Virus record (IMG/VR): IMGVR_UViG_2547132278_000008
Coordinates: 1-12,292 of that record
DNA from: a virus
Lineage: Duplodnaviria > Heunggongvirae > Uroviricota > Caudoviricetes
DNA length: 12,292 nt
Reading direction: 5' to 3' (one strand)
In this document: one piece after another, positions 1 to 12,292 of the stretch
Layout: every line of letters begins with the position of its first letter
Position numbering within the stretch: the first letter of the stretch is position 1
Program-made: the position numbers and the translations under genes
The notes under the pieces: generated by a model
Database searches by the model: none
The model's input: the letters and a program-made list of their open reading frames with translations, nothing else
What the model was told of the DNA's origin: nothing

Positions 1-769
<769 letters not shown>

Positions 770-774
770 AACAA

Positions 775-814
775 AAGCCTGCTTTAAAGAGAGTTTGAAG
801 CAGGCTTTCTTTTA
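775..814 (+). terminator. Rho-independent terminator after the exonuclease remnant
   Basis: 10-bp stem AAGCCTGCTT (775-784) pairs with AAGCAGGCTT (799-808), followed by TCTTTT. Confidence 0.6.
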
Positions 815-929
815 AAGAACAGTCGCCTTTCAATCATTTCCTGCCTGTATTTAATACTTTTCCGCCTGATAGGTTTAGTCAAAATGCAGCCATCGAAACG
901 CAAATGTAACCAAACAGAAGGAGACTTAC

Positions 930-1739
930 ATGAGTTCGGTTGAAAATGTAATGACAAATGATGATCTGGACGAGCTGACAGCCATGTTGCAATCACTTGA
1001 TGAACCAGTAAAAAAAGCTGCACAGGTTGAAAATACTGATGATATTGACGATCTGCTGCTCGGCCTAGATGCTGGCGTAGCCATGAGTTCTGATGATGTT
1101 GCCGAAGAACTGTTCAATGAAGAAAAAGCAGGTGATTTCAGCTCTACTTTAAATGAGTTGGAGTTAGCGCATGAGCCTATAAACGTAATTAACGCTGAAA
1201 GTGTTGAAGCTGCCGAAAACGAGCCAGAACAATTGGGATTTATTGAGGTTGAAGAGTGTGTTGAGGTTAATGATGAATTAAAAGTTCAACAGTCAAATGA
1301 TAGCAATACAAATAAAAAAGCTCGTACTGCAAGAGGTCCTCGTTTTACTTTAAGTGATAAAGATGATTCGTTTTTCAATAAAGCGGGCTTAGAAAAAGAT
1401 ATTTTCTTAGACGCTTACGATAACGCGCCTGTCAAAGCAAAGGATAAGATATTAAACCTTCTTAATTGGTTTAGCGGAGGTCCAGATATTAGTGTTTACA
1501 CGGTAATTTCCATGAGACACCTTCTCACAGAAAAGAAGGCTACAAGTAATAGTATTAAGATTGCTTTAATGAGCAATCCAGAAAAACCGTATCCGCTTAA
1601 CACTGCGTCAACTCAGGCTGGGCAAATGATGGCTGTATTTCCAGCGACAGGAATTGCCGTTAGAGACGGTGGAAATCTAACATTGAACGAAGAATCACCG
1701 ATCGTTAAGAAGTTTGTCGCGGAGTACACTATTGGATGA
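930..1739 (+). CDS. Hypothetical protein with a strongly acidic N-terminal half (269 aa); candidate DNA-mimic or anti-restriction protein
   Basis: ATG at 930 with GGAG 8 nt upstream. The first ~125 residues hold roughly 35 Asp/Glu against ~4 Lys by hand count; the C-terminal half is mixed-charge. No recognised motif. Confidence 0.6.
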   Translation: MSSVENVMTNDDLDELTAMLQSLDEPVKKAAQVENTDDIDDLLLGLDAGVAMSSDDVAEELFNEEKAGDFSSTLNELELAHEPINVINAESVEAAENEPEQLGFIEVEECVEVNDELKVQQSNDSNTNKKARTARGPRFTLSDKDDSFFNKAGLEKDIFLDAYDNAPVKAKDKILNLLNWFSGGPDISVYTVISMRHLLTEKKATSNSIKIALMSNPEKPYPLNTASTQAGQMMAVFPATGIAVRDGGNLTLNEESPIVKKFVAEYTIG

Positions 1740-1815
1740 CGTTCCCCTACTTAAAATAAAGCCCATAGAGAGCTTTATAGTACTGGGTAAGCCAATCACA
1801 TACCCAGCACCACAA

Positions 1816-1864
1816 AAACGCGCCAGAGAGCTTCTCGTTTGCATTTCTGGCGCGTTTTATTTGA
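1816..1864 (+). terminator. Rho-independent terminator
   Basis: 12-bp stem AAACGCGCCAGA (1816-1827) pairs with TCTGGCGCGTTT (1846-1857), followed by TTTTATTT. Confidence 0.55.
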
Positions 1865-1922
1865 TTGCCAGACATAAAATCAAATGCAAAAATAGGTATA
1901 TACTTACCTATCGAGAAAGAAG

Positions 1923-2516
1923 ATGATTGCAGCCGAAAAAATCAAACAGCGAAAGCGCGACAACTCTCTTCGTGACCTCTGGAGAACACCTGACTGGCTG
2001 TTTTCTGCCATTCAACGTTATCTTGGAGTGACATTTGATGTTGACGTTGCCTGCAACAAGGACAATGCAAAGCTGCCTAATTTCATAGGCGTTGAGCGTG
2101 ATGCTTTGAAATCTGAATGGGGACAGCCAGGTACAATTGCCTTCCTCAATCCACCCTACTCCAAAATCTACCCCTGGATTGATGCGGCTATACGTGAGCA
2201 GGCTCGCGGAGTTACAACAGTGATGCTAATTCCTCAATCCCTAGATACAAAGTGGTATGAGCGTGCAACAGAGTGTGCGAATGAGACGATTATTCTGTCT
2301 GGTGGCCGCGTAGCGTTTGTCGAGCCTGACGTAAATCTGGGTCAGGTAGAAGTAAACATCAACCCAGGTGGCAGTATGCTCGTTGTTTTTCGAGGATTCT
2401 GTCAGGACGCTGGGCACTCTATAAGCAAGATCCCTTTGGACGTCATGAAAAGTCTGGGAGGGTATGATCCTGCGAATGTGATCAGGAAAAAAAGACCATC
2501 AAAGAAGGCTGCTTAG
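1923..2516 (+). CDS. Phage-type DNA N6-adenine methyltransferase (small Dam family, 197 aa)
   Basis: Motif IV FLNPPYS is present, and the WRTPDWLF N-terminal signature and ~200 aa size match the small phage Dam family from memory. An inverted repeat ATAGGTA...TACCTAT (1893-1912) lies just upstream of the start. Confidence 0.8.
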   Translation: MIAAEKIKQRKRDNSLRDLWRTPDWLFSAIQRYLGVTFDVDVACNKDNAKLPNFIGVERDALKSEWGQPGTIAFLNPPYSKIYPWIDAAIREQARGVTTVMLIPQSLDTKWYERATECANETIILSGGRVAFVEPDVNLGQVEVNINPGGSMLVVFRGFCQDAGHSISKIPLDVMKSLGGYDPANVIRKKRPSKKAA

Positions 2517-2537
2517 TTTGTTCTGGCGTCTGTAATT

Positions 2538-2602
2538 AGCCTGCTTCTGTATATATAAATAACCACATATTAATTATTAATATACGGAAGCAGGCTGTTT
2601 TG
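2538..2602 (+). terminator. Long-loop hairpin with T-tract (terminator-like) after the methyltransferase
   Basis: AGCCTGCTTC (2538-2547) pairs with GAAGCAGGCT (2587-2596), then GTTTTG. The loop is 39 nt and AT-rich. The stem core is the same as in the 775-808 terminator. Confidence 0.4.
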
Positions 2603-2701
2603 TATCAGAGACTCCAGACCTGAACATCACTACAGAATCCACTAGAACCCCTTCCCAGACGCTTTAAAATCGATTTTATGAACCACTTTAAGGAAACCAA
2701 C

Positions 2702-2932
2702 ATGTCATACCCGACTAATGTCGTTGCGCTCGTAGAGAGCGATTTTCTGGCCCAGGCTCGTGAAATGATGAAAGATCGTGAGCAGGCTTTCAACTTGTAC
2801 GAATGGGCAATTAAGTGCTTGCATCTTGGCGAGCATCGCGAACTTGTTGAACAGCTTTTAGGTGAGTTGATCAATGAGGTGTTTGCCTTGAATGTTCAAC
2901 TACATGGTAGAGAAAATAATCAATCACAATGA
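2702..2932 (+). CDS. Hypothetical small protein (76 aa; alternative start at 2678)
   Basis: ATG at 2702 preceded by AAGGA (2690-2694). Translation MSYPTNVVALVESDFLAQAREMMKDREQAFNLYEWAIK... has no recognised motif. Confidence 0.4.
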   Translation: MSYPTNVVALVESDFLAQAREMMKDREQAFNLYEWAIKCLHLGEHRELVEQLLGELINEVFALNVQLHGRENNQSQ

Positions 2933-3514
2933 TAGATAAGTACAAACTATTCATAAAGTGAATTGTAAGTGCTAAGATCTGATAGTTTCCAGTCGTAGAC
3001 TGGAGACTCGACCTGATGGGTGGGGGTAAGCGTCACTGGCGTCAGGTTTAAAAAAGCTCACTACCAGCGTAGAACTGGTGCCGTTTAGGTGTCGGGGAAG
3101 GGGGAACCAAAGTGAGCAGAGACAAGGGTCACTTTATGATTGTCGAGTCTGGGGTGTTTCGAGAGGTTGAATCCAGTACTCCCCTTCATAAAGTGTGGGA
3201 AGATCTCGGTTCTGGGGTGCTGTCATCCATAACTTCCCAAGTCTAAGCTGGCAGTAGACTTAGACCATAACTTTTCAGGTTATGAAACGACCAGGTTGGT
3301 GAGAGATTTTTATACTCACCTCCCTGGGAGAGTATTACCTGAAAAGACAACCTCTCACTTCGTTCGAGGTGAACTTCACTCACTTCGTTCGTTCAGTTCA
3401 GGTTTATAAAAACCTGTTCTGGGAAGTAATTTGTTTATTTTAATAATTATTAACACGCACGCGTGTGCGCACGCGCGAGGAAAAATCGGCGCGGCGCTTG
3501 ATTCAGGAGTTTAT
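2933..3514. other. ORF-free, repeat-rich and hairpin-rich intergenic region; candidate structured ncRNA, origin or regulatory hub
   Basis: No ORF of 60 aa or more on either strand. Hairpins include CCAGTC gta GACTGG (2989-3003), GGTGAG...CTCACC (3298-3320) and AGGTTT ataa AAACCT (3401-3416). Direct repeats include TCTGGGGTG at 3138-3146 and 3211-3219, and CACTTCGTTCG at 3356-3366 and 3381-3391. Confidence 0.3.
3453..3477. repeat. 25-nt perfectly alternating purine-pyrimidine tract (Z-DNA-prone) with central CACGCGTG palindrome
   Basis: ACACGCACGCGTGTGCGCACGCGCG read directly; lies about 40 bp upstream of the RNase HI start codon. Confidence 0.9.
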
Positions 3515-4105
3515 ATGACGACGAAGACACCAGCCCGATCGCAAGCAAAAACTCGCAAAAAAGACAAAAACAAAAATTCTCCCCGCACCAATCCCACAAC
3601 GCCTGTCGTAGAGTTCAATCCCCAGCTTAAAACCGTGAAAATCTTTAGTGATGGCTCTTGCCTTAAAAATCCGGGTGGCCCGGGCGGTTACGGTATCGTT
3701 CTCCAGTATCGTGGTGAGGAACGCGAGTTCTCAGATGGTTTTCATAGCACCACCAATAACCGCATGGAGATGATGGGGGCACTTATCGGGCTGGAGCGTT
3801 TGAAATATCCATGCAACGTTATTTTGCACTCTGATAGCCAGTATCTGAAAAACGGCATGACACAGTGGATGAAATGGTGGAAACGCAATGGATGGATGAC
3901 TTCTGACAAAAAACCGGTAAAGAATGTTGATCTGTGGAAGCGTCTGGATGAGGCCGCAAGTCGACATAATGTTCGCTGGAAGTGGGTTAAAGGTCACGCC
4001 GGGCATCGTGAAAATGAAATATGTGATCGACTCGCGAAGATCGCAGCTTTTTCAGCAGCAGATATGCCTCACAAGAAAGATATTGGTTTTGTTTATAACA
4101 AATAG
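3515..4105 (+). CDS. Ribonuclease HI paralog (196 aa) with a ~45-aa basic N-terminal extension
   Basis: AGGAG at 3505-3509 precedes ATG 3515. The core aligns by eye to E. coli RNase HI with all catalytic residues present: IFSDGSC (D), NNRMEMMGA (E), HSDSQY (D), [18 protein letters not shown] (H, D). The extension is Lys/Arg/Pro/Thr-rich. Confidence 0.85.
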
Positions 4106-4202
4106 TAAGTAAGTGTTTACCTATCATTTTAAATCATGTATCTTATCGGCGTCAGGATGACAATGTGTCGGTAAGACACAGTTCCAGGATGGAACGAGAA
4201 AG

Positions 4203-4224
4203 GCGGCTGGCAATCGCCAGCCGC
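4203..4224 (+). terminator. GC-rich hairpin (possible terminator or 5'UTR structure)
   Basis: GCGGCTGGC aatc GCCAGCCGC forms a 9-bp stem; the downstream tail CTCTTTCT is only weakly U-rich. Confidence 0.35.
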
Positions 4225-4253
4225 AACTCTTTCTGACACTGGATGGAGTCCAC

Positions 4254-4748
4254 ATGGCACGTCAAACCTATTTCACTTCTGTAACTAAACGTCCTCGTTC
4301 TTTACGTCAAATTTTGGCCGAATTATTTAGCGGTCGTGTTATGTCACGTCTTGATGAACTAGAGACTACCGTTCGGTTGCTGAATGAACGTTTAGATAAT
4401 CAAGCGTCAGTTGTTGCGAACGTGGGGGCGATTGTTGCCTCTGGTTCTTCACGCGAAGCGAAAAGTACACGGCCTTTAGTGAAGGAGAAAAACAACAAGG
4501 ACAGTTCGAATGGAAAATTTTCAAAGAAAGAGGCTGAAACCAATGGCCTACGTTCTCATTATAGTTTCACTGGCGACGGTAGCCGTTCCAGCCGGCCAGA
4601 GCCTTTTGATGCCGGGTTCATCCATCACCACACCTCCGTCGACGACAATTACCACCACTCCAGTAGAGCGTCCTGTCACTCTGGATGGGATGACGGTGGA
4701 TGCGATACCTCAAGTTCATCCGGTTACTCAGGATCATGCTGTGACTAA
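4254..4748 (+). CDS. Hypothetical protein; N-terminal ~85 aa look coding, C-terminal part is doubtful (overlapped by a +1 frame ORF)
   Basis: GGAG at 4245-4248 precedes ATG 4254. The N-terminus is coiled-coil-like, but after about residue 90 the translation becomes Ser/His/Cys/Gly-rich low complexity. Confidence 0.35.
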   Translation: MARQTYFTSVTKRPRSLRQILAELFSGRVMSRLDELETTVRLLNERLDNQASVVANVGAIVASGSSREAKSTRPLVKEKNNKDSSNGKFSKKEAETNGLRSHYSFTGDGSRSSRPEPFDAGFIHHHTSVDDNYHHSSRASCHSGWDDGGCDTSSSSGYSGSCCD

Positions 4749-4761
4749 GGCGGTTGTATGA
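4510..4761 (+). CDS. Small putative secreted or membrane-anchored Thr/Pro-rich protein (83 aa)
   Basis: AAGGA at 4496-4500 precedes ATG 4510. It has a signal-peptide-like N-terminus (MENFQRKRLKPMAYVLIIVSLATVAVPAGQS) and a TTPPSTTITTTP tract, and its stop overlaps the next start as ATGA. Confidence 0.4.
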   Translation: MENFQRKRLKPMAYVLIIVSLATVAVPAGQSLLMPGSSITTPPSTTITTTPVERPVTLDGMTVDAIPQVHPVTQDHAVTKAVV

Positions 4762-4946
4762 ACTGGTTTTCAAATCACTTTGGAAAAATTTGGCTGGCAA
4801 TTCTTGCCCTCATGGCCGCCGGTTGGGTATCGAACATTATAAAACTTGTTTGCTCTGGCGATCTCCAGTTTCAGGCTGGCATGACCTTGGCTCGTGTAGT
4901 TGGGATTTTTGTTTTTCCAGTCGGTTCGGTACTTGGTTATTTCTGA
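4758..4946 (+). CDS. Small membrane protein (62 aa, two predicted transmembrane helices)
   Basis: ATG 4758 overlaps the preceding stop (ATGA). Hydrophobic segments IWLAILALMAAGWV and VVGIFVFPVGSVLGYF. Confidence 0.45.
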   Translation: MNWFSNHFGKIWLAILALMAAGWVSNIIKLVCSGDLQFQAGMTLARVVGIFVFPVGSVLGYF

Positions 4947-5001
4947 CGGCTGTTAGTGCATATGCATTGACCATCTTTGCGTAAGCAATTTATGTAATTA
5001 G

Positions 5002-5020
5002 AAAACAACTTGTTTTGACA
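5002..5020. promoter_or_regulatory. Perfect palindromic operator-like site AAAACAA-C-TTGTTTT overlapping a consensus TTGACA hexamer
   Basis: Read directly at 5002-5016; TTGACA at 5015-5020. Sits 23 nt upstream of ATG 5040. A possible -35/-10 pair (TTGACC 4967-4972, TATGTA 4991-4996) lies upstream, but the promoter assignment is uncertain. Confidence 0.45.
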
Positions 5021-5039
5021 AATAATAAAAGGAAAACAC

Positions 5040-5465
5040 ATGTTAGGTTTCTTCAAAAAGAAAACTCGTAAAGCTGTTATCGAAGTCAAAAAAATGGAGA
5101 ACCGTGATGCGGTTGAGGCCACCGTGTGGGGCGCGTACATGATCTCCTATGCCGACGGCACATGTGACGCAAAAGAAATTGCCATTCTTGAGAAGACAAT
5201 TGCAGCTCTGCCTGCGTTTTCTCCGTTTGCTGGTGAAATTGCCCAAATGAGCGCCAATATCCGTGCTCGTTACGAAGCGTCCCCTCGTTCTGCTAATGCA
5301 CAGGCTATTCGTGAGCTGTCTGATATTGCGGGTACTCCAGAGGCGGTCGATGTTCTGTGTCTGTGCCTTGATATTGCCGATCAGGACGGCATTGGTGAAC
5401 AAGAAGAGCAGGCACTGAAAAAGATCGCCCAGGCGCTTCAGTTGTCACTGGATGCTTATCTCTAA
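5040..5465 (+). CDS. TerB-like (tellurite-resistance TerB family) protein, 141 aa
   Basis: AAGGA at 5029-5033 precedes ATG 5040. Two TerB-type repeats with acidic Asp-Gly motifs (ISYADGTCDAKEIAILEK and CLDIADQDGIGEQEEQALKKI) match the TerB architecture from memory. Confidence 0.7.
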   Translation: MLGFFKKKTRKAVIEVKKMENRDAVEATVWGAYMISYADGTCDAKEIAILEKTIAALPAFSPFAGEIAQMSANIRARYEASPRSANAQAIRELSDIAGTPEAVDVLCLCLDIADQDGIGEQEEQALKKIAQALQLSLDAYL

Positions 5466-5623
5466 TGCTTGAGAGATTCCGGCTTGTGATCGTCATTGCT
5501 CTTCTGGTGATGGCGGTGTTGGTGGATTTTACGGGAAAGATGATGTCTGTCATTTCTGATGGCGTCCTCATTGGTTTGGCGATCTACTTCGCTTATCCGT
5601 TAGTTCGTAAAGCAAAGTGTTAA
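5465..5623 (+). CDS. Unannotated small membrane protein (52 aa), translationally coupled to the TerB-like gene
   Basis: TAATG stop/start overlap at 5463-5467. Hand translation gives MLERFRLVIVIALLVMAVLVDFTGKMMSVISDGVLIGLAIYFAYPLVRKAKC with two hydrophobic segments. It is below the 60-aa threshold of the ORF track. Confidence 0.5.
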   Translation: MLERFRLVIVIALLVMAVLVDFTGKMMSVISDGVLIGLAIYFAYPLVRKAKC

Positions 5624-5625
5624 TG

Positions 5626-5653
5626 ACAAGGGCCATTTGGCCCTTGTGTTTCG
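5626..5653 (+). terminator. Rho-independent terminator after the TerB-like/membrane pair
   Basis: ACAAGGGCC attt GGCCCTTGT forms a 9-bp stem, then GTTTCG. Confidence 0.5.
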
Positions 5654-5730
5654 TTGACCGAAATAGAGAGTTTGCACCTTTACGTTTAGCTTGCTCCCCT
5701 TTTATGCCACATCACAATAAAGCCAATAAG

Positions 5731-5745
5731 AAAACAACTTGTTTA
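5731..5745. promoter_or_regulatory. Second copy of the operator-like palindrome (AAAACAACTTGTTTA)
   Basis: Matches the 5002-5016 site at 14 of 15 positions within a shared AGAAAACAACTTGTTT context; sits 17 nt upstream of ATG 5763. Confidence 0.45.
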
Positions 5746-5762
5746 AGCATTAAGGAAAACAC

Positions 5763-6329
5763 ATGTGCGAGAAATGCAAAGCAATAGCTGATGAACAAAA
5801 CGCCCTATTCGAAGAAATGGATGCTAATGAACTTGTCAAAATGTTAGGCATTGTTCGGGGAACAGAAGACGTTTCTATATTTGAGAGACTGTTTACAGTA
5901 CTTAATTTTAATTCCACCTTTGAAGAGCCAACTCAGGTTGTAGCTTTGGCACACCATTTCGGTGTTCATTATCTTGCCGAAAAAGAGCGCGCTAATAAGT
6001 TGCAGGCGACTTTGGATATGGTGAGCGAGACTCAAGGAACCCATGACGGTAACAATAGTGAGACGATTATTGCCAGCAAAGATCGTGAAATTGCCGGACT
6101 TAAGTCTTCTCTAACGATGTTGATGTCTGCAATCAATCTTATGTCTTCTAAAGCGGGATATAAAATGCCATCACTAAACAGTGACGATCCAATGGCCGTT
6201 CGCCAGCTTTTGGGAGCAATGGCCGACCAGCTTGATGATACGAAAAGTCGGCTTGAAGACATGATGCGGGAGCTTACGCATCGCCACGACTTGAATAAGC
6301 AACCGCACAAAACGCAATACGCACTCTAA
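5763..6329 (+). CDS. Hypothetical protein (188 aa)
   Basis: AAGGA at 5752-5756 precedes ATG 5763. No recognised motif. The gene has its own operator-like site upstream and a terminator downstream. Confidence 0.6.
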   Translation: MCEKCKAIADEQNALFEEMDANELVKMLGIVRGTEDVSIFERLFTVLNFNSTFEEPTQVVALAHHFGVHYLAEKERANKLQATLDMVSETQGTHDGNNSETIIASKDREIAGLKSSLTMLMSAINLMSSKAGYKMPSLNSDDPMAVRQLLGAMADQLDDTKSRLEDMMRELTHRHDLNKQPHKTQYAL

Positions 6330-6346
6330 TACTGCACCAGTCGACA

Positions 6347-6368
6347 GGGGGCGAAAGCCCCCATTTTT
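6347..6368 (+). terminator. Rho-independent terminator with GAAA tetraloop
   Basis: GGGGGC gaaa GCCCCC followed by ATTTTT. Confidence 0.7.
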
Positions 6369-6427
6369 ACGCCTTAAATCTGCTGTAACGCCTATGAATG
6401 CAGCTTTTATGCCTTTTTAAGTTTGCG

Positions 6428-6472
6428 ATAATTACACCAATCAGAAAACAAATTATTTAATGGTGTAATTAT
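6428..6472. promoter_or_regulatory. 12-bp perfect inverted repeat embracing a degenerate operator motif and the start codon of the 6471 gene
   Basis: ATAATTACACCA (6428-6439) pairs with TGGTGTAATTAT (6461-6472). The 21-nt spacer holds AAAACAAaTTATTTA (6445-6459), and the A and T of ATG 6471 lie inside the right arm. Confidence 0.45.
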
Positions 6473-8156
6473 GAATACAGCCCTTTCCATCATCGACGAT
6501 GCCAGCTCAAACACGGCTATCGACTATCGTCAGGAAATGAATGTCATCCACGAAATCGTGGCCGAGTGCGAGAAAGAGATCGCCTTCATGTATCAGGTAC
6601 ACGACTTCGTTTATGGCGACGAACGCCACAACATGATTAATCGCCTGCTGAGACTAAACCATCGACCAGATGAAGATCGCTCGCGTTTAAATCGAGGTTG
6701 GTTGGATAAAGTCGATCTGGAATGGGTGAAACAGAATATTTGGGCCGAGTACTGGAGGAAGGTCACGGACATGACTAACGTTTTGCTGATCATGCCAGCT
6801 TCCCGTCGAGATGAGTGGCGCGAGCAGTTTATAGAGGGCAAACAGGAAGTCATCAAAACTGACAGAACCGGCTGCCAGATGAAGGTTAAAGAGTTCGTTG
6901 GTGTACCGGAGTTCAAAGCAGAAACGGTCATACCCACGATGCTTAATTTGCTGAATGACAGGCACAAATATCTCTCTGAGCGCGTGTATGGCTTGTTTAA
7001 GGCGCTGAGTCCTGCGCACAAGACAAATAAGACAAACGGTTTCAGCGAGCGTCTGATAATCGCTGACTGCATTTCTGATTTCTGGCGGGACAGCGTTAGC
7101 GTGAACTATCGCAAAGAGGACTACATCGACGATCTGCGTGTCTTGCTTCATTTCTTCGCGCACAAAGAATTTATTACCATCAACCGCACTGCTGAGGTGC
7201 TATCAGCTGCGTATCGGGCAAACGACTGCCAGACCGGTGACTGGATGAACGTCGATGGAAATCTGATGCGCGTGAAGATGTTCAAGAACGGCAACGTTCA
7301 CTTTGAAATACATCCTGACGTGGCCTGGAAGTTGAATGAGGTGCTGGCTTACAGTATGCCTGCTGCAATCCCCGCGCCATGCCGAACTGCGCCAAAAACA
7401 CGGGCACCAAAGCAGTTCGGGTTAATCCAGAAGACGATCTCCGTGCCGGTTCGCACTGCGCTTCGTGACGGGCGATTGAGCAAAGACAAAGGCGTATGGT
7501 ACTTCTCTGATTCAGCTCTCCAGAAGTCGCAGGTGGAAGAGCTTGAGCGCACACTGAGCTTCATTGGCGGCGTGCAGGAGAAAAAGCACTGGCAGTTCCC
7601 GTATGACATCGGCCATACGCTAAATACGATTGTGGCTACCGGTTTAATACCGGATACAAAATCACACCAGTTCTACCCTACCCCACGCTTGATTGCTGAG
7701 TACGTTGCAAGAGCCACTGAATTGAAGCCTGGTGAGAAGCTGTTGGAGCCTCAAGCCGGACGTGGGGATCTTCTGGCCTATATAAACGCCGATCTGGAAG
7801 ATGTTACCTGCATAGAAATCGCACCTCTCTTCGCTGATATCCTGCGTGGAAAAGGGTATACGAACACGATTTGCTGCGACTTCATAAAGTGGTCTGAGGA
7901 CAACGCAGGTTATCAGTTCGACAAAATCGTTATGAACCCGCCGTACTCGCTTGGTCGTCATAGAGAGCACACGCTGGCTGCGCTGGGGCATCTGAAAGTC
8001 GGCGGGCGTCTTGTAGCAGTATTGCCGGGCACTGCGCCAATACTGGACTGGATGACGATGGATAATTACGTTTATGCCAGAGGGAAGTCGTTTACCAACG
8101 AGTTTGAAGACACAGGGATCACAGTCAGCGTATACGTTTTCAAACGCGTTAAATGA
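6471..8156 (+). CDS. Large protein (561 aa): N-terminal ~400 aa of unknown function fused to a C-terminal N6-adenine methyltransferase domain
   Basis: A motif I-like segment (LLEPQAGRGDLLAYI) and motif IV (VMNPPYS) sit in the last ~150 residues. The N-terminal region has no motif I recognise. Confidence 0.75.
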   Translation: MNTALSIIDDASSNTAIDYRQEMNVIHEIVAECEKEIAFMYQVHDFVYGDERHNMINRLLRLNHRPDEDRSRLNRGWLDKVDLEWVKQNIWAEYWRKVTDMTNVLLIMPASRRDEWREQFIEGKQEVIKTDRTGCQMKVKEFVGVPEFKAETVIPTMLNLLNDRHKYLSERVYGLFKALSPAHKTNKTNGFSERLIIADCISDFWRDSVSVNYRKEDYIDDLRVLLHFFAHKEFITINRTAEVLSAAYRANDCQTGDWMNVDGNLMRVKMFKNGNVHFEIHPDVAWKLNEVLAYSMPAAIPAPCRTAPKTRAPKQFGLIQKTISVPVRTALRDGRLSKDKGVWYFSDSALQKSQVEELERTLSFIGGVQEKKHWQFPYDIGHTLNTIVATGLIPDTKSHQFYPTPRLIAEYVARATELKPGEKLLEPQAGRGDLLAYINADLEDVTCIEIAPLFADILRGKGYTNTICCDFIKWSEDNAGYQFDKIVMNPPYSLGRHREHTLAALGHLKVGGRLVAVLPGTAPILDWMTMDNYVYARGKSFTNEFEDTGITVSVYVFKRVK

Positions 8157-8217
8157 TAGGTAAATACTTACTTAATTTATGTAAGAATGTAGTTACTAAA
8201 CGATAAGAGAAAAACAC

Positions 8218-8922
8218 ATGAGCAACCTCCAGTTAGAGCATTTTAACGTCACAGGCCATTCCGATTTTCCTTTCAAGTTTACATTGAAAGGTTATGCAGA
8301 GGATGCGGTAGGCCAGATCATTATTGATAAAGGCATCGTTAAGTTTGAGGGGAATTTTGATGAATCCGCGAAAACATTCATAGACTTCGTTGCCAAACGT
8401 TGGAGCGAGCAATGGAAAGACCTGGAAAAGCGCGCTAGTGAGTTTGATCGGTTCATGGATGCAATGGATACAGCAAAAGAGGCTCTTGCTGCCGGGACTC
8501 CGTTAGATCTGGAGTCACTTTTCAACGGCGAAGTGGCCTCTGCGATGTTCGCCACCATGTTCGCGGGTGAGTTCGTCCGCAGCGGTGCCAAAAACTACCT
8601 TGAGCTGGATTACAACGTCCCTGCAATTGGCGATTTCGTCGTTACCATCCAACGCAAAGAAGGTAAGACGCCAGGTGAACGCGTCGCAGAGCTTGAGGCC
8701 GTTGTGGATCAGCGTAACGGAGAGTGTGACCGTTTGATCAACGAGCTTCATGCACTTCGGGAAGAAAGAATATGCGCGGGTAGTAATACACGTAATGCAG
8801 CGGATATCTACTTCCAGTTAGTTGAGGAATGCCAGATTCCACCAGGTGGCTCTCTTGTCGATTACGTCAGACATTTAATGGCGGAAGTTAACTCCAGCCA
8901 TAAAGATGGTGAGGTGCGCTGA
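8218..8922 (+). CDS. Hypothetical protein (234 aa), downstream of the methyltransferase fusion with no intervening terminator
   Basis: Leader ...AAGAGAAAAACACATG. Long ORF with a clean shadow pattern; no recognised motif. Confidence 0.6.
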   Translation: MSNLQLEHFNVTGHSDFPFKFTLKGYAEDAVGQIIIDKGIVKFEGNFDESAKTFIDFVAKRWSEQWKDLEKRASEFDRFMDAMDTAKEALAAGTPLDLESLFNGEVASAMFATMFAGEFVRSGAKNYLELDYNVPAIGDFVVTIQRKEGKTPGERVAELEAVVDQRNGECDRLINELHALREERICAGSNTRNAADIYFQLVEECQIPPGGSLVDYVRHLMAEVNSSHKDGEVR

Positions 8923-9302
8923 TGTTTGGCATTGATGCACAGCGTATAGCAGCTTTTGCAAAAAGTCCTCTTGATAATCCCTTGTCTCGTAGTGAGCAAA
9001 TGGCGCTGGCAAGGCTTTTTCTTCACATTCAAAAACAGGCAGACGTTTTCAATAACATGCCTGATCAACCTATTCTGGATGGTCACATCCAGATGGTCAT
9101 TAACAGTCATGAGAAAGGCTGGGCTGCAATCGTCCCCTGCACAATTACATACAAGTTGGCGAAAGAGGTTCAAGAGTTTCGAAAAGTCAGCGTCGAATCA
9201 GAGTCTACCAAAGCCGCAATAAACACTCTTATTCGCATGGGGTTCACATGGGACGGTGGAGCTTACTGGCAAGCACCTCAACCCATTTTATCCGACAATT
9301 AG
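8922..9302 (+). CDS. Hypothetical protein (126 aa), translationally coupled to the 8218 gene
   Basis: TGATG stop/start overlap at 8920-8924. No recognised motif. Confidence 0.55.
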   Translation: MFGIDAQRIAAFAKSPLDNPLSRSEQMALARLFLHIQKQADVFNNMPDQPILDGHIQMVINSHEKGWAAIVPCTITYKLAKEVQEFRKVSVESESTKAAINTLIRMGFTWDGGAYWQAPQPILSDN

Positions 9303-9332
9303 GCGCTACAAATCCTTCTGCATGAATAAATA

Positions 9333-9367
9333 AAGGCCATAAGTTATGGCCTTAAATAAATTGTTTT
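9333..9367 (+). terminator. Hairpin with downstream T-tract (terminator-like); tail carries a degenerate operator half-site
   Basis: AAGGCCATAA g TTATGGCCTT (9333-9353), then AAATAAATTGTTTT (9354-9367). Confidence 0.45.
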
Positions 9368-9440
9368 CTACCTTTTCTTATTTGTGAAAATAAACCAGCA
9401 CTTGGTAGTGCTTATGTAACAGCAAAGAAGAGAAAAACAC

Positions 9441-9941
9441 ATGAGTAACAAAATCGAAAATCCCGTAGTTCTCATTCACAAGCGCGAGAACCACGACTCC
9501 TATGCGGTGGCGATCACCAATGGGAGTCACGATTTTTACGATGGCCTGCTAATGGCCTCAGTGTCGCCTGATGAGGCAGACAACTCTTTTGCCGTCTTCG
9601 CTATGGTTGGTTACTACATGGCTGCCGAAATTGAGAAGTTGCGGGCGCAAAGAGACGCATTAGCGGCGGAGAATGCAGCCCTGAAAGAATCTGAGCGAGC
9701 ATTCGATGCGATGTGTGCCGAGGAACACGGAGATAATTGGGTTAGCGAATTAACGGAGACTCCAGCCACCGATACTTTTCTGGCTGAAGTACGTGCGCAG
9801 GGCGTGGATATGGCTCGTAACGCGATGATTGATTTTGTTGATGGTGAAGTTGGGCCAAACAAGAACGTTCCGGGGCTGATTAGAGGCGCAGAGATATGCG
9901 TAAGTATTGCTGAACAGCTTCGTAAAGGAGTCATCCAGTGA
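9441..9941 (+). CDS. Hypothetical phage protein (166 aa), first gene of a six-gene coupled operon
   Basis: Leader ...GAAGAGAAAAACACATG. Contains a coiled-coil-like AEIEKLRAQRDALAAENAALKE segment. Confidence 0.6.
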   Translation: MSNKIENPVVLIHKRENHDSYAVAITNGSHDFYDGLLMASVSPDEADNSFAVFAMVGYYMAAEIEKLRAQRDALAAENAALKESERAFDAMCAEEHGDNWVSELTETPATDTFLAEVRAQGVDMARNAMIDFVDGEVGPNKNVPGLIRGAEICVSIAEQLRKGVIQ

Positions 9942-10405
9942 GCAAGATTGACTATCAGGCACTGCGTGAAAAGGCAGAGAAAGCAACGTGTGGTAAGTGG
10001 TCGCTCGAATATGGAGAGAGCCGATTTGATGGTGATGATGCGCTAATTCATCGTGAAGTTGCTGGATATATTCCTATTTGCAGAATTGAAGGAGCGCATC
10101 CTGAAAGCGGTTTCGATGAAGATTTCCAGATGGAACAGCAGGCCAATGCTGAATTCATCGCCGCAGCCAGTCCAGCTACCGTGCTGGCACTACTGGATGA
10201 GATCAACGCATTAGAGGAAACGCGTATCAACGATGTTTGCCGTATTGCGGAACTAACAAAACAACTGGAGTTGGCAAAATCAAAACTCAACGAGCAGCGT
10301 GAGTATTACGAGGGCGTTATCTCGGATGGAAGTAAGCGCATAGCCGCTCTTCTTCGCAAGGACAATCTTGCCAGCGCCACGAACATTGAAGGTGAAAGAA
10401 AATGA
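9938..10405 (+). CDS. Ead/Ea22-like phage protein (155 aa)
   Basis: GTG start with AAGGAG at 9925-9930; GTGA overlap with the upstream stop. The N-terminal [18 protein letters not shown] and later [23 protein letters not shown] resemble lambdoid Ea22-like proteins from memory. Confidence 0.6.
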
Positions 10406-10725
10406 CCACATCGCACTCTGCTATTACCCAAGAAAAAGCCTTCAACATACTCGAACGACTAGAGACGCTCGCTACGGAGGAGGATATATCCCCGGAGAAA
10501 CTGGTTGAGTTCAGCCGTGTGATATTGCGTCGCAAGAACGATATGGAGCGGCTGACATCTGGCGCTCCATCCTTATCAGTCAGGCGAACACTTTGTTGCA
10601 GCTTCTGCAACAAATCCCAGTACGCCGTCAAAAAGTTAATTGCTGGGGACGCCGTTTTCATCTGCGACGAGTGTGTGGATGTGTGCAACAGAATTATCCG
10701 GGGAGAGAAAGAGGGATCAGCATGA
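10402..10725 (+). CDS. Small protein with a C-terminal ClpX-type C4 zinc-finger domain (107 aa)
   Basis: ATGA overlap at 10402-10405. [35 protein letters not shown] aligns closely to the ClpX N-terminal zinc-binding domain ([34 protein letters not shown]). Confidence 0.65.
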
Positions 10726-11252
10726 AATTTTCCAAATTTTCTGAGTTGGTGAATCGTATTTTGTCCAACAACCACAGCCATCGTCGCGATATGGATGTAA
10801 CGATCGTTGTTCATTCGCCTGGTCGCATCGGTTCAACACCATCAGTTGAGGTTCAGTCAATTCAGGCGGGTTTTGATTGGGATGCCGGGCAAGTGATGAT
10901 TTTTCCAGCACAGCCACTGACCACGCTAACACCAGAGCAGGTTGCTGATATCACTGATAGTGTGCGCAAAGGTCAGTCTTGGCACGCGTATCAGGAATAC
11001 AAGAAGCATAAAGAGCAGTTGGAAAAATTGTCGATGGAGTTGGAAGCCGCTAAACAGCGGGAAAAAGATCTGTTTATGGAAAATGTTCGACTTAAGTCAG
11101 GTATAGCCGGTCTGATACACCTCGGTATTCGATATGCGGATGTTGAGGTCATGAAAATTGCTGGAGATGCCCAGCTTTCTACTCCATGCACTGACAGCAT
11201 CATAAACAGCATTGCAGCAGGCATTTTCACCAAAGAGGGGGCAGCACGATGA
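10722..11252 (+). CDS. Hypothetical protein (176 aa)
   Basis: ATG 10722 overlaps the upstream stop (ATGA), with GAGGG 6 nt upstream. The track ORF 10593..11252 is an in-frame 5' extension that overlaps the previous gene. Confidence 0.55.
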
Positions 11253-11434
11253 GAACACTAGAGGTTCGCGCTGAAGACGTAATCCCTGGTGATGTGCTCA
11301 TAACATCTAAAGGTCAACAATGTGCGGTTAAATCTTTTTGGATGGAAAATGACAAAGTGACTCTGTTCGGTACGGATGGTTCCGAAACTGATTATGACTA
11401 CGACGAATTGCTTGTTGTTGAGAGAGCTGCCTAA
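11249..11434 (+). CDS. Hypothetical small protein (61 aa)
   Basis: ATGA overlap at 11249-11252 with AGAGGGGG upstream. Confidence 0.45.
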   Translation: MRTLEVRAEDVIPGDVLITSKGQQCAVKSFWMENDKVTLFGTDGSETDYDYDELLVVERAA

Positions 11435-11940
11435 TGACCACCGTTAACAATAAGAAATGCTACCCAAGCGAGAAATATCTTAATGAGCTGATCACCAACA
11501 TTGAGTTTGCTGCAAGGGCACCAGTTGAAGTCGTGAGAGCGATTGCAGCAGAGCTACAGAAGCACCGTAAGGCCTATGCCAATACAGCCGCATCTAAGGA
11601 TGGTTGGATAAGCTGTAGTGAGCGAATGCCTGTAATTGGCGAGCTAAATTGGAGAACTAGTTTTCCTTTACTGGTTATGTGTGAGATCGGCGTTATACCT
11701 GCTTATTACGGCTTTGTGAGCGTTAATGGTGATAGGCATTATGGCTTTATGGAGAGTCTTAAATACGGAGACGATAACGGCAACCATCCTCAAACTAATG
11801 AATATGGTCTGATTAGCAATGTCACACACTGGATGCCACTACCAGAACGCCGCAGGAGTCGAACAGTGAATAATGCAGAGTTATTTCAGAAAATATGTAA
11901 GCGTCAACGGAGCACCGTATTGACGCTTATTTATTGGTGA
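11434..11940 (+). CDS. DUF551-like phage protein; last ~14 codons and stop are supplied by the inserted IS66 terminus (3'-disrupted)
   Basis: TAATG overlap at 11432-11436. GWISCSERMP and THWMPLPE motifs are typical of DUF551 from memory. The IS-like terminus begins at 11897, inside the ORF. Confidence 0.55.
   Translation: MTTVNNKKCYPSEKYLNELITNIEFAARAPVEVVRAIAAELQKHRKAYANTAASKDGWISCSERMPVIGELNWRTSFPLLVMCEIGVIPAYYGFVSVNGDRHYGFMESLKYGDDNGNHPQTNEYGLISNVTHWMPLPERRRSRTVNNAELFQKICKRQRSTVLTLIYW
11897..11929. repeat. Terminal inverted repeat of the IS66-family element (starts GTAAGCG), containing an internal 9-bp palindrome
   Basis: GTAAGCGTCAACGGAGCACCGTATTGACGCTTA; IS66-family ends typically begin 5'-GTAA. 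Internal arms AAGCGTCAA and TTGACGCTT. Confidence 0.55.
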
Positions 11941-12292
11941 GTACTACGTTCCATGGCAGGAGTTCGTCAACACGGTTGGAGGGCCATTCCGGCAGTACGC
12001 TCAGAATATGGCGCAGATACGCTTCCGGATCGATACCGTTCAGTCGGCAGGTGCCGATCAGCCCGTACAGCAGTGCTCCACGCTCGCCGCCGTGATCGCT
12101 ACCGAAGAACACGTAATTTTTCTTTCCGAGACAGACTGCACGAAGCGCTCTTTCCGCTGTGTTATTGTCCACCTCCGCCAGACCGTCATCACTGTAATAA
12201 CAGAGGGCGTCCCACTGATTCAGTACATAGCTGAACGCTTCGCCCAGTCTGGATTTTTTCGACAGCGTGCCATTCTTCTCCACCATCCATTC
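11927..12292 (-). CDS. IS66-family transposase (TnpC-like), C-terminal part; 5' end outside window
   Basis: The - strand translation ...NNTAERALRAVCLGKKNYVFFGSDHGGERGALLYGLIGTCRLNGIDPEAYLRHILSVLPEWPSNRVDELLPWNVVLTNK matches the conserved IS66 transposase C-terminus from memory. Confidence 0.8.
   Translation of the reverse strand, partial: EWMVEKNGTLSKKSRLGEAFSYVLNQWDALCYYSDDGLAEVDNNTAERALRAVCLGKKNYVFFGSDHGGERGALLYGLIGTCRLNGIDPEAYLRHILSVLPEWPSNRVDELLPWNVVLTNK

Follow-up and report, generated by a model that had tools for sequence, protein, structure and literature searches.

The two adenine methyltransferase genes in this 12,292-nt stretch of viral DNA (hereafter the window) probably encode solitary N6-adenine DNA methyltransferases that, as early-region core genes of an SSU5-type phage-plasmid, would pre-methylate the element's DNA against host restriction; we put the probability of this reading at about 0.65. 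The smaller gene (1923..2516) encodes a 197-aa enzyme of the T1/HP1 type (PF05869), as assigned from profile matches and alignment, and the larger (6471..8156) a 561-aa DUF4942–methyltransferase fusion, as assigned from profile matches, an NCBI cluster and PHROGs. Both open reading frames contain NPPYS, in agreement with the first-pass annotation, which had read a Dam-family enzyme and a fusion, each with an NPPY-type motif IV. The two genes and the motifs, hairpins and promoter-like site described below all lie on the plus strand. Judging from their intact motifs, both adenine-methyltransferase-type enzymes look functional.

The methyltransferase pair belongs to the core of SSU5-type phage-plasmids

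Positions 348–11896 of the window share 98% identity with E. coli plasmids of ~110 kb (pECOH89) and 83% with Salmonella phage SSU5, and the segment is assigned to the SSU5-like phage-plasmids on the strength of these identities. The pair had been described as lying on one element; the window is in fact a fragment of such a phage-plasmid with insertion sequence ends on both sides. The left boundary is an IS100 (IS21-family) end (1..356, no strand assigned) with 98–99% identity to IS100 copies, and the right boundary is an IS66-family (ISEc47-like) end (11883..12292, minus strand) encoding a transposase C-terminus (PF03050 and PF13817); homology to SSU5-like plasmids begins at 348 and stops at 11896. 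The IS100 end truncates the gene of an RNase T-type 3'–5' exonuclease, the intact version of which in pECOH89 has 185 aa. By comparison with SSU5 and the pECOH89-type plasmids, in addition to the insertion sequences that interrupt the segment at both ends, the window carries TerB/DUF3927 in place of Ant and lambdoid Ea22/DUF551 genes in place of HD-domain genes, and these swaps fall between and after the two methyltransferase genes. In a 72-kb plasmid of E. coli O169:H41, the Dam gene is 100% identical and the IS junctions of the window are absent. As a separate observation, a conserved, apparently structured noncoding element of ~430 nt, which is unannotated, lies at ~3007–3440 and may be of greater novelty than the methyltransferase pair.

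The pair is not peculiar to this DNA: it is conserved in the core of the whole SSU5 group and is already publicly annotated. The orthologues in SSU5, SSU5_088 and SSU5_095, share 86% and 92% protein identity with the 197-aa and 561-aa proteins, respectively, and stand in the same order with the same flanking genes. Proteins annotated on ~110-kb plasmids are 98–100% identical to the small enzyme, and the public annotations in SSU5 and pECOH89-type plasmids read DNA methyltransferase, phage N-6-adenine-methyltransferase or DUF4942 protein. Both genes also occur together on ~84–113-kb contigs of E. coli, Salmonella, Klebsiella, Cronobacter, Xenorhabdus and Providencia, down to 45–60% identity; the number of PLSDB plasmids with a match of at least 60% identity is ~720 for the small enzyme and ~844 for the large one. 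The finding is thus real but ordinary, since a phage-derived element with two orphan methylases is expected biology. Phage-plasmids of the SSU5 type occur commonly in clinical E. coli, Klebsiella, Salmonella and Enterobacter; CTX-M-15 is found on some of them, including pECOH89. The methyltransferases probably help to set the host range of these elements, because methylation can take an element past restriction barriers.

The 197-aa protein is a minimal Dam-type enzyme

The 197-aa protein matches the Pfam family PF05869 'Dam' (E 2.9e-38; 131.6 bits, cut-off 28.1) and the NCBIfam equivalog TIGR01712 phage_N6A_met (113.2 bits, cut-off 97.05). It is small and single-domain, and aligns end to end with the Dam enzymes of phage T1, HP1 (orf13) and Stx/VT-2 phages at 27%, 30% and 34–39% identity, respectively; identity to the enzymes reported as Dam/GATC methylases is no more than 25–39%. 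The alignment with these enzymes reveals invariant DLWxTP, D41, N48, W66 and NPPYS. In the window, the first of these motifs reads DLWRTP (residues 18–23; 1974..1991), with D18, W20, T22 and P23 invariant, and motif IV NPPYS spans residues 76–80 (2148..2162). Relative to SSU5, the gene shows a dN of 0.098 with dS saturated.

The Dam methylase of phage T1 and the related HP1 and VT-2 enzymes have GATC as their target. The VT-2 and HP1 enzymes are reported as Dam methylases (PMC7556043). By analogy with these relatives, the 197-aa enzyme most probably methylates GATC as well. The segment shows no avoidance or enrichment of GATC (47 sites observed, 53.7 expected), and avoidance of 4-mer palindromes, whether GATC or another, offered no clue to a target, as none was found besides the usual depletion of CTAG.

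Upstream of the gene, a hairpin (GCGCCAGA/TCTGGCGC) followed by a T-run can be read at 1820–1862, and a sigma-70-like site with 9/12 matches and a TG extension lies at 1865–1893. The hairpin and the putative promoter (1820..1893) suggest that the Dam-type gene may have its own transcription start.

Proposed protection of the element and the epigenetic alternative

We propose that the two genes, which sit in a co-directional early/DNA-metabolism region of SSU5-type phage-plasmids, would be expressed upon replication of the element after infection or induction. The small enzyme would act as a minimal T1/HP1/VT-2-type Dam on GATC, and the large one would combine TaqI-like catalysis with a DUF4942 module standing in for the C-terminal target-recognition domain; neither would be paired with a nuclease. 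The element's own DNA would then be pre-methylated and could survive the restriction systems of its present and next hosts, and a secondary role in the timing of replication, packaging or gene expression is conceivable. An anti-restriction or epigenetic role had been suggested before. Enzymes of this kind in phages and plasmids are usually read in this way, and none of the present results speaks against it, although the protective role itself is one that we infer.

It is possible, if doubtful, that both enzymes act mainly as epigenetic regulators of the element's life cycle, through plasmid-state replication, pac/cos cleavage, strand choice in mismatch repair or lysis–lysogeny genes, much as the life cycle of P1 is controlled by Dam methylation. 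As a replicating plasmid, the element has replisome genes of its own, and both methyltransferase genes are found among those of DNA metabolism. E. coli, Salmonella and Klebsiella also have a Dam of their own, so that a GATC enzyme would be redundant while the element is carried, and little would be gained by GATC protection alone. Furthermore, both genes apparently form separate transcription units behind terminator-like hairpins; that of the 561-aa gene (GC hairpin GGGGGCGAAAGCCCCC with a T-run, 6347..6362) lies 108 nt upstream and is identical at every position in pECOH89 and SSU5. However, the large enzyme also has homologues in lambdoid prophages and IncHI2 plasmids, which replicate and package differently, and their presence in unrelated elements favours a general over an element-specific role. 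Nor did the analysis identify any methylation-sensitive site. The distant homologues often neighbour another solitary methyltransferase: in the lambdoid prophages they lie in early-right operons next to PF01555 and PF00145 methyltransferases, and in IncHI2 plasmids they adjoin an alpha-Dam gene near repHI2; among these three distant contexts and the window, the only gene in common is the methyltransferase itself.

A 10-bp inverted repeat (6431–6440 and 6461–6470) that abuts the start codon of the 561-aa gene was also considered as an operator or an RBS-sequestering hairpin. It is a weak candidate, as SSU5 keeps only a 5-bp core of it, with no compensatory changes.

The DUF4942 module of the 561-aa enzyme

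The 561-aa protein is 99% identical to an NCBI cluster of 1384 members and matches phrog_6263 'DNA methyltransferase' from end to end. It consists of a ~390-aa DUF4942 module and a minimal TaqI-like adenine methyltransferase domain. Its family is large, comprising ~1,580 representative clusters (50% identity) in public data and reaching ~2,500 PLSDB plasmids, including IncHI2 resistance plasmids. Relative to SSU5, dN/dS is 0.085 for the whole gene, 0.08 for the N-terminal module and 0.10 for the methyltransferase domain, which indicates that the gene is under purifying selection.

The N-terminal module (residues 1–392; 6471..7646) contains the DUF4942 match (PF13708; 73.7 bits, threshold 25) at residues 144–295 (nt 6900–7355). 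Its invariant polar residues are LSxxHxTN (179–186), D221/R223, D262, H277 and N289; in at least 138 clusters with a mutual identity of at most 50%, H183, T185, N186, D221, R223, D262, H277 and N289 are kept at 97–100%. Searches with the module found no match to a solved fold or a nuclease fold, and the 390 N-terminal residues matched no known target-recognition domain. The module presumably holds or selects the DNA substrate. Ordinary target-recognition domains vary with specificity, whereas many polar positions of the DUF4942 module do not change across the family. We consider it unlikely that the module, instead of passively binding DNA or recognising the target, forms a second active or sensing site, by which the family would be bifunctional (for example, a methyltransferase with another DNA-modifying or nicking activity) or would act in a sequence-independent or structure-specific manner, for instance directed to ssDNA or replication forks like M.EcoGIX.

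A literature search on DUF4942 returned incidental annotation mentions and no experimental work, and no functional study emerged from one on PF05869, DUF4942 and methylation in the SSU5 group or pHCM2. Given the size of the 561-aa family and the lack of experimental work in that search, the methylome of one member would annotate many elements at once.

The catalytic domain points to DNA as the probable substrate

The C-terminal part of the 561-aa enzyme shows the gamma order of FxTP, motif I (ExxxGxG) and motif IV (NPPY) on a Rossmann fold, which places it in the gamma class. HQFYPTP (residues 399–405; 7665..7685) aligns with 'ETPPEVV' of M.TaqI and occupies the position ahead of motif I in gamma-order amino-methyltransferases. 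The SAM-binding loop of motif I, EPQAGRGD (residues 426–433; 7746..7769), is present in 134 of 138 representatives, and at motif IV, NPPYS (residues 489–493; 7935..7949), 135 of the 138 have NPP[YFW]. The chain stops 68 residues past NPPY and has no C-terminal target-recognition domain. The matches to Pfam N6_Mtase (18.5 bits, threshold 20.4) and Eco57I (12.1 bits, threshold 25.3) both fall under the cut-offs.

DNA is the probable substrate. Some NPPY enzymes methylate other molecules, and the 561-aa protein could in principle modify RNA (m6A or m2G in rRNA or tRNA) or, like HemK, protein, perhaps seizing host translation. This is quite unlikely, as the best identities are to the DNA enzymes M.TaqI (25%) and CamA (27%), compared with 16% to METTL5, the F-Y-P-T-P and EPxAGxG motifs line up with M.TaqI, the PADLOC and PHROG matches are DNA methyltransferases, and, in early operons of phages, the gene is repeatedly found next to further DNA methyltransferases.

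Two known systems that share the catalytic domain were considered and set aside. For giant proteins of the P1 DarB type, the PHROG matches to proteins of 1.2–3.9 kaa are limited to the methyltransferase domain, and among the 45 matches listed in a tblastn search of the C-terminal domain against phages, none was annotated DarB or came from P1. Likewise, only residues 394–523 match mad2 of MADS (PADLOC, E 1.1e-15), not the full length; besides this match, PADLOC returned nothing but a weak Csn2 match among the window ORFs scanned.

Two methyltransferase families and no restriction endonuclease

The two enzymes had been called unrelated, which holds at the level of family and fails at the level of fold. 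A BLASTP comparison detected nothing shared beyond the NPPYS peptide, so they are placed in different families, and both are assigned to the same class-I SAM-methyltransferase fold. In each protein, motif I precedes motif IV, which is of the NPPY type, and neither has the beta order with DPPY.

The earlier claim that no restriction endonuclease is recognisable stands. None was found among the window ORFs on both strands by Pfam, NCBIfam, PHROGs, PADLOC and PDB sequence searches; among the products searched are four neighbours (269, 188, 234 and 126 aa) that could be assigned to no family or fold. The annotations of the complete pECOH89 contain none either, and no conserved endonuclease partner, such as would define a Type II restriction-modification system, lies beside the distant methyltransferase homologues. 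An N-terminal PD-(D/E)XK nuclease domain of the Type IIG/IIL (MmeI-like) kind was not found in the 561-aa protein. The nucleases of the window are the truncated RNase T-type 3'–5' exonuclease and an RNase HI, which are enzymes of replication, not restriction.

A 269-aa protein is always encoded 5' of the Dam-type gene, and the 188-aa and 234-aa proteins flank the 561-aa gene. A cryptic restriction-modification or defence system, with its nuclease in one of these neighbours or in the DUF4942 module, is highly improbable, even though the neighbours lack a family assignment, the order of a 267–319-aa ORF, Dam and a ~75-aa ORF is retained in distant relatives that include Xenorhabdus and Providencia, and invariant H, D, N and R residues occur in the module.

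Comparison with known methyltransferases

Like the T1, HP1 and Stx/VT-2 Dam enzymes, the 197-aa enzyme is solitary and belongs to a phage early or nin-type region; the Stx-phage homologues lie between ninB and ninE. It differs from the aligned Stx-phage and HP1 enzymes in its basic C-terminal tail, RKKRPSKKAA, which is absent from them. The gamma-order enzymes M.TaqI, M.BseCI and CamA have a C-terminal target-recognition domain, whereas the 561-aa enzyme has the N-terminal 390-aa DUF4942 module instead.

Orphan methyltransferases of prophages and plasmids are often silent when carried and shield the element on entry (PMC4659465, PMC7736820). Among them, M.EcoGIX and M.BceJIII are single-strand methyltransferases of plasmid leading regions, and M.EcoGII is a non-specific prophage methyltransferase; all three are solitary m6A enzymes, silent when carried, that guard incoming DNA against restriction (PMC7736820, PMC5778455). 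They offer the best functional analogy for the pair in the window. The analogy does not extend to kinship, as all three are of the beta class with DPPY, have no sequence relationship to either protein and, unlike the 561-aa enzyme, have no DUF4942 module.

Setting and predicted role of the methyltransferase pair

The Dam-type gene at 1923–2516 (197 aa) and the large DUF4942-methyltransferase gene at 6471–8156 (561 aa) are best interpreted as encoding solitary m6A DNA methyltransferases that would shield the DNA of their element from host restriction. All long ORFs within 314–11940 are on the + strand. The segment 348–11896 is 98% identical to ~110-kb non-mobilisable plasmids of E. coli and Shigella, such as pECOH89, 97–98% identical to the complete records of Escherichia phages CMS-2020a, PhiR41_1 and Cyrano, and, over the conserved part, 83% identical to Salmonella phage SSU5. 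In pECOH89, a siphovirus morphogenesis module and a RepB-type replicon are accompanied by the element's own replication and nucleotide-metabolism genes (DnaE, a DnaB-like helicase, primase, ligase, NrdAB, ThyA and DHFR). These identities and this gene content identify the window as part of an SSU5-type phage-plasmid, namely its early/DNA-metabolism region. Both of its boundaries are foreign: an IS100 (IS21-family) end at 1–356 cuts the 3'–5' exonuclease gene (151 aa in the window versus 185 aa in pECOH89), and an IS66-family (ISEc47-like) end at ~11883–12292 cuts a DUF551 gene. Since none of the SSU5-like plasmids among the matches listed aligns beyond 348–11896, the source is probably an IS-invaded or fragmentary copy, its carrier being either a phage-plasmid invaded by the insertion sequences or a different replicon that captured an 11.5-kb piece.

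Both methyltransferase ORFs are intact, and their products are 98–100% identical to proteins on many plasmids. The two genes occur together on ~84–113-kb contigs from E. coli through Xenorhabdus and Providencia, and in SSU5 they are present in identical order as SSU5_088 and SSU5_095, labelled DNA methyltransferases. The pair is a core feature of the SSU5 group and not peculiar to the window. The order exonuclease, ~270-aa ORF, Dam, ~75-aa ORF is also retained in the Xenorhabdus and Providencia relatives. The pair is thus already known: hundreds of public records, the type phage SSU5 among them, contain near-identical genes with annotation, and for a temperate phage it is expected biology to carry several solitary methyltransferases.

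Within the window the two genes belong to a co-directional early/DNA-metabolism cluster, and homologues in lambdoid prophages lie in the early-right operon, 3' of cI/cro and the replication genes. Gene position thus indirectly suggests that both enzymes would be made from the early region during element replication, and that their methylation would guard the element DNA. A mainly regulatory role, resembling that of P1 Dam, is the strongest competitor, although we consider it rather improbable.

Other parts of the segment are variable. The right-hand part (9441–11896), which encodes Ead/Ea22-like, ClpX-zinc-finger and DUF551 proteins where pECOH89 has HD-domain genes, is 93–94% identical to lambdoid phages HK140 and N7 and points to mosaic exchange of phage-plasmids with lambdoid phages. 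In place of the Ant anti-repressor of SSU5 (6754–7488 of that locus), the segment encodes a TerB-domain protein and a 52-aa DUF3927 membrane peptide at 5040–5623, a variable cassette flanked by the two conserved methyltransferase genes. A 164-aa ORF at 4254–4748 (+), phrog_10411, is kept across the group and has an unusual Ser/Cys/Gly/Asp-rich C-terminal tail (…CHSGWDDGGCDTSSSSGYSGSCCD).

The small enzyme is a Dam-type methyltransferase

The 197-aa protein scores above threshold with PF05869 'Dam' (131.6 bits; cut-off 28.1) and likewise with TIGR01712, an NCBIfam equivalog (113.2 bits; cut-off 97.05). In an alignment with HP1 orf13 (30% identity), T1 Dam (27%) and Stx-phage Dam (34%; 39% by tblastn), residues D18, W20, T22, P23, D41, N48, W66 and N76-P-P-Y-S80 are invariant. 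The T1 enzyme is a phage Dam, and phage Dam enzymes are specific for GATC. With 25–39% identity to relatives reported as phage Dam, GATC is a reasonable guess for the target of the small enzyme. The VT-2 and HP1 enzymes are cited as phage Dam (PMC7556043), and the Stx-phage homologues are located in the nin region. Compared with SSU5, the gene shows 75% nucleotide identity and a dN of 0.098, with synonymous sites saturated.

A terminator-like hairpin, read by eye, lies 5' of the gene at 1820–1862. Directly upstream, at 930–1739 (+), is an ORF for a 269-aa protein that matches no family except PHROGs of unknown function, and an ORF of 267–319 aa is kept at this place even in the Xenorhabdus and Providencia relatives. 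In the 269-aa protein of the window, the first 120 residues have an extremely acidic composition (34 D/E versus 4 K/R; pI ~4), and this protein is, speculatively, a candidate DNA-mimic-type anti-restriction protein.

The large enzyme combines an invariant N-terminal module with a methyltransferase domain

The 561-aa protein is covered end to end by phrog_6263 'DNA methyltransferase', with PF13708 DUF4942 at residues 144–295. Its last 170 residues contain, in order, HQFYPTP, EPQAGRGD and NPPYS, and align with M.TaqI weakly yet consistently, motif by motif. BLASTP between the 197-aa and 561-aa proteins recovers the NPPYS hexapeptide as their sole shared stretch. Profile matches, alignments and motif positions bear out the coordinates, lengths and motifs in the first-pass annotation; its description of the enzymes as unrelated stands at the level of family, as the two are different families of one fold.

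For the large enzyme, an RNA or protein substrate is unlikely. In structural comparison METTL5, Erm and KsgA score as well as DNA enzymes do, but a DNA substrate is favoured by sequence identity, by the motifs and by the gene neighbourhood.

Purifying constraint is reflected in a dN/dS of 0.085 versus SSU5 (N-module 0.08, catalytic domain 0.10). At E ≤0.001, a profile of the N-module (the 392 N-terminal residues) matched 1,578 clusters, each taken by its representative at the 50% identity level, and 412 of them at ≤1e-30. Among 149 newly returned top representatives, 138 are at least 480 aa (N-module plus ~170 residues), of which 135 contain NPP[Y/F/W] and 134 motif I. Within the N-module, conservation is 100% at W95, L179, S180, H183, T185, N186, I196, D221, W258, H277, N289 and L292, and at least 97% at R223 and D262. 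Classical target-recognition domains vary in sequence with specificity, whereas this module is invariant, which suggests a single common substrate-binding mode or a second functional site. This invariance is the sole unexplained aspect of the two-methyltransferase finding. In the literature searched DUF4942 is mentioned solely as an annotation label; the remaining value lies in this uncharacterised and very widespread architecture.

A terminator-like hairpin at 6347–6362, conserved in SSU5, lies 5' of the large gene. As each methyltransferase gene has such a hairpin upstream, the two may form separate transcription units. A perfect 10-bp inverted repeat at 6431–6470 (AATTACACCA ... TGGTGTAATT) spans the likely ribosome-binding site of the large gene and runs up to its ATG; SSU5 retains the 5-bp core alone, without compensatory changes.

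Neither enzyme has a recognisable endonuclease partner

Searches of Pfam, NCBIfam, PHROGs and PADLOC with the window ORFs of both strands gave no match to any restriction-enzyme family, and PDB sequence space gave none to a restriction-type nuclease. The sole nucleases in the window are an RNase T-type exonuclease and RNase HI, and a restriction enzyme is not among the annotated genes of complete pECOH89. The N-module was modelled separately (pLDDT 82.6) to check for a hidden fused nuclease, as in Type IIG enzymes; Foldseek of this model against viral models matched only unnamed phage proteins of 250–310 aa.

At 31–37% identity, the large enzyme has homologues on IncHI2 plasmids as well as in lambdoid prophages, one source being Variovorax and the other an Enterobacterales bacterium. 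When every window ORF was searched by tblastn against these distant loci, the methyltransferase itself was the sole match, and a conserved partner is therefore apparently absent; four neighbours (269, 188, 234 and 126 aa) match no family. The orphan status proposed in the first-pass annotation thus holds across profile libraries, pECOH89 annotation and distant loci, and a cryptic nuclease partner is highly improbable.

Solitary methyltransferases are recurrent neighbours of the distant homologues: PF01555 and PF00145 enzymes in two lambdoid prophages (L002 8001–10936 and L004 4948–12320), and an alpha-class Dam near repHI2 on IncHI2 plasmid pSJO-60984 (3560–7844 of the locus). In PLSDB, ~1,690 plasmids carry a homologue of <60% identity, and 1,360 of all plasmids matching the large enzyme are conjugative.

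A conserved noncoding element lies downstream of the Dam-type gene

A ~430-nt noncoding stretch (~3007–3440, +) lies in the 580-bp gap (2933–3514) that separates an 84-aa ORF from the RNase HI gene. Its conservation exceeds that of the coding DNA on either side: the inspected alignment shows few differences from SSU5, compared with 75% nucleotide identity for the Dam gene. Of 686 matching SSU5-like plasmids, 674 have it at 90% identity or more, among them Klebsiella elements with only 62% identity in the large methyltransferase, and it is annotated in none of the matching records. Folding gives a z of –4.6 against shuffled sequence. In an 8-sequence alignment, 16 helices comprise 128 pairs, with 99.2% of cells paired and compensatory double changes at 8 pairs, as compared with 2.8 ± 1.1 in shuffles (0/500) and 0–2 in slid controls. 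Invariant G-U pairs are numerous and favour the + strand. Rfam and ARAGORN (tRNA/tmRNA) returned no match, and in the Xenorhabdus and Providencia relatives the 2.5 kb downstream of Dam yielded no copy of the element. This candidate for a new structured RNA may merit separate study; one idea, since it adjoins the RNase HI gene, is a replication-primer or origin RNA.

Comparison with known solitary methyltransferases

Shielding of element DNA by the two enzymes has parallels in the published M.EcoGIX, M.EcoGII and ST131 prophage enzymes, which are silent when carried and protective on entry. Those enzymes are beta-class and unrelated to either protein here; a similar entry-protection role for the present pair would therefore be one of analogy, not of membership.

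Follow-up and report, generated by a model that had tools for sequence, protein, structure and literature searches.

Evidence for a previously undescribed structured RNA gene in the replication module of SSU5/pHCM2-type phage-plasmids

The gap between two genes at positions 2933-3514 of the window (the whole 12,292-nt stretch of DNA analysed here) is strongly supported as a previously undescribed structured non-coding RNA gene. A conserved putative promoter, covariation on the plus strand, conservation above that of the flanks and published RNA-seq data all argue for this reading, one of several offered in the initial annotation. Our best guess as to its role, which is unproven, is that of an origin-associated transcript of the vegetative replicon; the main rival is a trans-acting RNA of lysogeny. 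New large structured RNAs are rare, and the earlier classes OLE, GOLLD, ROOL, HEARO and raiA each opened new biology.

The window represents an SSU5/pHCM2-type phage-plasmid of E. coli and shares 99.7% identity with SSU5-like phages and with E. coli plasmids ~110 kb in size. Phage-plasmids of this type are present in 231 of 5426 complete E. coli genomes and carry resistance genes such as dfrA51. The region is found on 686 PLSDB plasmids from at least seven genera of clinical Enterobacteriaceae, and the element is restricted to SSU5/pHCM2-type phage-plasmids of this family. The gap is located in the DNA-replication gene module, among genes for a 76-aa protein, RNase HI, a Dam methylase and an exonuclease. 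As first annotated, it contains no open reading frame (ORF) of 60 aa or more; the only ORFs of at least 40 aa are at 3112-3246 (plus strand, 44 aa) and 3243-3383 (minus strand, 46 aa). The main features are as follows.

2702-2932, plus strand: 76-aa gene with no assigned function (annotation and match to PHROG 5343)
2950-2978, plus strand: putative sigma-70 promoter (sequence and alignments)
2984-3008, plus strand: 5' hairpin (inverted repeat I6; helix 1)
3009-3346, plus strand: RNA core, a predicted multi-helix domain (RNAalifold and pair counts)
3112-3246, plus strand: 44-aa ORF, annotated as CYRAN_81 in phage Cyrano and judged spurious (breakage in homologues)
3351-3369, plus strand: hairpin motif copy 1, CCTC-TCACTTCGTTC-GAGG (alignment of 55 homologues)
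3370-3400, plus strand: hairpin 2, with stem TGAACT/AGTTCA around the second motif core CTCACTTCGTTCG at 3379-3391 (direct repeat D3)
3399-3416, plus strand: third hairpin, CAGG...CCTG (arms co-vary between clades)
3417-3429, plus strand: nearly invariant tail TTCTGGGAAGTAA (alignment)
3430-3453, no strand: AT-rich tract (sequence)
3454-3477, no strand: alternating C/G-rich near-palindrome (palindrome I4)
3515-4105, plus strand: rnhA, encoding RNase HI with a basic N-terminal extension (PHROG 531, E 1e-80)

Conservation, transcription and fold of the RNA

The core of the element (~3007-3425) retains 89-95% identity across Escherichia, Salmonella, Klebsiella, Enterobacter, Cronobacter and Citrobacter, compared with only 75-81% for the flanking coding sequences. 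The 76-aa gene, found upstream of the element in all homologues inspected, has a nucleotide identity of 65-80%. In these alignments, sequence constraint on the RNA exceeds that on the surrounding protein genes. The neighbor on the right is less constant. The initial annotation placed the region directly upstream of an RNase HI gene; this adjacency holds, with the gene starting at 3515 rather than 3514 or 3516, and is the usual arrangement. However, an obligatory partnership with RNase H was rejected on the basis of three homologues with other downstream genes: betT in L009, and a gene for a different hypothetical protein in L004 as well as L005. The RNA is kept in all three (69-95% identity), and the element is equally conserved beside these other genes.

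The putative promoter consists of a -35-like TTCATA (2950-2955), a 17-nt spacer and an extended -10 element, TGcTAAGAT (2970-2978). Among homologues the -10 box varies between TAAGAT, TAAAAT, TAGAAT, TAACAT and TACAAT, and TGn precedes it in most clades; the spacer around the box is otherwise poorly conserved. A simple promoter scan made no call at 2950-2978. The RNA is predicted to start near 2984-2985.

In published RNA-seq of Cyrano lysogens, signal over the gap exceeds that of each neighbouring gene, rnhA included, by 12- to 40-fold, consistent with a discrete, abundant transcript (PMC9928086). CYRAN_81 has a log2 fpkm of 6.8-10.35 versus 2.6-5.8 for both neighbours, in a data set for which the paper gives no strandedness, and stands 12-fold above the prophage background (PMC9928086). 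It is the only gene of its module that is on, at levels comparable to those of prophage repressors (PMC9928086). In macrophages, where the lytic cycle of Cyrano appears repressed and its virions were undetectable, CYRAN_81 was ~10-fold higher at 6 h than in the medium control (PMC9928086). The CYRAN_81 annotation is useful solely as an RNA-seq counting interval over the RNA.

Covariation was evaluated in an alignment of 55 distinct homologues using an RNAalifold consensus, with 500 shuffles and slid structures as controls. The plus strand has a minimum free energy of -165.5 kcal/mol (z = -5.2 versus shuffles; minus strand, z = -3.9), and the RNAalifold energy is -96 for the plus strand versus -62 for the minus strand. 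The predicted structure comprises 19 helices in ~450 nt. Across the 55 homologues its 104 pairs are 99.3% paired, and 35 of them have changed on both sides, compared with 11.1 +/- 2.1 in the shuffles (0 of 500 reach this count) and 5-7 in the slid structures. The compensatory base changes that the initial annotation proposed to look for are present and above controls. There are many G-U pairs, both invariant and variable, and so the fold is assigned to the plus strand. The predicted helices and loops of the core, all on the plus strand and with helices from RNAalifold, are listed below.

3011-3022/3034-3047, plus strand: helix
3057-3061/3112-3116, plus strand: helix
3125-3127/3338-3340, plus strand: helix
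3130-3139/3186-3195, plus strand: helix
3196-3202/3233-3239, plus strand: helix
3215-3219/3224-3228, plus strand: helix
3241-3250/3255-3265, plus strand: helix
3266-3272/3278-3284, or alternatively 3271-3283/3334-3346, plus strand: helix
3291-3303/3315-3327, plus strand: helix
3019-3027 and 3094-3106, plus strand: G-rich loops

Ahead of the core, the 5' hairpin varies in sequence among clades while its complementarity is kept. Its arms read TTTCCAG/CTGGAGA, CTGGCAG/CTGCCAG, ATTTCGA/TCGAAAT or TTCCGG/CCGGAA, and all four counted pairs have changed on both sides. Because no U-tract follows, this hairpin is not a terminator of the upstream gene.

The direct repeats and hairpins described in the initial annotation are real and exceed chance expectation, the repeats being limited to two copies each. 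CACTTCGTTCG occurs at 3356 and 3381 (0.01 copies expected) and TCTGGGGTG at 3148 and 3211 (0.05 expected); a search of the gap returned six two-copy direct repeats and 11 inverted repeats in total. GTAGAC-type motifs are also present, and can now be located at or beside predicted hairpin loops. The motif at 3255-3260 spans the junction between a loop and the 3' arm of its stem, while that at 3066-3071 falls in a candidate CCAG/CTGG hairpin, is unpaired in the consensus and is mismatched in most homologues.

The RNA belongs to no family in Rfam 15: the covariance-model search suggested in the initial annotation gave no match at gathering score in the whole window, and at E <= 10 it gave only five sub-threshold noise matches between 2850 and 3600 (for example an HCV stem-loop and microRNAs). 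ARAGORN was negative. A literature search on SSU5, pHCM2 and non-coding RNA found no description of the RNA.

The 3' hairpin motif and its occurrence at origins of unrelated phages

The 3' end of the RNA carries two copies of a hairpin motif. Copy 1 is invariant in all 55 homologues except for the middle base of its loop, which can be T, A, G or C. Hairpin 2 (helix 18), which surrounds the second core, is paired in 100% of cases and has changed on both sides at three of its six pairs; in the most divergent clade (L004, L013, L034), the second motif copy is cut short. Alternative pairings are possible nearby, since GAGG can pair with CCTC or with the downstream CACTC/CCTC, and UGGGAAG is present in two copies. 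The arms of the third hairpin differ by clade (CAGGTTT/AACCTG, CAGGGGA/CCCCTG, CAGGTAA/AACCCG). Together with the tail, this hairpin possibly forms the 3' end region of the RNA (3399-3429); the plus strand of the gap showed no canonical intrinsic terminator. Beyond the tail, the AT-rich and CG tracts vary in length among clades; S. Typhi pHCM2 (L007) has lost part of the CG tract. It is conceivable that the AT-rich tract acts as an unwinding element and the CG near-palindrome as a clamp.

Read on the minus strand, 3351-3369 is CCTC-GA-AC-GAA-GT-GA-GAGG, which is the sequence of a tandem G.A plus C-GNA-G mini-hairpin. Ultra-stable mini-hairpins follow a simple sequence rule, namely a C-GNA-G triloop with a free middle base and Y-GA-R tandem G.A flanks (PMC13037366). 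The minus strand of the motif conforms to the C-GNA-G part of this rule, and the triloop middle is its sole variable base in the 55 homologues as well as in over 150 further contexts. Nearest-neighbour DNA folding of the motif region gave no signal on either strand (z -0.5 and -0.9); such models miss the stability of mini-hairpins (PMC13037366). Wobble pairs in the variable outer stem did not assign the motif to a strand (0 versus 2 informative positions). Other readings of the motif were considered and dropped because the sequence does not fit: a T7/T3-type promoter, an IHF or DnaA box, parS, dif, a T-loop or tRNA fragment, a pMV158-type nick site and a hammerhead core.

The same 17-19-nt motif was detected in more than 119 plus 62 IMG/VR stretches. 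Sixteen independent contexts lie inside replication-initiator genes on the same strand (Pfam Phage_rep_O; PHROGs 345, 1701, 270 and 1408). In all 15 quantified contexts (a context in a 124-aa ORF, L154, was left out), three to five regularly spaced repeats are found upstream of the motif, and the 30 nt beside it exceed the locus in AT content in all but two of them (13 of 15; the exceptions are L179 and L095). In many unrelated phage initiator genes, where it borders the unwinding region, the motif even dictates the amino acids beside it: the flanking codons co-vary as base pairs (P..G, T..C, S..S, A..R). Stem extension is likewise enriched, in 47 of 169 contexts versus ~8 in the control. Part of the matches reflect chance or coding coincidence (~16 of the 62 are expected by chance, by our estimate), and a single Bacilli protein family accounts for ~28 of the GTDB matches. 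GCGCGC tracts after the motif in initiator genes were dropped as a part of the element, as they may encode a conserved ...ERAR... peptide.

By its position, the motif may mark the replication origins of unrelated phages. Among cultured phages the exact 19-mer occurs in SSU5-likes only, and that collection held no annotated relatives of the other motif-bearing origins. Rfam searches of the unrelated motif-bearing loci gave no match other than tRNAs and a T-box elsewhere in them, and a literature search with exact motif strings returned no relevant report.

Candidate roles of the RNA

The proposal in the initial annotation that the region is involved in RNA-primed replication or origin biology survives in altered form, in that the 3' end bears two copies of this origin-marking hairpin. 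We give about an even chance to the reading in which 2985 to ~3430 on the plus strand is both a ~450-nt structured non-coding RNA gene and a transcript associated with the origin of the element's vegetative (lytic) replicon. Under this model, the two 3' hairpin copies would be of the type found at the unwinding-region edge of iteron-type origins, inside initiator genes, and the motif on the template strand would provide a mini-hairpin sequence of the kind known at primase start sites. Transcription of the RNA would open or activate the adjacent region, the hairpins and then the AT-rich tract, which would let helicase and primase start. ColE1 RNA II and the transcription-activated origins of T4, T7 and lambda would be analogues. 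The phage-plasmid encodes its own DnaB-like helicase, primase and polymerase (Pol III alpha) and has a RepB-family plasmid initiator ~17 kb from the element; no lytic initiator was recognisable among the annotated product names over 103 kb, where many genes are hypothetical.

Some observations run against this origin model. The abundance of the RNA in lysogens and its rise in macrophages fit a lysogeny function at least equally. The AT-rich tract lies downstream of the motif, versus upstream in iteron origins, and iterons are missing. In addition, the strand with the mini-hairpin sequence serves as template and would be covered, not exposed, in an R-loop, and nearest-neighbour DNA folding singles out neither strand of the motif region.

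The RNA could instead be a non-coding 'moron' that acts in trans during lysogeny and has no part in firing its own origin, a possible if less probable alternative. Such an RNA might silence the lytic replicon, control maintenance or serve as a decoy, in which the two origin-type hairpins titrate a host or phage factor and block the replication of superinfecting phages. Expression in lysogens at repressor-like levels as the sole active gene of the module, and induction in macrophages when virions are undetectable, speak for it. So do the conserved and elaborate fold, whose many invariant loops would suit a scaffold that binds proteins or RNA, and the sharing of the hairpin motif with the origins of many unrelated phages. 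However, no target complementary to the repeated loop (<=2 mismatches) was found in 103 of the 113 kb of the plasmid, and simple antisense control of its own genes is therefore unlikely. Position in a DNA-replication module beside an AT-rich tract is left unexplained by a lysogeny RNA, and the decoy variant is speculative. A long cis-acting leader, similar to an attenuator or riboswitch and controlling read-through into rnhA and the genes downstream, is unlikely. It shares the orientation of the downstream genes, could exploit the alternative pairings around the 3' hairpins and is consistent with the 12-40-fold drop in RNA-seq signal from the RNA to rnhA, as if termination occurred before that gene. 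Yet the element is unchanged where the downstream gene differs, and at ~450 nt and 19 helices its size is well beyond that of leaders known for single small genes. It also matches no riboswitch or leader family and has no intrinsic terminator, and rnhA has its own putative Shine-Dalgarno region (GGAG, 3506-3509) ~85 nt beyond the conserved part.

The remaining alternatives dispense with a functional RNA. The initial annotation considered an iteron-type origin, and a purely DNA-level element of this or another protein-bound kind, with incidental structure, would account for the origin-type hairpins, the AT-rich tract and the location among replication genes. Iteron origins have at least three direct repeats of ~17-22 bp at regular spacing, with a cognate initiator at or next to them. 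In contrast, the gap has only two-copy repeats, irregularly spaced and with no tandem array, and no such initiator. Upstream of the motif in the window, 9-mers reach a maximum of two copies, versus the three to five regularly spaced repeats of true iteron origins with the motif; the iteron reading is thus unsupported and was rejected. More generally, binding sites would conserve sequence rather than complementarity, the compensatory changes with G-U pairs are confined to one strand, and both a promoter and a transcript signal are present. We consider the DNA-level reading very improbable overall, and for 3009-3346 it is largely refuted. Scarcely tenable, and already refuted, is the idea that a small protein, from the 44-aa CYRAN_81 or the 46-aa minus-strand ORF, explains the conservation. 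The former is annotated in one record (Cyrano) and intact in 38 of 55 distinct homologues, but it is broken by a frameshift or stop in 14 and has no start codon in three. Of the 55 homologues, 21 carry a disrupted minus-strand ORF. Conservation reaches far past either ORF, and substitutions in the helices are compensatory rather than synonymous.

A covarying RNA that is expressed in lysogens and better conserved than its neighbouring protein genes offers a handle on the switch between plasmid and lytic replication. If the motif were a start signal, origin mapping in uncultured phages would become directly testable. A bolder proposal, which we regard as doubtful, has two forms. In one, the RNA would be a new class of replication RNA that replaces the iteron-plus-initiator half of a phage origin and hands over to a universal mini-hairpin start signal, with the motif forming, unrecognised so far, a core component shared across phyla by the origins of bacterial and archaeal phages, plasmids and proviruses. 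In the other, it would be a decoy made by lysogens to shut down the replication of rival phages.

Comparison with known systems

In its dimensions the RNA resembles GOLLD, ROOL, HEARO/omega RNA, OLE and raiA, which also span hundreds of nucleotides with many covariation-backed helices, and like these it resides on a phage-type element with a function that is not obvious from context. Unlike them, it matches none of their covariance models, its host range is that of Enterobacteriaceae phage-plasmids, and it is associated with neither IscB/TnpB nor a tRNA cluster, that of the phage-plasmid being ~67 kb away.

A possible functional parallel is the ColE1/pMB1 pre-primer RNA II, which RNase H processes. 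Both are structured transcripts of several hundred nucleotides that are driven by their own constitutive-type promoter into a putative replication start region; both have G-rich loops, the gap RNA usually has an RNase HI gene beside it, and the replicon appears to have no dedicated initiator for the putative origin. However, the gap RNA has no sequence or Rfam similarity to RNA II, and the element is conserved without RNase HI as a neighbour. There is also no minus-strand promoter-like site in the 5' region that could correspond to antisense RNA I: the single such site, from 2991 to 2962, reads away from the 5' region. In addition, ColE1 is a Pol I-dependent plasmid, whereas the phage-plasmid has replication proteins of its own.

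Mini-hairpins occur at the start sites of primases and RNA polymerases on single-stranded DNA (PMC13037366). The complement of the motif shares C-GNA-G and Y-GA-R with these signals, which include the complementary-strand origins of G4, St-1 and alpha3, ssiA and ssiB of RSF1010 and the early promoters of N4. In contrast, the motif consensus, CTC-GA-AC-GNA-GT-GA-GAG, exceeds these signals in length and differs in sequence from G4, ssiA and N4. The likeness is one of sequence only, and the motif here lies inside a putative transcribed RNA gene.

Origins of the lambda type are activated by transcription and combine iterons, an AT-rich tract and a right-hand inverted repeat within the O gene. The window differs from them in having neither iterons nor an initiator gene around the motif. 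Lambda itself is not known to contain the 17-19-nt motif. In many O-like and DnaD-like initiator genes, the motif takes the right-hand place, and it is transcribed in the sense direction both in these genes and, on the plus-strand reading, in the window.

A structured RNA gene upstream of rnhA

The gap under study (window 2933-3514) separates a 76-aa gene (2702-2932) from rnhA (3515-4105), the RNase HI gene. The 751 bases around it share 97.6-99.7% identity with E. coli plasmids of ~110 kb and the Escherichia phages Cyrano, PhiR41_1 and CMS-2020a, and 86-91% identity with Salmonella phage SSU5 and Klebsiella phage-plasmids. On the basis of this sequence identity, the window is assigned to a phage-plasmid of the SSU5/pHCM2 type. 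The region was found in 231 of 5426 complete E. coli genomes in RefSeq, nearly always plasmid-borne, and on 686 plasmids in PLSDB (Klebsiella, Escherichia, Enterobacter, Salmonella, Citrobacter, Cronobacter, Shigella); mobile elements of this class are widespread and clinically relevant. The gap sits within the DNA-metabolism module, with genes for an epsilon-like exonuclease, a protein without known function, a Dam methylase and the 76-aa protein upstream, and RNase HI, TciA/TerB-like genes and a large methyltransferase downstream. A related plasmid, NZ_CP022167.1 (loci L310, L311), carries a type I restriction-modification system, metG and apbC cargo, four tRNA genes, a tape-measure gene interrupted by IS3/IS911/IS1 fragments, an HNH endonuclease adjoining dnaE, and dfrA51 with thymidylate synthase just upstream of the region matching the window.

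The initial annotation described the gap as free of ORFs of 60 aa or more and rich in repeats and hairpins. Only two ORFs exceed 40 aa (44 aa on the + strand, 46 aa on the - strand), and none reaches 60 aa. The quoted repeats exist far over chance (CACTTCGTTCG, two copies against 0.01 expected; TCTGGGGTG, two against 0.05), but every direct repeat in the gap is two-copy and irregularly spaced, and none forms a tandem array. There are 11 inverted repeats, and folding is better than in shuffled sequences by 5.2 SD on the + strand and 3.9 SD on the - strand. Together, the lack of ORFs, the above-chance repeats and the folding excess confirm the original observation.

Homologues from six genera align readily from ~3007 to 3430. 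Across Salmonella, Enterobacter, Cronobacter and Klebsiella elements, this core keeps 89-95% identity to the window, above the 75-81% DNA identity of rnhA and the genes for Dam and the 76-aa protein. The clade farthest away, comprising Cronobacter sp. JZ38 and three IMG/VR contigs, still reaches 69% in the core, no lower than its coding flanks at 65-69%. A small protein-coding gene had been named at the outset as a competing explanation for such conservation. The core contains 1-base insertions and deletions shared by whole clades, and both small ORFs are broken by a frameshift, stop or missing start codon in 14-21 of 55 distinct sequences, which excludes a coding explanation and makes an encoded small protein extremely improbable.

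Features of the RNA gene
2950-2978, + strand: putative promoter, from alignments; -10-like hexamer with a TTCATA/TTTAAA-type -35 element 17 nt upstream
2984-3008: 5' hairpin, starting ~7 nt past the promoter; clade-specific in sequence, always complementary
3351-3369: hairpin 1; stem CCTC/GAGG, loop a copy of CACTTCGTTCG
3370-3400: hairpin 2, adjoining hairpin 1; stem TGAACT/AGTTCA, loop the second CACTTCGTTCG copy

The -10-like hexamer occurs in every clade just left of the core (TAAGAT, TAAAAT, TAGAAT, TAACAT or TACAAT), preceded by TGn in most, and the spacer outside the promoter elements is poorly conserved. For the predicted RNA (~2985 to ~3430), RNAalifold on 55 distinct homologues gave 19 helices, with an energy of -96 on the + strand against -62 on the - strand and standard pairs in 99.3% of 5710 cells. 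Changes on both sides affect 35 of 104 pairs, compared with 11.1 +/- 2.1 after column shuffling (none of 500 shuffles attains 35), and come mostly from a few clades, chiefly three sequences of the most divergent type (L004), so that independent events are fewer than cell counts suggest. When 3' partners were slid by 1-3 columns, only 5-7 pairs had both-side changes. Compensatory changes touch nearly every helix and almost no pair is broken; a long-range helix (3271-3283/3334-3346) that competes with a local hairpin also has one. Several pairs are invariant or alternating G-U and would turn into A-C when read from the opposite strand, which places the fold on the + strand.

Published RNA-seq covers the gap because the annotators of Cyrano, an SSU5-like phage-plasmid of E. 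coli LF82 with 97-98% identity to the window here, called the 44-aa ORF as CYRAN_81; fragments were thus counted over window 3112-3246. CYRAN_81 is listed as lysogen-expressed, 12-fold above prophage background (PMC9928086, Table 1). Its log2 fpkm was 6.8/6.9 in LB overnight, 9.3/9.0 at 1 h and 6.9/6.9 at 6 h in medium, and 9.0/8.2 at 1 h and 10.35/10.3 at 6 h in macrophages; the upstream gene had 3.4-5.8 and rnhA 2.6-5.0 (PMC9928086, S1 Table). As these counts far exceed those of both neighbours, the gap appears to give a discrete, abundant transcript independent of either, as read over 3112-3246 with the library strand unstated in PMC9928086 and with predicted ends.

Promoter, + strand covariation, conservation above that of the flanking genes and transcription bear out the structured non-coding RNA that the initial annotation had offered as one possibility, and we are highly confident that the gap is a structured RNA gene. 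The Rfam search it had proposed returned no known family: no Rfam 15 family scored at threshold over the whole window, a permissive scan limited to the gap gave only noise, and no tRNA or tmRNA was found in the window. In the paper library searched, nothing on SSU5, pHCM2, phage-plasmids, or structured or non-coding RNA described it. Within that scope, and function assignment aside, the RNA is a new family, unusual in size and conservation, with strong covariation and independent expression evidence. The finding is real and exceeds in interest what could be seen at first reading.

Among smaller features, UGGGAAG occurs twice (3196-3202, 3420-3426), each copy complementary to CUUCCCA (3233-3239). 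In the divergent clade, covariation is seen only with the 3196-3202 copy; the other, part of the conserved 3' tail, may offer the main clade an alternative pairing.

A hairpin motif shared with phage replication origins

A 17-19-nt hairpin near the 3' end of the RNA recurs in other phages. Scanning IMG/VR with CCTCTCACTNCGTTCGAGG matched more than 119 stretches (~2 chance matches estimated), of which ~50 have no other similarity to the window; a second scan with the core and other closing pairs added 62 (~16 by chance). Among cultured phages, the exact 19-mer is found only in SSU5-like ones.

Loci carrying the motif, CTCTCACTNCGTTCGAG
Window 3351-3369 and 3379-3391
Loci in unrelated uncultured phages: L010, L024, L035, L043, L095, L135, L149, L151, L157, L158, L160, L169, L179, L189 and others

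In 16 independent contexts, the motif lies within a same-strand ORF of 124-373 aa (at least 235 aa in 15 of 16), at residues 42-229. Seven of eight such ORFs tested are phage replication initiators: those of L010 and L024 match Pfam Phage_rep_O, and five match the PHROGs 'replication initiation O-like', 'DnaD-like helicase loader' or 'replication initiation protein'. The eighth, L095, has only a weak sub-threshold HTH_20 match. The 220 nt upstream of the motif hold 3-5 copies of a 9-mer in 15 of 15 contexts, often at 11-, 22- or 33-bp spacing, against at most two in the 220 nt downstream, and the 30 nt beside the motif are AT-enriched relative to the locus in 13 of 15 (exceptions L179 and L095). 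Iterons leading into an AT-rich tract form a classical arrangement, and the motif marks the far edge of that tract. In these unrelated uncultured phages, the motif seems to represent an origin element not described before.

The bases flanking the motif vary among contexts while complementarity is kept. Within ORFs, the flanking amino acids consequently co-vary (Pro..Gly, Thr..Cys, Ser..Ser, Ala..Arg) around the peptide LT[TS]FE; other reading frames are also seen. The stem extends by at least three pairs in 47 of 169 distinct contexts, against ~8 with randomly re-paired flanks. Complementary flanks and this excess indicate selection of the hairpin at the nucleic-acid level.

On the complementary strand, the motif reads CCTC-GA-AC-GNA-GT-GA-GAGG: an outer stem, two G.A oppositions (in pyrimidine-GA-purine context on each strand), and A-T and C-G pairs closing a GNA triloop. 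Tandem G.A stabilises hairpins. The single variable base, in 55 of 55 homologues and every other context, is the triloop middle. A recent review describes C-GNA-G 'mini-hairpins' in DNA as extraordinarily stable whatever the middle base, which conventional thermodynamic models fail to explain, and reports them where primase starts on the complementary-strand origins of G4, St-1 and alpha3, in ssiA of RSF1010 and at N4 early promoters (PMC13037366). In keeping with that caveat on models, nearest-neighbour DNA folding of the motif region gave no signal; support for this reading comes from sequence rules and position rather than computation. It would account for the motif across very different hosts, and suggests a start or loading signal that may form on the template strand upon origin opening. 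A link from the RNA to replication origins through this conserved mini-hairpin motif is a directly testable lead.

Candidate functions of the RNA

The gap runs from the promoter through the 19-helix RNA, two origin-type hairpins, a third hairpin and an AT-rich tract to a CG-rich near-palindrome. The last, an alternating purine-pyrimidine sequence at 3454-3477 (CACGCACGCGTGTGCGCACGCGCG) before the rnhA ribosome-binding site, varies in length between clades, and pHCM2 of S. Typhi (L007) lacks part of it. The phage-plasmid has replication proteins of its own (Pol III alpha, primase, DnaB-like helicase, RecA, 5'-3' exonuclease, ligase, RNase HI, epsilon-like exonuclease). No lytic initiator is recognisable among the annotated products of the 103 kb read, and the RepB-family plasmid initiator lies ~17 kb from the gap. 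The RNA gene, its fold, its lysogen expression and its independence of RNase HI are shown, and its function is inferred.

In our preferred model, the RNA would be a transcript associated with the origin of the vegetative replicon. Its transcription and folding would open the region in place of iterons plus initiator, and the hairpins would supply the start signal to phage helicase and primase. It would work in the manner of ColE1 RNA II or of the transcription-activated origins of T4, T7 and lambda, but belongs to none of those families. We put the origin role at somewhat below even odds; a structured RNA gene with an origin-associated transcript is the best overall explanation, and we hold it with middling confidence. 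The main rival, a possible but doubtful one, is an RNA that acts in trans during lysogeny, perhaps by silencing the lytic replicon or as an origin-hairpin decoy against other phages. Its high levels in lysogens and in macrophages, in which Cyrano stays uninduced, favour such a role, but the repeated loop has no antisense target in the 103 kb read of the 113-kb plasmid.

A link with RNase H, suggested in the initial annotation by the position of the gap, is not obligatory. The element is kept beside a different hypothetical protein in Cronobacter sp. JZ38 and Klebsiella pY9645-105, and beside betT in a Citrobacter plasmid; its constant neighbour is the upstream 76-aa gene (PHROG 5343, no assigned function). 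A cis-acting leader of rnhA is improbable, and an origin acting as DNA only is more improbable still, both being much less likely than the origin-associated transcript or a lysogeny RNA. RNase HI itself has an N-terminal extension of ~45 aa (window 3515-3650), basic and Lys/Pro/Thr-rich, which varies far more between clades than the catalytic domain. In the SSU5 annotation, its gene starts further upstream, within the conserved non-coding region.

The motif in other genomic settings

In a GTDB scan of one genome per species, the matches listed span many bacterial phyla and several archaea, with ~17 expected by chance. This breadth needs care, as part of the matches have other explanations. Some 28 of those listed arise by coincidence within the coding sequence of one Bacilli protein family (...SSNGVRG...). 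The exact 19-mer encodes ...SSNGVRGASG... in L198 (101-2035, - strand), a conserved 644-aa protein with an AAA-type ATPase region, and in ~28 other Bacilli/Clostridia MAG loci; this is coincidence by descent and inflates the apparent spread. A further ~25 listed matches fall in a multi-copy repeat between genes of Bacteroidota and their relatives, and ~12 in a repeat in Candidatus Angelobacter. The motif is the core of these intergenic, multi-copy repeats of ~100 nt each, and Rfam has no family for the scanned representatives L222, L237, L204, L214 and L219; MITEs, small RNAs or origins are candidate identities.

Repeats and element borders carrying the motif
Bacteroidota-type repeat (L222, L237, L234, L192 in one MAG; L204, L239, L253 in another): ...TTGAAGRYAGA-motif-TGACAGG...
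Angelobacter-type repeat (L196, L207, L214, L219, L227, L243, L261): GGGCGYACGCCC hairpin, ~22-nt spacer, motif, then CAAGCTAAAAA
tRNA-end or archaeal loci: L226 (Natronomonas), L230 (Thermoplasmata), L279, L302, L225 and L247 (Methanocorpusculum)

Some GTDB copies adjoin tRNA genes. Copies with extended stems lie a few bases off tRNA gene ends and in archaeal genomes, which suggests borders of integrated elements; some of these matches may be chance.

Three IMG/VR loci (L089, L099, L133) contain small intergenic RNA-like units, each a G-rich stretch followed by a long hairpin with the motif as loop, and in L089 and L099 an intrinsic terminator with a UUCG tetraloop follows. A divergent gene of 112-133 aa, homologous among the three loci, starts 64-69 nt from each unit and has no PHROG match in L099 and L133. 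Intergenic cassettes occur in four copies within 2.1 kb in L146 and in two in L130, in the order stop codon, CACCGCTTCGGCGGTG hairpin, G-rich spacer, motif, TAACTAACTAA-type stop-rich sequence and next gene; placed before successive small genes, they look like promoter/terminator-type punctuation. In L233 (Candidatus Gottesmanbacteria, ~148-220), the motif precedes four tandem repeats of its 3' half (GTTCGAGGTAAACT), with a three-tRNA gene cluster ~300 nt downstream.

Follow-up and report, generated by a model that had tools for sequence, protein, structure and literature searches.

A structured RNA with its own promoter lies upstream of the RNase HI gene

The window, meaning the whole 12,292-nt stretch of DNA that we analyzed, belongs to an SSU5-type phage-plasmid, and the features described here lie on its plus strand unless stated otherwise. 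It carries a gene for a 196-aa RNase HI (rnhA, 3515–4105) that matches Pfam RNase_H over residues 40–178 (E = 1e-44) and PHROG phrog_531 RNase H (E = 1e-80), and, as an earlier note on this DNA had stated, an alternating purine–pyrimidine tract (3453–3477) sits upstream of this gene. The start codon (ATG, 3515–3517) and a Shine–Dalgarno sequence (AGGAG, 3505–3509) are aligned in all lineages that carry rnhA at this position (hereafter, rnhA-type lineages). A longer RNase HI N-terminus spanning the tract, a possibility that the earlier note had raised, was rejected because the length of an A-run next to the tract differs among near-identical copies (5 to 10 nt) and so disrupts the reading frame. 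The tract is thus untranslated, and the 254-aa annotation of the SSU5 RNase H is too long.

The sequence preceding rnhA had been described as an AT-rich promoter region, a description that we revise: most of the ~580-bp gap is taken up by the gene of a structured RNA. This gene has its own sigma-70-type promoter (2950–2978), which consists of a −35 element (TTCATA, 2950–2955), a 17-nt spacer, and an extended −10 element (TG, 2970–2971; TAAGAT, 2973–2978), from which transcription would start at ~2982–2986. A stricter consensus scan misses the promoter, which matches at 8 of 12 positions. The layout TT(T/C)A..-N17-TG.TA..AT nevertheless recurs in every lineage, down to the JZ38 clade at 69% identity, and the sequence around it is only ~0.5 identical across lineages. 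Near the start of the transcript lies a 5′ hairpin (2988–3004; TCCAGTC-gta-GACTGGA), and at least seven distinct sequences from different lineages each fold into a hairpin at this position.

The body of this previously unannotated non-coding RNA (3008–3429, ~420 nt) was recognized from conservation, covariation, and expression; counted from the predicted start, the RNA spans 2985–3429 (~445–450 nt). Among the E. coli, Salmonella, and Klebsiella lineages, the body averages 0.93 identity, compared with ~0.6 for the adjacent rnhA coding sequence. RNAalifold found 103 pairs, 35 of them with compensatory changes. When a named structure (100 pairs, 17 helices) was evaluated, 99.1% of cells were paired (34–49% when the structure was slid) and 33 pairs showed double changes (2–5 when slid), a result matched by none of 500 shuffles. 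Many G-U pairs set the RNA strand as plus. No Rfam 15 family matches the body, and an ORF at 3112–3246 is frameshifted or missing in other lineages. No conserved minus-strand promoter was found within the RNA; the lone minus-strand match (2991–2962) lies upstream of it, in non-conserved sequence, and points away. With a covarying structure, a promoter of its own, expression, and no conserved ORF, the locus classifies as a structured non-coding RNA.

This RNA resembles GOLLD and ROOL RNAs in being several hundred nucleotides long, rich in covarying helices, and encoded by phages or prophages. It differs from them in having no Rfam 15 match and in having been found so far only in SSU5-type phage-plasmids of Enterobacteriaceae. 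About 690 sequenced plasmids carry it, as do 4% of complete E. coli genomes, and in both conservation and expression level it ranks among the top features of SSU5-type phage-plasmids. The stretch had been annotated as empty or misannotated, either as a 44-aa ORF or as extra N-terminal sequence of RNase H, and the present results correct gene starts and ORFs given in reference records. Neither the RNA nor the tract has a published description in the literature that we searched. The tract, which on its own would be a modest regulatory detail, is what led to this RNA.

The alternating tract among relatives and in cargo-replaced copies

The tract, ACACGCACGCGTGTGCGCACGCGCG, is a compound (CA/CG/TG)n dinucleotide repeat that ends in CGCGCG, and its purine–pyrimidine alternation is perfect over exactly 25 nt, bordered by A3452 and A3478. 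No other alternating run in the window exceeds 12 nt, and none of 1000 dinucleotide-preserving shuffles reached 25 nt (longest run, mean 13.8, maximum ≤24); the run, which the earlier note had called rare, is thus non-random. Its GC content is 76%, compared with 21% in the 53 nt upstream and 46% in the whole window. In PhiR41_1, a complete 108-kb relative, the tract is the sole alternating run of at least 16 nt, and its kernel, CGCGCGAG, is single-copy. The best Rfam 15 match over the tract, HCV_SL2531-SL2549, scored 21.5 bits, below the gathering score of 56, and was set aside as a chance match produced by two GC hairpins.

Related elements retain the tract, as a check suggested in the earlier note had asked. 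Its length ranges from 6 to 29 nt in the family; the 3′ end is always CGCGCG-AG, after which comes the hypervariable A-run (3481–3485 in the window). Identity is 0.87 over the tract and 0.91 over its 3′ half, compared with 0.51 in the AT-rich spacer upstream (3430–3452; 24–37 nt in relatives, with indels) and 0.61–0.74 in the leader and the start of rnhA, making the tract an island of conservation. Sixteen unique E. coli-type copies share the identical 25-nt sequence, and in them the neighboring A-run drifts from 5 to 9 nt; the exact tract of the window occurs with A-runs of 5, 6, 7, 8, and 9 nt. All tract variants are composed of CA, CG, TG, and TA dinucleotides, and lengths change by even steps, as between (ACACGC)3 and (ACACGC)4 in lineages L051 and L036. 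About 13 of 15 substitutions among variants are transitions that preserve alternation, an excess with p ~ 0.08 against a 2:1 expectation by our own count of events that are not independent. A recombinant, L128, joins an SSU5-type spacer to a tract and a GC segment that are both of the E. coli type, indicating that the tract and the GC segment of the leader move together. A pattern scan of genome contigs for a third, more divergent clade returned mostly chance matches plus Buttiauxella and Kluyvera, and neither a metagenome scan nor a distant-mode search of phages turned up any clade other than the same two.

The combination, in a gene leader, of a dinucleotide repeat with a homopolymer, both differing in length among lineages, recalls simple-sequence contingency loci. 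Here, in contrast, the repeat is invariant in length among the 16 E. coli-type copies, and the element that varies as a phase-variable repeat would, the A-run, lies outside both the coding sequence and a promoter spacer. The palindrome inside the tract, CACGCGTG (3458–3465), is only 8 bp long; in SSU5 it reaches 12 bp, and L036, L051, L091, and S. Tennessee lack it. An operator or cruciform function for it, the latter proposed in the earlier note, is not supported because it is not conserved among lineages.

In some elements, rnhA and the GC segment of the leader have been swapped for cargo genes, with the RNA body still intact. Homology between rnhA-type and cargo-type copies breaks 3–5 nt past the A-run. 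The median tract length is 16 nt in cargo-type copies and 25 nt in rnhA-type copies (nominal Mann–Whitney p = 7e-5), and the median local folding energy is −11.0 versus −22.3 kcal/mol (nominal Mann–Whitney p = 6e-7), a contrast that reflects few independent events because one left junction is common to all cargo types. This decay of the tract where rnhA has been replaced suggests that the tract is functionally tied to rnhA. The downstream gene of the distant clade possesses a good promoter of its own, recognized by eye, 3′ of the kernel (e.g., TTGACT-N17-TAAATT in JZ38), so that the kernel sits where the RNA unit ends, outside a promoter.

These patterns bear on whether the tract has a function at all. 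It could be a largely neutral (YR)n microsatellite that grew by slippage from a CGCGCG kernel, its length and alternation without function and its persistence owed to slow mutation and to constrained sequence next to it. The restriction of variants to four dinucleotides, the even-step length changes, the intactness of the RNA body whatever the length of the tract, and a leader without covariation (see below) are all consistent with this reading. We nevertheless consider it unlikely, given that tract identity stands well above that of flanks at ~0.5–0.7, that fixation of the tract beside a drifting A-run is unlike the behavior of an unconstrained slippery repeat, and that shortening correlates with loss of rnhA.

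Transcript levels and predicted hairpins between the RNA and rnhA

For E. coli LF82 carrying Cyrano (OV696614.1), 98% identical to the window in this region, the published normalized RNA-seq value of the RNA is 117, compared with 9.5 for the ORF upstream and 8.4 for rnhA (PMC9928086; GEO GSE154648). Across five conditions the ratio of the RNA to rnhA ranges from 6- to 42-fold (PMC9928086 Table 1, S1 Table); the RNA stands 12-fold over prophage background, and rnhA is at background in all five conditions (PMC9928086). In one published dataset the RNA is strongest inside macrophages. The difference between the upstream ORF and the RNA supports autonomous transcription of the latter. The drop from the RNA to rnhA points to a barrier between ~3246 and 3515; the values are per-gene counts, which do not place the 3′ end of the RNA, and the drop could reflect merely a greater stability of the structured RNA.

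Within ~3246–3515, the tract hairpin is the lone strong structure. Both RNA and DNA minimum free energy folds predict a small hairpin in the 5′ part of the tract (3453–3466; ACACG-cacg-CGTGT), which is confined to the E. coli lineage. In a second, more stable predicted hairpin (3467–3497), the 3′ part of the tract (3467–3478) pairs with the GC segment at 3486–3497 around an apical loop, GGAAAAA (3479–3485), that contains the A-run, giving a GC-rich stem-loop with a ΔG of −16.5 kcal/mol on its own. Equivalent predicted hairpins range from −14 to −25 kcal/mol in most rnhA-type lineages, with −10.7 in L036, and from −0.7 to −8.8 kcal/mol in cargo-type copies; those that enclose the A-run span −16 to −25 kcal/mol in the main rnhA-type lineages and −11 to −14 kcal/mol in a single lineage. 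Fold z-scores reach significance in the window (−2.44) and in Klebsiella (−2.28) and fall short of it in SSU5 (−0.14) and L036 (−0.09). Among 27 distinct rnhA-type leaders, RNAalifold found only six consensus pairs and no compensatory changes, and lineages pair in differing registers; the self-complementarity of the stem limits the power of this comparison. The hairpin is followed by a short U-containing tail (TTGATTC, 3498–3504; four U within the first 8 nt) whose decaying tail score, −3.35, is in the top 5% of window positions. Tails across lineages have three to four U in 8 nt and scores of −2.6 to −3.7 (top 5–20% of window positions). A terminator scan requiring at least five T in 8 nt and a loop of 3–8 nt calls nothing at the tract. 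By eye, GGA in the loop and in the Shine–Dalgarno sequence might be read as CsrA sites; the distant-clade kernel has no GGA.

As the best explanation available, yet one that we put forward tentatively and regard as possible rather than probable, we propose that the tract is the GC arm of a hairpin that separates the RNA from rnhA as a leaky attenuator or insulator. The strong constitutive promoter at ~2950–2978 would make the ~450-nt structured RNA, and polymerase running past the RNA body would first traverse a flexible AU-rich linker and next enter the alternating GC tract. Pairing of the tract's 3′ half with the GC segment past the A-run would form the very stable hairpin at 3467–3497, whose loop would be the A-run; the short U-containing tail and the Shine–Dalgarno sequence of rnhA come next. 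This hairpin might cause the drop in transcript level by acting as a leaky terminator or attenuator, and possibly also as a barrier to 3′-exonucleases that blocks decay. The abundant lysogenic RNA could thereby be kept apart from RNase HI, a replication-type gene near background in lysogens. Placing the A-run in the loop explains why its length drifts freely (5–10 nt) beside an invariant tract. The long alternation would be a by-product of slippage and transitions that enlarged a short ancestral CGCGCG-AG kernel.

The position of the tract, between rnhA and an RNA that is supported by covariation and autonomously transcribed, speaks for an attenuator. Against it, GC-rich sequence of any kind folds well, the leader shows no covariation, and the U-tail is poor; a strong terminator in particular would mean that lytic expression of rnhA from upstream needs read-through or an unrecognized promoter. 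An attenuating hairpin would offer a concrete account of how the RNA is transcriptionally separated from an adjacent replication gene, and it suggests that the barrier erodes when RNase HI is replaced by cargo that profits from lysogenic expression.

Known regulatory hairpins resemble this arrangement in part. As in intrinsic terminators and attenuators, a GC hairpin with a U-containing tail comes right after an abundant RNA, preceded by an AU-rich linker of the sort seen in many bacterial sRNA genes, and transcript abundance falls strongly across it. Unlike canonical terminators, the tail has only three to four U in 8 nt, the loop is A-rich and 7–12 nt long, the scan does not call the site, and the stem is a self-complementary dinucleotide repeat whose register varies by lineage. 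REP elements act as intercistronic stabilizer hairpins, giving differential expression of the malE–malF type. The tract shares with them a GC-rich palindromic character, a position between co-directional units, and an upstream RNA more than tenfold as abundant as the downstream one. It differs in having no REP consensus, in being single-copy in a 108-kb genome, and in following a structured non-coding RNA instead of an mRNA.

Readings based on a promoter, DNA structure, recombination, or replication

The tract might instead belong to an rnhA promoter and 5′ UTR, in which a −10-like element ends the AT spacer, the tract supplies a GC discriminator and initially transcribed region, a 5′-terminal GC hairpin stabilizes the rnhA mRNA or gates it, and the promoter stays off in lysogens. 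TAnnnT-like hexamers in AT-rich sequence abut the tract in every lineage, the gap between the tract and the ATG is too small for a promoter, the tract decays with loss of rnhA, and the hairpin ends 7–10 nt before the Shine–Dalgarno sequence. We find this reading rather doubtful, however, because −35 and extended −10 elements are absent, and a scan of 3400–3515 on both strands, the AT spacer included, for −35 and −10 hexamers spaced by 16–18 bp calls no promoter-like site. The spacer, moreover, is free in both length and sequence, the background level of rnhA holds in all five RNA-seq conditions, and the distant-clade promoter lies after the kernel.

The earlier note had proposed that the tract is prone to adopt Z-DNA. 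In such a scheme, negative supercoiling would flip the tract into the left-handed form, which would block RNA polymerase or absorb torsion and make rnhA expression dependent on supercoiling. A perfect alternation of 25 bp with eight CpG steps belongs among the sequence types most prone to the B-to-Z transition, and (CG)n and (CA)n inserts form Z-DNA in supercoiled plasmids. The uniqueness of the tract in a 108-kb genome and the alternation-preserving character of most substitutions also favor the idea. The tract differs from such inserts in being natural, of mixed CG/CA/TG composition, and of a length that is not conserved (6–29 bp). Taking uninterrupted alternation of roughly 12 bp or more in a CG-rich repeat as the length needed, the window (25 bp) qualifies, but alternation is only 6–8 bp in the distant clade and 10–16 bp in most cargo-replaced copies, too short for a transition at physiological superhelicity. 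Transitions and dinucleotide slippage would, in addition, maintain alternation without selection. In the twin-domain model, positive supercoils arise ahead of the polymerase; the tract, downstream of a strong co-directional promoter, would thus lie in a positively supercoiled domain, probably disfavoring Z-DNA in lysogens. Z-DNA is physically plausible here, yet it is not a conserved property of the locus, and as the selected role of the tract we consider it distinctly unlikely. The comparative sequence data do not point toward any of the DNA-level ideas in the earlier note (Z-DNA, cruciform, or hotspot).

A broader and more speculative conception, which we judge improbable, treats the RNA, AU linker, tract, and A-run as one device. 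Its 3′ module would sense DNA topology or form an R-loop at the tract, and would either prime DNA synthesis after cleavage by the phage RNase HI encoded alongside or switch on RNase HI and lytic-replication genes in response to a change in supercoiling at induction.

A recombination hotspot at the left edge of a cargo-exchange slot, also suggested in the earlier note, is very improbable. The break in homology just past the A-run, internal deletions of the tract in cargo-type copies, and the L128 breakpoint between spacer and tract are what such a hotspot might leave. The left junction, TCGCCCATCGTAATG..., is nevertheless common to all cargo types and hence represents essentially one inherited event, the right junction lies inside the 3′ end of rnhA without an alternating or related motif, and the locus has no associated recombinase. 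An integron attC reading was dropped as well, as nothing pertinent appeared in the paper checked.

Least probable of all is an origin of the ColE1 RNA II type, in which a transcript of ~500 nt would hybridize persistently at the GC tract, RNase HI from the neighboring gene would cut in the A-run, and the resulting 3′-OH would prime replication. The layout is similar, with a promoter ~500 nt upstream, a structured transcript, a GC segment, the A-run motif GGAAAAA, and a link to RNase H; the motif may resemble the RNA–DNA switch of ColE1 (...GGAAAAACGCC), and an AT-rich stretch adjoins the tract. RNA-based prophage origins do exist in mycobacteriophages (PMC7157519). Against an origin, cumulative GC skew in a complete relative, a measure dominated by uniform gene orientation, has no feature here and turns only near repA at ~104 kb. 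The elements, moreover, are not independent of Rep, carrying repA and an IncFIB-type replicon elsewhere; no conserved antisense promoter of the RNA I type was found; the element persists with a truncated tract after loss of rnhA; and the tract RNA is not G-rich, whereas G-richness favors R-loops. The window contains 14 one-mismatch matches to DnaA boxes (11.5 expected), unclustered and none exact.

Pairing between the tract and the RNA body was also considered. Three long-range pairs given by RNAalifold were rejected as spurious products of misalignment of the distant clade. A possible 4-bp closing helix (CUCG/CGAG) is invariant.

The alternating tract and its surroundings

Sequence matches place the window in an SSU5-type phage-plasmid, with megablast identities of 98–99.5% to Escherichia phages CMS-2020a, PhiR41_1 and Cyrano and of 80–84% to Salmonella phage SSU5 and several Klebsiella phage-plasmids. 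Among 5,426 complete E. coli genomes, 231 carry the region, nearly always on plasmids of ~110 kb, and PLSDB contains 686 plasmids with it (Klebsiella, Escherichia, Enterobacter, Salmonella, Citrobacter and Cronobacter). The neighboring genes form a DNA-metabolism module encoding an epsilon-like exonuclease, Dam methylase, RNase HI, and TerB and DUF4942 proteins.

The 25-nt alternating tract described in the earlier note was confirmed. At 3453–3477 (+), between A3452 and A3478, ACACGCACGCGTGTGCGCACGCGCG alternates perfectly between purines and pyrimidines over exactly 25 nt and contains the palindrome CACGCGTG (3458–3465). The next longest alternating run in the window is 12 nt, and the longest run in 1000 dinucleotide-preserving shuffles averaged 13.8 nt and never exceeded 24 nt. 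G+C content is 76% in the tract versus 21% in the adjoining stretch. A complete 108-kb relative has no other alternating run of at least 16 nt, and the 3' motif of the tract, CGCGCGAG, occurs there once.

All enteric lineages share one layout 3' of the RNA described below: an AT-rich spacer (variable, 24–37 nt, identity 0.51), the tract, AG(G), a homopolymeric A-run of 5–10 nt (3481–3485 in the window) and TCG. Composed entirely of CA, CG, TG and TA dinucleotides, the tract changes length in even steps, with some lineages carrying plain (ACACGC)n tandem repeats; lengths of 6, 8, 10, 14, 15, 16, 18, 20, 21, 22, 23, 25, 26, 27 and 29 nt were seen. Its constant part is the 3' end, ...CGCGCG-AG, which is all that a distant clade has of it. 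Among enteric lineages the tract is a conservation island (identity 0.87 overall, 0.91 in the 3' half) between more variable flanks. Sixteen unique E. coli-type copies carry the exact 25-nt tract next to A-runs of 5, 6, 7, 8 or 9 nt; variation of the A-run may reflect true slippage or, to some extent, homopolymer sequencing errors in the assemblies. By hand count, ~13 of 15 tract substitutions, which are non-independent events, were transitions (p ≈ 0.08 for an expected ratio of 2:1); transitions keep the alternation, but an ordinary mutation spectrum would do so too.

A structured RNA gene upstream of rnhA

What the earlier note took for a promoter region of the RNase HI gene, rnhA, is instead an RNA gene with its own promoter, covariation and expression, and we regard this RNA as a more interesting outcome than the tract itself. 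Its sigma-70-type promoter (+ strand; -35 TTCATA at 2950–2955, 17-nt spacer, TG at 2970–2971, -10 TAAGAT at 2973–2978) lies at the same position in every lineage, including a ~69%-identical clade comprising Cronobacter sp. JZ38 and its relatives (JZ38 clade). Together, promoter and RNA (~450 nt) occupy 2950–3429 (+). In the first multi-lineage alignment ~3008–3429 was nearly invariant, versus ~60–80% identity in flanking coding DNA, and identity is 0.93 in the RNA body (3008–3429) versus 0.61 at the beginning of rnhA. The 5' hairpin following the promoter keeps its structure with sequences that differ in at least seven ways.

RNAalifold predicted 103 pairs from 21 representatives, 35 of them with compensatory double changes. 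With the structure fixed at 100 pairs in 17 helices, 99.1% of cells were paired, versus 34–49% with slid partners, and double changes occurred at 33 pairs versus 2–5; none of 500 shuffles reached the observed values. Because most double changes stem from one deep split (enteric versus JZ38 clade), the independent covariation events are fewer than the pairs. Numerous G-U pairs assign the RNA to the + strand. No Rfam 15 family matched the RNA, even at E ≤ 10 on the isolated locus, a literature search found no description of it, and only the enteric and JZ38 clades were recovered; it seems to represent a family of large structured RNA not described before.

A 44-codon ORF within the RNA (3112–3246, +) is disrupted by frameshifts in five lineages and has neither start nor stop codon in the JZ38 clade. 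It corresponds to CYRAN_81 of phage Cyrano, annotated as a 44-aa "hypothetical protein", and is spurious. In a re-analysis of E. coli LF82 RNA-seq data, CYRAN_81 was listed as a "moron" expressed 12-fold over prophage background; its normalized value was 117, whereas the upstream ORF had 9.5 and RNase H 8.4, and over LB, medium and macrophage conditions, log2 values were 6.8–10.35 for CYRAN_81 versus 2.6–5.0, and its expression peaked in macrophages at 6 h (PMC9928086). The RNA is thus real, abundant and autonomously transcribed, and the published values give a 6- to 42-fold fall in transcript abundance from the RNA to rnhA.

Directly upstream of the RNA, always and in both clades, lies a small conserved ORF (2678–2932, +; PHROG phrog_5343, unknown function), whose product could be a partner protein of the RNA. 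Between this ORF and the dam gene is a 17-nt inverted repeat (2538–2554 / 2580–2596, 94% complementary, arms 25 nt apart) that is kept in relatives, where it likewise matches itself in inverted orientation.

The rnhA leader and replacement of rnhA by cargo

The RNase HI reading frame (Pfam RNase_H, E = 1e-44) opens with ATG 3515, and an AGGAG lies ahead of it at 3505–3509; eight aligned relatives all share this ATG and the ACGAC that follows. An in-frame TTG at 3431 would lengthen the ORF in the window (3431–4105) and make the tract part of an N-terminal extension, but the A-run between tract and ATG is anywhere from 5 to 10 nt long across otherwise near-identical copies, which breaks the longer frame. 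The tract is therefore untranslated, as the earlier note had supposed. In the SSU5 record (NC_018843, 4363–5127), RNase H is annotated as a 254-aa protein that starts inside the RNA's 3' portion and crosses the tract; its conserved start is the ATG equivalent to 3515, giving 196–197 aa. Residues encoded at 3515–3631 form a Lys/Arg/Pro-rich N-terminal extension of ~39 aa before the RNase_H domain (Pfam match from residue 40), which diverges strongly between lineages.

Some relatives carry betT, a DUF262 protein gene or hypothetical genes in place of rnhA, in a slot equivalent to ~3486–4040 (seen at L009–L012, L085, L073, L112 and L158, all related loci). Homology of these cargo-type copies to the window ends 3–5 nt past the A-run and resumes within the last ~25 codons of rnhA, which leaves part of the gene in place. 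One left-junction sequence is common to all of them, indicating essentially one ancestral replacement followed by cargo turnover.

The tract is linked to rnhA, as had been proposed. Median tract length is 25 nt (range 15–29) in 53 unique copies that keep rnhA (rnhA-type) and 16 nt (10–26) in 12 unique cargo-type copies, a set that contains one misfiled rnhA copy whose effect opposes the trend. Median folding energy over 62 nt from the tract start is -22.3 and -11.0 kcal/mol, respectively (nominal Mann–Whitney p values, uncorrected for phylogeny: length 7e-5, energy 6e-7). Every cargo-replaced copy has an intact RNA body, so the RNA does not require a full-length tract, which instead accompanies rnhA and its leader. 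A recombinant related locus (L128, 7379–7442) points the same way, combining an SSU5-type AT spacer with an E. coli-type tract, GC segment (3486–3497 in the window) and rnhA leader, which puts the breakpoint between spacer and tract.

A candidate leader hairpin and alternative explanations

In rnhA-type transcripts the tract's 3' half is predicted to pair with the GC segment past the A-run; in the window, 3467–3478 would pair with 3486–3497 around a GGAAAAA loop (-16.5 kcal/mol), with a small predicted hairpin (3453–3466) ahead of it. Equivalent hairpins are predicted in every rnhA-type lineage, mostly at -14 to -25 kcal/mol (-10.7 at the related locus L036), and they always hold the A-run in the loop, which accounts for its free drift, and end 1–10 nt before the Shine-Dalgarno sequence. 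Cargo-type leaders form hairpins of merely -0.7 to -8.8 kcal/mol with ordinary tails. Fold z-scores were significant for the window and Klebsiella, not for SSU5 or L036, and alignment of 27 distinct rnhA-type leaders gave only six consensus pairs with zero compensatory changes; since CGCGCG is self-complementary and allows several pairing registers, covariation may be undetectable here. Support for the modeled hairpin comes from thermodynamics and correlation, not from covariation.

We tentatively propose that the tract supplies the 5' side of this hairpin, which would act between the RNA gene and rnhA either by leaky termination or attenuation or by blocking decay. The hairpin would separate a strong constitutive RNA gene from a replication-type gene held at background in lysogens, and it is the sole strong structure predicted in the interval where transcripts fall. 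Where cargo that would profit from lysogenic read-through has replaced rnhA, the barrier would erode, and the alternation would be a by-product of dinucleotide slippage growth from a CGCGCG kernel rather than a selected property. The RNA, its promoter architecture, the fall in expression, the ability to fold, the conservation island and the association with rnhA are observed; that the hairpin causes the fall, and by which mechanism, is inferred. The 3' tails (UUGAUUC, AUUCU, UUUGG, UUUCU) hold just 3–4 U in 8 nt. By the decaying U-tail score used in terminator finders, rnhA-type tails rank among the top 5–20% of window positions, and a terminator scan did not call the hairpin site. With the U-tract short of the canonical terminator class and covariation negative, the tract may work like an intrinsic terminator or attenuator of low strength, or like a REP-like intercistronic stabilizer, but is not claimed as a canonical member; we rate it as a candidate leader or attenuator hairpin whose stem is unusual in being built from a repeat.

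A neutral microsatellite would fit both the slippage pattern and the lack of covariation, but it is unlikely, as it leaves unexplained the conservation island and a tract that is stable beside a drifting A-run. That the tract belongs to rnhA's own promoter or 5' UTR is also unlikely. There is no space for a promoter 3' of it, but neither a -35 nor an extended -10 was found, the spacer shows no constraint, and every sampled condition has rnhA silent.

The earlier note's interpretation stands as regards a conserved, untranslated tract linked to rnhA, but not as regards promoter context, a cruciform or Z-DNA as a selected property. A Z-DNA element is physically plausible (25 bp with eight CpG steps), and the window's tract has a Z-prone sequence; across the family, however, alternation length is not kept, falling to 6 nt, and positive supercoiling ahead of the strong co-directional promoter would, under the twin-domain model, disfavor Z-DNA, making this element quite improbable. 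The suggested recombination hotspot is very doubtful, with a single inherited junction near the tract and no motif at the right junction. Least probable is a ColE1-like RNA-primed origin, whose geometry is attractive and which has an RNase H gene beside it and a sequence that may resemble the ColE1 switch, but GC skew is featureless at the locus, a RepA/IncFIB replicon lies elsewhere in the element, neither an antisense unit nor DnaA boxes were found, and the locus persists without rnhA.

3' of rnhA, a GC-rich terminator-like hairpin of 9 bp at 4203–4224, GCGGCTGGC-aatc-GCCAGCCGC, was called on both strands. Two hairpins with CAGGAUG loops (4150–4195 and 4236–4250, +) give a weak CsrB-like Rfam match (16.8 bits) and are accompanied by an additional GGA at the ribosome-binding site of the ORF at 4254–4748, an arrangement that looks like a CsrA-regulated leader.

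Follow-up and report, generated by a model that had tools for sequence, protein, structure and literature searches.

An RNase HI gene with a conserved polybasic N-terminal tail in SSU5/pHCM2-family phage-plasmids

Phage-plasmids of the SSU5/pHCM2 family encode an ordinary phage RNase HI, one that has already been automatically annotated in SSU5, pHCM2, Cyrano and hundreds of plasmids. We analysed the gene in a 12,292-nt stretch of viral DNA (IMG/VR record IMGVR_UViG_2547132278_000008, positions 1 to 12,292; hereafter the window), and the sole, modest feature of the enzyme that counts as uncharacterised is its conserved polybasic N-terminal tail, which is predicted to be disordered. On balance, we favour a reading in which the protein belongs to the element's replication module, would remove RNA primers and R-loops during the lytic cycle, and would use the tail as an arm with non-specific affinity for nucleic acid. 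For RNase HI itself the stakes are modest, and more of the interest lies around it, in a locus that is a hotspot of cargo exchange beside an uncatalogued conserved structured RNA.

The open reading frame runs from 3515 to 4105, as the preliminary description had it; it lies on the + strand, includes the stop codon and encodes 196 amino acids. The ORF call, Pfam, NCBIfam, alignment and an AF2 model all identify it as an rnhA-like gene for RNase HI. Pfam RNase_H (PF00075) matches residues 40–178 at 1e-44 (152.6 bits against a cut-off of 25.8), the NCBIfam RNase HI equivalog NF001236 gives 220.5 bits (cut-off 160), and PHROG 531 ('Rnase H') matches residues 1–190 at 1.3e-80, which makes the protein a member of that group. 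Residues 40–178 form the RNase H catalytic domain (3632..4048, + strand), as delimited by Pfam, by alignment to E. coli RNase HI and by superposition of the AF2 model on known structures.

With E. coli RNase HI (rnhA; PDB 1RNH/2RN2 family), the phage-plasmid protein shares the fold, the DEDD+H active site, the substrate contacts and the basic protrusion, and the two are 62% identical over 150 aligned residues. All five catalytic residues are kept in the pairwise alignment: E. coli D10, E48, D70, H124 and D134 correspond to D46 (codon at 3650–3652, + strand), E85 (3767–3769), D107 (3833–3835), H161 (3995–3997) and D171 (4025–4027). Seven substrate-contact residues are kept as well (N16, T43, N44, N45, S71, Q72 and N130 in E. 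coli numbering). The basic protrusion, which is of the E. coli type, is a 16-residue segment that aligns without gaps to E. coli WKKRGWKTADKKPVKN. In the AF2 model, the RNase H domain has a pLDDT above 90, and Foldseek places the model on E. coli RNase HI structures with a target-normalised TM of 0.88–0.95 and an rmsd of 1.3–2.0 Å. The preliminary description had reported that all active-site residues are present and had called the enzyme catalytically intact. The alignment bears out the former, and the latter is confirmed as far as sequence can tell. We infer activity from this conservation of the active site, by which the RNase HI is apparently catalytically competent.

The phage-plasmid enzyme also differs from that of E. 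coli. It has one residue more in the NPGGPGG loop and is much more positively charged, with a net charge of +17 (pI 9.95) versus +2 (pI 8.4), because a domain charge of +10 adds to a tail charge of +7. Unlike E. coli RNase HI, it is encoded on a phage-plasmid and is at background expression in lysogens, and it begins with an N-terminal extension that the E. coli enzyme lacks.

Among phage relatives, the orthologues in SSU5 (SSU5_090), pHCM2 and Cyrano (CYRAN_82) are 76–98% identical and already carry an RNase H annotation. In Cyrano the product is named 'Ribonuclease H/ Reverse Transcriptase 3', which is a label only. The RNases H of T5-like phages and ICP1, also annotated as such, are 30–41% identical to the phage-plasmid enzyme, and RNase H genes are annotated in many further phages. 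The T5-like and ICP1 enzymes align from residue 37–38 onwards and are therefore without the tail. About 100 nt past the stop codon of the gene lies a GC-rich hairpin of 9 bp, 8 of them GC (4203..4224, + strand), which is terminator-like and is followed by a weak T-run.

The polybasic tail

The extension had been put at about 45 residues. It is genuine and, as had been claimed, absent from E. coli RNase HI, but it is shorter than that: E. coli M1-L2-K3 aligns to Q37-L38-K39, so the extension is 36 amino acids long. Codons 1–29 (3515..3601, + strand) make up the tail proper, which we delimited by AF2 confidence, dN, a census of variants and composition. These 29 residues score below 50 in pLDDT and form no secondary structure in the AF2 model, i.e., they are predicted to be disordered, and with six Lys, three Arg, seven Thr, five Pro and four Asn they reach a pI of 11.2. 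Codons 30–39 (3602..3631, + strand) form a junction that leads into strand 1 and carries an F[ND]PxLK motif conserved in all lineages. The model packs this junction confidently against the RNase H domain (pLDDT about 86 for the block).

Between the Enterobacter, Salmonella pHCM2 and Klebsiella lineages, dN is 0.5–0.6 in the tail versus 0.05–0.08 in the domain, while dS is above 0.9 or undefined (saturated), so the amino-acid sequence of the tail is weakly constrained. Its character is more stable: tails in clades A, B and C are 19–38 amino acids long, have a net charge of +3 to +8 and few hydrophobics, and all end in F[ND]PxLK. Clade A also conserves the N-terminal MTTKTPAR motif at the amino-acid level, and clade C has MSKSKKKSKDKG... 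and MVNSSKKNKRNS.... In a census of loci that were gathered via the conserved element upstream of the gene (clade A, n = 72; clade B, n = 16), the tail ORF is intact in 61/61 full-length clade-A genes, among which there are 22 tail variants. Within a close E. coli subclade, diversifying selection on the tail was not detected, the ratio of nonsynonymous to synonymous changes being 4:1 in the tail versus 5:9 in the domain, a difference that is not significant (Fisher p = 0.14). Judged from these aligned genes, the family conserves the charge and disorder of the tail but not its sequence, and the extension is a translated family feature.

RNases H1 that contain a hybrid-binding domain (HBD), which are of the eukaryotic or B. 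halodurans type, have this folded domain at the N-terminus, before their type-1 RNase H domain. The phage-plasmid protein is like them in having an N-terminal appendage ahead of a type-1 RNase H domain, and by analogy this appendage could raise substrate affinity. It is unlike them in that no folded HBD is there. The Pfam scan (E ≤ 0.01) found RNase_H only and no hybrid-binding domain (PF01693-like), the tail is predicted to be disordered, and residues 1–45, when searched against 1.84 billion representative proteins, matched nothing but pieces of this protein and two repeat proteins of low complexity, i.e., no homologues outside the family. We therefore reject the idea that the tail is a hybrid-binding or other folded domain. 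It would most likely be functionally analogous, not homologous, to the hybrid-binding domain of eukaryotic RNase H1, and it offers an uncomplicated natural system in which to ask how appended charge affects the affinity and processivity of RNase H.

The tail might instead work chiefly at the RNA level, as an A/C-rich unstructured stretch that directly follows the start codon, behind a very GC-rich hairpin in the leader, and keeps the ribosome-binding site accessible, with the peptide a tolerated by-product that would do little or nothing as protein. This would suit the composition of the tail DNA, which is 41% A, 32% C and 10% T, with 36% A at third codon positions versus 18% in the domain, and the clade B and C tails are A-rich too, even though they look unrelated. 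It would also suit the poor conservation of the peptide (dN about 10 times that of the domain) and the GC-rich palindrome directly upstream. The latter is part of the conserved rnhA leader (3454..3499, + strand), which consists of a GC-rich palindrome of alternating purines and pyrimidines and a GAGGAAAAA run. However, the net charge of the peptide is positive in every lineage, and the conservation of MTTKTPAR in clade A is likewise at the protein level. A mere leader would have no need of the conserved ATG and the intact frame, since translation could begin at the GTG of codon 41. In addition, the shift of the catalytic domain to +10 suggests protein-level selection for charge. We consider it rather unlikely that the tail acts chiefly as RNA, and a nucleic-acid-binding arm is our preferred reading of it.

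Replication setting and a labile slot

The preliminary description placed the gene on a mobile element, and that element can be named: the window is part of an SSU5/pHCM2-family phage-plasmid of about 110 kb. A 1-kb query around the gene matched 683 PLSDB plasmids, nearly all of them 'non-mobilizable' and about 105–130 kb in size, with Escherichia, Klebsiella, Enterobacter, Salmonella, Citrobacter and Cronobacter as hosts. The same query also matches the phages CMS-2020a, PhiR41_1, Cyrano and SSU5. Among complete E. coli genomes, 205 of 5,426 have the gene, and it is almost always plasmid-borne.

The near-identical plasmid NZ_CP083502 is fully annotated, and there the gene is located among phage replication genes, as is typical of a PHROG 531-type replication-module RNase H. 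On the rnhA strand, this plasmid has genes of nucleotide metabolism and replication (nrdAB, thyA, dhfr, an epsilon-like 3'-5' exonuclease, dnaE, a DnaB-like helicase, a toprim protein and DNA ligase), a Dam methylase, SbcCD-like genes and a 5'-3' exonuclease with an H3TH (FEN) domain; it also has a RepB-type plasmid initiator and virion genes. RNase HI, FEN and ligase form a complete set for Okazaki-fragment maturation. The phage-plasmid family that carries this set is widespread, being found in hundreds of plasmids of Klebsiella, Enterobacter and Salmonella, including pHCM2 of S. Typhi.

Expression can be read from Cyrano, which is 98% identical to the window at the rnhA locus. In the transcriptome of the E. 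coli LF82 Cyrano lysogen, which covers the lysogenic state only and not the lytic cycle, CYRAN_82 (rnhA) has a value of 8.4, with its neighbours at 6–10 and a local background of about 10 (PMC9928086, S1 table). The gene is thus at background in this lysogen and is therefore not a lysogeny-expressed moron. In the literature that was searched, nothing relevant turned up on an RNase H from SSU5, from pHCM2 or from phage-plasmids.

Among the roles that had been proposed for the enzyme, the processing of RNA primers or R-loops fits this context best, given the replication neighbours and the background expression in lysogens. The scheme that we infer, from the activity of the enzyme and the timing of its expression to its primer/R-loop role and the binding function of its tail, would run as follows. 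While the element persists as a low-copy plasmid prophage, rnhA would stay at background. RNase HI would be made after induction, when it would work with the 5'-3' exonuclease (FEN) and DNA ligase of the element to take out RNA primers and would clear R-loops during rapid lytic replication, supplementing but not replacing host RNase HI and Pol I. The polycationic tail would serve as a non-specific electrostatic arm, with which the enzyme binds nucleic acid more tightly or dwells on it for longer, and the elevated positive charge of the whole protein would likewise give it more non-specific affinity.

To judge by the sequenced loci, rnhA is dispensable in the phage-plasmid family and its slot is labile. 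In clade A, the gene is absent from 7/72 loci and a remnant only in 4/72 (about 15% together), and in clade B it is missing or a remnant in 6/16; overall, the gene has been replaced or inactivated in about 20% of relatives. In one of them, Klebsiella pYZ-58-110k, JukAB replaces the 5' half of rnhA (PADLOC: JukA 1.8e-65, JukB 1.8e-12), and other plasmids have unrelated genes of unknown function in the slot. In relatives with other cargo, the swap junction lies directly after the A-run of the 3454..3499 leader. K. oxytoca relatives have a full ORF, but it carries D10N, D70S and H124T and falls under the NCBIfam cut-off. In clade C, a second RNase H-like gene, in tandem and catalytically dead, overlaps the start of the active rnhA.

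Such a slot could also suit a moron-like accessory gene that acts in conflict, its RNase HI destroying the hybrids of host or rival systems or hampering competing plasmids and phages. Candidate targets may be retron msDNA, defence-associated reverse transcriptases and R-loop-based interference. Three observations favour this: the slot lies downstream of a conserved element and holds JukAB or unknown genes in relatives; rnhA is dispensable; and in some lineages the copy is inactivated, or an active RNase H stands in tandem with a pseudo-RNase H, which is uncommon among housekeeping genes of replication. However, rnhA is at background in lysogens, a state in which expression of morons and defence genes is the norm, and every conserved surrounding gene is one of replication or nucleotide metabolism. 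No defence model in PADLOC-DB matches RNase HI (E ≤ 0.01), though the same search found JukA/JukB in the homologous slot of locus L008. An RNase H associated with a retron or other reverse transcriptase would be fused or adjacent to it, and no RVT domain was found in the 20 larger window ORFs that were scanned, including every long ORF near rnhA. T5 Rad, the sole phage anti-retron protein that we found in the literature, is a Toprim protein and not an RNase H, and the literature that was searched had nothing relevant on an anti-defence role of phage RNase H. The earlier suggestion that the enzyme acts on retron or reverse-transcriptase products is not supported, on the same three grounds (ORF scan, PADLOC and T5 Rad), and we hold conflict cargo in general to be doubtful.

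It is quite improbable that the RNase H slot is a conflict locus and not a replication locus, with RNase HI as a tail-targeted factor that acts on RNA/DNA hybrids in counter-defence or inter-element competition. Hints in that direction are the dead tandem paralogue, the inactivated K. oxytoca form and the exchange of rnhA with systems such as JukAB in the same slot, downstream of a conserved structured RNA that is expressed in lysogens. We retain the reading of rnhA as a replication-module gene.

The structured RNA upstream of rnhA

The 580-nt 'intergenic' region at 2933–3514 is more conserved than the genes that flank it. It includes a conserved structured RNA of about 460 nt (window positions about 2984–3446), just upstream of rnhA. 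The core of this RNA, about 440 nt, has at least 88.7% identity in 80 loci, and alignment columns 138–471 are near-invariant among 52 distinct sequences from Escherichia, Klebsiella, Salmonella, Enterobacter, Kluyvera and Buttiauxella. A sigma-70-like promoter is recognisable by eye (TTCATA-17-TAAGAT, 2950–2978), and the 3' end has a terminator-like hairpin with a T-run (about 3403–3445). The 5' hairpin differs wholly in sequence between sublineages while its pairing is always kept, one helix has four compensatory pairs, and the predicted folding energy is −167 kcal/mol for the + strand (z = −4.8) versus −139 for the − strand.

CYRAN_81, which lies within the element, is 12-fold over background in lysogens (PMC9928086, S1 table). 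It is annotated as a 44-codon ORF, and we reject it as a real gene because natural 1-nt indels break its frame. The element of no clade has a match in Rfam. We also rejected a role as a trans-antisense regulator on the plasmid, for which complementarity is at chance level only (best 13 nt, E 0.63).

Clade B and C plasmids have a positional counterpart, which is also a structured RNA and has a canonical terminator. In this RNA, 19 pairs are changed on both sides, versus 7.5 ± 1.9 when shuffled (0/500) and 2–7 in slid-partner controls. A covariance model of its 5' domain finds no match in clade A, so it is not established that the elements of clade A and of clades B/C are homologous. The upstream RNA is retained where rnhA has been lost and is therefore independent of RNase H. 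It may bear on the maintenance of such elements in the plasmid state, and together with the cargo hotspot it is a more promising lead than the RNase HI.

The RNA and rnhA are neighbours, and RNase HI might process the upstream transcript, in the manner of a ColE1 RNA II-like R-loop at a transcription-primed lytic origin. The element would be a suitable substrate in that it adjoins rnhA, is highly conserved, structured and transcribed, and is separated from the gene by a GC-rich tract and then an A-run. However, it is unchanged where rnhA has been replaced or lost, it has its own terminator-like hairpin and T-run ahead of the GC-rich tract, and it is expressed in lysogens whereas rnhA is not. 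Cumulative GC skew, calculated for a whole relative plasmid, tracks gene orientation and has no inflection (the sign of an origin) at the rnhA locus. This kind of processing has very little chance of being the enzyme's task, and the removal of primers and R-loops in lytic replication is still the role that we prefer.

Start codon and database annotations

The ATG at 3515 is preceded, at a distance of 5 nt, by the Shine-Dalgarno sequence AGGAG (3505..3509, + strand), which was read from the sequence. Its GGAG and the ATG are kept at equal spacing in Enterobacter, Salmonella pHCM2 and Klebsiella relatives. The tail frame stays open across divergent lineages despite saturated synonymous sites, and the indels within it, of 9 and 12 nt, are in-frame. 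The alternative is an in-frame GTG (V41; 3635..3637, + strand), which has no Shine-Dalgarno sequence before it and is used as the start in 157-aa database annotations.

If the GTG were the true start, the extension would be an annotation artefact, as the preliminary description had allowed, and the protein would have 156–157 amino acids like E. coli RNase HI. Three NCBI records (P0078, P0083 and P0084) do give 157 amino acids from the GTG. P0078 is the only one of them whose DNA was examined, and it lacks the ATG because its contig begins within the tail, 83 nt before the GTG. Given this truncation, the missing Shine-Dalgarno sequence, the conserved ATG with its frame intact in every full-length clade-A gene, and the K. 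oxytoca relatives, which have no internal start codon or Met at all, we reject translation from the GTG, and an artefact is scarcely credible.

The same considerations apply to clade B. Its Klebsiella genes (e.g., locus L009, annotated as 166 aa) seem to be tail-less relatives, but an ATG preceded by a Shine-Dalgarno sequence lies 69 nt upstream and adds MAKKPTKQKGIKYNRQKHISDKN before the annotated Met. For this reason, and because the K. oxytoca genes could not start internally, we rejected L009 as a tail-less relative. Annotated lengths of related genes are 157, 166, 196, 214–215, 222 and 254 aa (the last a 765-nt CDS in SSU5), and our analysis corrects the inconsistencies in start site among these database annotations.

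Structured RNAs upstream of rnhA

Directly 5' of rnhA, conservation and folding point to a candidate structured non-coding RNA of ~460 nt (window 2984-3446, + strand), which is preceded by a promoter-like sequence (2950-2978, +) and ends in a terminator-like hairpin and T-run (about 3403-3445, +). Its identity is at least 88.7% among 80 loci from six genera, whereas the genes neighbouring it have saturated synonymous sites. Several of its helices show compensatory changes, and its predicted fold has a minimum free energy of -167 kcal/mol (z = -4.8). In lysogen RNA-seq, CYRAN_81, an annotated 44-codon ORF of the phage-plasmid Cyrano that lies within this RNA, is 12x above background; CYRAN_81 is a mis-annotated ORF. 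The RNA had no match in Rfam, and loci without rnhA still keep it.

Klebsiella elements of clades B and C, which are other lineages of the same phage-plasmid family, carry a second structured RNA of ~440 nt at the syntenic position (e.g., L009 1755-2200 and L018 4780-5200, with relatives). In this RNA 19 pairs covary, compared with 7.5 +/- 1.9 for shuffles; a canonical terminator is present as well, and it too had no match in Rfam. A covariance model built from its 5' domain did not detect the RNA of clade A (the window's own lineage), so homology between the two RNAs is not established.

The rnhA position as a site of cargo exchange

Between the terminator of the upstream RNA and the Shine-Dalgarno sequence of rnhA sits a region (window 3454-3499) in which a conserved, GC-rich palindrome of alternating purines and pyrimidines (ACGCACGCGTGTGCGCACGCGCG) is followed by GAGGAAAAA and then a GC-rich stretch. 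The palindrome region might act as an operator, form a leader hairpin or mark a recombination junction.

The site of rnhA is a hotspot for cargo exchange. The slot matching window 3500-4250 lies at 3185-4803 in the Klebsiella plasmid pYZ-58-110k (L008), and in other related plasmid loci at L007 3215-4861, L006 3248-4091 and about 1785-2241 of L022/L023. In pYZ-58-110k, the 5' half of rnhA has been replaced by a JukAB defence system, leaving a 3' remnant of the gene at L008 4963-5280. In other plasmids, the slot holds unrelated genes, which had no match in Pfam or PADLOC. The junction of the swap falls directly 3' of the conserved GC-rich palindrome and A-run.

On the other side of rnhA, two small hairpins whose loops display GGA (GUCA-GGA-UGAC and GUUCC-AGGAU-GGAAC; window 4148-4195) may be CsrA-type binding sites before the next gene; the CsrB-like Rfam match here is weak (16.8 bits, E 0.33), far under the gathering score.

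RNase H-like genes with altered active sites

In certain SSU5-like variants there is a tandem RNase H-like gene of 171-178 aa (L015 166-702; L016 218-733; L018/L019 5477-6004) that has lost its catalytic residues (D10 is replaced by S, and E48, H124 and D134 are all replaced) and scores only 35.9 bits in NCBIfam. It overlaps the start of an active, short-tailed RNase HI and could be a pseudo-enzyme partner. A different RNase H-like ORF, found in K. oxytoca and K. michiganensis plasmids (L020 1773-2336; L021 1770-2333), retains its full length, including the basic tail, carries the substitutions D10N, D70S and H124T, and falls short of the RNase HI equivalog cut-off (145.8 bits against 160). 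Either this gene is decaying or its product has been repurposed for hybrid binding.

Other genes of the element

A small stand-alone toprim-domain protein of about 174 aa is encoded outside the window, about 6 kb past its 3' end in element coordinates (NZ_CP083502.1 2924-3448, in a near-identical plasmid). T5 has an anti-retron protein, Rad, which is described as having 189 aa and a Toprim domain (bioRxiv 10.1101/2023.03.15.532788). Within the window, a 107-aa protein (10402-10725, +) contains a C4 zinc finger of the ClpX type (Pfam, 1.2e-15) and lacks an ATPase domain. The DUF551 gene (11434-11940) is abutted and truncated by the C-terminal portion of a transposase of the IS66 family (11927-12286, - strand, up to the window end; Pfam DDE_Tnp_IS66 8e-19, IS66_C 5e-17), which looks like an IS insertion in the present copy of the element.

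Follow-up and report, generated by a model that had tools for sequence, protein, structure and literature searches.

Origin of the window and gene organization of the locus

The stretch of DNA analysed here (12,292 nt; hereafter, the window) is, judged from its matches to plasmids and to phages SSU5 and Cyrano, a piece of a phage-plasmid of the SSU5/pHCM2 type. A 1-kb stretch around the gene overlap described below matched 447 plasmid records in a megablast search, and a 761-base core (4200–4960) matched 680 plasmid records in a more sensitive search. The matching plasmids, nearly all of which are non-mobilizable and ~110 kb in size, were from Escherichia, Klebsiella, Salmonella, Enterobacter, Citrobacter, and Cronobacter, and the phage matches to the same stretch were Salmonella phage SSU5 and Escherichia phage Cyrano. 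The local gene order is exonuclease, Dam methylase, RNase H, three small ORFs (A, B, and C), a TerB-family TciA-like gene, a DUF3927 TciB-like gene, and a DUF4942 methylase. The ORFs and associated signals are as follows.

4245–4248, plus strand: Shine-Dalgarno sequence GGAG of ORF A, 5 nt 5' of the ATG; GGA is kept in most lineages
4254–4748, plus strand: ORF A, 164 aa, annotated by PGAP as 'hypothetical protein' in relatives; matches phrog_10411 (E = 2e-78)
4497–4501, plus strand: Shine-Dalgarno sequence AAGGA of ORF B, 8 nt 5' of the ATG at 4510
4510–4761, plus strand: ORF B, 83 aa, in the +1 frame of ORF A, with a conserved start codon; matches phrog_15659 (E = 1e-48)
4510–4748, plus strand: 239-nt stretch read in two frames, as judged from the B-frame dS, the open-frame probability, and the A-frame identity
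4747–4750, plus strand: Shine-Dalgarno sequence AAGG of ORF C, overlapping the TAA of ORF A (4746–4748); GACTRAGG is conserved in C-carrying lineages
4758–4761, plus strand: conserved ATGA overlap of the ORF B stop and the ORF C start
4758–4946, plus strand: ORF C, 62 aa, with two hydrophobic segments; matches phrog_6006 (E = 2e-25)
5040–5465, plus strand: TerB-family TciA-like gene (Pfam TerB)
5465–5623, plus strand: DUF3927 TciB-like gene (Pfam DUF3927)

Among the seven lineages checked, a TerB-family gene is located close 3' of A/B(/C) in five, including two that lack ORF C (L079 and L083); in the SSU5-type and L085-type loci, no TerB-family gene was found just downstream.

Several other features of the window were recorded. 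The RNase H gene (3431–4105) carries a frameshifted or partial annotation in some RefSeq records (e.g. NZ_CP014490.1), and its start differs among records, giving lengths of 591–765 nt. A 107-aa ORF with a ClpX-type C4 zinc finger (PF06689, E = 1e-15) is present at 10402–10725, in an Ea22/Eaa-like accessory region of the phage-plasmid. On the minus strand, the ORF at 11927–12286 corresponds to the C-terminal portion of a transposase of the IS66 family (Pfam DDE_Tnp_IS66 and IS66_C). Although this 119-aa ORF is listed as complete, it starts from an internal ATG, matches the Pfam model at its C-terminal end only, and resembles a fragment of a transposase located where the window ends. An IS66 element likewise adjoins the region in the Citrobacter plasmid pRHBSTW-00524_2.

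Conservation of the two overlapping ORFs

The first-pass annotation had regarded the change from the frame opened at 4254 to that opened at 4510 as reflecting a frameshifted gene for a bitopic membrane protein, a programmed frameshift, or nested genes, and had suggested a comparison of orthologous loci. That comparison favours nested genes, as two conserved genes with independent starts were found and no continuous ORF apart from rare variants. In total, 87 loci were fetched and the region could be anchored in 81 of them, originating from Escherichia coli, Salmonella, Klebsiella, Cronobacter, Citrobacter, Kluyvera, Buttiauxella, and metagenomes. Both ORFs, each with its own start, are intact and have identical geometry in 79 of the 81 loci: ORF B begins 256 nt into ORF A and extends beyond the stop codon of ORF A by 13 nt, or by 10 nt in one lineage. 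The two exceptions (L054 and L074) are single frame-shifted, derived variants. The layout is retained in seven deep lineages, namely the E. coli type, SSU5, Cronobacter, Klebsiella, L085, L083, and L079, which share about 25–60% amino acid identity (mean pairwise identity, about 40–49%).

A continuous ORF was absent among the orthologues except in a few rare variants (L054, L074, P0012–14, P0017, and P0023), whose appearance suggests indel mutations or errors of assembly. That one gene was split in the present sequence by a frameshift mutation or a sequencing error has only the appearance of a frame switch in its favour, and is refuted by the occurrence of the same architecture in nearly all anchored loci from many genera and metagenomes; we assign it a negligible probability. 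The frameshifted gene for a bitopic membrane protein envisaged earlier is likewise refuted by the presence of two ORFs, each with its own start, in all seven deep lineages.

A programmed +1 frameshift near 4510–4545, which would join the helix of protein A to the hydrophobic segment and tail of protein B and thereby yield a single-pass membrane protein, is consistent with the +1 relation of the frames, with the short A and T runs at 4514–4521, and with a few A-to-B fusion proteins in the protein database. However, the homopolymer runs around 4515–4535 that had been named as plausible slip sites consist of A4, T4, and A3 only, and they are not conserved: the run AAAATTTT at 4514–4521 is replaced by GATCAATTTC or GATCAATTT in Klebsiella and by GAAAAATAT in L079, and in L085 the T run is broken by a Tyr codon in place of Phe at residue 4 of ORF B (MENYQ). 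No slippery sequence is thus conserved at the frame junction among these lineages. Neither a stop codon nor a rare codon was found in the zero (A) frame at the proposed shift site, and this frame remains open for 79 further codons beyond the junction, to a conserved stop. ORF B also possesses its own conserved Shine-Dalgarno sequence and start codon. As for the fusion proteins, their join positions vary and they occur as singletons or in small clusters, as would be expected of indel mutations or assembly errors. A programmed frameshift is therefore considered very improbable, although slightly less so than a split gene.

When a profile was searched against 1.8 billion representative proteins, 21 hits were returned, all of which were of the same locus type. 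No relative with A and without B was present among them, and an ancestral non-overlapping state was not found in this set. An ORF on the minus strand, antisense to the locus, was also considered and dismissed, as it extends over 131 aa in SSU5 but only 34 aa in L006.

Predicted products of ORFs A, B, and C

The first ~85 residues of the 4254 frame had been described as coding-like and followed by low-complexity sequence, and the predicted features of protein A agree with this description. The N-terminus carries a basic motif (KRPRS), followed by a long helix at residues ~17–66, and residues 86–164 are of low complexity, with 17 Ser, 10 Gly, 8 Asp, and 7 His among 79 residues. In the AlphaFold2 models of A and B, both of which are of low confidence outside one helix each, the pLDDT values are 70–86 for the helix of A and <50 for its tail. 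The tail is predicted to be disordered, is rich in Ser, Gly, Asp, His, and Cys, and terminates in CCD. The stop codon of ORF A is homologous in the seven lineages, with the frame open up to it. The terminal CD is invariant (7/7 lineages), and the motif SGW(D/N) is found in six of the seven, with SGGD in the most distant relative, P0057. The best 19-residue hydropathy window of protein A has a mean of 0.79 and lies at residues 47–65, i.e. it is not N-terminal.

Two further observations concern ORF A. In the Cronobacter lineage (L056–L062; 2490–2990), the +1 frame is open over the whole of A, forming a 166-aa ORF whose ATG is 11 nt 5' of the start of A; this ORF is probably due to chance, as it is confined to one lineage and an open frame of this kind has P ~0.03 given the N-terminal protein of A. 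In addition, L004, P0008, and P0015 are recombinant mosaics, in which the N-terminal half of A is of the SSU5 type and the overlap is of the E. coli type, indicating recombination breakpoints within gene A near the start of the overlap.

The proposal that the +1 frame from 4510 encodes a signal-peptide-like segment and a Thr/Pro-rich tail was borne out by the composition of protein B. Its n-region (MENFQRKRLKP) has a net charge of +3 over 11 residues and precedes a 15-residue hydrophobic core (residues 12–26; MAYVLIIVSLATVAV; mean Kyte–Doolittle value, 2.5), which is followed by P-A|G, such that residues 1–28 resemble a signal peptide by inspection. Thr, Ser, and Pro together account for 42% of the tail. 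AlphaFold2 predicts a helix only at residues 11–23, and a conserved LDGMxxDxIP motif is present. These features suggest that the N-terminus of B serves as a Sec-type signal peptide or a membrane anchor. Cysteine is absent from protein B in four of the seven lineages (the window, SSU5, Cronobacter, and L085).

The translation start of ORF B is well conserved. A purine-rich Shine-Dalgarno sequence (AAGGA, AGGGA, GGAGAG, or GGAAGG) lies 7–9 nt 5' of the start in all lineages, and the start codon is GTG in L079 but ATG in each of the 54 unique sequences that made up the first set. The phrog_15659 model begins at Met12 of B; since conservation of this residue does not extend to L079 or L083, the start at 4510, upstream of it, is the real one, and the model is probably truncated at its N-terminus.

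ORF C is predicted to encode a small membrane protein. Its connection to the +1 ORF through ATGA, together with the two hydrophobic segments of the 62-aa product, had been noticed in the first-pass annotation and is confirmed here: among the 54 unique sequences, the B/C overlap is ATGA in 46 and GTGA in eight, and an ATGA/GTGA junction is kept wherever C is present. On this basis, translation of C may be coupled to that of B. ORF C is absent from L079 and L083, in which both the A/B overlap and the homologous end of A are still found; the B/C junction is thus, as far as these lineages tell, not essential to the A/B overlap. Relatives of C occur on their own in phages of Aeromonas, Vibrio, and Octadecabacter. 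ORF C shares the frame of ORF A, from which it is separated by the TAA and three sense codons (GGC GGT TGT) with conserved spacing (4746–4760), so that a hypothetical read-through of the stop of A would give an A–C fusion.

Selective constraint on the 239-nt overlap

In the overlap, the third frame contains 4–9 stop codons in each lineage. The probability that the A frame would remain open was estimated by fixing the B protein of each lineage and resampling synonymous codons. The probabilities obtained for the seven lineages were 0.057, 0.040, 0.021, 0.017, 0.090, 0.026, and 0.010, and their product is 2e-11 (2e-7 with uniform codon usage), a value that is overstated because of shared ancestry; with four effectively independent lineages, the product is still ~1e-4 to 1e-6.

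Codon-position divergence among the seven lineages was 0.36/0.31/0.53 in the B frame, the usual coding pattern, and 0.49/0.39/0.38 for the same bases in the A frame, i.e. the pattern follows B and not A. The B-frame dS was 0.43 (bootstrap interval, 0.32–0.56) vs. 0.81 (0.65–1.01) in the N-terminal part of A and 1.07 (0.88–1.27) in C; the intervals of the overlap and the flanks do not overlap and the B value is about half of both flank values, although recombination mosaics could distort such rate comparisons between regions. At sites that are synonymous in A and nonsynonymous in B, dSN was 0.24, compared with the same flank dS values. Codon identity at conserved residues was 0.63 vs. 0.47 and 0.33, in six of six comparisons among the first four lineages. 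The rates imply an omega of ~0.2–0.3 for B and 0.4–0.5 for the tail of A.

To obtain a B-only null, sequences were simulated with the B proteins fixed, A-frame stops forbidden, and synonymous sites kept at the flank-calibrated rate. The observed amino acid identity in the A frame was 0.373, compared with 0.288 under this null, and 19 of the 21 lineage pairs were above it. An OLGenie-style dNN/dSN of 0.95 (0.64–1.39) would imply no selection on A, but this ratio was given little weight because a phantom +1 frame in the non-overlapping part of A, used as a control, gave a dNN/dNS of 0.66 where 1 is expected, indicating a bias; the flank-calibrated dS, the open-frame probabilities, and the simulation were relied on instead. 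On these estimates, constraint in the overlap is stronger on B, which is under clear purifying selection, than on the A frame, whose additional constraint is weak to moderate. Both frames of the overlap are thus coding by these measures, to different degrees.

These results bear on two alternatives in which the tail of A has no role as a protein. In one, functional sequence is limited to B and the first ~85 residues of A, beyond which the A frame would be a meaningless extension, free of stops because the Thr/Pro codons of B rarely create them. The codon-position pattern of the overlap, the dNN/dSN near 0.95, and the disordered, low-complexity nature of the tail would all suit such an extension. 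However, even with the composition of B, the frame has a probability of only 0.01–0.09 per lineage of being open, yet it is open in all seven; the halved synonymous rate of B relative to both flanks, the excess of A-frame identity over the null, and the conserved stop position and terminal CD also argue against it. We therefore judge it unlikely.

In the other alternative, the A frame would be kept open merely to carry ribosomes through the overlap, either to feed C or to modulate the initiation of B or the mRNA structure, and the identity of the tail residues would be irrelevant. The position of the stop of A, inside the Shine-Dalgarno sequence of C and 9 nt before its ATG, is suggestive in this regard, as is the weak amino acid-level constraint on the tail. 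Against this, A extends to its homologous end in the two lineages without C, the avoidance of stops concerns about a dozen codons and cannot halve dS, and the null that is exceeded by the observed identity is itself stop-avoiding. This explanation appears somewhat less probable still than a meaningless extension.

Candidate promoter and leader RNA upstream of ORF A

The following features were identified between the RNase H gene and ORF A.

4116–4144, plus strand: candidate sigma-70 promoter, with a -35 hexamer TTTACC (4116–4121), a 17-nt spacer, and a -10 hexamer TATCTT (4139–4144), recognized from the sequence
4151–4237, plus strand: structured leader RNA of ~87 nt with a four-way junction (minimum-free-energy folds and RNAalifold)
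4151–4157/4231–4237, plus strand: closing stem of the leader (minimum-free-energy folds and RNAalifold)
4164–4180, 4181–4195, and 4203–4224, plus strand: leader hairpins P2, P3, and P4, respectively (minimum-free-energy folds)

The hexamers of this putative promoter are conserved in 10 lineage representatives; it was not called by a consensus scanner. The leader is found once per locus, directly 5' of A, in every locus. Independent minimum-free-energy folds of nine lineages yielded the same architecture, and RNAalifold recovered the closing stem, P2, and P3, with eight pairs changed on both sides. Compensatory changes were seen in all three hairpins, of which P4 was called terminator-like. The leader matched no Rfam family, and scanning the whole window yielded neither Rfam nor tRNA hits. 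The leader could act as a 5'-UTR stabilizer or an attenuator.

Proposed expression and role of the A/B pair

Taken as a whole, the comparative data indicate that A and B are a real overlapping gene pair and not the product of a frameshift or a sequencing error. We consider it likely that A/B represents a conserved overprinted (dual-coding) pair of SSU5-type phage-plasmids, in which each protein is translated from its own start. The candidate promoter and the structured ~90-nt leader just 5' of A precede the three genes. Ribosomes starting at 4254 would produce protein A, presumably cytoplasmic and composed of a long N-terminal helix plus an acidic, disordered tail in which Ser, Gly, His, and Cys are abundant, and those entering independently at the internal Shine-Dalgarno sequence and ATG at 4510 would produce protein B. 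In the latter, a Sec-type signal peptide or a membrane anchor is predicted to place the Thr/Pro-rich chain that follows it in the periplasm. Ribosomes that terminate B at the TGA (4759–4761) may restart on the overlapping ATG of C. The production of both A and B, and the export and topology of B, are deduced here from sequence features.

Regarding their role, our guess is a cell-envelope-directed accessory function alongside the TerB/TciA–TciB genes, because these genes lie just downstream in the window and in most of the lineages (5/7). In an RNA-seq study of an LF82 lysogen, CYRAN_83 and CYRAN_84, the Cyrano equivalents of A and C, were not among the prophage genes reported as expressed (PMC9928086). 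This hints weakly that expression is more likely to be lytic or early than to occur in lysogeny. A broader and more speculative interpretation, which we hold to be possible though rather doubtful, is that A, B, C, and the four-way-junction leader constitute an undescribed envelope-directed module acting with TerB/TciA–TciB, in which both products of the overlap are needed and the leader represents a new class of cis-regulatory RNA. Were this true, the module might serve, for example, in superinfection exclusion or in the control of membrane stress, with A as a cytoplasmic protein whose His/Cys/Asp-rich tail may bind metal and B as an exported Thr/Pro-rich peptide.

Clinical E. coli, Klebsiella, Salmonella, and Enterobacter commonly carry phage-plasmids of the SSU5/pHCM2 type. 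In every record inspected, the NCBI pipeline (PGAP) has called A and C and left out B, and most annotations consequently lack a conserved gene for a predicted exported protein. The locus is also a clean natural case of long same-strand dual coding in which constraint is measurable in both frames, which makes it useful for testing methods of overlapping-gene detection; had only the OLGenie-style ratio been used, the A frame would have gone undetected. The practical importance of the locus is modest for now.

Comparison with known systems

Sequence searches of Pfam, NCBIfam, PADLOC, and PDB with A, B, and C gave nothing significant, and a description of the A/B gene pair was not found in the literature. 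Family matches of the three proteins were to PHROGs of unknown function only, which means that all three have already been called as genes in some phage genomes.

The closest downstream neighbours in gene order belong to a module resembling TciA/TciB (TerB, DUF3927) of P1. A, B, and C share no sequence relationship with that module, and the link comes from gene order only. They are similar to it in being small, envelope-associated (by prediction) proteins of phage-plasmids, and the module adjoins the locus on its downstream side in the window and in five of the seven lineages checked.

Two-component spanins (Rz/Rz1 and P2 LysB/LysC) offer a second point of comparison, since they likewise combine a +1-frame overlap with a helical or coiled-coil partner and a Pro/Thr-rich exported partner (the export of B being predicted). 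Unlike spanins, however, A has no N-terminal membrane segment and B no lipobox cysteine, and the locus is positioned between RNase H and TerB, in a replication and nucleotide-metabolism region (its neighbours being RNase H, Dam, TerB, DUF3927, and nucleotide-metabolism genes) and not in a lysis cassette. Assignment as a two-component spanin was accordingly rejected on these three defining features, although the +1 overlap is shared.

Overprinted same-strand gene pairs with independent initiation are known in phages, e.g. lambda Rz/Rz1 and phiX174 D/E and A/B/K. The A/B pair differs from these in that B overruns the stop of A by 13 nt, and is thus overlapped and not fully embedded, in that it is apparently coupled to a third gene, and in that the family is confined to SSU5-type phage-plasmids among the representative proteins searched. 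As in the known pairs, the second ORF lies in the +1 frame with its own Shine-Dalgarno sequence and start codon, both frames are conserved among relatives, and the product of the internal frame is Pro/Thr-rich and, in the case of B by prediction, targeted to the envelope.

Follow-up and report, generated by a model that had tools for sequence, protein, structure and literature searches.

A TerB-DUF3927 gene pair on an SSU5-like phage-plasmid is almost certainly the tciA-tciB cassette of phage P1

We analyzed a stretch of viral DNA of 12,292 nucleotides (IMGVR_UViG_2547132278_000008:1-12292, hereafter the window) and identified two overlapping genes that, as judged from the similarity of their products, almost certainly represent the tciA-tciB cassette already named in phage P1. 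This is no new kind of element, as both genes are already present in Pfam, PHROGs and RefSeq. In hundreds of phage-plasmids of approximately 110 kb with about 97% identity to the window, the two products carry the RefSeq labels 'tellurite/colicin resistance protein' and 'DUF3927 family protein', and the annotation of phage Cyrano names them 'P1 TciA-like' and 'P1 TciB-like'. A preliminary description of this DNA had presented the second ORF as unannotated, which is true only of the ORF track used there: the 52-aa product is WP_000893470.1 in RefSeq and belongs to Pfam DUF3927 and PHROG 1470. Few accessory cassettes of enterobacterial phages are as widespread as this pair, which is carried by P1-like, SSU5-like, lambdoid, N4-like and jumbo phages, and its role is a real gap. 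The tci names were given by homology only; we found neither an experiment on TciA or TciB in the literature nor a published tellurite, colicin or phage-inhibition test of tciA/tciB.

tciAB is an accessory module and not essential. In P1, tciA/B/C were non-essential in a CRISPRi screen, where their knock-down was without plating effect (PMC10695390). In P1-like elements, the same genes make up one of eight variable regions, and approximately half of the members of one subgroup have lost them (PMC9603915). Their transcripts change in P1vir infection (bioRxiv 10.64898/2025.12.28.696737). In D6-like elements, tciAB are regarded as possible morons (PMC6799933), and authors working on D6-like and P1-like elements consider them possible host-fitness genes (PMC6799933, PMC9603915).

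The comparison with P1 shows both close agreement and clear differences. TciA of the window is 78.7% identical to P1 TciA, the downstream gene in P1 is of the same PHROG 1470/DUF3927 family, the stop/start overlap is identical, and the P1 pair is likewise accessory. In contrast, TciB of the window is only 38% identical to P1 TciB. Furthermore, P1 has tciA-tciB-tciC, whereas the window lacks tciC and has no adjacent tRNA genes. A tblastn search of the window with P1 TciC gave nothing better than E 1.7, and a terminator directly follows tciB; tciC is also missing from most non-P1 relatives. The association of the pair with tRNA genes, as in P1, P7, JLK-2012, ChrisDB and phiK7B1, does not apply here because no tRNA genes were found in the window. 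Moreover, the window pair forms its own promoter-to-terminator unit with an SSU5-type palindrome, whereas the P1 pair lies inside the C1-controlled ban operon.

tciA spans positions 5040..5465 on the plus strand and encodes 141 aa from an ATG start, with a Pfam TerB match and an E-value of 4.8e-63 to PHROG 632. tciB follows on the same strand at 5465..5623 and encodes 52 aa, also from an ATG start, with matches to Pfam DUF3927 and PHROG 1470. The base A at 5465 is common to the stop codon TAA and the start codon ATG, which gives the overlap TAATG (CTCTAATGC). These coordinates, the overlap and the TerB assignment all agree with the preliminary description. The overlap suggests that TciA and TciB are made by coupled translation, and the Shine-Dalgarno sequence of tciB itself is weak. 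In front of tciA, a Shine-Dalgarno and start block, AGGAAAACACATG, covers 5030..5042 on the plus strand, with AGGA at 5030..5033. The block G[GA]AAAACACATG recurs at at least 12 gene starts of a related plasmid, on one strand throughout.

Further upstream, a palindromic operator-like site, AAAACAA-C-TTGTTTT, which is assigned to neither strand, occupies 5002..5016 with perfect 7-nt arms around a 1-nt centre and lies 24 nt ahead of the tciA start. It is preceded by a putative sigma-70-like promoter at 4967..4997 on the plus strand, which was read by eye (TTGACC at 4967-4972, a 17-18 nt spacer, and TTATGT/TATGTA); a strict sigma-70 consensus scan made no call for this candidate. On the related plasmid, the remaining 17 copies of the palindrome have an AT-rich -10-like element at equal spacing. 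Transcription from 4967..4997 would begin at approximately the first bases of the palindrome. The unit is closed by an intrinsic terminator at 5626..5655 on the plus strand, which consists of a hairpin (5626..5647) with a 9-bp G+C-rich stem and a 4-nt loop, followed by GTTTCGTT. The hairpin begins 3 nt past the tciB stop and scores -21.6 kcal/mol (z = -5.5), and its stem carries compensatory changes in Klebsiella-type relatives (caaggg/cccttg versus cgaggg/ccctcg). An Rfam search of the window returned no RNA family.

TciA is a full-length TerB-family protein that combines a lysine-rich N-terminal tail with an acidic helical bundle. Residues 33-136 match Pfam TerB (PF05099) with 31.5 bits, above the gathering cut-off of 24.4, and the hit to PHROG 632 'tellurite resistance' is the E-value of 4.8e-63 given above. 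A profile of 14 phage TciA/TerB proteins aligns to the solved Klebsiella TerB 2jxu_A with an E-value of 1.2e-18, pairing profile positions 13-142 with chain residues 19-149, i.e. over the full length. The AF2 model of TciA (pLDDT 87.6, pTM 0.84) shows six helices over residues 22-132 and a disordered tail at residues 1-12. Its best Foldseek match in the PDB is 2h5n, with a probability of 1.0 and a TM of 0.53-0.59 but an E-value of only 0.06. The NMR structure of TerB, 2jxu, is not among the 50 Foldseek matches listed for TciA, and the family assignment therefore rests on the sequence profile. Residues 1-20 of TciA are strongly basic (7 K/R versus 2 D/E), and the remainder is acidic (19 D/E versus 9 K/R). 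The motifs D39-G40-x5-E46 and D116-G117-x4-E122 show little or no variation and represent a putative metal site; further conserved acidic positions are D23, E92 and D95. Between the window and its Klebsiella-type homolog, tciA shows a dN/dS of 0.03.

TciB matches Pfam DUF3927 (PF13064) with 46.6 bits (cut-off 25; E 3.4e-12) and PHROG 1470, 'TciB-like inhibition of cell division or resistance to colicin', with an E-value of 1.4e-21. The two hydrophobic segments noted in the preliminary description are indeed present, at residues 7-20 and 26-47, with a short DFTGK link between them and basic termini. Seventeen family members of 29-45% identity share the invariant residues R6, D21, F22, T23, D32 and P45. 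A comparison with the Klebsiella-type homolog (65% aa identity) gave tciB a dN/dS of 0.20 in its own frame, with 0.75 and 1.79 for the two alternative frames; by this measure, tciB is a real gene under purifying selection. A short ORF with a weak Shine-Dalgarno sequence of its own might also be a chance, untranslated run of 52 codons. We give this reading practically no credence and regard it as effectively refuted by the family matches, by the conservation of TciB across unrelated phages (25-45% identity) with its invariant residues, by the in-frame constraint, and by a stop/start overlap that is kept in every testable locus (see below).

The basic termini together with the positive-inside rule suggest an N-in/C-in hairpin, and TciB is predicted to be inserted in the inner membrane, probably in this form. 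However, the AF2 model of TciB gives one continuous helix over residues 2-51 (pLDDT 89, pTM 0.43) and no hairpin. An identical TciB protein (P0001) is found on at least 1000 contigs. An exhaustive search with the single TciB sequence returned 16 cluster representatives, a query too short for this number to size the family. Two further candidates concerning TciB were rejected. A possible mini-TerC hairpin, in which MSxLxDG would correspond to the acidic membrane motif of TerC, obtained an hhalign probability of 0.1 when the TciB profile was aligned to a phage TerC. A 196-aa TerB-DUF3927 fusion (P0113), considered as Rosetta-stone evidence, occurs on a single Logan contig and joins P1-type proteins exactly at TAATG; it was given no weight because it resembles a 1-nt assembly or indel artefact.

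The pairing of the two genes is highly conserved. A scan of IMG/VR with a TciB alignment retrieved 80 loci, 78 of which had room upstream, and an ORF matching the TerB profile lies directly 5' of tciB and overlaps its start in all of these 78, with a junction of 0 or -3 nt. The overlap is of the 1-nt type (TAATG/TGATG) in 58 loci and of the 4-nt type (GTGA) in 20. Likewise, DUF3927 directly follows a close TciA homolog in 11/11 species genomes (Citrobacter, Enterobacter, Erwinia, Pantoea, Rosenbergiella, Buttiauxella and others). Among 14 diverse phage lineages with a TerB-like gene, nine have a DUF3927 ORF at -7 to +5 nt from the TerB stop, i.e. the window, P1, P7, the lambdoids JLK-2012 and Evi, the jumbo Erwinia phage ChrisDB, the N4-like FSL SP-058, Pseudomonas phiK7B1 and Pantoea LIET2. 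The co-occurrence for which the preliminary description had proposed a search is borne out. In E. coli chromosomes, thousands of lambdoid prophages carry the pair, placed after the Q antiterminator and before the holin, and one variant alone accounts for 4557 blocks of the contig collection. Lambdoid pairs such as tciA/tciB of JLK-2012 and those of CP-933 have the same families, order and overlapping genes as the window, with proteins approximately 40% identical to those of the window, but they lie in a late operon.

Three points narrow the hypotheses: nearly all carriers keep the pairing and its stop/start overlap, the pair lies in lytic-cycle units and in virulent phages (see below), and the membrane partner is exchangeable. 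In Pseudomonas phages AF and Zuri, an unrelated small membrane protein with a single span (phrog_27356) takes the place of tciB, and in Vibrio phage MS02 TerC adjoins TerB; the remaining 2/14 lineages have TerB without a membrane partner. Across the nine phages with the pair, pairwise identities of TciA and TciB are uncorrelated (rho 0.14, p 0.40). TciA and TciB identities are 79% versus 38% between the window and P1, 31% versus 83% between P1 and P7, and 70% versus 30% between JLK-2012 and ChrisDB. As judged from these identities, tciA and tciB are shuffled against each other across phages. The uncorrelated divergence argues against a tightly co-evolving interface between the two proteins.

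A second point of comparison is the TerB of ter operons (terZABCDE; IncHI2 plasmids, Klebsiella, E. coli O157; 2JXU), with which TciA shares full-length homology, the helical bundle, conserved acidic motifs and a membrane-protein gene directly after its own. In contrast to ter operons, terC, terD, terZ, terA and terE are missing from the element of the window, and its setting is a phage and not a stress-resistance island; genes of the TerC and TerD families were found neither in the window nor in the annotation of a complete relative of 111,932 bp. The downstream membrane protein also differs, being the 52-aa DUF3927 protein with no detectable similarity to TerC. A TerC-TerB complex has been reported (Turkovicova 2016, as cited in PMC11003894 and PMC12054061). 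This complex, the gene order terB-terC and the interchangeable membrane-protein neighbors of TerB are the reasons for proposing that TciB may be the inner-membrane partner of a cytoplasmic TciA, as TerC is for TerB.

To place the pair in its genetic context, we compared positions 4200..6400 with known plasmids. Along its whole length, this region shares 97-98% identity (97.5% in the plasmid comparison overall) with more than 170 plasmids from E. coli and its relatives, which are approximately 110 kb in size and typed as non-mobilizable; Klebsiella plasmids are more distant matches. The complete relative NZ_CP107145.1 (111,932 bp) carries the plasmid genes RepB and ParB along with phage genes for a siphovirus-type tail, capsid, portal and terminase. 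It also encodes functions in replication and nucleotide metabolism, namely nrdAB, thyA, dnaE, a DnaB-like helicase, RecA and ligase. On the strength of these matches, the element is an SSU5/pSLy3-type phage-plasmid of E. coli of approximately 110 kb, following the naming in PMC9600943. The preliminary description had spoken of a mobile island. With plasmid and phage gene sets side by side in its relatives, this island is instead a phage genome replicating as a plasmid. The other genes of the window, for an exonuclease, Dam methylase, RNase HI, a DUF4942 methyltransferase, Ead/Ea22, a ClpX zinc-finger protein and DUF551, fit this identity. The 3' end of the window carries a fragment of an IS66-family transposase.

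The palindrome ahead of tciA is a regulon site of the SSU5-like phage-plasmid that heads at least 17 other units and is not specific to tciAB. Within the window, GAAAACAACTTGTTT has two exact copies, at 5002..5016 and 5731..5745, and six matches at up to 3 mismatches versus 0.59 expected. The second exact copy, also assigned to neither strand, lies outside the tciAB pair and heads the next transcription unit (gene 5763..6329). On NZ_CP107145.1, AAACAAnTTGTTT at up to 1 mismatch marks 18 sites on the gene strand; chance would yield only approximately 0.1 site for the 15-mer GAAAACAACTTGTTT when both strands are searched with up to 2 mismatches. Most of the 18 sites lie shortly 5' of a gene start and approximately 8-12 nt 3' of the AT-rich -10-like element. 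The genes that they head include nrdB, an AAA ATPase, the DnaB-like helicase, tciA and the gene after tciB. The palindrome is kept 5' of tciA in Klebsiella-type relatives despite diverged flanks and is absent at P1-type and lambdoid tciAB loci. The earlier statement that the pair sits between a perfect palindromic operator-like site and a terminator holds (5002..5016 and 5626..5647). As the palindrome is common to replication and nucleotide-metabolism genes, tciAB is wired into the transcription programme of the phage-plasmid itself.

Wherever its transcription unit is known or can be inferred, the pair sits in lytic-cycle units. In P1, tciAB is located downstream of the C1-controlled ban promoters, in the ban operon, and in lambdoids it lies 3' of Q. 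Here, the promoter type common to nrdB and the DnaB-like helicase can, by inference, be counted as a lytic unit as well. Furthermore, the pair is present in strictly lytic phages, i.e. N4-like (Schitoviridae), jumbo and Pseudomonas phages. Our preferred explanation is that the pair would be made when the phage develops lytically, controlled by a common phage regulator with the palindrome as its binding site, and that TciA and TciB together would tune membrane or cation-stress physiology in the infected cell, to the advantage of the phage. For example, they might keep the membrane energized against pore-forming colicins, superinfecting phages or depolarizing defences until programmed lysis. As a whole, i.e. 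with identity and mechanism blended, we consider this explanation probable, though by no means secure. The membrane-physiology mechanism of TciA and TciB taken by itself is a tentative proposal, which we regard as somewhat doubtful. The observations that count against the preferred explanation include the single AF2 helix of TciB, the uncorrelated divergence of TciA and TciB, the lack of similarity between TciB and TerC, the absence of terC, terD and terZ from the element, and the promoter that the consensus scan did not call.

The lytic setting also bears on a different reading, in which tciAB is a lysogenic-conversion (moron) cassette, expressed from the resident phage-plasmid or prophage and conferring tellurite, colicin or phage resistance or superinfection exclusion. 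Such a role is implied by the inherited name 'tellurite/colicin resistance' and was hinted at by the authors who saw possible host-fitness genes in tciAB (PMC6799933, PMC9603915). ter operons inhibit phages and provide colicin resistance (PMC12054061), and the self-contained promoter-genes-terminator unit of the window resembles a classical moron. Thousands of E. coli prophages also retain the pair 3' of Q, where morons are located; the TerB gene, however, has decayed in some cryptic prophages. Strictly lytic carriers have no lysogen to protect, the P1 and lambdoid copies are placed in repressor- or antiterminator-controlled lytic units, and the operator found here is common to nrdB and helicase genes. 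Moreover, terC, terD and terZ, which the phenotypes of the ter operon require (Whelan 1995, as cited in PMC12054061), are absent. We therefore consider a moron function unlikely, and continue with the preferred explanation of a lytic-cycle module.

A lytic-cycle module might also act in counter-defence. TciA and its membrane partner would then neutralize a membrane-acting defence of the host, e.g. as a decoy for a TerC-TerB system or as a block on depolarizing abortive-infection effectors. To our knowledge, a ter operon is missing from the majority of E. coli strains that host these phages, which speaks against such a target, and neither protein is similar to described anti-defence proteins in the PADLOC and PHROG libraries. 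Counter-defence would nevertheless be in line with a host ter operon that inhibits phages and whose TerB binds TerC, and with a pair that is widespread among temperate as well as lytic phages and can be dispensed with in a laboratory host. The high variability or loss of the pair in P1-like elements is of the kind often seen for arms-race accessory genes (PMC9603915). We rate counter-defence as quite improbable.

The preliminary description had suggested an abortive-infection or membrane-toxin module. This suggestion found no footing: at E <=0.01, neither TciA nor TciB matched PADLOC-DB, the pair occurs in virulent phages and lytic-cycle units, and the P1 knock-down was without plating defect. 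In a broader form of the idea, TciB would act as a membrane toxin or form holin-like pores, with TciA as its regulator, in an abortive-infection, toxin-antitoxin or lysis-timing module. TciB does resemble class II holins and small membrane toxins in its very small size, its hydrophobicity and its charged C-terminus, and the lambdoid pair lies directly 5' of a holin gene. However, these prophages already have a recognized holin (PF04971) beside the pair and distinct from it, and the pair is located outside the lysis cassette here as well as in P1, N4-like and jumbo phages. No endolysin or holin was found near the pair in the window or in the annotated relative. The order of the genes, in which the putative regulator precedes the supposed toxin and coupling gives both an equal dose, and the persistence of TerB alone in some phages do not fit this scheme either, and the lack of a plating effect in P1 counts against it too. 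A toxin or holin function is in our estimate very improbable.

Within the preferred explanation, a more far-reaching version can be formulated. TciA-TciB might represent a minimal unit of TerB and a membrane partner, serving many unrelated temperate and virulent phages in lytic growth as a guard of the energized inner membrane or cation balance against colicins, superinfection or depolarizing defences of the host, or as a lysis timer, with an interchangeable partner (DUF3927, phrog_27356 or TerC). This version is speculative and rather unlikely to hold in full. If true, it would make the pair the simplest experimental entry to the biochemistry of the Ter system, which has long gone unexplained. 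The palindromic regulon of the SSU5-like phage-plasmid, for which we found no earlier description, is a separate lead. In the window, degenerate copies of its motif are also found ahead of genes 6471 and 9441.

The palindrome AAACAAnTTGTTT is a predicted regulon motif of the SSU5-like phage-plasmid. Copies were located in the window at positions 5002-5016, 5731-5745, 6446-6458 and 9354-9366, and 18 sites are present in its complete relative NZ_CP107145.1 (L096-L098). The palindrome stands at the head of many of the element's transcription units, including those of nrdB, a DnaB-like helicase, an AAA ATPase and the TerB-family gene tciA, and the copies are positioned ~8-12 nt 3' of an AT-rich element resembling a -10 box. 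No description of this palindrome was found in the literature searched. Moreover, the translation-initiation block G[GA]AAAACACATG recurs in near-identical form at many gene starts of the window and of NZ_CP107145.1, on a single strand only. It is found in the window at 5030-5042, 5753-5765, 8208-8220 and 9431-9443, and in NZ_CP107145.1 at no fewer than 12 gene starts. Such uniform 5' ends are unusual and suggest a common signal acting at the translational or RNA level.

The TciA alleles of phages P1 (L002) and P7 (L007) are very different, sharing 31% identity, whereas their TciC proteins are identical and the C-terminal halves of their TciB proteins nearly so. This combination points to a recombination breakpoint within the tciAB(C) cassette between P1 and P7. 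In Pseudomonas phage AF (L008, 1932-2153) and phage Zuri (L015, 1943-2146), the DUF3927 protein encoded after the TerB-like gene is replaced by a phrog_27356 protein, the ORF of which carries no annotation in phage AF. This small protein is of a single-span membrane type, unrelated to DUF3927, and shows the motif C.WYGYQTERET.YA.FVGCMV; its position overlapping the TerB-like gene is unchanged. In some cryptic lambdoid prophages of E. coli (L103-L105), the TerB gene is a 48-aa fragment or was not called, and the DUF3927 ORF is intact. We also observed that tciAB lies repeatedly within or beside tRNA gene clusters of unrelated phages, i.e., P1, P7, the lambdoid phage JLK-2012, the jumbo Erwinia phage ChrisDB and Pseudomonas phage phiK7B1. 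No tRNA genes were found in the window, and the four tRNA genes of NZ_CP107145.1 are located away from tciAB.

Directly 5' of the putative tciA promoter, the plus strand encodes a 62-aa ORF of PHROG 6006 (4758-4946), which appears hydrophobic when its sequence is judged by eye and the region of which is joined to TciA by some gene callers (P0025, 226 aa). It is preceded on the same strand by a 164-aa protein of PHROG 10411 (4254-4748) with no Pfam match and a C-terminal tail rich in Ser, Cys, His and Asp (…SSSSGYSGSCCD). Further upstream, the G+C tract cacgcacgcgtgtgcgcacgcgcg of alternating purines and pyrimidines spans ~3465-3490, with the rnhA start at 3515 just downstream. The tract falls inside a longer ORF, the TTG start of which is probably not the real one.

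In the 3' part of the window, a 107-aa protein (10402-10725, plus strand) is made up of an uncharacterized N-terminal part and a C4 zinc finger of the ClpX type (PF06689, E 1.2e-15); it could be used by the phage as an adaptor for ClpX or as a decoy. At the 3' edge, an IS66-family transposase is represented by its C-terminal part on the minus strand (11927-12286; PF03050 and PF13817), which points to an IS having inserted into this particular phage-plasmid copy.

What the first reader, a model, noticed from the sequence alone, without database searches (positions are those of the whole stretch)
5002..6459. Shared operator-like palindrome AAAACAA-C-TTGTTTT upstream of three consecutive cassettes
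A perfect 15-bp palindrome occurs at 5002-5016 and a 14/15 copy at 5731-5745, both in the context AGAAAACAACTTGTTT. A degenerate copy sits at 6445-6459, and a possible further degenerate copy (AAATAAATTGTTTT) at 9354-9367 ahead of the 9441 operon. Recurrence of one dyad-symmetric site in front of unrelated genes suggests co-regulation by a single dimeric regulator that is not obviously encoded in this window.
Basis: seen in the sequence. Interest (0 to 1): 0.6.

Follow-up and report, generated by a model that had tools for sequence, protein, structure and literature searches.

The report
Dispersed operator-like palindrome of a phage-plasmid
The repeated palindrome is real: it is one of about twenty conserved copies of a control site placed next to the promoters of an SSU5-type phage-plasmid, most likely the docking site of one element-encoded regulator that keeps these genes silent while the phage lives as a plasmid.

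Summary
The window is part of an SSU5-like phage-plasmid (98% identical to E. coli plasmid pS2-S1K81-2, 97% to phage Cyrano). It holds four copies of AG-AAAACAA-N-TTGTTT(A/T): 5000-5016, 5729-5745 and 6443-6459 on the + strand, and 9353-9369 in reverse.

Whole genomes carry 17-21 copies (pS2, SSU5, Klebsiella pJN2-26). Nearly all are intergenic. None occurs in 818 kb of enterobacterial chromosome.

Forward copies lie 10-11 nt downstream of an extended -10-like element (TGnGATAAT), so at about +4 to +20. Reverse copies lie 18 nt upstream of such an element. Some promoters have both, 51 bp apart.

The motif stays the same between relatives while the flanks diverge. All departures from symmetry are one-sided, and the RNA hairpin is negligible.

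In published RNA-seq of a Cyrano lysogen the downstream genes are at background.

Best reading: dispersed operators of one element-encoded repressor encoded outside the window, analogous to P1 C1 operators or L5 stoperators. The regulator is not identified.

Main rival: an mRNA-leader site for the element's FljA-family protein, which models as a tandem Hfq-like fold.

I found no published description.

The parts
5000..5016 (+). Motif copy A, AGAAAACAACTTGTTTT (dyad 5002-5016), 23 nt before the ATG of the TerB/TciA-like gene
   Evidence: Orthologous copies in pS2, Cyrano, Klebsiella phages
4967..4996 (+). Inferred sigma-70 promoter for copy A: TTGACC (4967-4972), 18-nt spacer, TATGTA (4991-4996). 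It would start transcription inside or just before the motif
   Evidence: read from the sequence. Inferred; no start-site data
5729..5745 (+). Motif copy B, AGAAAACAACTTGTTTA, 17 nt before the ATG of the 188-aa gene
   Evidence: Conserved in SSU5 and the Klebsiella phage while flanks diverge
5713..5718 (+). -10-like hexamer CACAAT, 10 nt upstream of the AG of copy B
   Evidence: same hexamer and spacing at the pS2 and SSU5 orthologues. Inferred promoter
6443..6459 (+). Motif copy C, AGAAAACAAATTATTTA, 11 nt before the ATG of the DUF4942 gene
   Evidence: The SSU5 orthologue is a perfect copy
6424..6432 (+). Extended -10-like element TGCGATAAT, 10 nt upstream of the AG of copy C
   Evidence: Inferred promoter
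9353..9369 (-). Motif copy D in reverse orientation (AGAAAACAATTTATTTA on the - strand), directly abutting the hairpin 9333-9353
   Evidence: Conserved in SSU5 at 85601
9383..9391 (+). Extended -10-like element TGTGAAAAT, 18 nt downstream of the dyad of copy D. Inferred promoter of the operon starting at 9441
   Evidence: Same 18-nt spacing at other reverse copies
5626..5647 (+). Terminator-like hairpin that closes the tciA/tciB cassette before promoter B
6347..6362 (+). Terminator-like hairpin that closes the 188-aa gene cassette before promoter C
9333..9353 (.). G+C-rich hairpin immediately next to copy D. Hairpins at equivalent reverse copies differ by compensatory changes
   Evidence: -12 kcal/mol, z about -3. 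Sequences listed
5040..5623 (+). Downstream genes of copy A: TerB/TciA-like (5040-5465) and DUF3927/TciB-like (5465-5623)
5763..6329 (+). Downstream gene of copy B, 188 aa, no known family
6471..8156 (+). Downstream gene of copy C, DUF4942 protein (annotated as a putative DNA methylase in relatives)
9441..9941 (+). First gene of the operon downstream of copy D

Best explanation
The palindrome is the operator of a genome-wide regulon of SSU5-like phage-plasmids.

Each small gene cassette carries its own terminator, a sigma-70 promoter that is usually of the extended -10 type (TGnGATAAT), and one copy of AG-AAAACAA-N-TTGTTT(A/T). That copy is centred about 14 bp downstream of the inferred start site. 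Some promoters instead, or in addition, carry a reverse copy centred near -38.

A symmetric (dimeric or tetrameric) DNA-binding protein, encoded by the element but outside this window, is proposed to occupy these sites in the plasmid (lysogenic) state. From there it would block initiation, promoter escape or read-through. This would keep about 20 separate lytic or accessory transcription units silent with one protein, as P1 C1 does from its dispersed operators and mycobacteriophage L5 gp71 does from its stoperators.

Shown: the repeat family, its copy number, its placement, its conservation and its lack of hairpin behaviour; and, from published RNA-seq, that the downstream genes are silent in a lysogen.

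Inferred: the promoters and start sites, DNA-level recognition, repression rather than activation, and the identity of the protein. Candidates that are conserved and expressed in the lysogen are the ParA partner protein, the 92-aa CYRAN_117-like protein and the FljA-like protein.
For: Enrichment:
- 9 vs 0.85 expected in the window.
- 42 strand-hits vs 4.1 +/- 2.2 in shuffles of the 112-kb relative pS2.
- 21, 20, 17 and 13 distinct sites (<=2 mismatches) in pS2, SSU5, pJN2-26 and a partial Klebsiella phage genome.
- 0 sites in 818 kb of enterobacterial chromosomal loci.

Placement:
- 18-19 of 21 pS2 sites are intergenic, judged against the CDS tables. They sit ahead of nrdB, tciA, DUF4942, the dnaB-like helicase, cobT, parA, the terminase operon and many small genes.
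- The site keeps a fixed distance to a -10-like hexamer: 10-11 nt in 14 of 23 sites with a good hexamer.
- Its distance to the start codon varies from about 10 to 39 nt.
- Reverse copies lie 18 nt upstream of an extended -10 element. Paired copies are exactly 51 bp apart at four diverged promoters.
- The nearly invariant half AGAAAACAA faces the -10 element in both orientations.

Conservation: in orthologous intergenic regions the motif, the -10 element and the ribosome-binding site are kept while the rest diverges. The motif is unchanged in elements whose proteins are only 52-60% identical.

Symmetry without structure:
- Among 57 distinct sites there are 46 one-sided departures from symmetry, one site changed on both sides, and no complementary double change. 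The central base is free.
- The RNA hairpin is worth -1 kcal/mol, z -0.6. There is no Rfam match.

Expression: in the LF82 lysogen of Cyrano, genes behind motif copies read 5.7-25.5 against a median of 9.8 (tciA 7.0, CYRAN_87 7.1, CYRAN_93 6.3, CYRAN_101 7.5). These values come from PMC9928086, supplementary file 2, with sites mapped to genes.
Against: - No protein-DNA binding data exist and no transcription start sites are known. The promoter assignments are consensus matches only.
- No regulator could be assigned. All candidates co-occur in every genome examined, so presence/absence does not discriminate.
- The HTH repressor next to the integrase (CYRAN_45 type) is absent from SSU5 and only 56% identical in pJN2-26, yet the motif is unchanged. 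Its own upstream region carries a different palindrome.
- The parA operon carries the motif, yet two of its genes are expressed 6-9-fold above background in the lysogen (Table 1 of PMC9928086).
- The right half of the site is less conserved than the left, so the site is not perfectly symmetric.
- The element encodes an RNA-binding-type protein and most copies lie in predicted mRNA leaders, which keeps an RNA-level mechanism open.
- The <=2-mismatch threshold used to collect sites partly suppresses double changes, so the lack of covariation is weaker evidence than the counts suggest.
Confidence: 0.55

Rival explanations
1. RNA-level control. The forward copies act in the 5' leaders of the mRNAs. 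They would be bound by the element's FljA-family protein, whose founding member represses translation of Salmonella fliC through its 5' UTR. Binding could be direct or assisted by small RNAs carrying the same self-complementary sequence. The A-rich and U-rich halves would suit a two-faced Hfq-like protein.
For: - The relative pS2 encodes a full-length member of Pfam PF03614 (repressor of phase-1 flagellin), E = 1.5e-84, with a weak Hfq match.
- It is a core gene of these elements. Nearly all homologues found sit on contigs of about 100-115 kb.
- Its AlphaFold model is confident (pLDDT 85, pTM 0.82). It is two repeats of one helix plus five strands. The best PDB matches are Hfq proteins, rmsd 1.1-1.2 A over 56-57 residues.
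- It is expressed in the lysogen at about twice background, and higher in macrophage samples.
- It is 79-83% identical across elements that have the same motif.
- About two thirds of the copies are in sense orientation between the inferred start site and the ribosome-binding site.
- The Salmonella-type fliC leader contains CCAATAA followed by CAAGTTGT. This resembles ..CCAATAAGAAAACAAnTTGT.. of the phage leaders.
- Published work describes FljA-type proteins as blocking fliC mRNA translation (PMC2652032).
Against: - A reverse-complement dyad has no obvious use for a single-strand RNA binder, and the hairpin is unstable.
- Conserved reverse copies sit upstream of the -10 element, where they would not be in the leader.
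- Spacing is fixed relative to the -10 element, not relative to the ribosome-binding site.
- The fliC match is only 10 of 14 core positions. It misses two invariant positions and is absent from the E. coli-type leader.
- The FljA-like gene may simply be a lysogenic-conversion gene aimed at host flagellin.
Confidence: 0.22
2. The copies are remnants of a duplicated promoter cassette that spreads with, or mediates, modular gene shuffling. This would resemble the promoter-stem-loop cassettes of T4-type phages. There would be no dedicated binding protein, and the palindrome would be an inherited passenger or a recombination hotspot.
For: - The copies share more than the dyad: a GCCTT(T/A)T element near -28, the -10 element, the stretch ..ACACCAATAAG.. 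and often AAGGAAAACACATG.
- Homology between the window and distant Klebsiella phages begins exactly at the motif, at query position 1002 = window 5001 (hits H25-H27, tciA alignment).
- Cassettes are individually bounded by terminators.
Against: - Within the cassettes the dyad is far better conserved than its surroundings: information content 1.3-1.9 bits per position against <0.8 bits for nearly all flank positions (the only exception is one T of the -10-like element, 1.56 bits), over 41 sites.
- It is unchanged across genera.
- It occurs with different promoter geometries (copy A, the parA promoter) and in reverse orientation at a fixed distance.
- Neutral remnants would decay at the rate of the flanks.
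Confidence: 0.08
3. The site is bound by a host protein, either a nucleoid-associated protein or a transcription factor of Enterobacteriaceae. The element would then tie its gene expression to host physiology.
For: - The motif is identical in elements from five host genera, as expected for a conserved host factor.
- It is A/T-rich, like many nucleoid-protein sites.
Against: - No copy (<=2 mismatches) was found in 818 kb of enterobacterial chromosomal DNA fetched for another purpose.
- From my own knowledge, it does not fit the consensus of IHF, Fis, CRP, LexA, KdgR, NrdR or other E. coli regulators. I did not test this against a database.
- A real LexA box elsewhere in the element looks quite different.
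Confidence: 0.06
4. The site binds an activator. The promoters would be silent in the lysogen because the activator is made only after induction, and the dyad would recruit or remodel RNA polymerase.
For: - Reverse copies centred near -38 are where class II activators sit.
- The promoters lack good -35 hexamers.
- The two ParB_N-domain proteins and other early genes are silent in the lysogen.
Against: - Most copies are centred near +14, downstream of the inferred start. Activators do not normally work from there.
- Extended -10 promoters usually need no activator (established knowledge).
Confidence: 0.07

Closest known systems
Phage P1 C1 repressor and its dispersed operators
   Same: A phage-plasmid in which one repressor controls many separate operons through more than a dozen operators scattered round the genome. 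The operators lie at or just downstream of promoters (my knowledge of the P1 literature).
   Different: The P1 operator is an asymmetric 17-mer (ATTGCTCTAATAAATTT), unrelated in sequence. Here the core is a 13-15 bp dyad. No C1 homologue was looked for or seen, and the binding protein is unknown.
Mycobacteriophage L5 gp71 stoperators (cluster A phages)
   Same: About 20-30 short sites in short intergenic spaces, with an orientation bias relative to transcription. They act downstream of promoters to silence the lytic genome in lysogeny (PMC6550527 appeared in the search but was not read; the rest is my knowledge).
   Different: Stoperators are 13-bp asymmetric sites bound by a monomeric HTH repressor. 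Here the site is symmetric, keeps a fixed distance to a -10 element, and sometimes flanks the promoter on both sides.
RK2 KorA/KorB and inc18 omega global plasmid regulators; dispersed centromere sites of phage-plasmid N15
   Same: Palindromes with a single central base (KorB OB: TTTAGC-S-GCTAAA) recur at many promoters of one replicon. Partition proteins double as global repressors. N15 has single palindromic centromere sites dispersed near phage promoters (my knowledge). Here the parA promoter carries the motif, and the ParA partner protein is the most conserved candidate, at 90-92% identity.
   Different: There is no sequence similarity. The two ParB_N-domain proteins of the element are silent in the lysogen. 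The ParA partner has no recognisable DNA-binding family. No centromere function was tested.
FljA-fliC leader translational control in Salmonella
   Same: The element encodes a bona fide FljA-family protein. Most motif copies lie in predicted 5' leaders. The Salmonella fliC leader shares CCAATAA...CAAGTTGT.
   Different: The fliC match is partial. The motif is a DNA-type dyad with conserved copies outside leaders, and its spacing follows the promoter, not the ribosome-binding site.
Promoter-early stem-loop (PeSL) cassettes of T4-type phages
   Same: Small accessory genes each carry their own promoter and hairpin. The shared regulatory sequences mark the junctions of mosaic segments (my knowledge; junction at window 5001).
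   Different: PeSLs are not known to carry a conserved dyad operator. Here the dyad is the best conserved part of the cassette.

Membership tests
Operator of a symmetric DNA-binding repressor (generic) | Dyad symmetry, with each half conserved independently | tested here: met
   13-bp core AAACAA-N-TTGTTT in 57 distinct sites. All departures but one are one-sided, and none is a complementary double change.
Operator of a symmetric DNA-binding repressor (generic) | Overlaps or abuts a promoter or transcription start at a constrained distance | tested here: inconclusive
   Fixed 10-11 nt (forward copies) or 18 nt (reverse copies) from -10-like elements. The promoters are consensus matches only, with no start-site data.
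Operator of a symmetric DNA-binding repressor (generic) | Specific binding by a cognate protein, and derepression when the site or the protein is removed | not testable with these tools
   Indirect only: the downstream genes are at background in a lysogen.
Intrinsic terminator or structured RNA element | Stable stem-loop supported by compensatory changes | tested here: not met
   -1 kcal/mol, z -0.6. No complementary double changes. No Rfam family at E<=1.
FljA-type translational operator | Lies in the 5' UTR of the regulated mRNA | tested here: inconclusive
   True for the forward copies if the inferred start sites are right. False for the conserved reverse copies.
FljA-type translational operator | Resembles the known target, the fliC leader | tested here: inconclusive
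   The Salmonella-type leader shares CCAATAA and CAAGTTGT but matches only 10 of 14 core positions. The E. coli-type leader does not match.
FljA-type translational operator | A cognate FljA-family protein is present in the same element | tested here: met
   PF03614, E 1.5e-84. Tandem Hfq-like model. Present in every genome checked.
P1 C1 operator | Asymmetric 17-bp consensus ATTGCTCTAATAAATTT (recalled from the literature) | tested here: not met
   The motif consensus is AGAAAACAANTTGTTTW. The comparison was made by eye against a recalled consensus.
LexA (SOS) box | CTGT-N8-ACAG | tested here: not met
   The motif lacks it. A true LexA box (TACTGTTTATCCATACAGTA) lies before the UmuD-like gene of pS2.
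L5-type stoperator | Many short sites in intergenic spaces, oriented relative to transcription, silencing lytic genes in lysogeny | tested here: inconclusive
   The copy number, the intergenic location and the orientation of the stronger half toward the promoter are seen. The site is symmetric and is not confined to one orientation. The mechanism was not tested.
Partition centromere (type Ib) | Array of several adjacent short repeats next to parA | tested here: not met
   There is only one motif copy in the roughly 130 bp between the terminator and parA. No iterated repeats are seen.

The most novel reading that the evidence does not exclude
The motif would be the target of the element's FljA-family protein, a tandem Hfq-like RNA binder, which would control about 15-20 phage mRNA leaders after transcription. 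Small RNAs made from the reverse 'motif + hairpin' units might assist it. In that case the Salmonella flagellar phase-variation repressor FljA would be a domesticated member of a phage-plasmid family of global translational regulators, and the fliC leader would imitate a phage leader.
Probability: 0.18. Interest if true: 0.8.

Novelty: new member of a known kind. Interest (0 to 1): 0.55.

Why it matters
SSU5-like phage-plasmids are common in Escherichia, Klebsiella, Salmonella and Enterobacter (693 plasmid records matched this window). Some carry blaCTX-M-15 next to this very region. How they keep about 100 kb of lytic genes silent as plasmids is essentially unstudied: I found no paper describing their operators or regulators.

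A single conserved 17-bp site at about 20 promoters gives a direct experimental handle.
- It can be used as bait to identify the regulator.
- It predicts the regulon.
- It defines portable, co-regulated promoter cassettes.
- It may explain where mosaic junctions fall.

If the binder turns out to be the FljA/Hfq-like protein or the partition protein, the result would also bear on the origin of flagellar phase-variation control, or on how plasmid maintenance and phage silencing are coupled.

Tried and rejected
- **Hairpin, terminator or riboswitch reading.** Rejected. Folding energy is negligible, there is no covariation and no Rfam hit.
- **CYRAN_45-type HTH repressor as the binder.** Unlikely. 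It is absent from SSU5 and only 56% identical in pJN2-26 while the motif is unchanged. Its own upstream region carries a different palindrome, GGTAAG-NN-CTTACC.
- **ParB_N-domain proteins as a KorB-like lysogenic silencer.** Unlikely. They are not expressed in the lysogen.
- **S24 peptidase next to the window.** It is UmuD-like, with a LexA box and no HTH.
- **The 92-aa CYRAN_117-like protein as an Arc/Mnt-type ribbon-helix-helix repressor.**
  - The idea came from reading the sequence and from its high expression in the lysogen (114 vs 9.8).
  - It is not supported: no Pfam or PDB match, hhalign probability 0.07% against Mnt, and an AlphaFold model of only pLDDT 54.
  - The motif-like sequence at its start codon in pS2 is absent in the Cronobacter-type element, so it is a chance match.
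  - It is only 52-63% identical among elements that share an identical motif.
- **Presence/absence profiling of candidates.** Uninformative, because all are core genes.
- **Literature searches by name and by sequence string.** Nothing found. The key FljA paper (PMC1347349) is not held.
- **IMG/VR scan for the exact 17-mer.** It returned mainly SSU5-like contexts plus scattered single matches. No second phage group with multiple copies stood out.
- **Promoter alternative from the scan tool at copy A** (TAGAAA-16-AATAAT). Rejected, because it would start the mRNA inside the ribosome-binding site.
Full report
**What the window is.** The 5.5 kb around the finding match 693 plasmid records. The best is E. 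coli plasmid pS2-S1K81-2 (NZ_CP107145.1, 111,932 bp), at 98.2% over the full length. They also match phage Cyrano of E. coli LF82 at 97%, and match Salmonella phage SSU5 and Klebsiella phage-plasmids in part at 79-88%. So the window is a piece of an SSU5-like phage-plasmid, not an integrated prophage. It lies in the early/accessory region, which encodes an exonuclease, Dam methylase, RNase H, a TerB/TciA-like protein, DUF3927/TciB, DUF4942 and Ead/Ea22-like proteins.

**The observation.**
- With up to 3 mismatches the 15-mer gives 9 strand-matches in the window. Dinucleotide-preserving shuffles give 0.85 on average, and none of 200 reaches 9.
- The repeated unit is really a 17-mer, AGAAAACAANTTGTTTW.
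- On that definition the window holds 5000-5016 (+, perfect), 5729-5745 (+, perfect), 6443-6459 (+, 1 mismatch) and 9353-9369 (- strand, 1 mismatch).
The SSU5 orthologue of the third is a perfect copy.

**It is a genome-wide family.**
- I assembled pS2 from three fetched pieces and scanned it. It has 21 distinct sites at <=2 mismatches of 16 specified positions. At <=3 mismatches there are 42 strand-hits, against 4.1 +/- 2.2 in shuffles.
- SSU5 has 20 sites, Klebsiella phage pJN2-26 has 17, and an 84-kb partial Klebsiella phage genome has 13.
- 20-kb loci from Cronobacter-type and Nissabacter-type relatives have 7-9 each.
- 818 kb of enterobacterial and other chromosomal loci, fetched for a different purpose, contain none.
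- Judged against the CDS tables-19 of the 21 pS2 sites are intergenic.
- The sites precede unrelated units: nrdB, tciA, the 188-aa gene, DUF4942, a dnaB-like helicase, cobT, parA, a string of small genes, and the terminase/structural operon. The terminase operon has two tandem copies followed by a terminator-like hairpin.

**Anatomy.**
- *Conserved positions.* I aligned 41 sites from pS2 and SSU5 on the motif. The AG and both half-sites carry 1.3-1.9 bits per position. The central base is free: A18, G14, T13, C12 over 57 distinct sites. The last position is A in 70% rather than the T that symmetry predicts. A T lying 11 nt upstream of the AG is 95% conserved.
- *Forward copies.* That T is the last base of a -10-like hexamer (GATAAT, TATTAT, GAAAAT, CACAAT), often preceded by TGn, as in extended -10 promoters. 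The hexamer ends 10-11 nt before the AG in 14 of the 23 sites that have a good hexamer. If transcription starts about 7 nt after the hexamer, the dyad occupies roughly +4 to +20.
- *Distance to the gene.* The distance from the site to the start codon varies from about 10 to 39 nt.
- *Reverse copies.* These include window 9353-9369. They read TAAAYAANTTGTTTT-CTRCC on the coding strand and lie exactly 18 nt upstream of an extended -10 element. In the window that element is TGTGAAAAT at 9383-9391. This places the dyad centre near -38.
- *Paired copies.* At four diverged promoters both kinds are present, with dyad centres 51 bp apart: pS2 80893/80842, SSU5 88318/88369 and 93661/93712, and Klebsiella phage 36860/36809, whose orthologue in pJN2-26 is 28538/28589.
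- *Orientation.* In both orientations the nearly invariant half (AGAAAACAA) faces the -10 element.
- *Copy A is different.* A canonical TTGACC (4967-4972), 18 nt, TATGTA (4991-4996) would start transcription at the motif itself.
- *Cassette boundaries.* The cassettes are separated by terminator-like hairpins at 5626-5647 and 6347-6362.
- All promoter statements are inferences from consensus. No start-site data were available.

**Selection.**
- In alignments of orthologous intergenic regions from the window, SSU5 and a Klebsiella phage, the conserved blocks are a GCCTT(T/A)T element near -28, the -10 element with the following ..ACACCAA.., the motif, and the ribosome-binding site. The rest diverges.
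- Upstream of tciA, the window and the Klebsiella phage are unalignable until the motif begins. Matches to three distant Klebsiella phages start at window 5001 (H25-H27). The cassettes are therefore also mosaic junctions.
- The motif is unchanged in elements whose candidate regulator proteins are only 52-60% identical to those of pS2.

**Not a hairpin.**
- The 17-mer folds with -1 kcal/mol (z -0.6). The leaders fold no better than shuffles.
- Among 57 distinct sites there are 46 one-sided departures from symmetry. One site is changed on both sides, and none shows a complementary double change. The caveat is that collecting sites at <=2 mismatches disfavours double changes.
- No Rfam family matches the window at E<=1 in this region.

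**Expression.** Cyrano is a functional phage-plasmid that ciprofloxacin induces 39-fold (PMC9928086). I used that paper's per-gene RNA-seq table for the LF82 lysogen in LB (supplementary file 2; median 9.8) and mapped Cyrano's motif copies to genes.
- Genes behind motif copies are at background: tciA 7.0, CYRAN_87 7.1, CYRAN_93 6.3, CYRAN_101 7.5, CYRAN_105 12.8, CYRAN_106 12.2, CYRAN_108 5.7, CYRAN_111 25.5.
- Promoters that look constitutive but are silent in the lysogen point to repression.
- The exception is the parA operon. It carries the motif, but two of its genes are 6-9-fold above background.

**Who binds?** This was not resolved.
- No window ORF has a DNA-binding domain.
- *CYRAN_45-type HTH repressor.* It sits next to the integrase and is expressed in the lysogen. 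It is missing from SSU5 and only 56% identical in pJN2-26. Its own upstream region carries another palindrome.
- *The two ParB_N proteins.* They are silent in the lysogen.
- *Opposite-strand block.* A conserved block on the opposite strand is expressed in the lysogen: UvsW-like helicase 46, a 92-aa protein (CYRAN_117) 114, a lipoprotein 29 and an FljA-like protein 18.
- *The 92-aa protein.* It looked to me like a ribbon-helix-helix protein, but nothing supports that. It is also the least conserved candidate, at 52-63% identity.
- *The ParA partner (117 aa).* It is the most conserved candidate, at 90-92% identity, and is expressed in the lysogen. It belongs to no known family. Only one motif copy precedes parA, and there are no centromere-like repeats there.
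- *The FljA-like protein.* It is a full-length member of PF03614 (E 1.5e-84). It models confidently (pLDDT 85) as two Hfq-like repeats.

**Why the RNA-level rival stays open.** Published work describes FljA-type proteins as blocking fliC mRNA translation (PMC2652032). Two thirds of the motif copies lie in predicted leaders. The Salmonella-type fliC leader (gcccaataacatcaagttgtaattgataagga) shares CCAATAA and CAAGTTGT with the phage leaders.

Four points speak against it. The match is 10 of 14 core positions and is missing from the E. coli-type leader. A reverse-complement dyad is what a symmetric DNA binder needs, not what a single-strand RNA binder needs. Conserved reverse copies lie outside leaders. 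And spacing follows the promoter, not the ribosome-binding site.

**Verdict.**
- It is best explained as the operator of a dispersed regulon (confidence about 0.55 for DNA-level repression by an element-encoded symmetric protein). I put about 0.85 on the broader statement that it is the cis site of a single trans-acting, element-encoded regulator.
- It works like the dispersed operators of P1 C1 or the stoperators of mycobacteriophage L5. It is not a sequence member of either family.
- I found no description of it in the searchable literature. Older subscription papers on pHCM2 and pMT1 could not be searched.
- I rate it a new member of a known kind, of moderate to good interest. It gives a direct experimental route to the unknown lysogeny control of a clinically widespread group of phage-plasmids.

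Noticed in passing
window 1895-1908, 4108-4121, 8159-8172; pS2 17049; SSU5 2034, 27477, 78712: A second dispersed palindrome, (A/T)ATA-GGTAAG-NN-CTTACC-TAT. There are 12-17 copies per genome against about 3 in shuffles. It is usually placed right after a stop codon or just before the next gene, and the longer copies fold into 8-12 kcal/mol hairpins. A perfect copy sits in the 5' region of the CYRAN_45-type repressor gene in both pS2 and pJN2-26. It could be the operator of that repressor, or a terminator or processing hairpin.
   Followed up: partly
window 2985-3300 (+), includes the annotated 44-aa ORF at 3112-3246 (CYRAN_81): A gene-poor, relatively G+C-rich stretch. It folds unusually well on the + strand (-111.8 kcal/mol, z -2.9, 0 of 100 shuffles as good). 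It corresponds to a transcript that is 12-fold above background in the Cyrano lysogen (117 vs 9.8). There is no Rfam, Pfam or PHROG match. It may be a non-coding RNA expressed in the plasmid state.
   Followed up: partly
pS2 72530-73054 (outside the window); SSU5_121; pJN226_0046: SSU5-like phage-plasmids carry, as a core gene, a full-length FljA homologue (repressor of phase-1 flagellin). Its AlphaFold model is a tandem Hfq/Sm-like fold. I am not aware of a solved structure for this family, and sequence search of the PDB found none.
   Followed up: partly
pS2 66742-66830; SSU5 40-135; pJN2-26 38610-38690: The terminase/structural operon is preceded by a promoter-like element, then one or two motif copies 25 bp apart, then a G+C-rich hairpin followed by GTGTGTTTT just before the small-terminase start. 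This looks like a promoter-proximal terminator, so late genes may be under antitermination.
   Followed up: no
window 5001; window 4930-5070 vs Klebsiella phage ST13-OXA48phi12.3 47775-47920: Homology to distant relatives starts exactly at the motif. Upstream sequence is unrelated. The promoter/operator cassettes therefore coincide with mosaic junctions.
   Followed up: partly
about 16-22 nt upstream of the -10 elements, e.g. window 6402-6408 (GCCTTTT); the same element at many promoters in pS2, SSU5 and the Klebsiella phages: A conserved GCCTT(T/A)T / CTRCCTT(T/A)T block lies near -28, where a -35 hexamer would not fit. Its function is unknown. It could be another protein contact, or shared ancestry of the cassettes.
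   Followed up: no
pS2 84709-84760, just beyond the window's right end: A UmuD-like S24 peptidase gene with no HTH has a canonical LexA box (TACTGTTTATCCATACAGTA) upstream. It is among the most highly expressed genes in the lysogen (148) and rises further in macrophage samples. It may link the SOS response to induction.
   Followed up: no
window 6430-6439 and 6461-6470: A perfect 10-bp inverted repeat, AATTACACCA / TGGTGTAATT, brackets motif copy C and reaches the start codon (-6.5 kcal/mol for the inner 7 pairs, 11 of 200 shuffles as good). It is only partly conserved in SSU5 and the Klebsiella phage.
   Followed up: partly
locus L242 (E. coli chromosome CP125919.1, 381-402 kb): A chromosomal, apparently decaying copy of an SSU5-like element. 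Its FljA-like gene is degraded, and its motif copies have accumulated 2-3 mismatches.
   Followed up: no

Follow-up and report, generated by a model that had tools for sequence, protein, structure and literature searches.

Results

Origin of the window and the leader-bearing genes

The window, i.e., the whole stretch of 12,292 nt analysed here, is an IS-flanked piece of an SSU5/pHCM2-like phage-plasmid. Over 5.8 kb it is 97–98% identical to E. coli plasmids of ~106–112 kb and to phages Cyrano and CMS-2020a; these E. coli plasmids have RepB, ParB, terminase, portal and tail genes. Phage SSU5 is 83% and pJN2-26 is 76% identical to the window, and positions 348–9979 have the same gene order as pR9-658-1. 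Synteny and high nucleotide identity with known SSU5/pHCM2-like members are both present, and the host element, with RepB/ParB and lambda-like tail genes, is an SSU5-like phage-plasmid. Full genomes were compared for E. coli pR9-658-1, Salmonella SSU5 and Klebsiella pJN2-26. CTX-M-15 and dfrA51 are located on the reference relative used here.

The leaders and the genes behind them are the following:

4241–4256, plus strand: fifth CAC-type start, GGATGGAGTCCAC-ATG (start 4254), 164-aa gene
5026–5042, plus strand: leader 1, AAAAGGAAAACAC-ATG (start 5040), SD AAGGA at 5029–5033, TerB/TciA-like gene
5040–5623, plus strand: two-gene unit, TerB/TciA-like (5040–5465) and TciB/DUF3927 (5465–5623)
5750–5765, plus strand: leader 2, TTAAGGAAAACAC-ATG (start 5763), 188-aa gene
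5763–6329, plus strand: 188-aa gene (phrog_5508)
8203–8220, plus strand: leader 3, ATAAGAGAAAAACAC-ATG (start 8218), 234-aa gene
8218–9302, plus strand: 234-aa (phrog_8364) and 126-aa (phrog_10451) genes with the stop/start overlap ATGA
9394–9443, plus strand: leader 4, a 47-nt 5′ leader, AAGAGAAAAACAC-ATG, with a hairpin at 9397–9412, 166-aa gene
9441–9941, plus strand: 166-aa gene (phrog_492), heading a coupled Ea22-like gene string

The initial annotation described near-identical leaders on four unrelated genes, and this description holds. Direct reading gives AAGGAAAACACATG at 5029–5042 and 5752–5765 and AAGAGAAAAACACATG at 8205–8220 and 9428–9443. The 9-mer AAACACATG, common to all four leaders, has exactly four matches in the window, all on the plus strand, against 0.16 expected, and none of 200 dinucleotide-preserving shuffles reaches this number; GAAAACACATG occurs twice against 0.03 expected. 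When one mismatch is allowed, the 9-mer has five matches in the window against 4.3 expected, which is not above chance, so the signal depends on exact matches and on the gene-start position. The copies at 8218 and 9441 match over 22 nt (95%), the first three codons included. AAGGA lies 6 nt 5′ of the ATGs at 5040 and 5763, and (A)AGAG, a weaker Shine–Dalgarno (SD) match, lies 8 nt 5′ of those at 8218 and 9441. At 4254 the start is GGAGTCCAC-ATG with CAC directly 5′ of the ATG, and a strong hairpin with a T-tract (4203–4224) is located upstream.

Each leader ATG is the first ATG of its ORF and, in pR9-658-1 (~98% identical), the annotated start of the CDS. That these are real gene starts is supported by the annotated starts in pR9-658-1, Cyrano, SSU5 and pJN2-26 and by homologues that align from residue 1. 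Pairwise blastp detects no similarity among the four proteins (best E = 1.1), which belong to different families (TerB/TciA-like PF05099/phrog_632, phrog_5508, phrog_8364 and phrog_492). The C-terminal part of the 166-aa protein is common to Ead/Ea22-like lambdoid proteins. Where its gene stands first after a promoter, the leader is present; in EC08 p2 the gene is third in the operon, translationally coupled and devoid of the leader. In lambdoid phages and P1, tciA has a different spacer before its start. An in-frame AAACACATG was also seen upstream of the annotated GTG start of a primase-like gene.

Distribution in the genomes and in the lineage

At least 10 further leader copies occur elsewhere in the ~110-kb genome. 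On the gene strand, AAACACATG is found 11 times in pR9-658-1, 10 times in SSU5 and 9 times in pJN2-26, with no copy on the opposite strand of any of them. CAC is the commonest triplet at positions −3 to −1 (15/124 genes in pR9-658-1, 12/123 in SSU5 and 12/115 in pJN2-26), whereas 3–4 are expected per genome from single-position frequencies. The pooled consensus over 39 sites is aaAaGGaAAAACAC, with G at −10/−9 in 56–74% of them. AAACAC occurs 8–9 times per genome, and each of the other fourteen permutations of four A and two C at most once.

In pR9-658-1, every one of the 15 CAC genes comes first after an intergenic gap, never shorter than 43 nt (hypergeometric P = 5e-4). The CAC leader is missing from all 28 genes of the late (structural/lysis) block; the major capsid gene, a highly expressed late gene, is among those lacking it. 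The predicted folding energy (MFE, −30 to +21) averages −3.8 kcal/mol over the 15 CAC-class starts, whereas other first genes reach −5.7 (P = 0.024) and closely spaced genes −6.9, so CAC-class starts are predicted to be accessible.

Among unrelated viral contigs, CAC stands at 1.2% of SD-preceded starts (rank 27 of 64), against 15.8% of starts (rank 1) in SSU5-like loci, an enrichment of about 10-fold over unrelated phage contigs. Lambdoid prophage loci, the host-matched control, have CAC at 4 of 97 starts; this control has little weight, as weak-SD leaders of the SSU5-like loci escaped the start-finder. The exact leader 16-mer itself is not restricted to this lineage, since 87 of its 92 sites in unrelated viral contigs are gene starts.

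Comparison across related elements, a check proposed with the initial annotation, showed that orthologous copies of the leaders are kept in the Salmonella and Klebsiella relatives. AAACAC is retained across the genera, in contrast to the diverging SD flavour, linker and upstream DNA; the spacer is better conserved than the SD. The Klebsiella orthologue of leader 1 is ATAGGGAAAAACAC-ATG, and those of leader 3 are AGAGGTAAACAC-ATG in SSU5 and AGAGGGAAAAACAC-ATG in Klebsiella. In E. coli, Salmonella and Klebsiella, a given leader keeps the SD flavour of its own orthologue group, a pattern that speaks against recent conversion of one leader by another. Of the 41 IMG/VR loci with a homologue of the 188-aa gene, 39 retain CAC, and CAC-ATG is invariant at 79/79 helicase loci (34 distinct upstream variants), for which the query gave only relatives at least 92% identical. 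In the more distant relative L129, CAC is missing on two orthologous leaders, and leader 4 has its homologue in the 3′-terminal part of an upstream ORF, which ends there in AAAAAAT-ATG. Recent local duplication was rejected as the origin of the copies: their flanks are non-homologous, the proteins are unrelated and the copies are spread across the whole genome.

Putative intergenic control regions

The leaders are accompanied by terminator-like hairpins, palindromes and promoter-like elements, the palindromes being the context of the leader finding and not the finding itself:

1893–1910: palindrome B, just 5′ of a Dam-like methyltransferase gene (ATG 1923)
4106–4123: palindrome B, 3′ of rnhA and 5′ of the 4254 unit
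5000–5017: palindrome A, AGAAAACAACTTGTTTTG, core AAACAAnTTGTTT, 23 nt before ATG 5040
5626–5647, plus strand: intrinsic-terminator-like hairpin ending the TerB-DUF3927 unit
5729–5746: palindrome A, between the −10-like CACAAT (5713–5718) and the SD of the 5763 unit
6347–6362, plus strand: intrinsic-terminator-like hairpin ending the 188-aa gene unit
6443–6460: palindrome A, between the extended −10 TGCGATAAT (6424–6432) and the SD (ATG 6471)
8155–8188: palindrome B GATAGGTAAATACTTACTTAAT (8155–8176), then the conserved −10-like TGTAAGAAT (8180–8188), upstream of leader 3
9333–9393, plus strand: repeated module with a terminator hairpin (9333–9353) and an inverted palindrome A (9352–9369)

Palindrome A has 18 sites in pR9-658-1 (at most one mismatch) versus 0.5 in shuffles, or about 18–26 copies; palindrome B has about 30 sites there, nearly all intergenic. 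Palindromes and leaders do not always go together: the DUF4942-methyltransferase gene (ATG 6471) has palindrome A upstream and no AAACAC leader, and the leader is found behind palindrome-A promoters, palindrome-B promoters or neither. A palindrome-B-like site is also present upstream of an HTH regulator gene adjoining the integrase. The predicted terminator hairpins at 5626–5647, 6347–6362 and 9333–9353 lie directly 5′ of the next unit's promoter region.

No consensus sigma-70 −35/−10 pair was found in the expected place upstream of five units, and the consensus scan overall gave 11 sites versus 17.6 in shuffles. The conserved promoter-like elements are of the extended −10 type only (TGnGAtAAT, TGTAAGAAT); as these promoters do not match a canonical −35/−10 scan, the 5′ ends of the leaders can only be inferred. 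The motif TTATGTAA, present upstream of three leaders (4991, 8179 and 9414), was rejected as a common element because its origins differ: at 8218 it is conserved and −10-like, and at 9441 it derives from the coding sequence of a relative.

Terminator/palindrome/promoter modules of 45–70 nt are repeated within each genome. The module at 9333–9393, which also holds CCTTTTCTTATTTG and the extended −10 TGTGAAAAT (9383–9391), recurs upstream of an HD-domain operon in SSU5, pJN2-26 and EC08 p2, and a copy is present in P7 and some P1 variants. The similarity to P1/P7 at 9330–9393 is that of the terminator-palindrome-promoter module, which in P7 lies in an accessory region with no annotation and offered no functional clue.

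Exchange of transcription units

The initial annotation suggested that gene cassettes are exchanged at a fixed junction marked by the leader. The exchange is real, as whole units are swapped between relatives. The same position may hold either TerB+DUF3927 or an antirepressor unit, or the two units in tandem, and in SSU5 the antirepressor unit replaces TerB-DUF3927; an HD-domain operon can occupy the place of the 47-nt leader, and a C39-peptidase pair is inserted in some plasmids. That junction, however, is not the leader. The mapped events are too few for statistics, and the breakpoints (4924, 5660/5677, 5713, 6286, 6412, 9172, 9393 and 9441 in the window) coincide with an ATG in only one of eight cases; 4924, 5660/5677, 5713, 6412 and 9393 fall in intergenic regulatory DNA (terminators and promoters), and 6286 and 9172 in the 3′ ends of genes. 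Leader 4 was created by a deletion fusing the shared promoter module to new downstream DNA.

Discussion

The leader is located at gene starts, is restricted to first genes outside the late block, is conserved between genera and is independent of the promoter/operator class; its region is predicted to have low structure. We suggest, with a probability of roughly 60%, that the four leaders are copies of a translation-initiation region selected throughout the lineage, and represent neither a recent duplication nor a recombination junction at the ATG. Its consensus would be aAAGGAAAAaCAC-AUG, in which an SD (AAGGA or GAG) is followed by an A-rich spacer free of G and U and ending in CAC, and it would be placed on the promoter-proximal gene of roughly 10–15 early, DNA-metabolism and accessory transcription units. 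The leader may be considered as the last module of a composite intergenic control region that would run from the preceding unit's terminator through an operator-like palindrome (A, AAACAAnTTGTTT, or B, ATAGGTAAnnnACTTACCTAT) and a promoter of the extended −10 type to the leader itself, with a second palindrome A probably often lying over the transcription start, before the leader. We suppose that the leader provides an open and efficient ribosome-docking site for the 5′-proximal cistron and is under purifying selection, while the palindromes are putative repressor operators that would silence the units in the plasmid prophage; the promoter assignments are likewise putative.

It is extremely improbable that the leaders are chance resemblances of A-rich SD regions in an AT-rich intergenic background. 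This could be suggested by the 9-mer's falling to expectation in the window once a mismatch is allowed, and by the 16-mer being common in a very large viral database. Yet the excess of exact copies over expectation and over all 200 shuffles is clear, the enrichment over unrelated phage contigs is about 10-fold, and this reading is refuted by the three genomes, in which every copy lies on the gene strand at the start of a gene. We consider it quite unlikely, too, that the leader is the 3′ end of a promoter-terminator cassette spread and homogenised by recombination in the manner of PeSLs, so that unrelated genes inherited it by recombining behind the cassette. Such spread would agree with modules that recur within each genome and are also present in P7 and P1 variants, with units gained, lost and replaced between relatives at breakpoints in intergenic DNA, with the match of leaders 3 and 4 into the first codons and with the origin of leader 4 by deletion. 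However, the homology of leaders within a genome is only 9–16 nt and is broken by non-homologous linkers, their SD flavours speak against recent conversion among paralogous copies, the leader stands behind different promoter/operator classes, and one mapped breakpoint in eight lies at an ATG. Moreover, spread alone leaves the retention of CAC at ~75% genome identity unexplained.

A generic optimum of phage ribosome-binding sites was rejected as the whole explanation because only the exact 16-mer, and not the CAC enrichment, is widespread in unrelated contigs. An A/C-rich spacer that is simply unstructured is likewise insufficient, since AAACAC is far commoner than the other permutations of the same composition, CAC enrichment is lineage-specific and highly expressed late genes lack the leader. 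These three facts leave room for a specific recognition partner. Perhaps AAACAC-AUG next to the SD is a class-specific translational operator for an RNA-binding repressor or endoribonuclease of the phage-plasmid or its host, which would switch early units jointly after transcription, as RegA or RegB do in T4. This is rather unlikely in our estimate, although the conservation is sequence-specific and not merely compositional, is stronger in the spacer than in the SD between genera, and concerns a lineage-specific leader confined to early promoter-proximal cistrons, absent from late genes and independent of the promoter/operator class. Against it, the exact 16-mer is an ordinary gene start at nearly all of its unrelated sites, where a special factor is unneeded, and the ~124 CDS product names of pR9-658-1, SSU5 and pJN2-26 include no RNA-binding or translational regulator, most small proteins being called "hypothetical". 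A trans-encoded anti-leader small RNA was sought and rejected: in a duplex scan of all 67 intergenic segments of pR9-658-1, the strong complements were only the leaders' own antisense strands, and the rest were no better than shuffled leaders. The conserved structured RNA candidate at 3007–3420 was dismissed as an anti-leader as its GUGUUU (3153–3170) is not kept in Klebsiella. No known RNA family reached the gathering score in the window; one chance family match (E = 0.04) lies in 2900–3520. The idea that MazF cleavage at ACA yields leaderless mRNAs had nothing here in its support. That AAACAC-AUG would be a dedicated translational operator on some 10–15 promoter-proximal early mRNAs, across at least two promoter/operator classes, appears unlikely. 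If true, early genes would be silenced or shut off at a further, post-transcriptional level above the DNA operators.

The arrangement described here resembles the PeSLs (promoter-early stem-loops), regulatory cassettes of T4-type phages (Arbiol et al. 2010, PMC2839356; Comeau et al. 2014, PMC4122927). In both cases short composite intergenic modules occur in many copies in a plastic, early-expressed part of the genome, with the same order of previous stop codon, terminator stem-loop (predicted in our case), promoter, SD and start of a gene mostly of unknown function. Indels or replacements between close relatives end in the PeSLs and, for several of the few breakpoints mapped here, in the intergenic regulatory DNA. 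However, PeSLs have a consensus sigma-70 promoter (−35 plus −10), in contrast to the extended −10-like elements with no good −35 found here, and belong to hyperplastic regions of T4-type myoviruses, while our host element is a temperate siphovirus-type phage-plasmid. Operator-like palindromes flanking the promoters are absent from PeSLs, and a conserved SD-to-ATG spacer is not among their described features. PeSLs are also characterised by inter-cassette recombination and mini-circles.

Other phage systems offer partial parallels. T4 RegA is a translational repressor of many early mRNAs, with AU-rich sites around the AUG, and T4 RegB cuts GGAG in early SD sequences; there too, unrelated early mRNAs have a common sequence in the ribosome-binding region, which permits joint post-transcriptional control. 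The difference is that AAACAC precedes the AUG here, and that the annotation of these genomes lists neither a RegA nor a RegB homologue. In P1, C1 operators, which are asymmetric 17-mers, are scattered over the genome; it is also a plasmid prophage with many operator-like copies beside promoters of separate early units, but its operators are unrelated in sequence to palindromes A and B. The T7 gene 10 leader, AAGGAGAUAUACAU-AUG, is a strong phage ribosome-binding leader and, like ours, combines an SD with an A-rich, poorly structured spacer of 6–8 nt, a design for efficient initiation seen on several phage genes. In our case, the common part spans the whole spacer to −1, and only early promoter-proximal genes of a single phage lineage have it.

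As the evidence stands, the leader is a neat and unsurprising consensus ribosome-binding site and a lineage-wide design feature, neither a swap junction nor a proven control site. Since the conservation of AAACAC is specific to sequence, early class and lineage, it is compatible with a candidate post-transcriptional control site, the second role that the initial annotation had offered.

Resistance genes are carried by SSU5-like phage-plasmids, which occur commonly in E. coli, Salmonella and Klebsiella, and we found nothing on their gene regulation in the searchable literature. The leader together with the two dispersed palindromes gives a first sequence-level map of the early transcription units of this group, which may be used for predicting the accessory genes silent in the lysogen and for reporter design. 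The leader also helps to correct gene starts, e.g., the annotated GTG of the primase-like gene. If the spacer is a specific operator, this clinically relevant mobile element would possess a new regulon acting after transcription.

Leader sequences on four genes of the window

Four genes of the window, with starts at 5040, 5763, 8218 and 9441, are preceded by a leader that consists of a Shine–Dalgarno (SD) sequence and a spacer ending in AAACAC before the ATG. Direct reading gives two variants:

5029-5042, plus strand: leader 1, AAGGAAAACACATG
5752-5765, plus strand: leader 2, AAGGAAAACACATG
8205-8220, plus strand: leader 3, AAGAGAAAAACACATG
9428-9443, plus strand: leader 4, AAGAGAAAAACACATG

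Their common part, AAACACATG, has four exact matches in the window, all on the plus strand, against 0.16 expected, and none of 200 shuffles reached this count. An ORF begins at each leader ATG, and near-identical plasmids have it annotated as a CDS. One product is a TerB/TciA-like protein (PF05099, phrog_632), and the other three are proteins of unknown function (phrog_5508, phrog_8364 and phrog_492); in pairwise comparison, the four are mutually unrelated. These data confirm the initial annotation in that similar leaders are shared by four unrelated genes; chance resemblance is excluded.

The window is about 98% identical to E. coli plasmids of ~106-112 kb, for example pR9-658-1 (NZ_CP107165.1), which possess a RepB replicon, ParB genes, terminase, portal, capsid and tail genes, dnaE, nrdAB and tRNAs, the gene set of SSU5/pHCM2-type phage-plasmids. 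Its identity to phages is 97% for Cyrano and CMS-2020a, 83% for SSU5 of Salmonella and 76% for pJN2-26 of Klebsiella. Roughly 1,600 E. coli genomes have a match to this region. Because it is bordered by transposase fragments and its exonuclease is truncated (151 codons from TTG, compared with 185 aa for the pR9-658-1 protein), the window may be what remains of a phage-plasmid, or a rearranged copy, instead of an intact one:

1-240, minus strand: transposase HTH fragment, left border of the phage-plasmid DNA
314-769, plus strand: 3'-5' exonuclease gene, 5'-truncated
11930-12292, minus strand: IS66 transposase C-terminus, right border of the phage-plasmid DNA

Distribution and conservation of the leader

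pR9-658-1 carries 11 copies of AAACACATG, on the gene strand only; SSU5 and pJN2-26 carry 10 and 9, respectively, with none on the opposite strand. Nine of the 11 are located at annotated starts, including those of dnaE, nrdB and the SbcD-like phosphoesterase, one at an in-frame ATG 5' of the annotated GTG of a primase-like gene, and one is internal. At the primase-like gene (24870-25985), the copy (26049-26057, minus strand) lies in frame 66 nt upstream of the GTG, which suggests that the start is mis-annotated in pR9-658-1. Another copy (23518-23526, minus strand) opens a 9-codon mini-ORF that terminates within the SD of the gene for DNA ligase.

The triplet CAC ranks first at positions -3 to -1, being found in 15 of 124 genes of pR9-658-1, 12 of 123 of SSU5 and 12 of 115 of pJN2-26, while single-position frequencies give an expectation of 3-4 genes per genome. 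The consensus pooled from 39 sites is aaAaGGaAAAACAC-ATG. The CAC class of pR9-658-1 comprises 15 genes, each of them preceded by 43 nt or more of intergenic DNA (P = 5e-4), and their initiation regions have less predicted structure than those of other first genes. The late (structural/lysis) block, with 28 genes, lacks the CAC leader altogether.

Between E. coli, Salmonella and Klebsiella, orthologous leaders differ in SD flavour, in the linker that joins them to the upstream palindrome and in the DNA beyond it, while they keep AAACAC. The helicase gene has CAC-ATG in 79 of 79 IMG/VR loci, with 34 distinct upstream sequences, and the 188-aa gene (start 5763) has CAC in 39 of 41. This conservation is sequence-specific: the hexamer AAACAC is found 8-9 times per genome, and none of the fourteen alternative orders of 4A+2C more than once. 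It is a matter of the lineage as well. At least 120 stretches of viral contigs contain the exact 16-mer AAAGGAAAAACACATG; 95% of its 92 sites in contigs unrelated to SSU5 start an ORF, and it therefore represents an ordinary ribosome-binding site elsewhere. At other SD-preceded starts of those unrelated contigs, CAC makes up 1.2% (rank 27 of 64), versus 15.8% (rank 1) in SSU5-like loci; thus, CAC enrichment is lineage-specific. Elsewhere, tciA has the leader AAAAGGAAAGTCACT-ATG (lambdoid phages) or TAATGAGGTTAATAA-ATG (P1).

Composite intergenic regions

The leaders are the last part of composite intergenic regions, which include two operator-like palindromes dispersed across the whole genome:

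5003-5015, 5732-5744, 6446-6458, 9354-9366: palindrome A, core AAACAAnTTGTTT
1893-1910, 4106-4123, 8157-8174: palindrome B, ATAGGTAAnnnACTTACCTAT (three sites versus 0.01 expected)

In pR9-658-1, palindrome A is found at 18 sites when one mismatch is allowed, versus 0.5 in shuffles; it lies downstream of an extended -10-like element and upstream of the SD, at some promoters also near -35. Predicted extended -10 elements of the window are at 5713-5718, 6424-6432, 8180-8188 and 9383-9391. The fullest module comprises a terminator hairpin, an inverted palindrome A, CCTTTTCTTATcTG, an extended -10 (TGnGAtAATAA), about 8 nt, palindrome A and finally SD and ATG. Since its copies flank the extended -10 in this module, palindrome A would enclose the promoter, with copies near -35 and +1. 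Palindrome B (18-22 bp) has ~30 sites in pR9-658-1, nearly all intergenic, in early and late regions. They occupy -35 or +1 of putative promoters; in the unit of the 234-aa gene (start 8218), B takes the -35 position of a conserved TGTAAGAAT, and in that of the Dam-like methyltransferase (start 1923) it is immediately 5' of the SD. A palindrome-B-like site is also present upstream of the HTH regulator gene (WP_001282577.1) adjoining the integrase, and B looks like the operator set of a prophage repressor. We infer from the sequence that A and B may both be operators of repressors silencing these units in the plasmid prophage. A scan for canonical -35/-10 elements did not detect the putative promoters of the leader units. 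Phage P1 has many dispersed operators, which the dispersed palindromes A and B recall. The leader is present behind A-type, B-type and other upstream regions and is therefore a module of its own.

Two further observations concern these regions. A GC-rich hairpin of 9 bp with a T-rich tract after it (4203-4224, plus strand) is placed 30 nt upstream of the start codon at 4254, within the expected leader of that gene, and is kept in SSU5 and pJN2-26; it could act as an attenuator or terminate the rnhA unit. The terminator/palindrome A/promoter module at 9333-9393 is 83-84% identical to P7 2001-2064, SJ46 and some P1 variants, where the matching region is accessory and unannotated, so two phage-plasmid families share regulatory DNA.

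Candidate structured RNA

The gap 2933-3514 between a 76-aa ORF and rnhA contains an unannotated feature:

3007-3420, plus strand: candidate structured RNA of ~410 nt

Its folding is stronger than in shuffles (z = -4.4; matched by 0 of 100), five predicted pairs have compensatory changes, and its identity to the SSU5 and Klebsiella pJN2-26 sequences is 88-91%, above the 67-83% of the flanking genes. It has no match in Rfam. The sole ORF within it, 3112-3246, corresponds to CYRAN_81, which is listed at 12-fold over the prophage background in LF82 lysogens (PMC9928086). Since phage RNase HI, an AT-rich stretch and a GC-rich palindrome (3455-3480) adjoin it, one can speculate that it is an origin or primer RNA.

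Exchange of gene units

The initial annotation had suggested modular exchange at a fixed junction. Units are indeed swapped: 5' of the 188-aa gene, 32 loci of relatives have a TerB+DUF3927 unit, 6 have an antirepressor unit and one has the two in tandem, and in some plasmids a C39-peptidase pair stands ahead of the DUF4942 methyltransferase gene. The 9333-9393 module, which in the window precedes a leader of 47 nt and the 166-aa gene (start 9441), is the predicted promoter of an HD-domain operon in EC08 p2, SSU5 and pJN2-26. The leader, however, is not the junction, because the mapped breakpoints (4924, 5660/5677, 5713, 6286, 6412, 9172, 9393 and 9441) are located in terminator/promoter DNA or at gene 3' ends, and only 9441 coincides with an ATG.

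In L129, a more distant relative, the homologue of leader 4 belongs to an upstream ORF, as its 3' end, and finishes in AAAAAAT-ATG; a deletion in the window lineage fused this segment to the promoter, and the end is now AAACAC-ATG. The other allele of the 166-aa gene, carried by EC08 p2, is third in an operon, translationally coupled and without such a leader. The leader therefore tracks the first place behind a promoter and not a particular gene or junction.

The 166-aa protein (9441-9941) is itself a mosaic: residues ~64 to 163 are common to Ead/Ea22-like proteins of many lambdoid prophages, and the N-terminal part has two alleles, MSNK... and MREK..., with differing expression contexts. The antirepressor gene, which replaces or follows the TerB unit, begins right after the previous terminator with GGAG-n5-ATG and has no promoter module, palindrome or AAACAC leader, as seen in IMG/VR contig 2724679538_000004 (1540-1600) and SSU5 (3150-3260); the SSU5 annotation seems to place its start too far downstream.

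Discussion

We suggest, with a probability of roughly 0.6, that the leader is a selected consensus ribosome-binding region of promoter-proximal early cistrons in this lineage, in which the SD and an open A-rich spacer would provide for ribosome binding. Position, class restriction, conservation and low predicted structure come from the data, and the role in ribosome binding, the selection and the operator and promoter assignments are deduced from them. This reading leaves unexplained the specific hexamer, the lineage restriction and why late genes have no such leader. That the leader is a RegA-like translational operator or a cleavage site is unlikely: complementary RNA is absent from the intergenic DNA of pR9-658-1 and an RNA-binding regulator from the annotations of relatives. 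The shared initiation region recalls the targets of the T4 repressor RegA, yet without an annotated regulator. A control site, as initially proposed, is possible but unsupported.

Spread of the leader through cassette recombination, similar to the promoter-early stem-loop (PeSL) cassettes of T4-type phages, seems more doubtful still; the repeated modules and mosaicism fit it, but the short, interrupted homology between leaders does not, nor do the orthologue-specific SD flavours or the retained CAC. The architecture works like that of PeSL cassettes (PMC2839356, PMC4122927), but it departs from them in two defining points, having no consensus sigma-70 promoter and a host genome that is not of the T4 type, so we do not class it as PeSL. 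The leader and motifs are undescribed for SSU5-like elements in the searchable literature, and the leader set represents a new, modest example of an already known kind of thing.

Follow-up and report, generated by a model that had tools for sequence, protein, structure and literature searches.

A probable orphan adenine methyltransferase gene of the DUF4942 type in an SSU5/pHCM2-type phage-plasmid, followed by a variable accessory slot

Overview of the locus

Within a 12,292-nt stretch of viral DNA, here called the window, we identified a locus that is best described, with good though incomplete confidence, as an SSU5/pHCM2-type orphan N6-adenine methyltransferase gene, followed by a variable slot with two accessory genes. 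The window is part of an SSU5/pHCM2-type phage-plasmid of E. coli. Over 3.1 kb its DNA is 98.8% identical to that of ~110-kb E. coli plasmids, and a DNA search located 252 of 252 matched places on plasmids. DNA identity to recognised members of the group is 88% (phage SSU5) and 98% (phage Cyrano/pLF82), with a gene order collinear with phages SSU5 and Cyrano. The plasmid matches and this collinearity indicate an extrachromosomal phage-plasmid instead of the prophage-like island assumed in an earlier, sequence-only reading. The methylase gene is set in a long co-oriented DNA-metabolism/replication region (RNR, ThyX, exonuclease, Dam, RNase H), which includes a second methylase, a phage Dam-type enzyme (PF05869, positions 1923-2516). 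SSU5-type phage-plasmids can carry resistance genes; in a close relative, a DfrA51 gene is found near the locus.

The features of the locus are as follows (all on the + strand):

6347-6368, +: intrinsic terminator GGGGGCGAAAGCCCCC plus ATTTTT, closing the unit of an upstream 188-aa gene (terminator scan, RNA fold)
6424-6432, +: candidate extended -10 element TGCGATAAT (TGn plus GATAAT), read from the sequence
6428-6472, +: 12-bp inverted repeat with arms 6428-6439 and 6461-6472 (RNA fold)
6444-6460, +: GAAAACAAnTTnTTTAA, one copy of a dispersed near-palindromic motif with the core AAACAAnTTGTTT; candidate operator, 11 nt ahead of the methylase ATG
6471-8156, +: gene of the 561-aa DUF4942-type methyltransferase (ORF list; phrog_6263)
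6471-7655, +: N-terminal module, residues 1-395, proposed DNA-binding/target-recognition part, including Pfam DUF4942 at residues 144-295
7656-8153, +: C-terminal gamma-class amino-methyltransferase domain (motifs X, I and IV)
8218-8922, +: gene of a 234-aa acidic mosaic protein with Ead/Ea22-like modules, exchangeable cassette gene (ORF list; PHROG 8364)
8922-9302, +: gene of a 126-aa ORFan, its ATG overlapping the stop codon of the gene before it (ORF list)
9333-9353, +: hairpin at the end of the unit, conserved right-hand junction of the cassette slot (scan, fold)
9352-9391, +: palindrome copy (9352-9368) and CCTTTT...TGTGAAAAT, promoter-like, belonging to the next gene (ATG at 9441)

ORFs and folds confirm the layout first read from the sequence, with a terminator before the three genes and a hairpin after them, and support a single transcription unit bounded by these signals and headed by the methyltransferase. 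The terminator (-14.8 kcal/mol, z -3.25) is kept in SSU5 and in Klebsiella relatives (pJN2-26). The hairpin comprises 9 bp (-12.1 kcal/mol, z -2.6), with no T run directly after it on the + strand. RNA folding detected no significant structure in the 61-nt gap between the methylase and 234-aa genes. The 234-aa and 126-aa genes overlap in TGATG (stop TGA at 8920-8922, ATG at 8922-8924); because of this overlap and a GAGGTG 7 nt upstream, translational coupling of the second downstream gene to the first, as originally suggested, is plausible.

The methyltransferase and its family

The 561-aa protein contains motif X (QFYPTP, residues 400-405), motif I (EPQAGRG, 426-432) and motif IV (NPPY, 489-492) in the order X-I-IV; placing motif X ahead of motif I is characteristic of gamma-class DNA amino-methyltransferases. 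Across 29 sequences, the QFYP.P, P.AG and NPP columns are invariant, including N489, P490 and P491. The protein matches PF13708 (DUF4942) with 73.7 bits against a cut-off of 25, and phrog_6263, "DNA methyltransferase", with an E-value of 3.9e-299 over residues 1-561. Its model contains a class I Rossmann methyltransferase fold that can be superposed on solved members, and in a fold search with the whole model every top match fell within the Rossmann domain. The best PDB sequence matches of the family profile were TaqI, another adenine DNA methyltransferase and the HsdM subunit of EcoR124, the similarity to TaqI being marginal (E 0.098 with the single sequence, 5.8e-4 with the profile). The initial description, ~400 aa of unrecognised sequence joined to an N6-adenine methyltransferase, thus holds in the form of an uncharacterised DUF4942 module fused to a gamma-class domain.

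The N-terminal 395 aa gave a good model, yet no solved fold was matched, nor did the fold search return a convincing known DNA-binding fold. No recognisable target-recognition domain follows the catalytic domain, as the chain stops ~70 residues past NPPY, and the sole extra region, the N-terminal one, matches no known recognition domain. This sets the protein apart from M.TaqI, M.BseCI, CamA and HsdM, whose target-recognition domain lies C-terminal to catalysis or on an HsdS subunit: the 561-aa protein has its catalytic domain at the C-terminal end and, before it, a 395-residue module of unmatched fold.

The family is already catalogued (Pfam DUF4942, PHROG 6263, SSU5 gp095 annotated as DNA methyltransferase), which disagrees with its presentation as part of an undescribed system. 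For DUF4942, SSU5 methylases and phage-plasmid methylomes, the searchable literature holds passing mentions only, and no methylome, methylation or enzymology report for any family member. The protein database yielded 369 homologues of the 561-aa protein, most of them encoded on contigs 100-113 kb long. When the N-terminal module alone served as the query, 619 representatives were returned; the best 150 of these 619 have a median length of 536 aa, and the full-length ones among them carry NPP[FYW] in 133/136 and EPxAGxG in 125/136 cases, NPPF being the majority variant (112/136). The fusion of DUF4942 and methyltransferase is thus the family norm, a fixed architecture. Phages of Pseudomonas, Aeromonas, Vibrio and Marinomonas encode full-length homologues, and so do lambdoid prophages, where they sit beside other DNA methylases in replication regions. 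Homologues were also found on 2534 PLSDB plasmids, of which 1360 are conjugative, IncHI2 resistance plasmids included; 844 PLSDB plasmids carry the methylase at at least 60% identity, and the gene is widely retained in SSU5-like elements.

Among 85 diverse loci, 2117 neighbouring ORFs formed 1657 clusters, none of which was common beyond one plasmid lineage. No conserved partner gene turned up among distant homologues; a 126-aa ORF two genes downstream in Variovorax proved unrelated to that of the window. The window encodes no nuclease, HsdS or HsdR, in agreement with the first impression that no restriction endonuclease is recognisable, and a cognate endonuclease or specificity gene was likewise absent as a conserved neighbour at the 85 loci. 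Because the family lacks a conserved neighbour or restriction enzyme, we regard the 561-aa protein as probably an orphan gamma-class N6-adenine methyltransferase, presumably acting on DNA.

The two downstream genes

Both downstream proteins were called unrecognised at the outset, and they have no match in Pfam, NCBIfam, PADLOC or PDB. The profile searches proposed at that stage were informative for the methylase (PF13708, phrog_6263), but not for its neighbours in Pfam or NCBIfam. The 234-aa protein belongs to PHROG 8364, a function-unassigned family, with its N-terminal third in PHROG 3451. Residues 84-160 (alignment span also given as 32-160) show 54% identity to a PF13935 Ead/Ea22 protein, residues 156-229 show 45% identity to HK620 hkaG and other Ead/Ea22-like proteins, and the homologue in phage Cyrano is annotated "Ead-Ea22 protein". 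The homology is local, and PF13935 itself gave no match even at E <= 5. The protein is a mosaic of Ead/Ea22-like modules, two of them in common with the Ead/Ea22-like early accessory proteins (PF13935) of the lambdoid P22 and HK620 ea region, from which it differs in staying below every Pfam threshold and in drawing its N-terminal third from PHROG 3451. Its gene heads an array encoding a PF13935 protein (9938-10405), a ClpX-zinc-finger protein and a DUF551 protein; mosaic, acidic and without assigned function, this downstream array resembles the Ead/Ea22-like ones. The 126-aa protein is a narrow ORFan: only 16 clusters were found among 5.8 billion proteins, full-length versions occur only in Escherichia/Shigella SSU5-like plasmids, and those of Salmonella, Enterobacter and Citrobacter comprise residues 1-93 only.

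According to the sequence-only reading, the methylase and the 234-aa and 126-aa proteins would constitute one undescribed defence or anti-defence system. The unit itself speaks for this, with co-oriented genes between terminator and hairpin, a structure-free gap and the TGATG overlap, and so does co-occurrence in the immediate lineage: all three genes are together in 27/29 loci whose methylase is at least 95% identical. This number falls with methylase divergence, to 9/32 at 80-95%, 1/13 at 60-80% (the partners being absent from the other 12) and 0/11 below 60%; of the 85 diverse genomic loci, the 82 that are not SSU5-like all lack the partners. Gene-neighbourhood conservation, named beforehand as a check, was thus borne out within the immediate lineage and failed outside it. 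Moreover, the co-occurrence is not independent evidence, because it is confined to one collinear element family. PLSDB plasmid counts are nested as well (2534, 607 and 282, the first being that of the methylase).

Individual loci document how the partners are lost or replaced. Two of them (L020 and L075) retain ~97.5% DNA identity through the methylase (98-99% in protein) and have lost both partners after position 8272. In two others (L058 and L060), the pair has given way to a different gene, of 123 aa, between conserved junctions at 8183-8188 and 9323, and positions 9323-9393 are 82-85% identical where this replacement has occurred. The 234-aa and 126-aa genes thus occupy a cassette slot with conserved junctions, as swappable and dispensable accessories. 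Together with the common module mosaic of the 234-aa protein and the lack of PADLOC matches for either partner, this distribution largely refutes the idea of a single system, to which we assign a very low probability. A lineage-specific functional link between the methylase and the 234-aa gene is possible in the E. coli/Salmonella/Klebsiella lineages, where the latter adjoins the methylase in 25/32 loci at 80-95% identity and in 52/61 at >=80%.

Control region and a dispersed palindrome

A sigma-70 consensus scan upstream of the methylase gene found no promoter. The extended -10 element at 6424-6432, which we propose as the methylase promoter, was missed because it has no good -35; most of 31 distinct family upstream sequences have TGnnA(T/A)AAT there as well. 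The inverted repeat at 6428-6472 (-12.2 kcal/mol, z -4.57; 0/200 shuffles equally stable) covers the GGTG Shine-Dalgarno sequence and the AUG of the methylase gene and, if transcribed, would sequester both. Across the 31 sequences, 75.5% of cells are paired, compared with 22-48% in slid controls. We considered a conserved RNA switch and rejected it: conservation is partial, the two central pairs do not form in most lineages, and the lone compensatory change, an A-U to G-C double change in the Cyrano lineage, is probably a single event.

The near-palindromic motif AAACAAnTTGTTT occurs five times in the window (0.13 expected) and is conserved upstream of the methylase gene across the family. In phage Cyrano, where ~0.6 copies would be expected, there are 16, and 13 of these lie shortly before start codons; in both sequences the copies mostly lie 11-73 nt before start codons, and in Cyrano the motif also fronts parA, a helicase gene and the RNR beta gene. 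It may act as an operator, for which the putative repressor CYRAN_45 and the regulator CYRAN_114 are candidate binding proteins in Cyrano. Since the motif is scattered before many genes of the element, regulation is probably shared and not private. Hence, the "own inverted-repeat control region" of the initial description survives as a real repeat, but not as private regulation. The promoter-like cassette at 9352-9391 has the layout seen upstream of the methylase gene in other lineages and seems to serve the next gene, outside the three-gene unit. A short motif in front of many scattered phage-plasmid genes, including those for maintenance and DNA metabolism, is reminiscent of the C1 operators of P1. 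These are asymmetric 17-mers, whereas the SSU5-type motif is a 13-bp palindrome and a candidate operator only.

Function of the methyltransferase

In the explanation we favour, the C-terminal 165 residues would form a minimal gamma-class domain, binding AdoMet at EPQAGRG and the flipped adenine at NPPY. DNA binding and the selection of the target sequence would fall to the DUF4942 N-terminal module (residues ~80-395), a role proposed because the catalytic domain has no C-terminal target-recognition domain and because the module is conserved and always attached. The enzyme would methylate the element's own and the host DNA, so that the element could escape restriction on entering a new host as phage or plasmid. 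Its gene would be governed by its own promoter-like element and the palindromic operator-like site, which is common to many element genes and thus points to a single regulator, encoded by the element. The 234-aa and 126-aa genes would be co-transcribed passengers that the methylase does not need. Anti-restriction by the methylase alone is the most plausible form in which the anticipated defence or anti-defence module can be upheld; its three-part version is not supported.

Known systems offer partial likenesses. Conjugative plasmids encode M.EcoGIX and M.BceJIII, which belong to the beta class, carry a DPPY motif, are specific for single strands and depend on PolI (Fomenkov et al. 2020, PMC7736820). 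Homology to them, suspected from a relative named YdiA as in IncI plasmids, was rejected in view of the gamma-type NPPY of the 561-aa protein. Like these enzymes and phage Dam-type methylases, the protein is an m6A-type methylase that stands alone on a mobile element, lacks a cognate endonuclease and is proposed to protect incoming DNA; relatives of the 561-aa protein are likewise common on conjugative plasmids. In architecture it is not homologous to M.EcoGIX and M.BceJIII, and the Dam enzyme of the window (PF05869) represents yet another family. That the element already has this Dam-type methylase counts against the favoured explanation, as it makes the specific benefit of a second enzyme less obvious. 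Among PADLOC defence systems, MADS was dismissed: the mad2 match (E 1.1e-15) is limited to residues 394-523 of the methylase domain.

Other activities of the 561-aa protein have to be weighed against anti-restriction. A single-chain restriction-modification enzyme of the Type IIG/IIL kind, with DUF4942 as the nuclease and the gene serving element-borne defence, could be imagined from the invariant polar residues D262, H277, H281 and N289 on a predicted strand-strand-helix element, from the "RE endonuclease" labels of phage homologues in GenBank (Dolphis, Jeremy, ST4) and from a weak PADLOC match to REase_MTase_IIG (E 1.2e-3). The labels are unsupported annotations, though, the PADLOC match is limited to residues 456-521 of the methylase part, and searches of Pfam, NCBIfam and PDB sequences returned no nuclease family. 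Compared with MmeI/Eco57I-type enzymes, the protein is half as long, without a detected PD-(D/E)XK or other nuclease, a helical connector or a C-terminal recognition domain, so that this option has the slightest probability of those we considered. Methylation of RNA (rRNA or tRNA) or of protein, e.g. for translation reprogramming in phage growth, is highly improbable too. It would accommodate relatives matching PF05175 MTS, weak NCBIfam matches to Erm and KsgA, and the NPPF majority, a variant that also occurs in RNA amino-methyltransferases. Against it stand the nearest solved proteins by profile, which are the DNA enzymes TaqI and HsdM, the gamma-class placement of QFYPTP before motif I, the homologues beside other DNA methylases in prophage replication regions, and the matches to DNA-methylase models of PHROG and PADLOC.

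A DNA methylase might instead have an internal main job, in the timing of replication, packaging or expression, as Dam methylation has for P1, with restriction escape being secondary. This would suit the location in the DNA-metabolism/replication region, the wide retention in SSU5-like elements and the palindrome, apparently the same as that of parA, the helicase gene and the RNR beta gene. Yet in some otherwise similar plasmids the methylase is cut to residues 1-157 or 1-62 and is therefore dispensable for maintenance, and a family spread across unrelated phages and conjugative plasmids with differing replication and packaging is better explained by portable anti-restriction; we thus deem an internal role unlikely. 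Finally, the DUF4942 module, joined to a minimal methylase in hundreds of phage and plasmid lineages, might recognise DNA in a novel way or have an additional activity, for example in non-specific or single-strand methylation or as nuclease or inhibitor, which in the E. coli lineage the co-transcribed 234-aa and 126-aa proteins might modulate; we consider this rather improbable.

Implications

If the anti-restriction reading is true, the gene adds another orphan methylase that helps widespread phage-plasmids across restriction barriers, the practical value of which would be modest. The family is very common; from one methylome, thousands of genes would gain an annotation, and differences in host range could find an explanation. 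Of more use as a lead may be the palindrome, since the regulon of the SSU5-type prophage regulator could be delineated with it.

Transcription unit and control region

ORF calling recovered all three genes of the locus, and the sequence-only reading of a three-gene unit bounded by signals holds as a description. The features are as follows:

6347-6368: terminator, between the 188-aa gene and the unit
6428-6439/6461-6472: 12-bp inverted repeat
6471-8156, + strand: 561-aa methylase
8218-8922, + strand: 234-aa protein
8922-9302, + strand: 126-aa protein
9333-9353: hairpin behind the unit

The terminator has canonical form, with six G-C pairs, a GAAA loop and T5 (-14.8 kcal/mol, z -3.25), and is kept in SSU5 and pJN2-26. 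No significant RNA structure was seen in the 61 nt that separate the methylase from the 234-aa gene (z -0.11), and the two downstream genes overlap in TGATG, preceded by GAGGTG. The hairpin that closes the unit is real (z -2.6) but lacks a T run directly after it on the + strand.

Stability of the 12-bp inverted repeat is far above that of shuffled sequences (z -4.57), and its formation would mask both the AUG and the GGTG Shine-Dalgarno. The repeat is intact in E. coli lineages only; the allele of phage Cyrano preserves it by one A-U to G-C double change, and elsewhere its central pairs are broken. Upstream of the methylase the family shares the layout GCCTTTT...TTTGnGATAAT...CACCAAnAAGAAAACAAnTTGTTTAA-TGGTG...ATG, in which TGnGATAAT may represent an extended -10; a consensus promoter scan of this region found no promoter. 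The near-palindromic motif GAAAACAAnTTnTTTAA (core AAACAAnTTGTTT) occurs at 5001-5017, 5730-5746, 6444-6460 and 9352-9368, and in weaker form at 4837-4853, giving five copies of the longer motif in the window versus 0.13 expected. It precedes the TerB-like (tciA-like), 188-aa and methylase genes and also follows the 126-aa gene, where it is part of the next promoter-like cassette. SSU5, pJN2-26 and Cyrano have it at equivalent places. Cyrano contains 16 copies (about 0.6 expected) in intergenic regions, and for most of them the next start codon lies 11-73 nt downstream; among the genes so preceded are parA, cobT, a helicase gene and the RNR beta gene. Thus, what had been taken for the methylase's own control region would be one site of a dispersed regulon, and the palindrome is probably an operator of an element-encoded regulator.

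The carrier element

A DNA search with the 3.1-kb region matched 240 E. coli records, and all 252 matched places were on plasmids, none on chromosomes. The top matches (98.8% identity) are plasmids ranging from about 107 to 113 kb. The same DNA is carried at 97-98% identity by Escherichia phages Cyrano (= pLF82), PhiR41_1 and CMS-2020a and at 88% by Salmonella phage SSU5, and in Klebsiella phage-plasmids the match is restricted to the methylase gene. The surrounding genes follow the SSU5-type phage-plasmid order, from thymidylate synthase through DHFR, exonuclease, phage Dam, RNase HI and TerB/TciA-like to the locus, and on to Ead/Ea22-like genes and an S24 peptidase. The proposed "prophage-like island" is therefore an extrachromosomal prophage. 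Since a Dam-type adenine methyltransferase is encoded at 1923-2516 (PF05869, E 2.9e-38), the phage-plasmid has at least two orphan methylases.

Directly upstream of the RNase HI gene lies a G-rich stretch of about 580 nt without genes (2933-3515). It folds strongly (MFE -162.8 kcal/mol, z -4.37), is 88-92% identical in Salmonella and Klebsiella phage-plasmids, and gave no Rfam or tRNA match. This stretch may encode a structured RNA or serve as an RNA-primed origin, speculatively akin to ColE1 RNAII/RNase H. Just before the RNase HI start, at 3440-3480, the palindromic alternating purine-pyrimidine tract CACGCACGCGTGTGCGCACGCGCG could adopt Z-DNA. The window closes with the end of an IS66-family element (11897-12292; PF03050 and PF13817 matches on the - strand ORF 11927-12286, GTAAGCG at ~11897). 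This element truncates the DUF551 gene (11434-11940) at its 3' end, as other loci match the DUF551 protein only to residue 154.

The 561-aa methylase

Pfam detected DUF4942 alone (residues 144-295, E 2e-20), PADLOC models for Type II methylase and mad2 matched only residues ~394-523, and phrog_6263 "DNA methyltransferase" spans the whole protein (E 3.9e-299). Among 29 aligned homologues, with identities down to 33%, QFYP.P (400-405), P.AG (427-430) and NPP (489-491) are invariant, and about 38 further invariant positions lie on the N-terminal side, from W95 to P394. Motifs X, I and IV follow one another in this order, as in gamma-class DNA adenine methylases.

A search with residues 80-335 alone against 1.84 billion representatives gave 619 matches; among the best 150 of them the median length is 536 aa and the module falls at roughly residues 80-320. 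Downstream of the module, NPP[FYW] was present in 133 and EPxAGxG in 125 of 136 full-length representatives; sampled matches had DUF4942 in 10/10 and also MTS in 5/10. The two parts therefore form one protein family, and their fusion is not new. No report of a DUF4942 methylase motif or activity was found in the literature searched. As the chain ends with the catalytic domain, we infer that the N-terminal module would be the recognition part, supplying DNA binding and target choice.

Relatives with at least 60% identity reside in SSU5-like elements of Escherichia, Salmonella, Klebsiella, Enterobacter, Citrobacter, Cronobacter and Kluyvera; those with 45-50% in phage-plasmids of ~100-110 kb in Xenorhabdus, Providencia, Moellerella and Morganella; and full-length relatives with 31-36% in tailed phages of Pseudomonas, Aeromonas, Vibrio and Marinomonas. 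Others occur in lambdoid prophages, between replication genes and nin-type genes beside other DNA methylases, and on large conjugative plasmids, e.g. IncHI2. In PLSDB, 2534 plasmids carry a relative, 1360 of them conjugative. Clustering of 2117 neighbouring ORFs from 85 diverse loci gave 1657 clusters, and the recurrent ones (at most 10 loci) all belonged to an IncHI2-type lineage (Dam gene and upstream 387-aa gene). No endonuclease or other partner was conserved beside the methylase at these 85 loci. Such wide spread without a conserved partner characterises a portable orphan methylase.

On the IncHI2 plasmid pMRGN207 (L010, 4351-8635) the methylase lies near RepHI2 replication genes, with the conserved 387-aa protein immediately upstream of it and a Dam-family methylase encoded on the other strand; no other neighbourhood was seen to recur outside SSU5-like elements. 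Some otherwise similar plasmids retain only methylase residues 1-157 or 1-62 (PLSDB matches H173-H185; phrog_16000, phrog_25525). Remnants being common, the gene is dispensable for plasmid maintenance.

The downstream genes

Co-occurrence was counted at 85 loci with enough flank.

Genes adjacent to the methylase, by methylase identity (loci; 234-aa; 126-aa; both)
at least 95%: 29; 27; 27; 27
80-95%: 32; 25; 10; 9
60-80%: 13; 1; 1; 1
below 60%: 11; 0; 0; 0

The three genes travel together in the immediate lineage only, and their PLSDB counts are nested (methylase 2534, 234-aa 607, 126-aa 282). The sequence-only reading had named a lack of co-occurrence in other genomes as something that would refute it, and outside this lineage the counts show just that. 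Loci L020 and L075 are ~97.5% identical in DNA through the methylase gene; homology ends at window position 8272, and unrelated 99-aa and 162-aa genes replace the pair. At L058 and L060 it breaks just past the methylase stop codon (8183-8188) and returns at 9323-9393, with a different 123-aa gene in between. The methylase is therefore followed by a cassette slot whose junctions are conserved.

Both partners had been called unrecognised. This stands for the 234-aa protein in Pfam, NCBIfam, PADLOC and PDB, but locally it resembles Ead/Ea22-like modules. By its similarities it is a mosaic: residues 11-101 match phrog_3451, a PF13935 Ead/Ea22 protein shares 54% identity with residues 84-160, and HK620 hkaG and other Ead/Ea22-like or DUF551/Eaa proteins share 45% with residues 156-229. 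Curators of phage Cyrano annotated the 234-aa and 126-aa proteins as "Ead-Ea22 protein" and "Eaa-like". With 16 clusters among 5.8 billion proteins, the 126-aa protein is an ORFan of narrow range: full-length versions are confined to Escherichia/Shigella elements, and those of Salmonella, Enterobacter and Citrobacter keep only residues 1-93. Genes of like kind follow downstream (PF13935, ClpX-zinc-finger and DUF551 proteins). The 234-aa and 166-aa genes have the leader AAGAGAAAAACACATGAG in common. A near-identical ribosome-binding leader, (A/G)GA(G/A)AAAACACATG, precedes four genes (8205-8226, 9428-9449, 5753-5774 and before ATG 5040) and resembles a standard junction between cassettes in a gene mosaic.

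Proposed function

The layout seen by the sequence-only reading was confirmed; its interpretation was supported in part. That the three genes form one system accords with both partners being present at 27 of the 29 closest loci, but at methylase identities below 60% neither was found (0/11), and we consider it very improbable. A Type IIG-like nuclease fusion is rated about equally improbable. The fold alone does not separate DNA from RNA methylases, so an RNA substrate is kept as a rival, and RNA or protein as the target is rated improbable. An internal regulatory or replication role is unlikely, and would be compatible with DNA protection.

Rather than an undescribed system, the locus comprises a catalogued, widespread, predicted orphan methylase (DUF4942, phrog_6263) and exchangeable Ead/Ea22-type cargo; the novelty left lies in the N-terminal fold, which has no solved match, and the dispersed palindrome. 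The closest characterised analogues in the proposed role are the plasmid orphan methylases M.EcoGIX and M.BceJIII; as these are beta-class DPPY enzymes (Fomenkov et al. 2020, PMC7736820), the likeness is functional, not familial. The 561-aa protein is probably an orphan DNA adenine methylase that, with the downstream genes as passengers, would shield the element's DNA against the restriction systems of new hosts.

Follow-up and report, generated by a model that had tools for sequence, protein, structure and literature searches.

The window analysed here, the whole stretch of 12,292 nucleotides that forms positions 1 to 12,292 of IMG/VR record IMGVR_UViG_2547132278_000008, belongs to an SSU5-like phage-plasmid. 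It is 96–97% identical to the Escherichia phages Cyrano (pLF82), CMS-2020a and PhiR41_1 and 88% identical to Salmonella phage SSU5, and the leader considered below recurs in PLSDB on about 146 plasmids from E. coli or Shigella with lengths of roughly 110 kb. The gene that follows this leader encodes a 561-residue product with Pfam DUF4942 at residues 144–295 (E 2e-20), a match to PHROG 6263 ('DNA methyltransferase') across its full length and weak class-I SAM methyltransferase signals at residues ~400–520, so that the methyltransferase label given to it in an earlier note, made from the sequence alone, is a reasonable one. An HTH-type Pfam domain, which would bear on autoregulation by an N-terminal DNA-binding domain, was not found in residues 1–143. 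The features of the leader, and related elements elsewhere in the window, are as follows.

5000–5015, plus strand: palindromic box, copy 2, within the leader of a TerB/TciA-like gene (start 5040).
5729–5744, plus strand: box, copy 3, within the leader of a 188-aa gene (start 5763).
6347–6368, plus strand: intrinsic terminator of the upstream 188-aa gene, GGGGGCGAAAGCCCCC (stem 6347–6362) followed by a T-run, called by a terminator scan.
6404–6418, plus strand: upstream block CTTTTATGCCTTTTT, −35-like with a poor match to TTGACA, also present before other copies of the same module in Cyrano and SSU5.
6424–6432, plus strand: extended −10-like element TGcGATAAT, whose last five bases are the first five of the left arm.
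6428–6439, plus strand: left arm ATAATTACACCA, corresponding to the discriminator, preceded by the tail of the −10-like element and closing with the putative transcription start (A 6439, range 6438–6441).
6443–6458, plus strand: box AGAAAACAAATTATTT, a slightly degenerate copy of AGAAAACAAnTTGTTT and a candidate operator at about +5 to +20.
6460–6468, plus strand: mini-ORF ATG GTG TAA, read from the sequence, stopping 2 nt before the main ATG.
6461–6472, plus strand: right arm TGGTGTAATTAT, found by sequence inspection and the repeat finder, corresponding to a Shine–Dalgarno-like GGTG (6462–6465) separated by 5 nt from the AT that opens the start codon.
6471–8156, plus strand: DUF4942 gene with a C-terminal methyltransferase-like region, 561 aa, ATG start (Pfam, PHROG and SAM-methyltransferase signals).
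9354–9369, minus strand: fourth copy of the box, inverted, upstream of a −10-like element TGtGAAAAT and before a gene starting at 9441.

The earlier note had described a perfect 12-bp inverted repeat with a 21-nt spacer that encloses the start codon, and this description is accurate: a repeat finder run on the window pairs ATAATTACACCA with TGGTGTAATTAT at 12 of 12 positions, and the ATG at 6471 contributes its A and T as the final two bases of the right arm. Of 300 shuffles of the window that preserved dinucleotides, 2.3% contained a perfect inverted repeat of 12 bp or more whose arms lay no further than 30 nt apart, a mean of 0.023 repeats per window. When positions 6420–6490 are folded as RNA, the predicted minimum-free-energy structure is exactly the 12-bp hairpin (−12.4 kcal/mol, z = −2.5). 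Its stem spans GGTG together with the first two bases of the AUG. Shuffles of this segment reached an equally good fold in 3 of 200 cases. Several familiar roles for such a stem were considered and rejected. It is A+U-rich, has no U-run, continues from the right arm into GAAUACAGCC and was negative in the terminator scan, which excludes a terminator or attenuator; a perfect 12-bp stem of −12 to −19 kcal/mol would not be expected to melt near 37–42 °C, as an RNA thermometer should; and it is too short for an RNase III site. Rfam covariance models searched over the window gave no match at the gathering threshold, the sole match in the leader being a spurious snoR9 (16 bits against a gathering score of 90). 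Two other inverted repeats in the window have a terminator-like appearance and are intergenic: a perfect 13-bp repeat at 1815–1858 (AAAACGCGCCAGA/TCTGGCGCGTTTT) after the gene ending at 1739, and a 17-bp repeat of 94% complementarity at 2538–2596 (AGCCTGCTTCTGTATAT/ATATACGGAAGCAGGCT) downstream of the adenine-methyltransferase gene, which ends at 2516.

The left arm is not a sequence peculiar to this leader. It falls within a promoter-like module consisting of TTTTATGCCTT, ~9 nt, TGnGATAAT, (T/A)ACACCA, 3 nt and the box AGAAAACAAnTTGTTT. Besides the window copy (6404–6458), this module is found in Cyrano at 93120–93177, 95755–95813, 96240–96298, 97895–97952 and 98380–98437 and in SSU5 at 82420–82480, 88325–88382, 92125–92181, 93665–93725 and 94480–94537; it precedes many unrelated small genes and is conserved between E. 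coli and Salmonella phage-plasmids. In six paralogous Cyrano modules the −10 element stands at a fixed 10–11 nt before the box. Left-arm sequence occurs singly in other Cyrano modules of this kind: that at 97922 holds the identical 12-mer ATAATTACACCA and that at 95783 holds ATAATAACACCA. Alignment of the modules and their recurrence thus identify the left arm as the −10 tail and discriminator of a recurrent promoter-like element. Among 29 distinct leaders of the DUF4942 gene, the motif TGn(G/A)A(T/A)AAT is held in nearly all (the exceptions being one GAAAAC and one GAAGAT), and the sequence upstream of the −10 element varies widely. Applying the usual distance of 7 ± 1 nt past the −10 element places the probable transcription start at ~6439, three or four bases ahead of the box. 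A simple σ70 scan of positions 6100–6700 on both strands called no promoter, a result that we attribute to the poor −35. The strong terminator directly upstream implies that the gene needs a promoter of its own within the window. A search of the literature on SSU5-type promoters or operators found nothing.

The spacer between the arms holds the second component of the module. The window contains four copies of the box against 0.8 expected, and with up to one mismatch allowed Cyrano has 16 and the first 100 kb of SSU5 has 18; shuffled genomes (30 shuffles per genome) gave none. The copies are nearly all intergenic and lie 12–70 nt upstream of genes such as those for terminase, parA, helicase, cobT and nrdB, and a full-text literature search for the motif returned no paper that contains it. 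The earlier note had also read the 12-bp repeat, as DNA, as a large dyad site. No second paired copy of that dyad occurs in the window or in the 108-kb Cyrano genome, and from its sequence the recurrent, operator-like dyad at this locus is the AAACAAnTTGTTT box within the spacer rather than the 12-bp arms. We regard AGAAAACAAnTTGTTT as a candidate operator, used genome-wide and positioned at about +5 of the recurrent promoter-like module. The outer repeat was rejected as an extension of the box palindrome, the two centres being 2 bp apart (6450 and 6452).

The resemblance of the two arms might also be taken to mean that the right arm, read on the minus strand as cATAATTACACCA, TTA and AATAATTTGTTT, mimics a −10 element, discriminator and box, so that RNA polymerase bound there in the opposing direction could block access to the sense promoter or make a short antisense transcript. 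The sequence resemblance is all that speaks for such a mirror promoter; the minus strand has neither a TG extension nor a −35-like block, and the promoter scan was negative on both strands. We give this idea almost no weight.

The right arm corresponds to the translation initiation region. GGTG is the only Shine–Dalgarno-like motif ahead of the start codon, and TGGTG is invariant in 23 of 23 aligned leaders. It is an unusual Shine–Dalgarno sequence for this genome, in which the other genes of the module family carry GGAG or AGGA. Four other genes in the window are preceded by a near-identical initiation cassette A(A/G)GGAAAACACATG or AGAGAAAAACACATG (~5026–5042, ~5749–5765, ~8204–8220 and ~9427–9443), and the DUF4942 gene has TGGTGTAATTATG in its place. 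A start-like (A/G)TGGTG is retained in all 23 aligned leaders. The mini-ORF that it opens here takes the form (A/G)TG GTG NNN NNA TGA in other lineages, where it overlaps the main start as ATGA, an arrangement that may point to translational coupling to the main gene.

Predicted accessibility of this region depends strongly on the left arm. With both arms present, the mean unpaired probability of the initiation region is 0.24 for the window type of leader (type A) and 0.05 for the Cyrano type (type B); in RNA lacking the left arm it is predicted to be 0.64 and 0.63, respectively. Controls in which the upstream sequence was shuffled were equally occluded in a fraction of 0.05 for type A and 0.005 for type B. 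Thus, the earlier proposal that the RNA sequesters the AUG and a weak ribosome-binding site is supported by these predictions for RNA that includes both arms, but probably fails for the gene's own transcript, which probably begins at about 6439 and would lack the left arm. Fold-back of the promoter onto the ribosome-binding site is not general in the module family, as 10 of 13 leaders tested were unremarkable. In cross-pairing and upstream-shuffle controls only the DUF4942 leaders stand out, with Cyrano 98422 borderline; a possible second case at Cyrano 97937 (CACTGCG/CGCAGTG) was discarded, as it is not conserved in SSU5.

We compared 73 homologous leaders, 29 of them distinct, drawn from IMG/VR, GTDB genomes and phage records; 23 distinct leaders were aligned for pair tests. 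A perfect dyad is restricted to two E. coli leader lineages. Type A, that of the window, has ATAATTACACCA/TGGTGTAATTAT. Type B, that of Cyrano, has ATAATTGCACCA/TGGTGCAATTAT and extends inward to 16 bp (ATAATTGCACCATTAA/TTAATGGTGCAATTAT), with a predicted fold of about −19 kcal/mol. Two independent records (L075 and plasmid NZ_CP083480) have a further variant, ATAATAGCACCA/TGGTGCTATTAT, in which both members of one type B pair are changed. The three perfect variants can be written as TA/TA, TG/CA and AG/CT, of which AG/CT represents a true two-sided change. Strong-stem leaders also show one-sided arm changes (CACTA, CATCA and ACGCCA), and all three leave a G·U pair. The spacing between the arms is 20, 21 or 22 bp across the leaders, or 12 bp when the Cyrano-type extension is counted.

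Outside these E. coli lineages the pairing fades. The SSU5, Klebsiella and Kluyvera relatives have only CACCA/TGGTG and scattered pairs (−2 to −7 kcal/mol), and the rest of the family shows 7–9 of 12 pairs, 5–6 of them contiguous, which is about the level of chance once the register is allowed to vary. Over the 23 aligned leaders, 81.9% of cells are paired against 81.0% in shuffled alignments (39 of 500 shuffles as high), the covariation score was reached by 72 of 500 shuffles, and RNAalifold retained four pairs at −0.48 kcal/mol. These pair and covariation tests exclude a hairpin conserved across the family, and with it the view of the dyad as a conserved control structure; pairing is maintained inside the E. 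coli lineages only. Within a lineage the arms are no more conserved than the spacer. A scan of metagenomes with the loose pattern TGGTGNNNNNATGAATACAGC gave 120 loci, of which five were true relatives, and no new arm variants.

We also note an inverse relation across lineages, reflecting one or two evolutionary events only, in which a perfect outer repeat of 12–16 bp accompanies a degenerate box (TTATTT in type A, ATCACTT in type B) and a perfect box goes with a weak outer repeat.

The variation among leaders bears directly on two alternative readings of the repeat. The first is a DNA operator, in which a dimeric or looping protein would bind the two 12-bp half-sites and repress the promoter and the start of the gene. 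The symmetry of the dyad is exact and its left half-site overlaps the −10 element, a classic position for a repressor. In addition, CYRAN_90, the Cyrano copy of the gene, is at background in the LF82 lysogen despite its degenerate box. A protein that recognizes paired half-sites would, however, be expected to have others, and neither a further dyad nor a further paired half-site occurs in the window or in Cyrano's 108 kb. The variable spacing of 20–22 bp, the 2-bp offset of the dyad from the centre of the box, the absence of pairing between the half-sites in most relatives and the natural C-to-T variants, which lose DNA symmetry but retain RNA pairing, all argue against this reading, and we consider it very improbable.

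The second alternative places the hairpin in the gene's own mRNA: transcription would start upstream of 6428 and translation would be blocked until a trans-acting factor or processing opened the stem. This would accommodate the hairpin as the minimum-free-energy fold of the region, and it gains from the poor −35 of the proposed promoter and from the indirect placement of the start at ~6439. On the other hand, the best −10 (TGcGATAAT) overlaps the left arm within a module that keeps it at a fixed distance from the box, and the block between the terminator and TGcGATAAT contains no better promoter element as judged by sequence and by the σ70 scan. The stem is missing in most relatives of the gene, and the leader matches no known cis-regulatory RNA family. 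A start upstream of the repeat therefore seems unlikely, though less so than an operator.

The neighbourhood of the gene differs between the two E. coli leader types. In the window, the terminator at 6347–6368 limits read-through into the leader. The Cyrano-type leader lacks this terminator; two extra genes, CYRAN_88 ('outer membrane protein') and CYRAN_89, sit between the 188-aa gene and the DUF4942 gene, and the region that holds them (Cyrano L001 6634–7600, against window 6330–6430) substitutes for the terminator and the upstream half of the leader. Per-gene RNA-seq values for the LF82 lysogen place the entire block CYRAN_85–94 at background (5–13 FPKM), with ~11 FPKM for CYRAN_89 and ~8 for CYRAN_90, compared with 96 for a putative repressor. 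Silence in LF82 is thus a property of the region and not special control of CYRAN_90, and the tight control of the gene that the earlier note had read from the repeat finds no backing in these data. Nor is there support for its suggestion that the product is harmful when unregulated, as natural copies of the gene are interrupted or frameshifted in several elements.

A cargo insertion splits the DUF4942/methyltransferase gene in about a dozen relatives (L066–L077 and L062–L064), in which the leader repeat is still perfect. The split falls after residue ~157, with residues ~158–260 lost (for example, L069 3001–6433 and L064 19–3906), and one end of the cargo holds a type I restriction HsdR (965 aa), the other an LmuB/SMC-like ORF with IS21 IstA/IstB. 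In plasmid NZ_CP083480 (L205) the gene is frameshifted, again with a perfect leader repeat. Close to the 5′ end of the gene, the window has two adjacent copies of the heptamer CTATCGA (6517–6530), and the frameshift in NZ_CP083480 stems from two more units (+14 nt, L205 ~205–240); this tandem may be a slippage-prone site.

The persistence of a perfect repeat ahead of broken genes (split in L069, frameshifted in L205) is one of several observations that would be explained if the repeat were a functionless quasi-palindrome. According to this explanation, CACCA and ATAAT of the promoter were by chance partly complementary to the GGTG motif and ATTATG of the initiation region, and in one E. coli sublineage template switching during replication copied arm onto arm, so that the partial complementarity was perfected and kept without selection. 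The confinement of the perfect dyad to two closely related leader lineages, with pairing elsewhere at about chance, is as expected, as is the finding that within a lineage the arms are no better conserved than the spacer. The direction of change is also suggestive. The left half of type B differs from the family consensus at four positions (6, 7, 13 and 14), each difference being toward the complement of the right half, and the right half is unchanged from that of weak-stem relatives such as L038 and L053; the palindrome has grown inward, overwriting the box. Against a neutral origin, all three one-sided changes belong to the pair-keeping (G·U) half of transitions, for which chance would give about 4% by a rough estimate, and TGGTG is invariant as well as being an unusual Shine–Dalgarno sequence. 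A hairpin of −12 to −19 kcal/mol over the initiation region, moreover, cannot be neutral for an RNA that contains it. We judge a purely mutational repeat to be the main rival explanation and a serious possibility, though clearly less likely than not. A templated origin and a function need not exclude one another, as the former could precede functional retention.

The explanation that we prefer, at a little short of an even chance, is that the repeat constitutes a lineage-specific translational lock with the promoter inside the hairpin. In this model, the gene has an extended −10 promoter of its own, of which the left arm supplies the −10 tail and discriminator together with the probable start site. 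The gene's own transcript, starting at about 6439, would carry the right arm only, leaving the initiation region open and translatable. RNA derived from upstream would hold both arms, would close over GGTG and the AUG as a hairpin of 12 bp, or of 16 bp in Cyrano-type leaders (−12 to −19 kcal/mol), and should be essentially untranslatable. Such RNA could arise by read-through past the 6347–6362 terminator in the window and, in the Cyrano type, from the two inserted genes, which lack a strong terminator. The repeat would thereby uncouple translation of the methyltransferase gene from read-through transcription.

Several observations argue for the lock: (i) the repeat is perfect and is the predicted fold of the region; (ii) the left arm belongs to a recurrent promoter-like module; (iii) the upstream terminator implies a promoter of the gene's own in the window; (iv) the initiation region is predicted to be open without the left arm and closed with it, beyond what is seen in upstream-shuffled controls; (v) pairing is kept by compensatory and G·U changes inside the E. 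coli lineages; (vi) GGTG is an unusual Shine–Dalgarno sequence for this genome and (vii) there is a precedent in phage T4. Our confidence is not higher because the device is absent from most of the family, because occlusion is not a general property of the module, because the direction of change fits a purely mutational origin and because the repeat stays perfect where the gene is broken. The silence of the σ70 scan counts against the lock as well, as does the terminator that already limits read-through in the window.

Taking the module and the repeat together suggests a broader proposal, in which a reusable promoter cassette with a palindromic operator at about +5 runs much of the non-structural gene set in SSU5-like phage-plasmids and, in an E. 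coli sublineage, the methyltransferase copy of this cassette evolved a promoter-embedded lock, apparently as the local operator decayed, and keeps it by compensatory change. We advance this combined scheme tentatively, as one that is somewhat less likely than not. If the lock works, a phage-plasmid would be shielding a DNA-modifying enzyme against transcription that strays in from adjacent or recently inserted genes, and a device known from T4 and insertion sequences would be extended to another type of element, with its birth traceable in natural variants; it would be the first description of a promoter-in-hairpin device in the style of T4 e or IS10 from a temperate phage-plasmid. Should templated mutation account for the repeat, it is ordinary. 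The regulon of modules and boxes, of which the literature searched contained no description, is the more general result and perhaps the more useful in practice, as it may offer a handle on the lysis–lysogeny regulon of widespread, clinically relevant phage-plasmids of E. coli, Salmonella and Klebsiella.

Several known systems provide useful comparisons. For the box, as distinct from the 12-bp repeat, the closest analogue is found in P1, where operators for the C1 repressor are dispersed. Like those operators, the box is a short motif present at many promoters across a phage-plasmid of roughly 100 kb. It differs in sequence and in being palindromic, the P1 C1 operator being asymmetric.

For the origin of the repeat, the relevant comparison is with the quasi-palindromes that reportedly act as hotspots of templated mutation in E. 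coli, as in work of Ripley and of Lovett. As at such hotspots, clustered changes in one arm would have turned an imperfect repeat into a perfect one, to judge here from the direction of substitution. Unlike a lock, quasi-palindrome templating is a mutational process and not a regulatory device.

For the proposed function, occlusion of a ribosome-binding site by a stem in the same RNA has a precedent in IS200 (PMC3196728), and the phage T4 genes e, soc, 49 and I-TevI have late promoters placed in the 5′ strand of an inhibitory hairpin, such that early read-through transcripts are silent and late transcripts are translated (PMC3014915). As in those T4 genes, the stem described here is predicted to bury the Shine–Dalgarno sequence and/or the AUG, a putative promoter element lies in its 5′ arm and the gene belongs to a phage and stands in a co-directional array. 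The two differ in that the T4 late promoter is TATAAATA and depends on gp55, whereas the present promoter-like module would be of the σ70 type with an extended −10; furthermore, the stem here is found in one sublineage of the family only, and the host element is a temperate phage-plasmid.

Insertion sequences reportedly use a similar arrangement, with fold-back inhibition in IS10/Tn10 and protection of IS50 from external promoters said to have been described by Davis, Simons and Kleckner in 1985, Krebs and Reznikoff in 1986 and Kleckner in 1990. The present gene is a DUF4942/methyltransferase gene in a phage-plasmid array rather than a transposase gene at an IS end, and, unlike IS10, it has no evident antisense RNA partner; it would share the logic of these elements and is not a member of their class. 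As in IS10 and IS50, RNA reading through from outside would include sequence from ahead of the native start that pairs with the ribosome-binding site and AUG, and the native transcript would escape.
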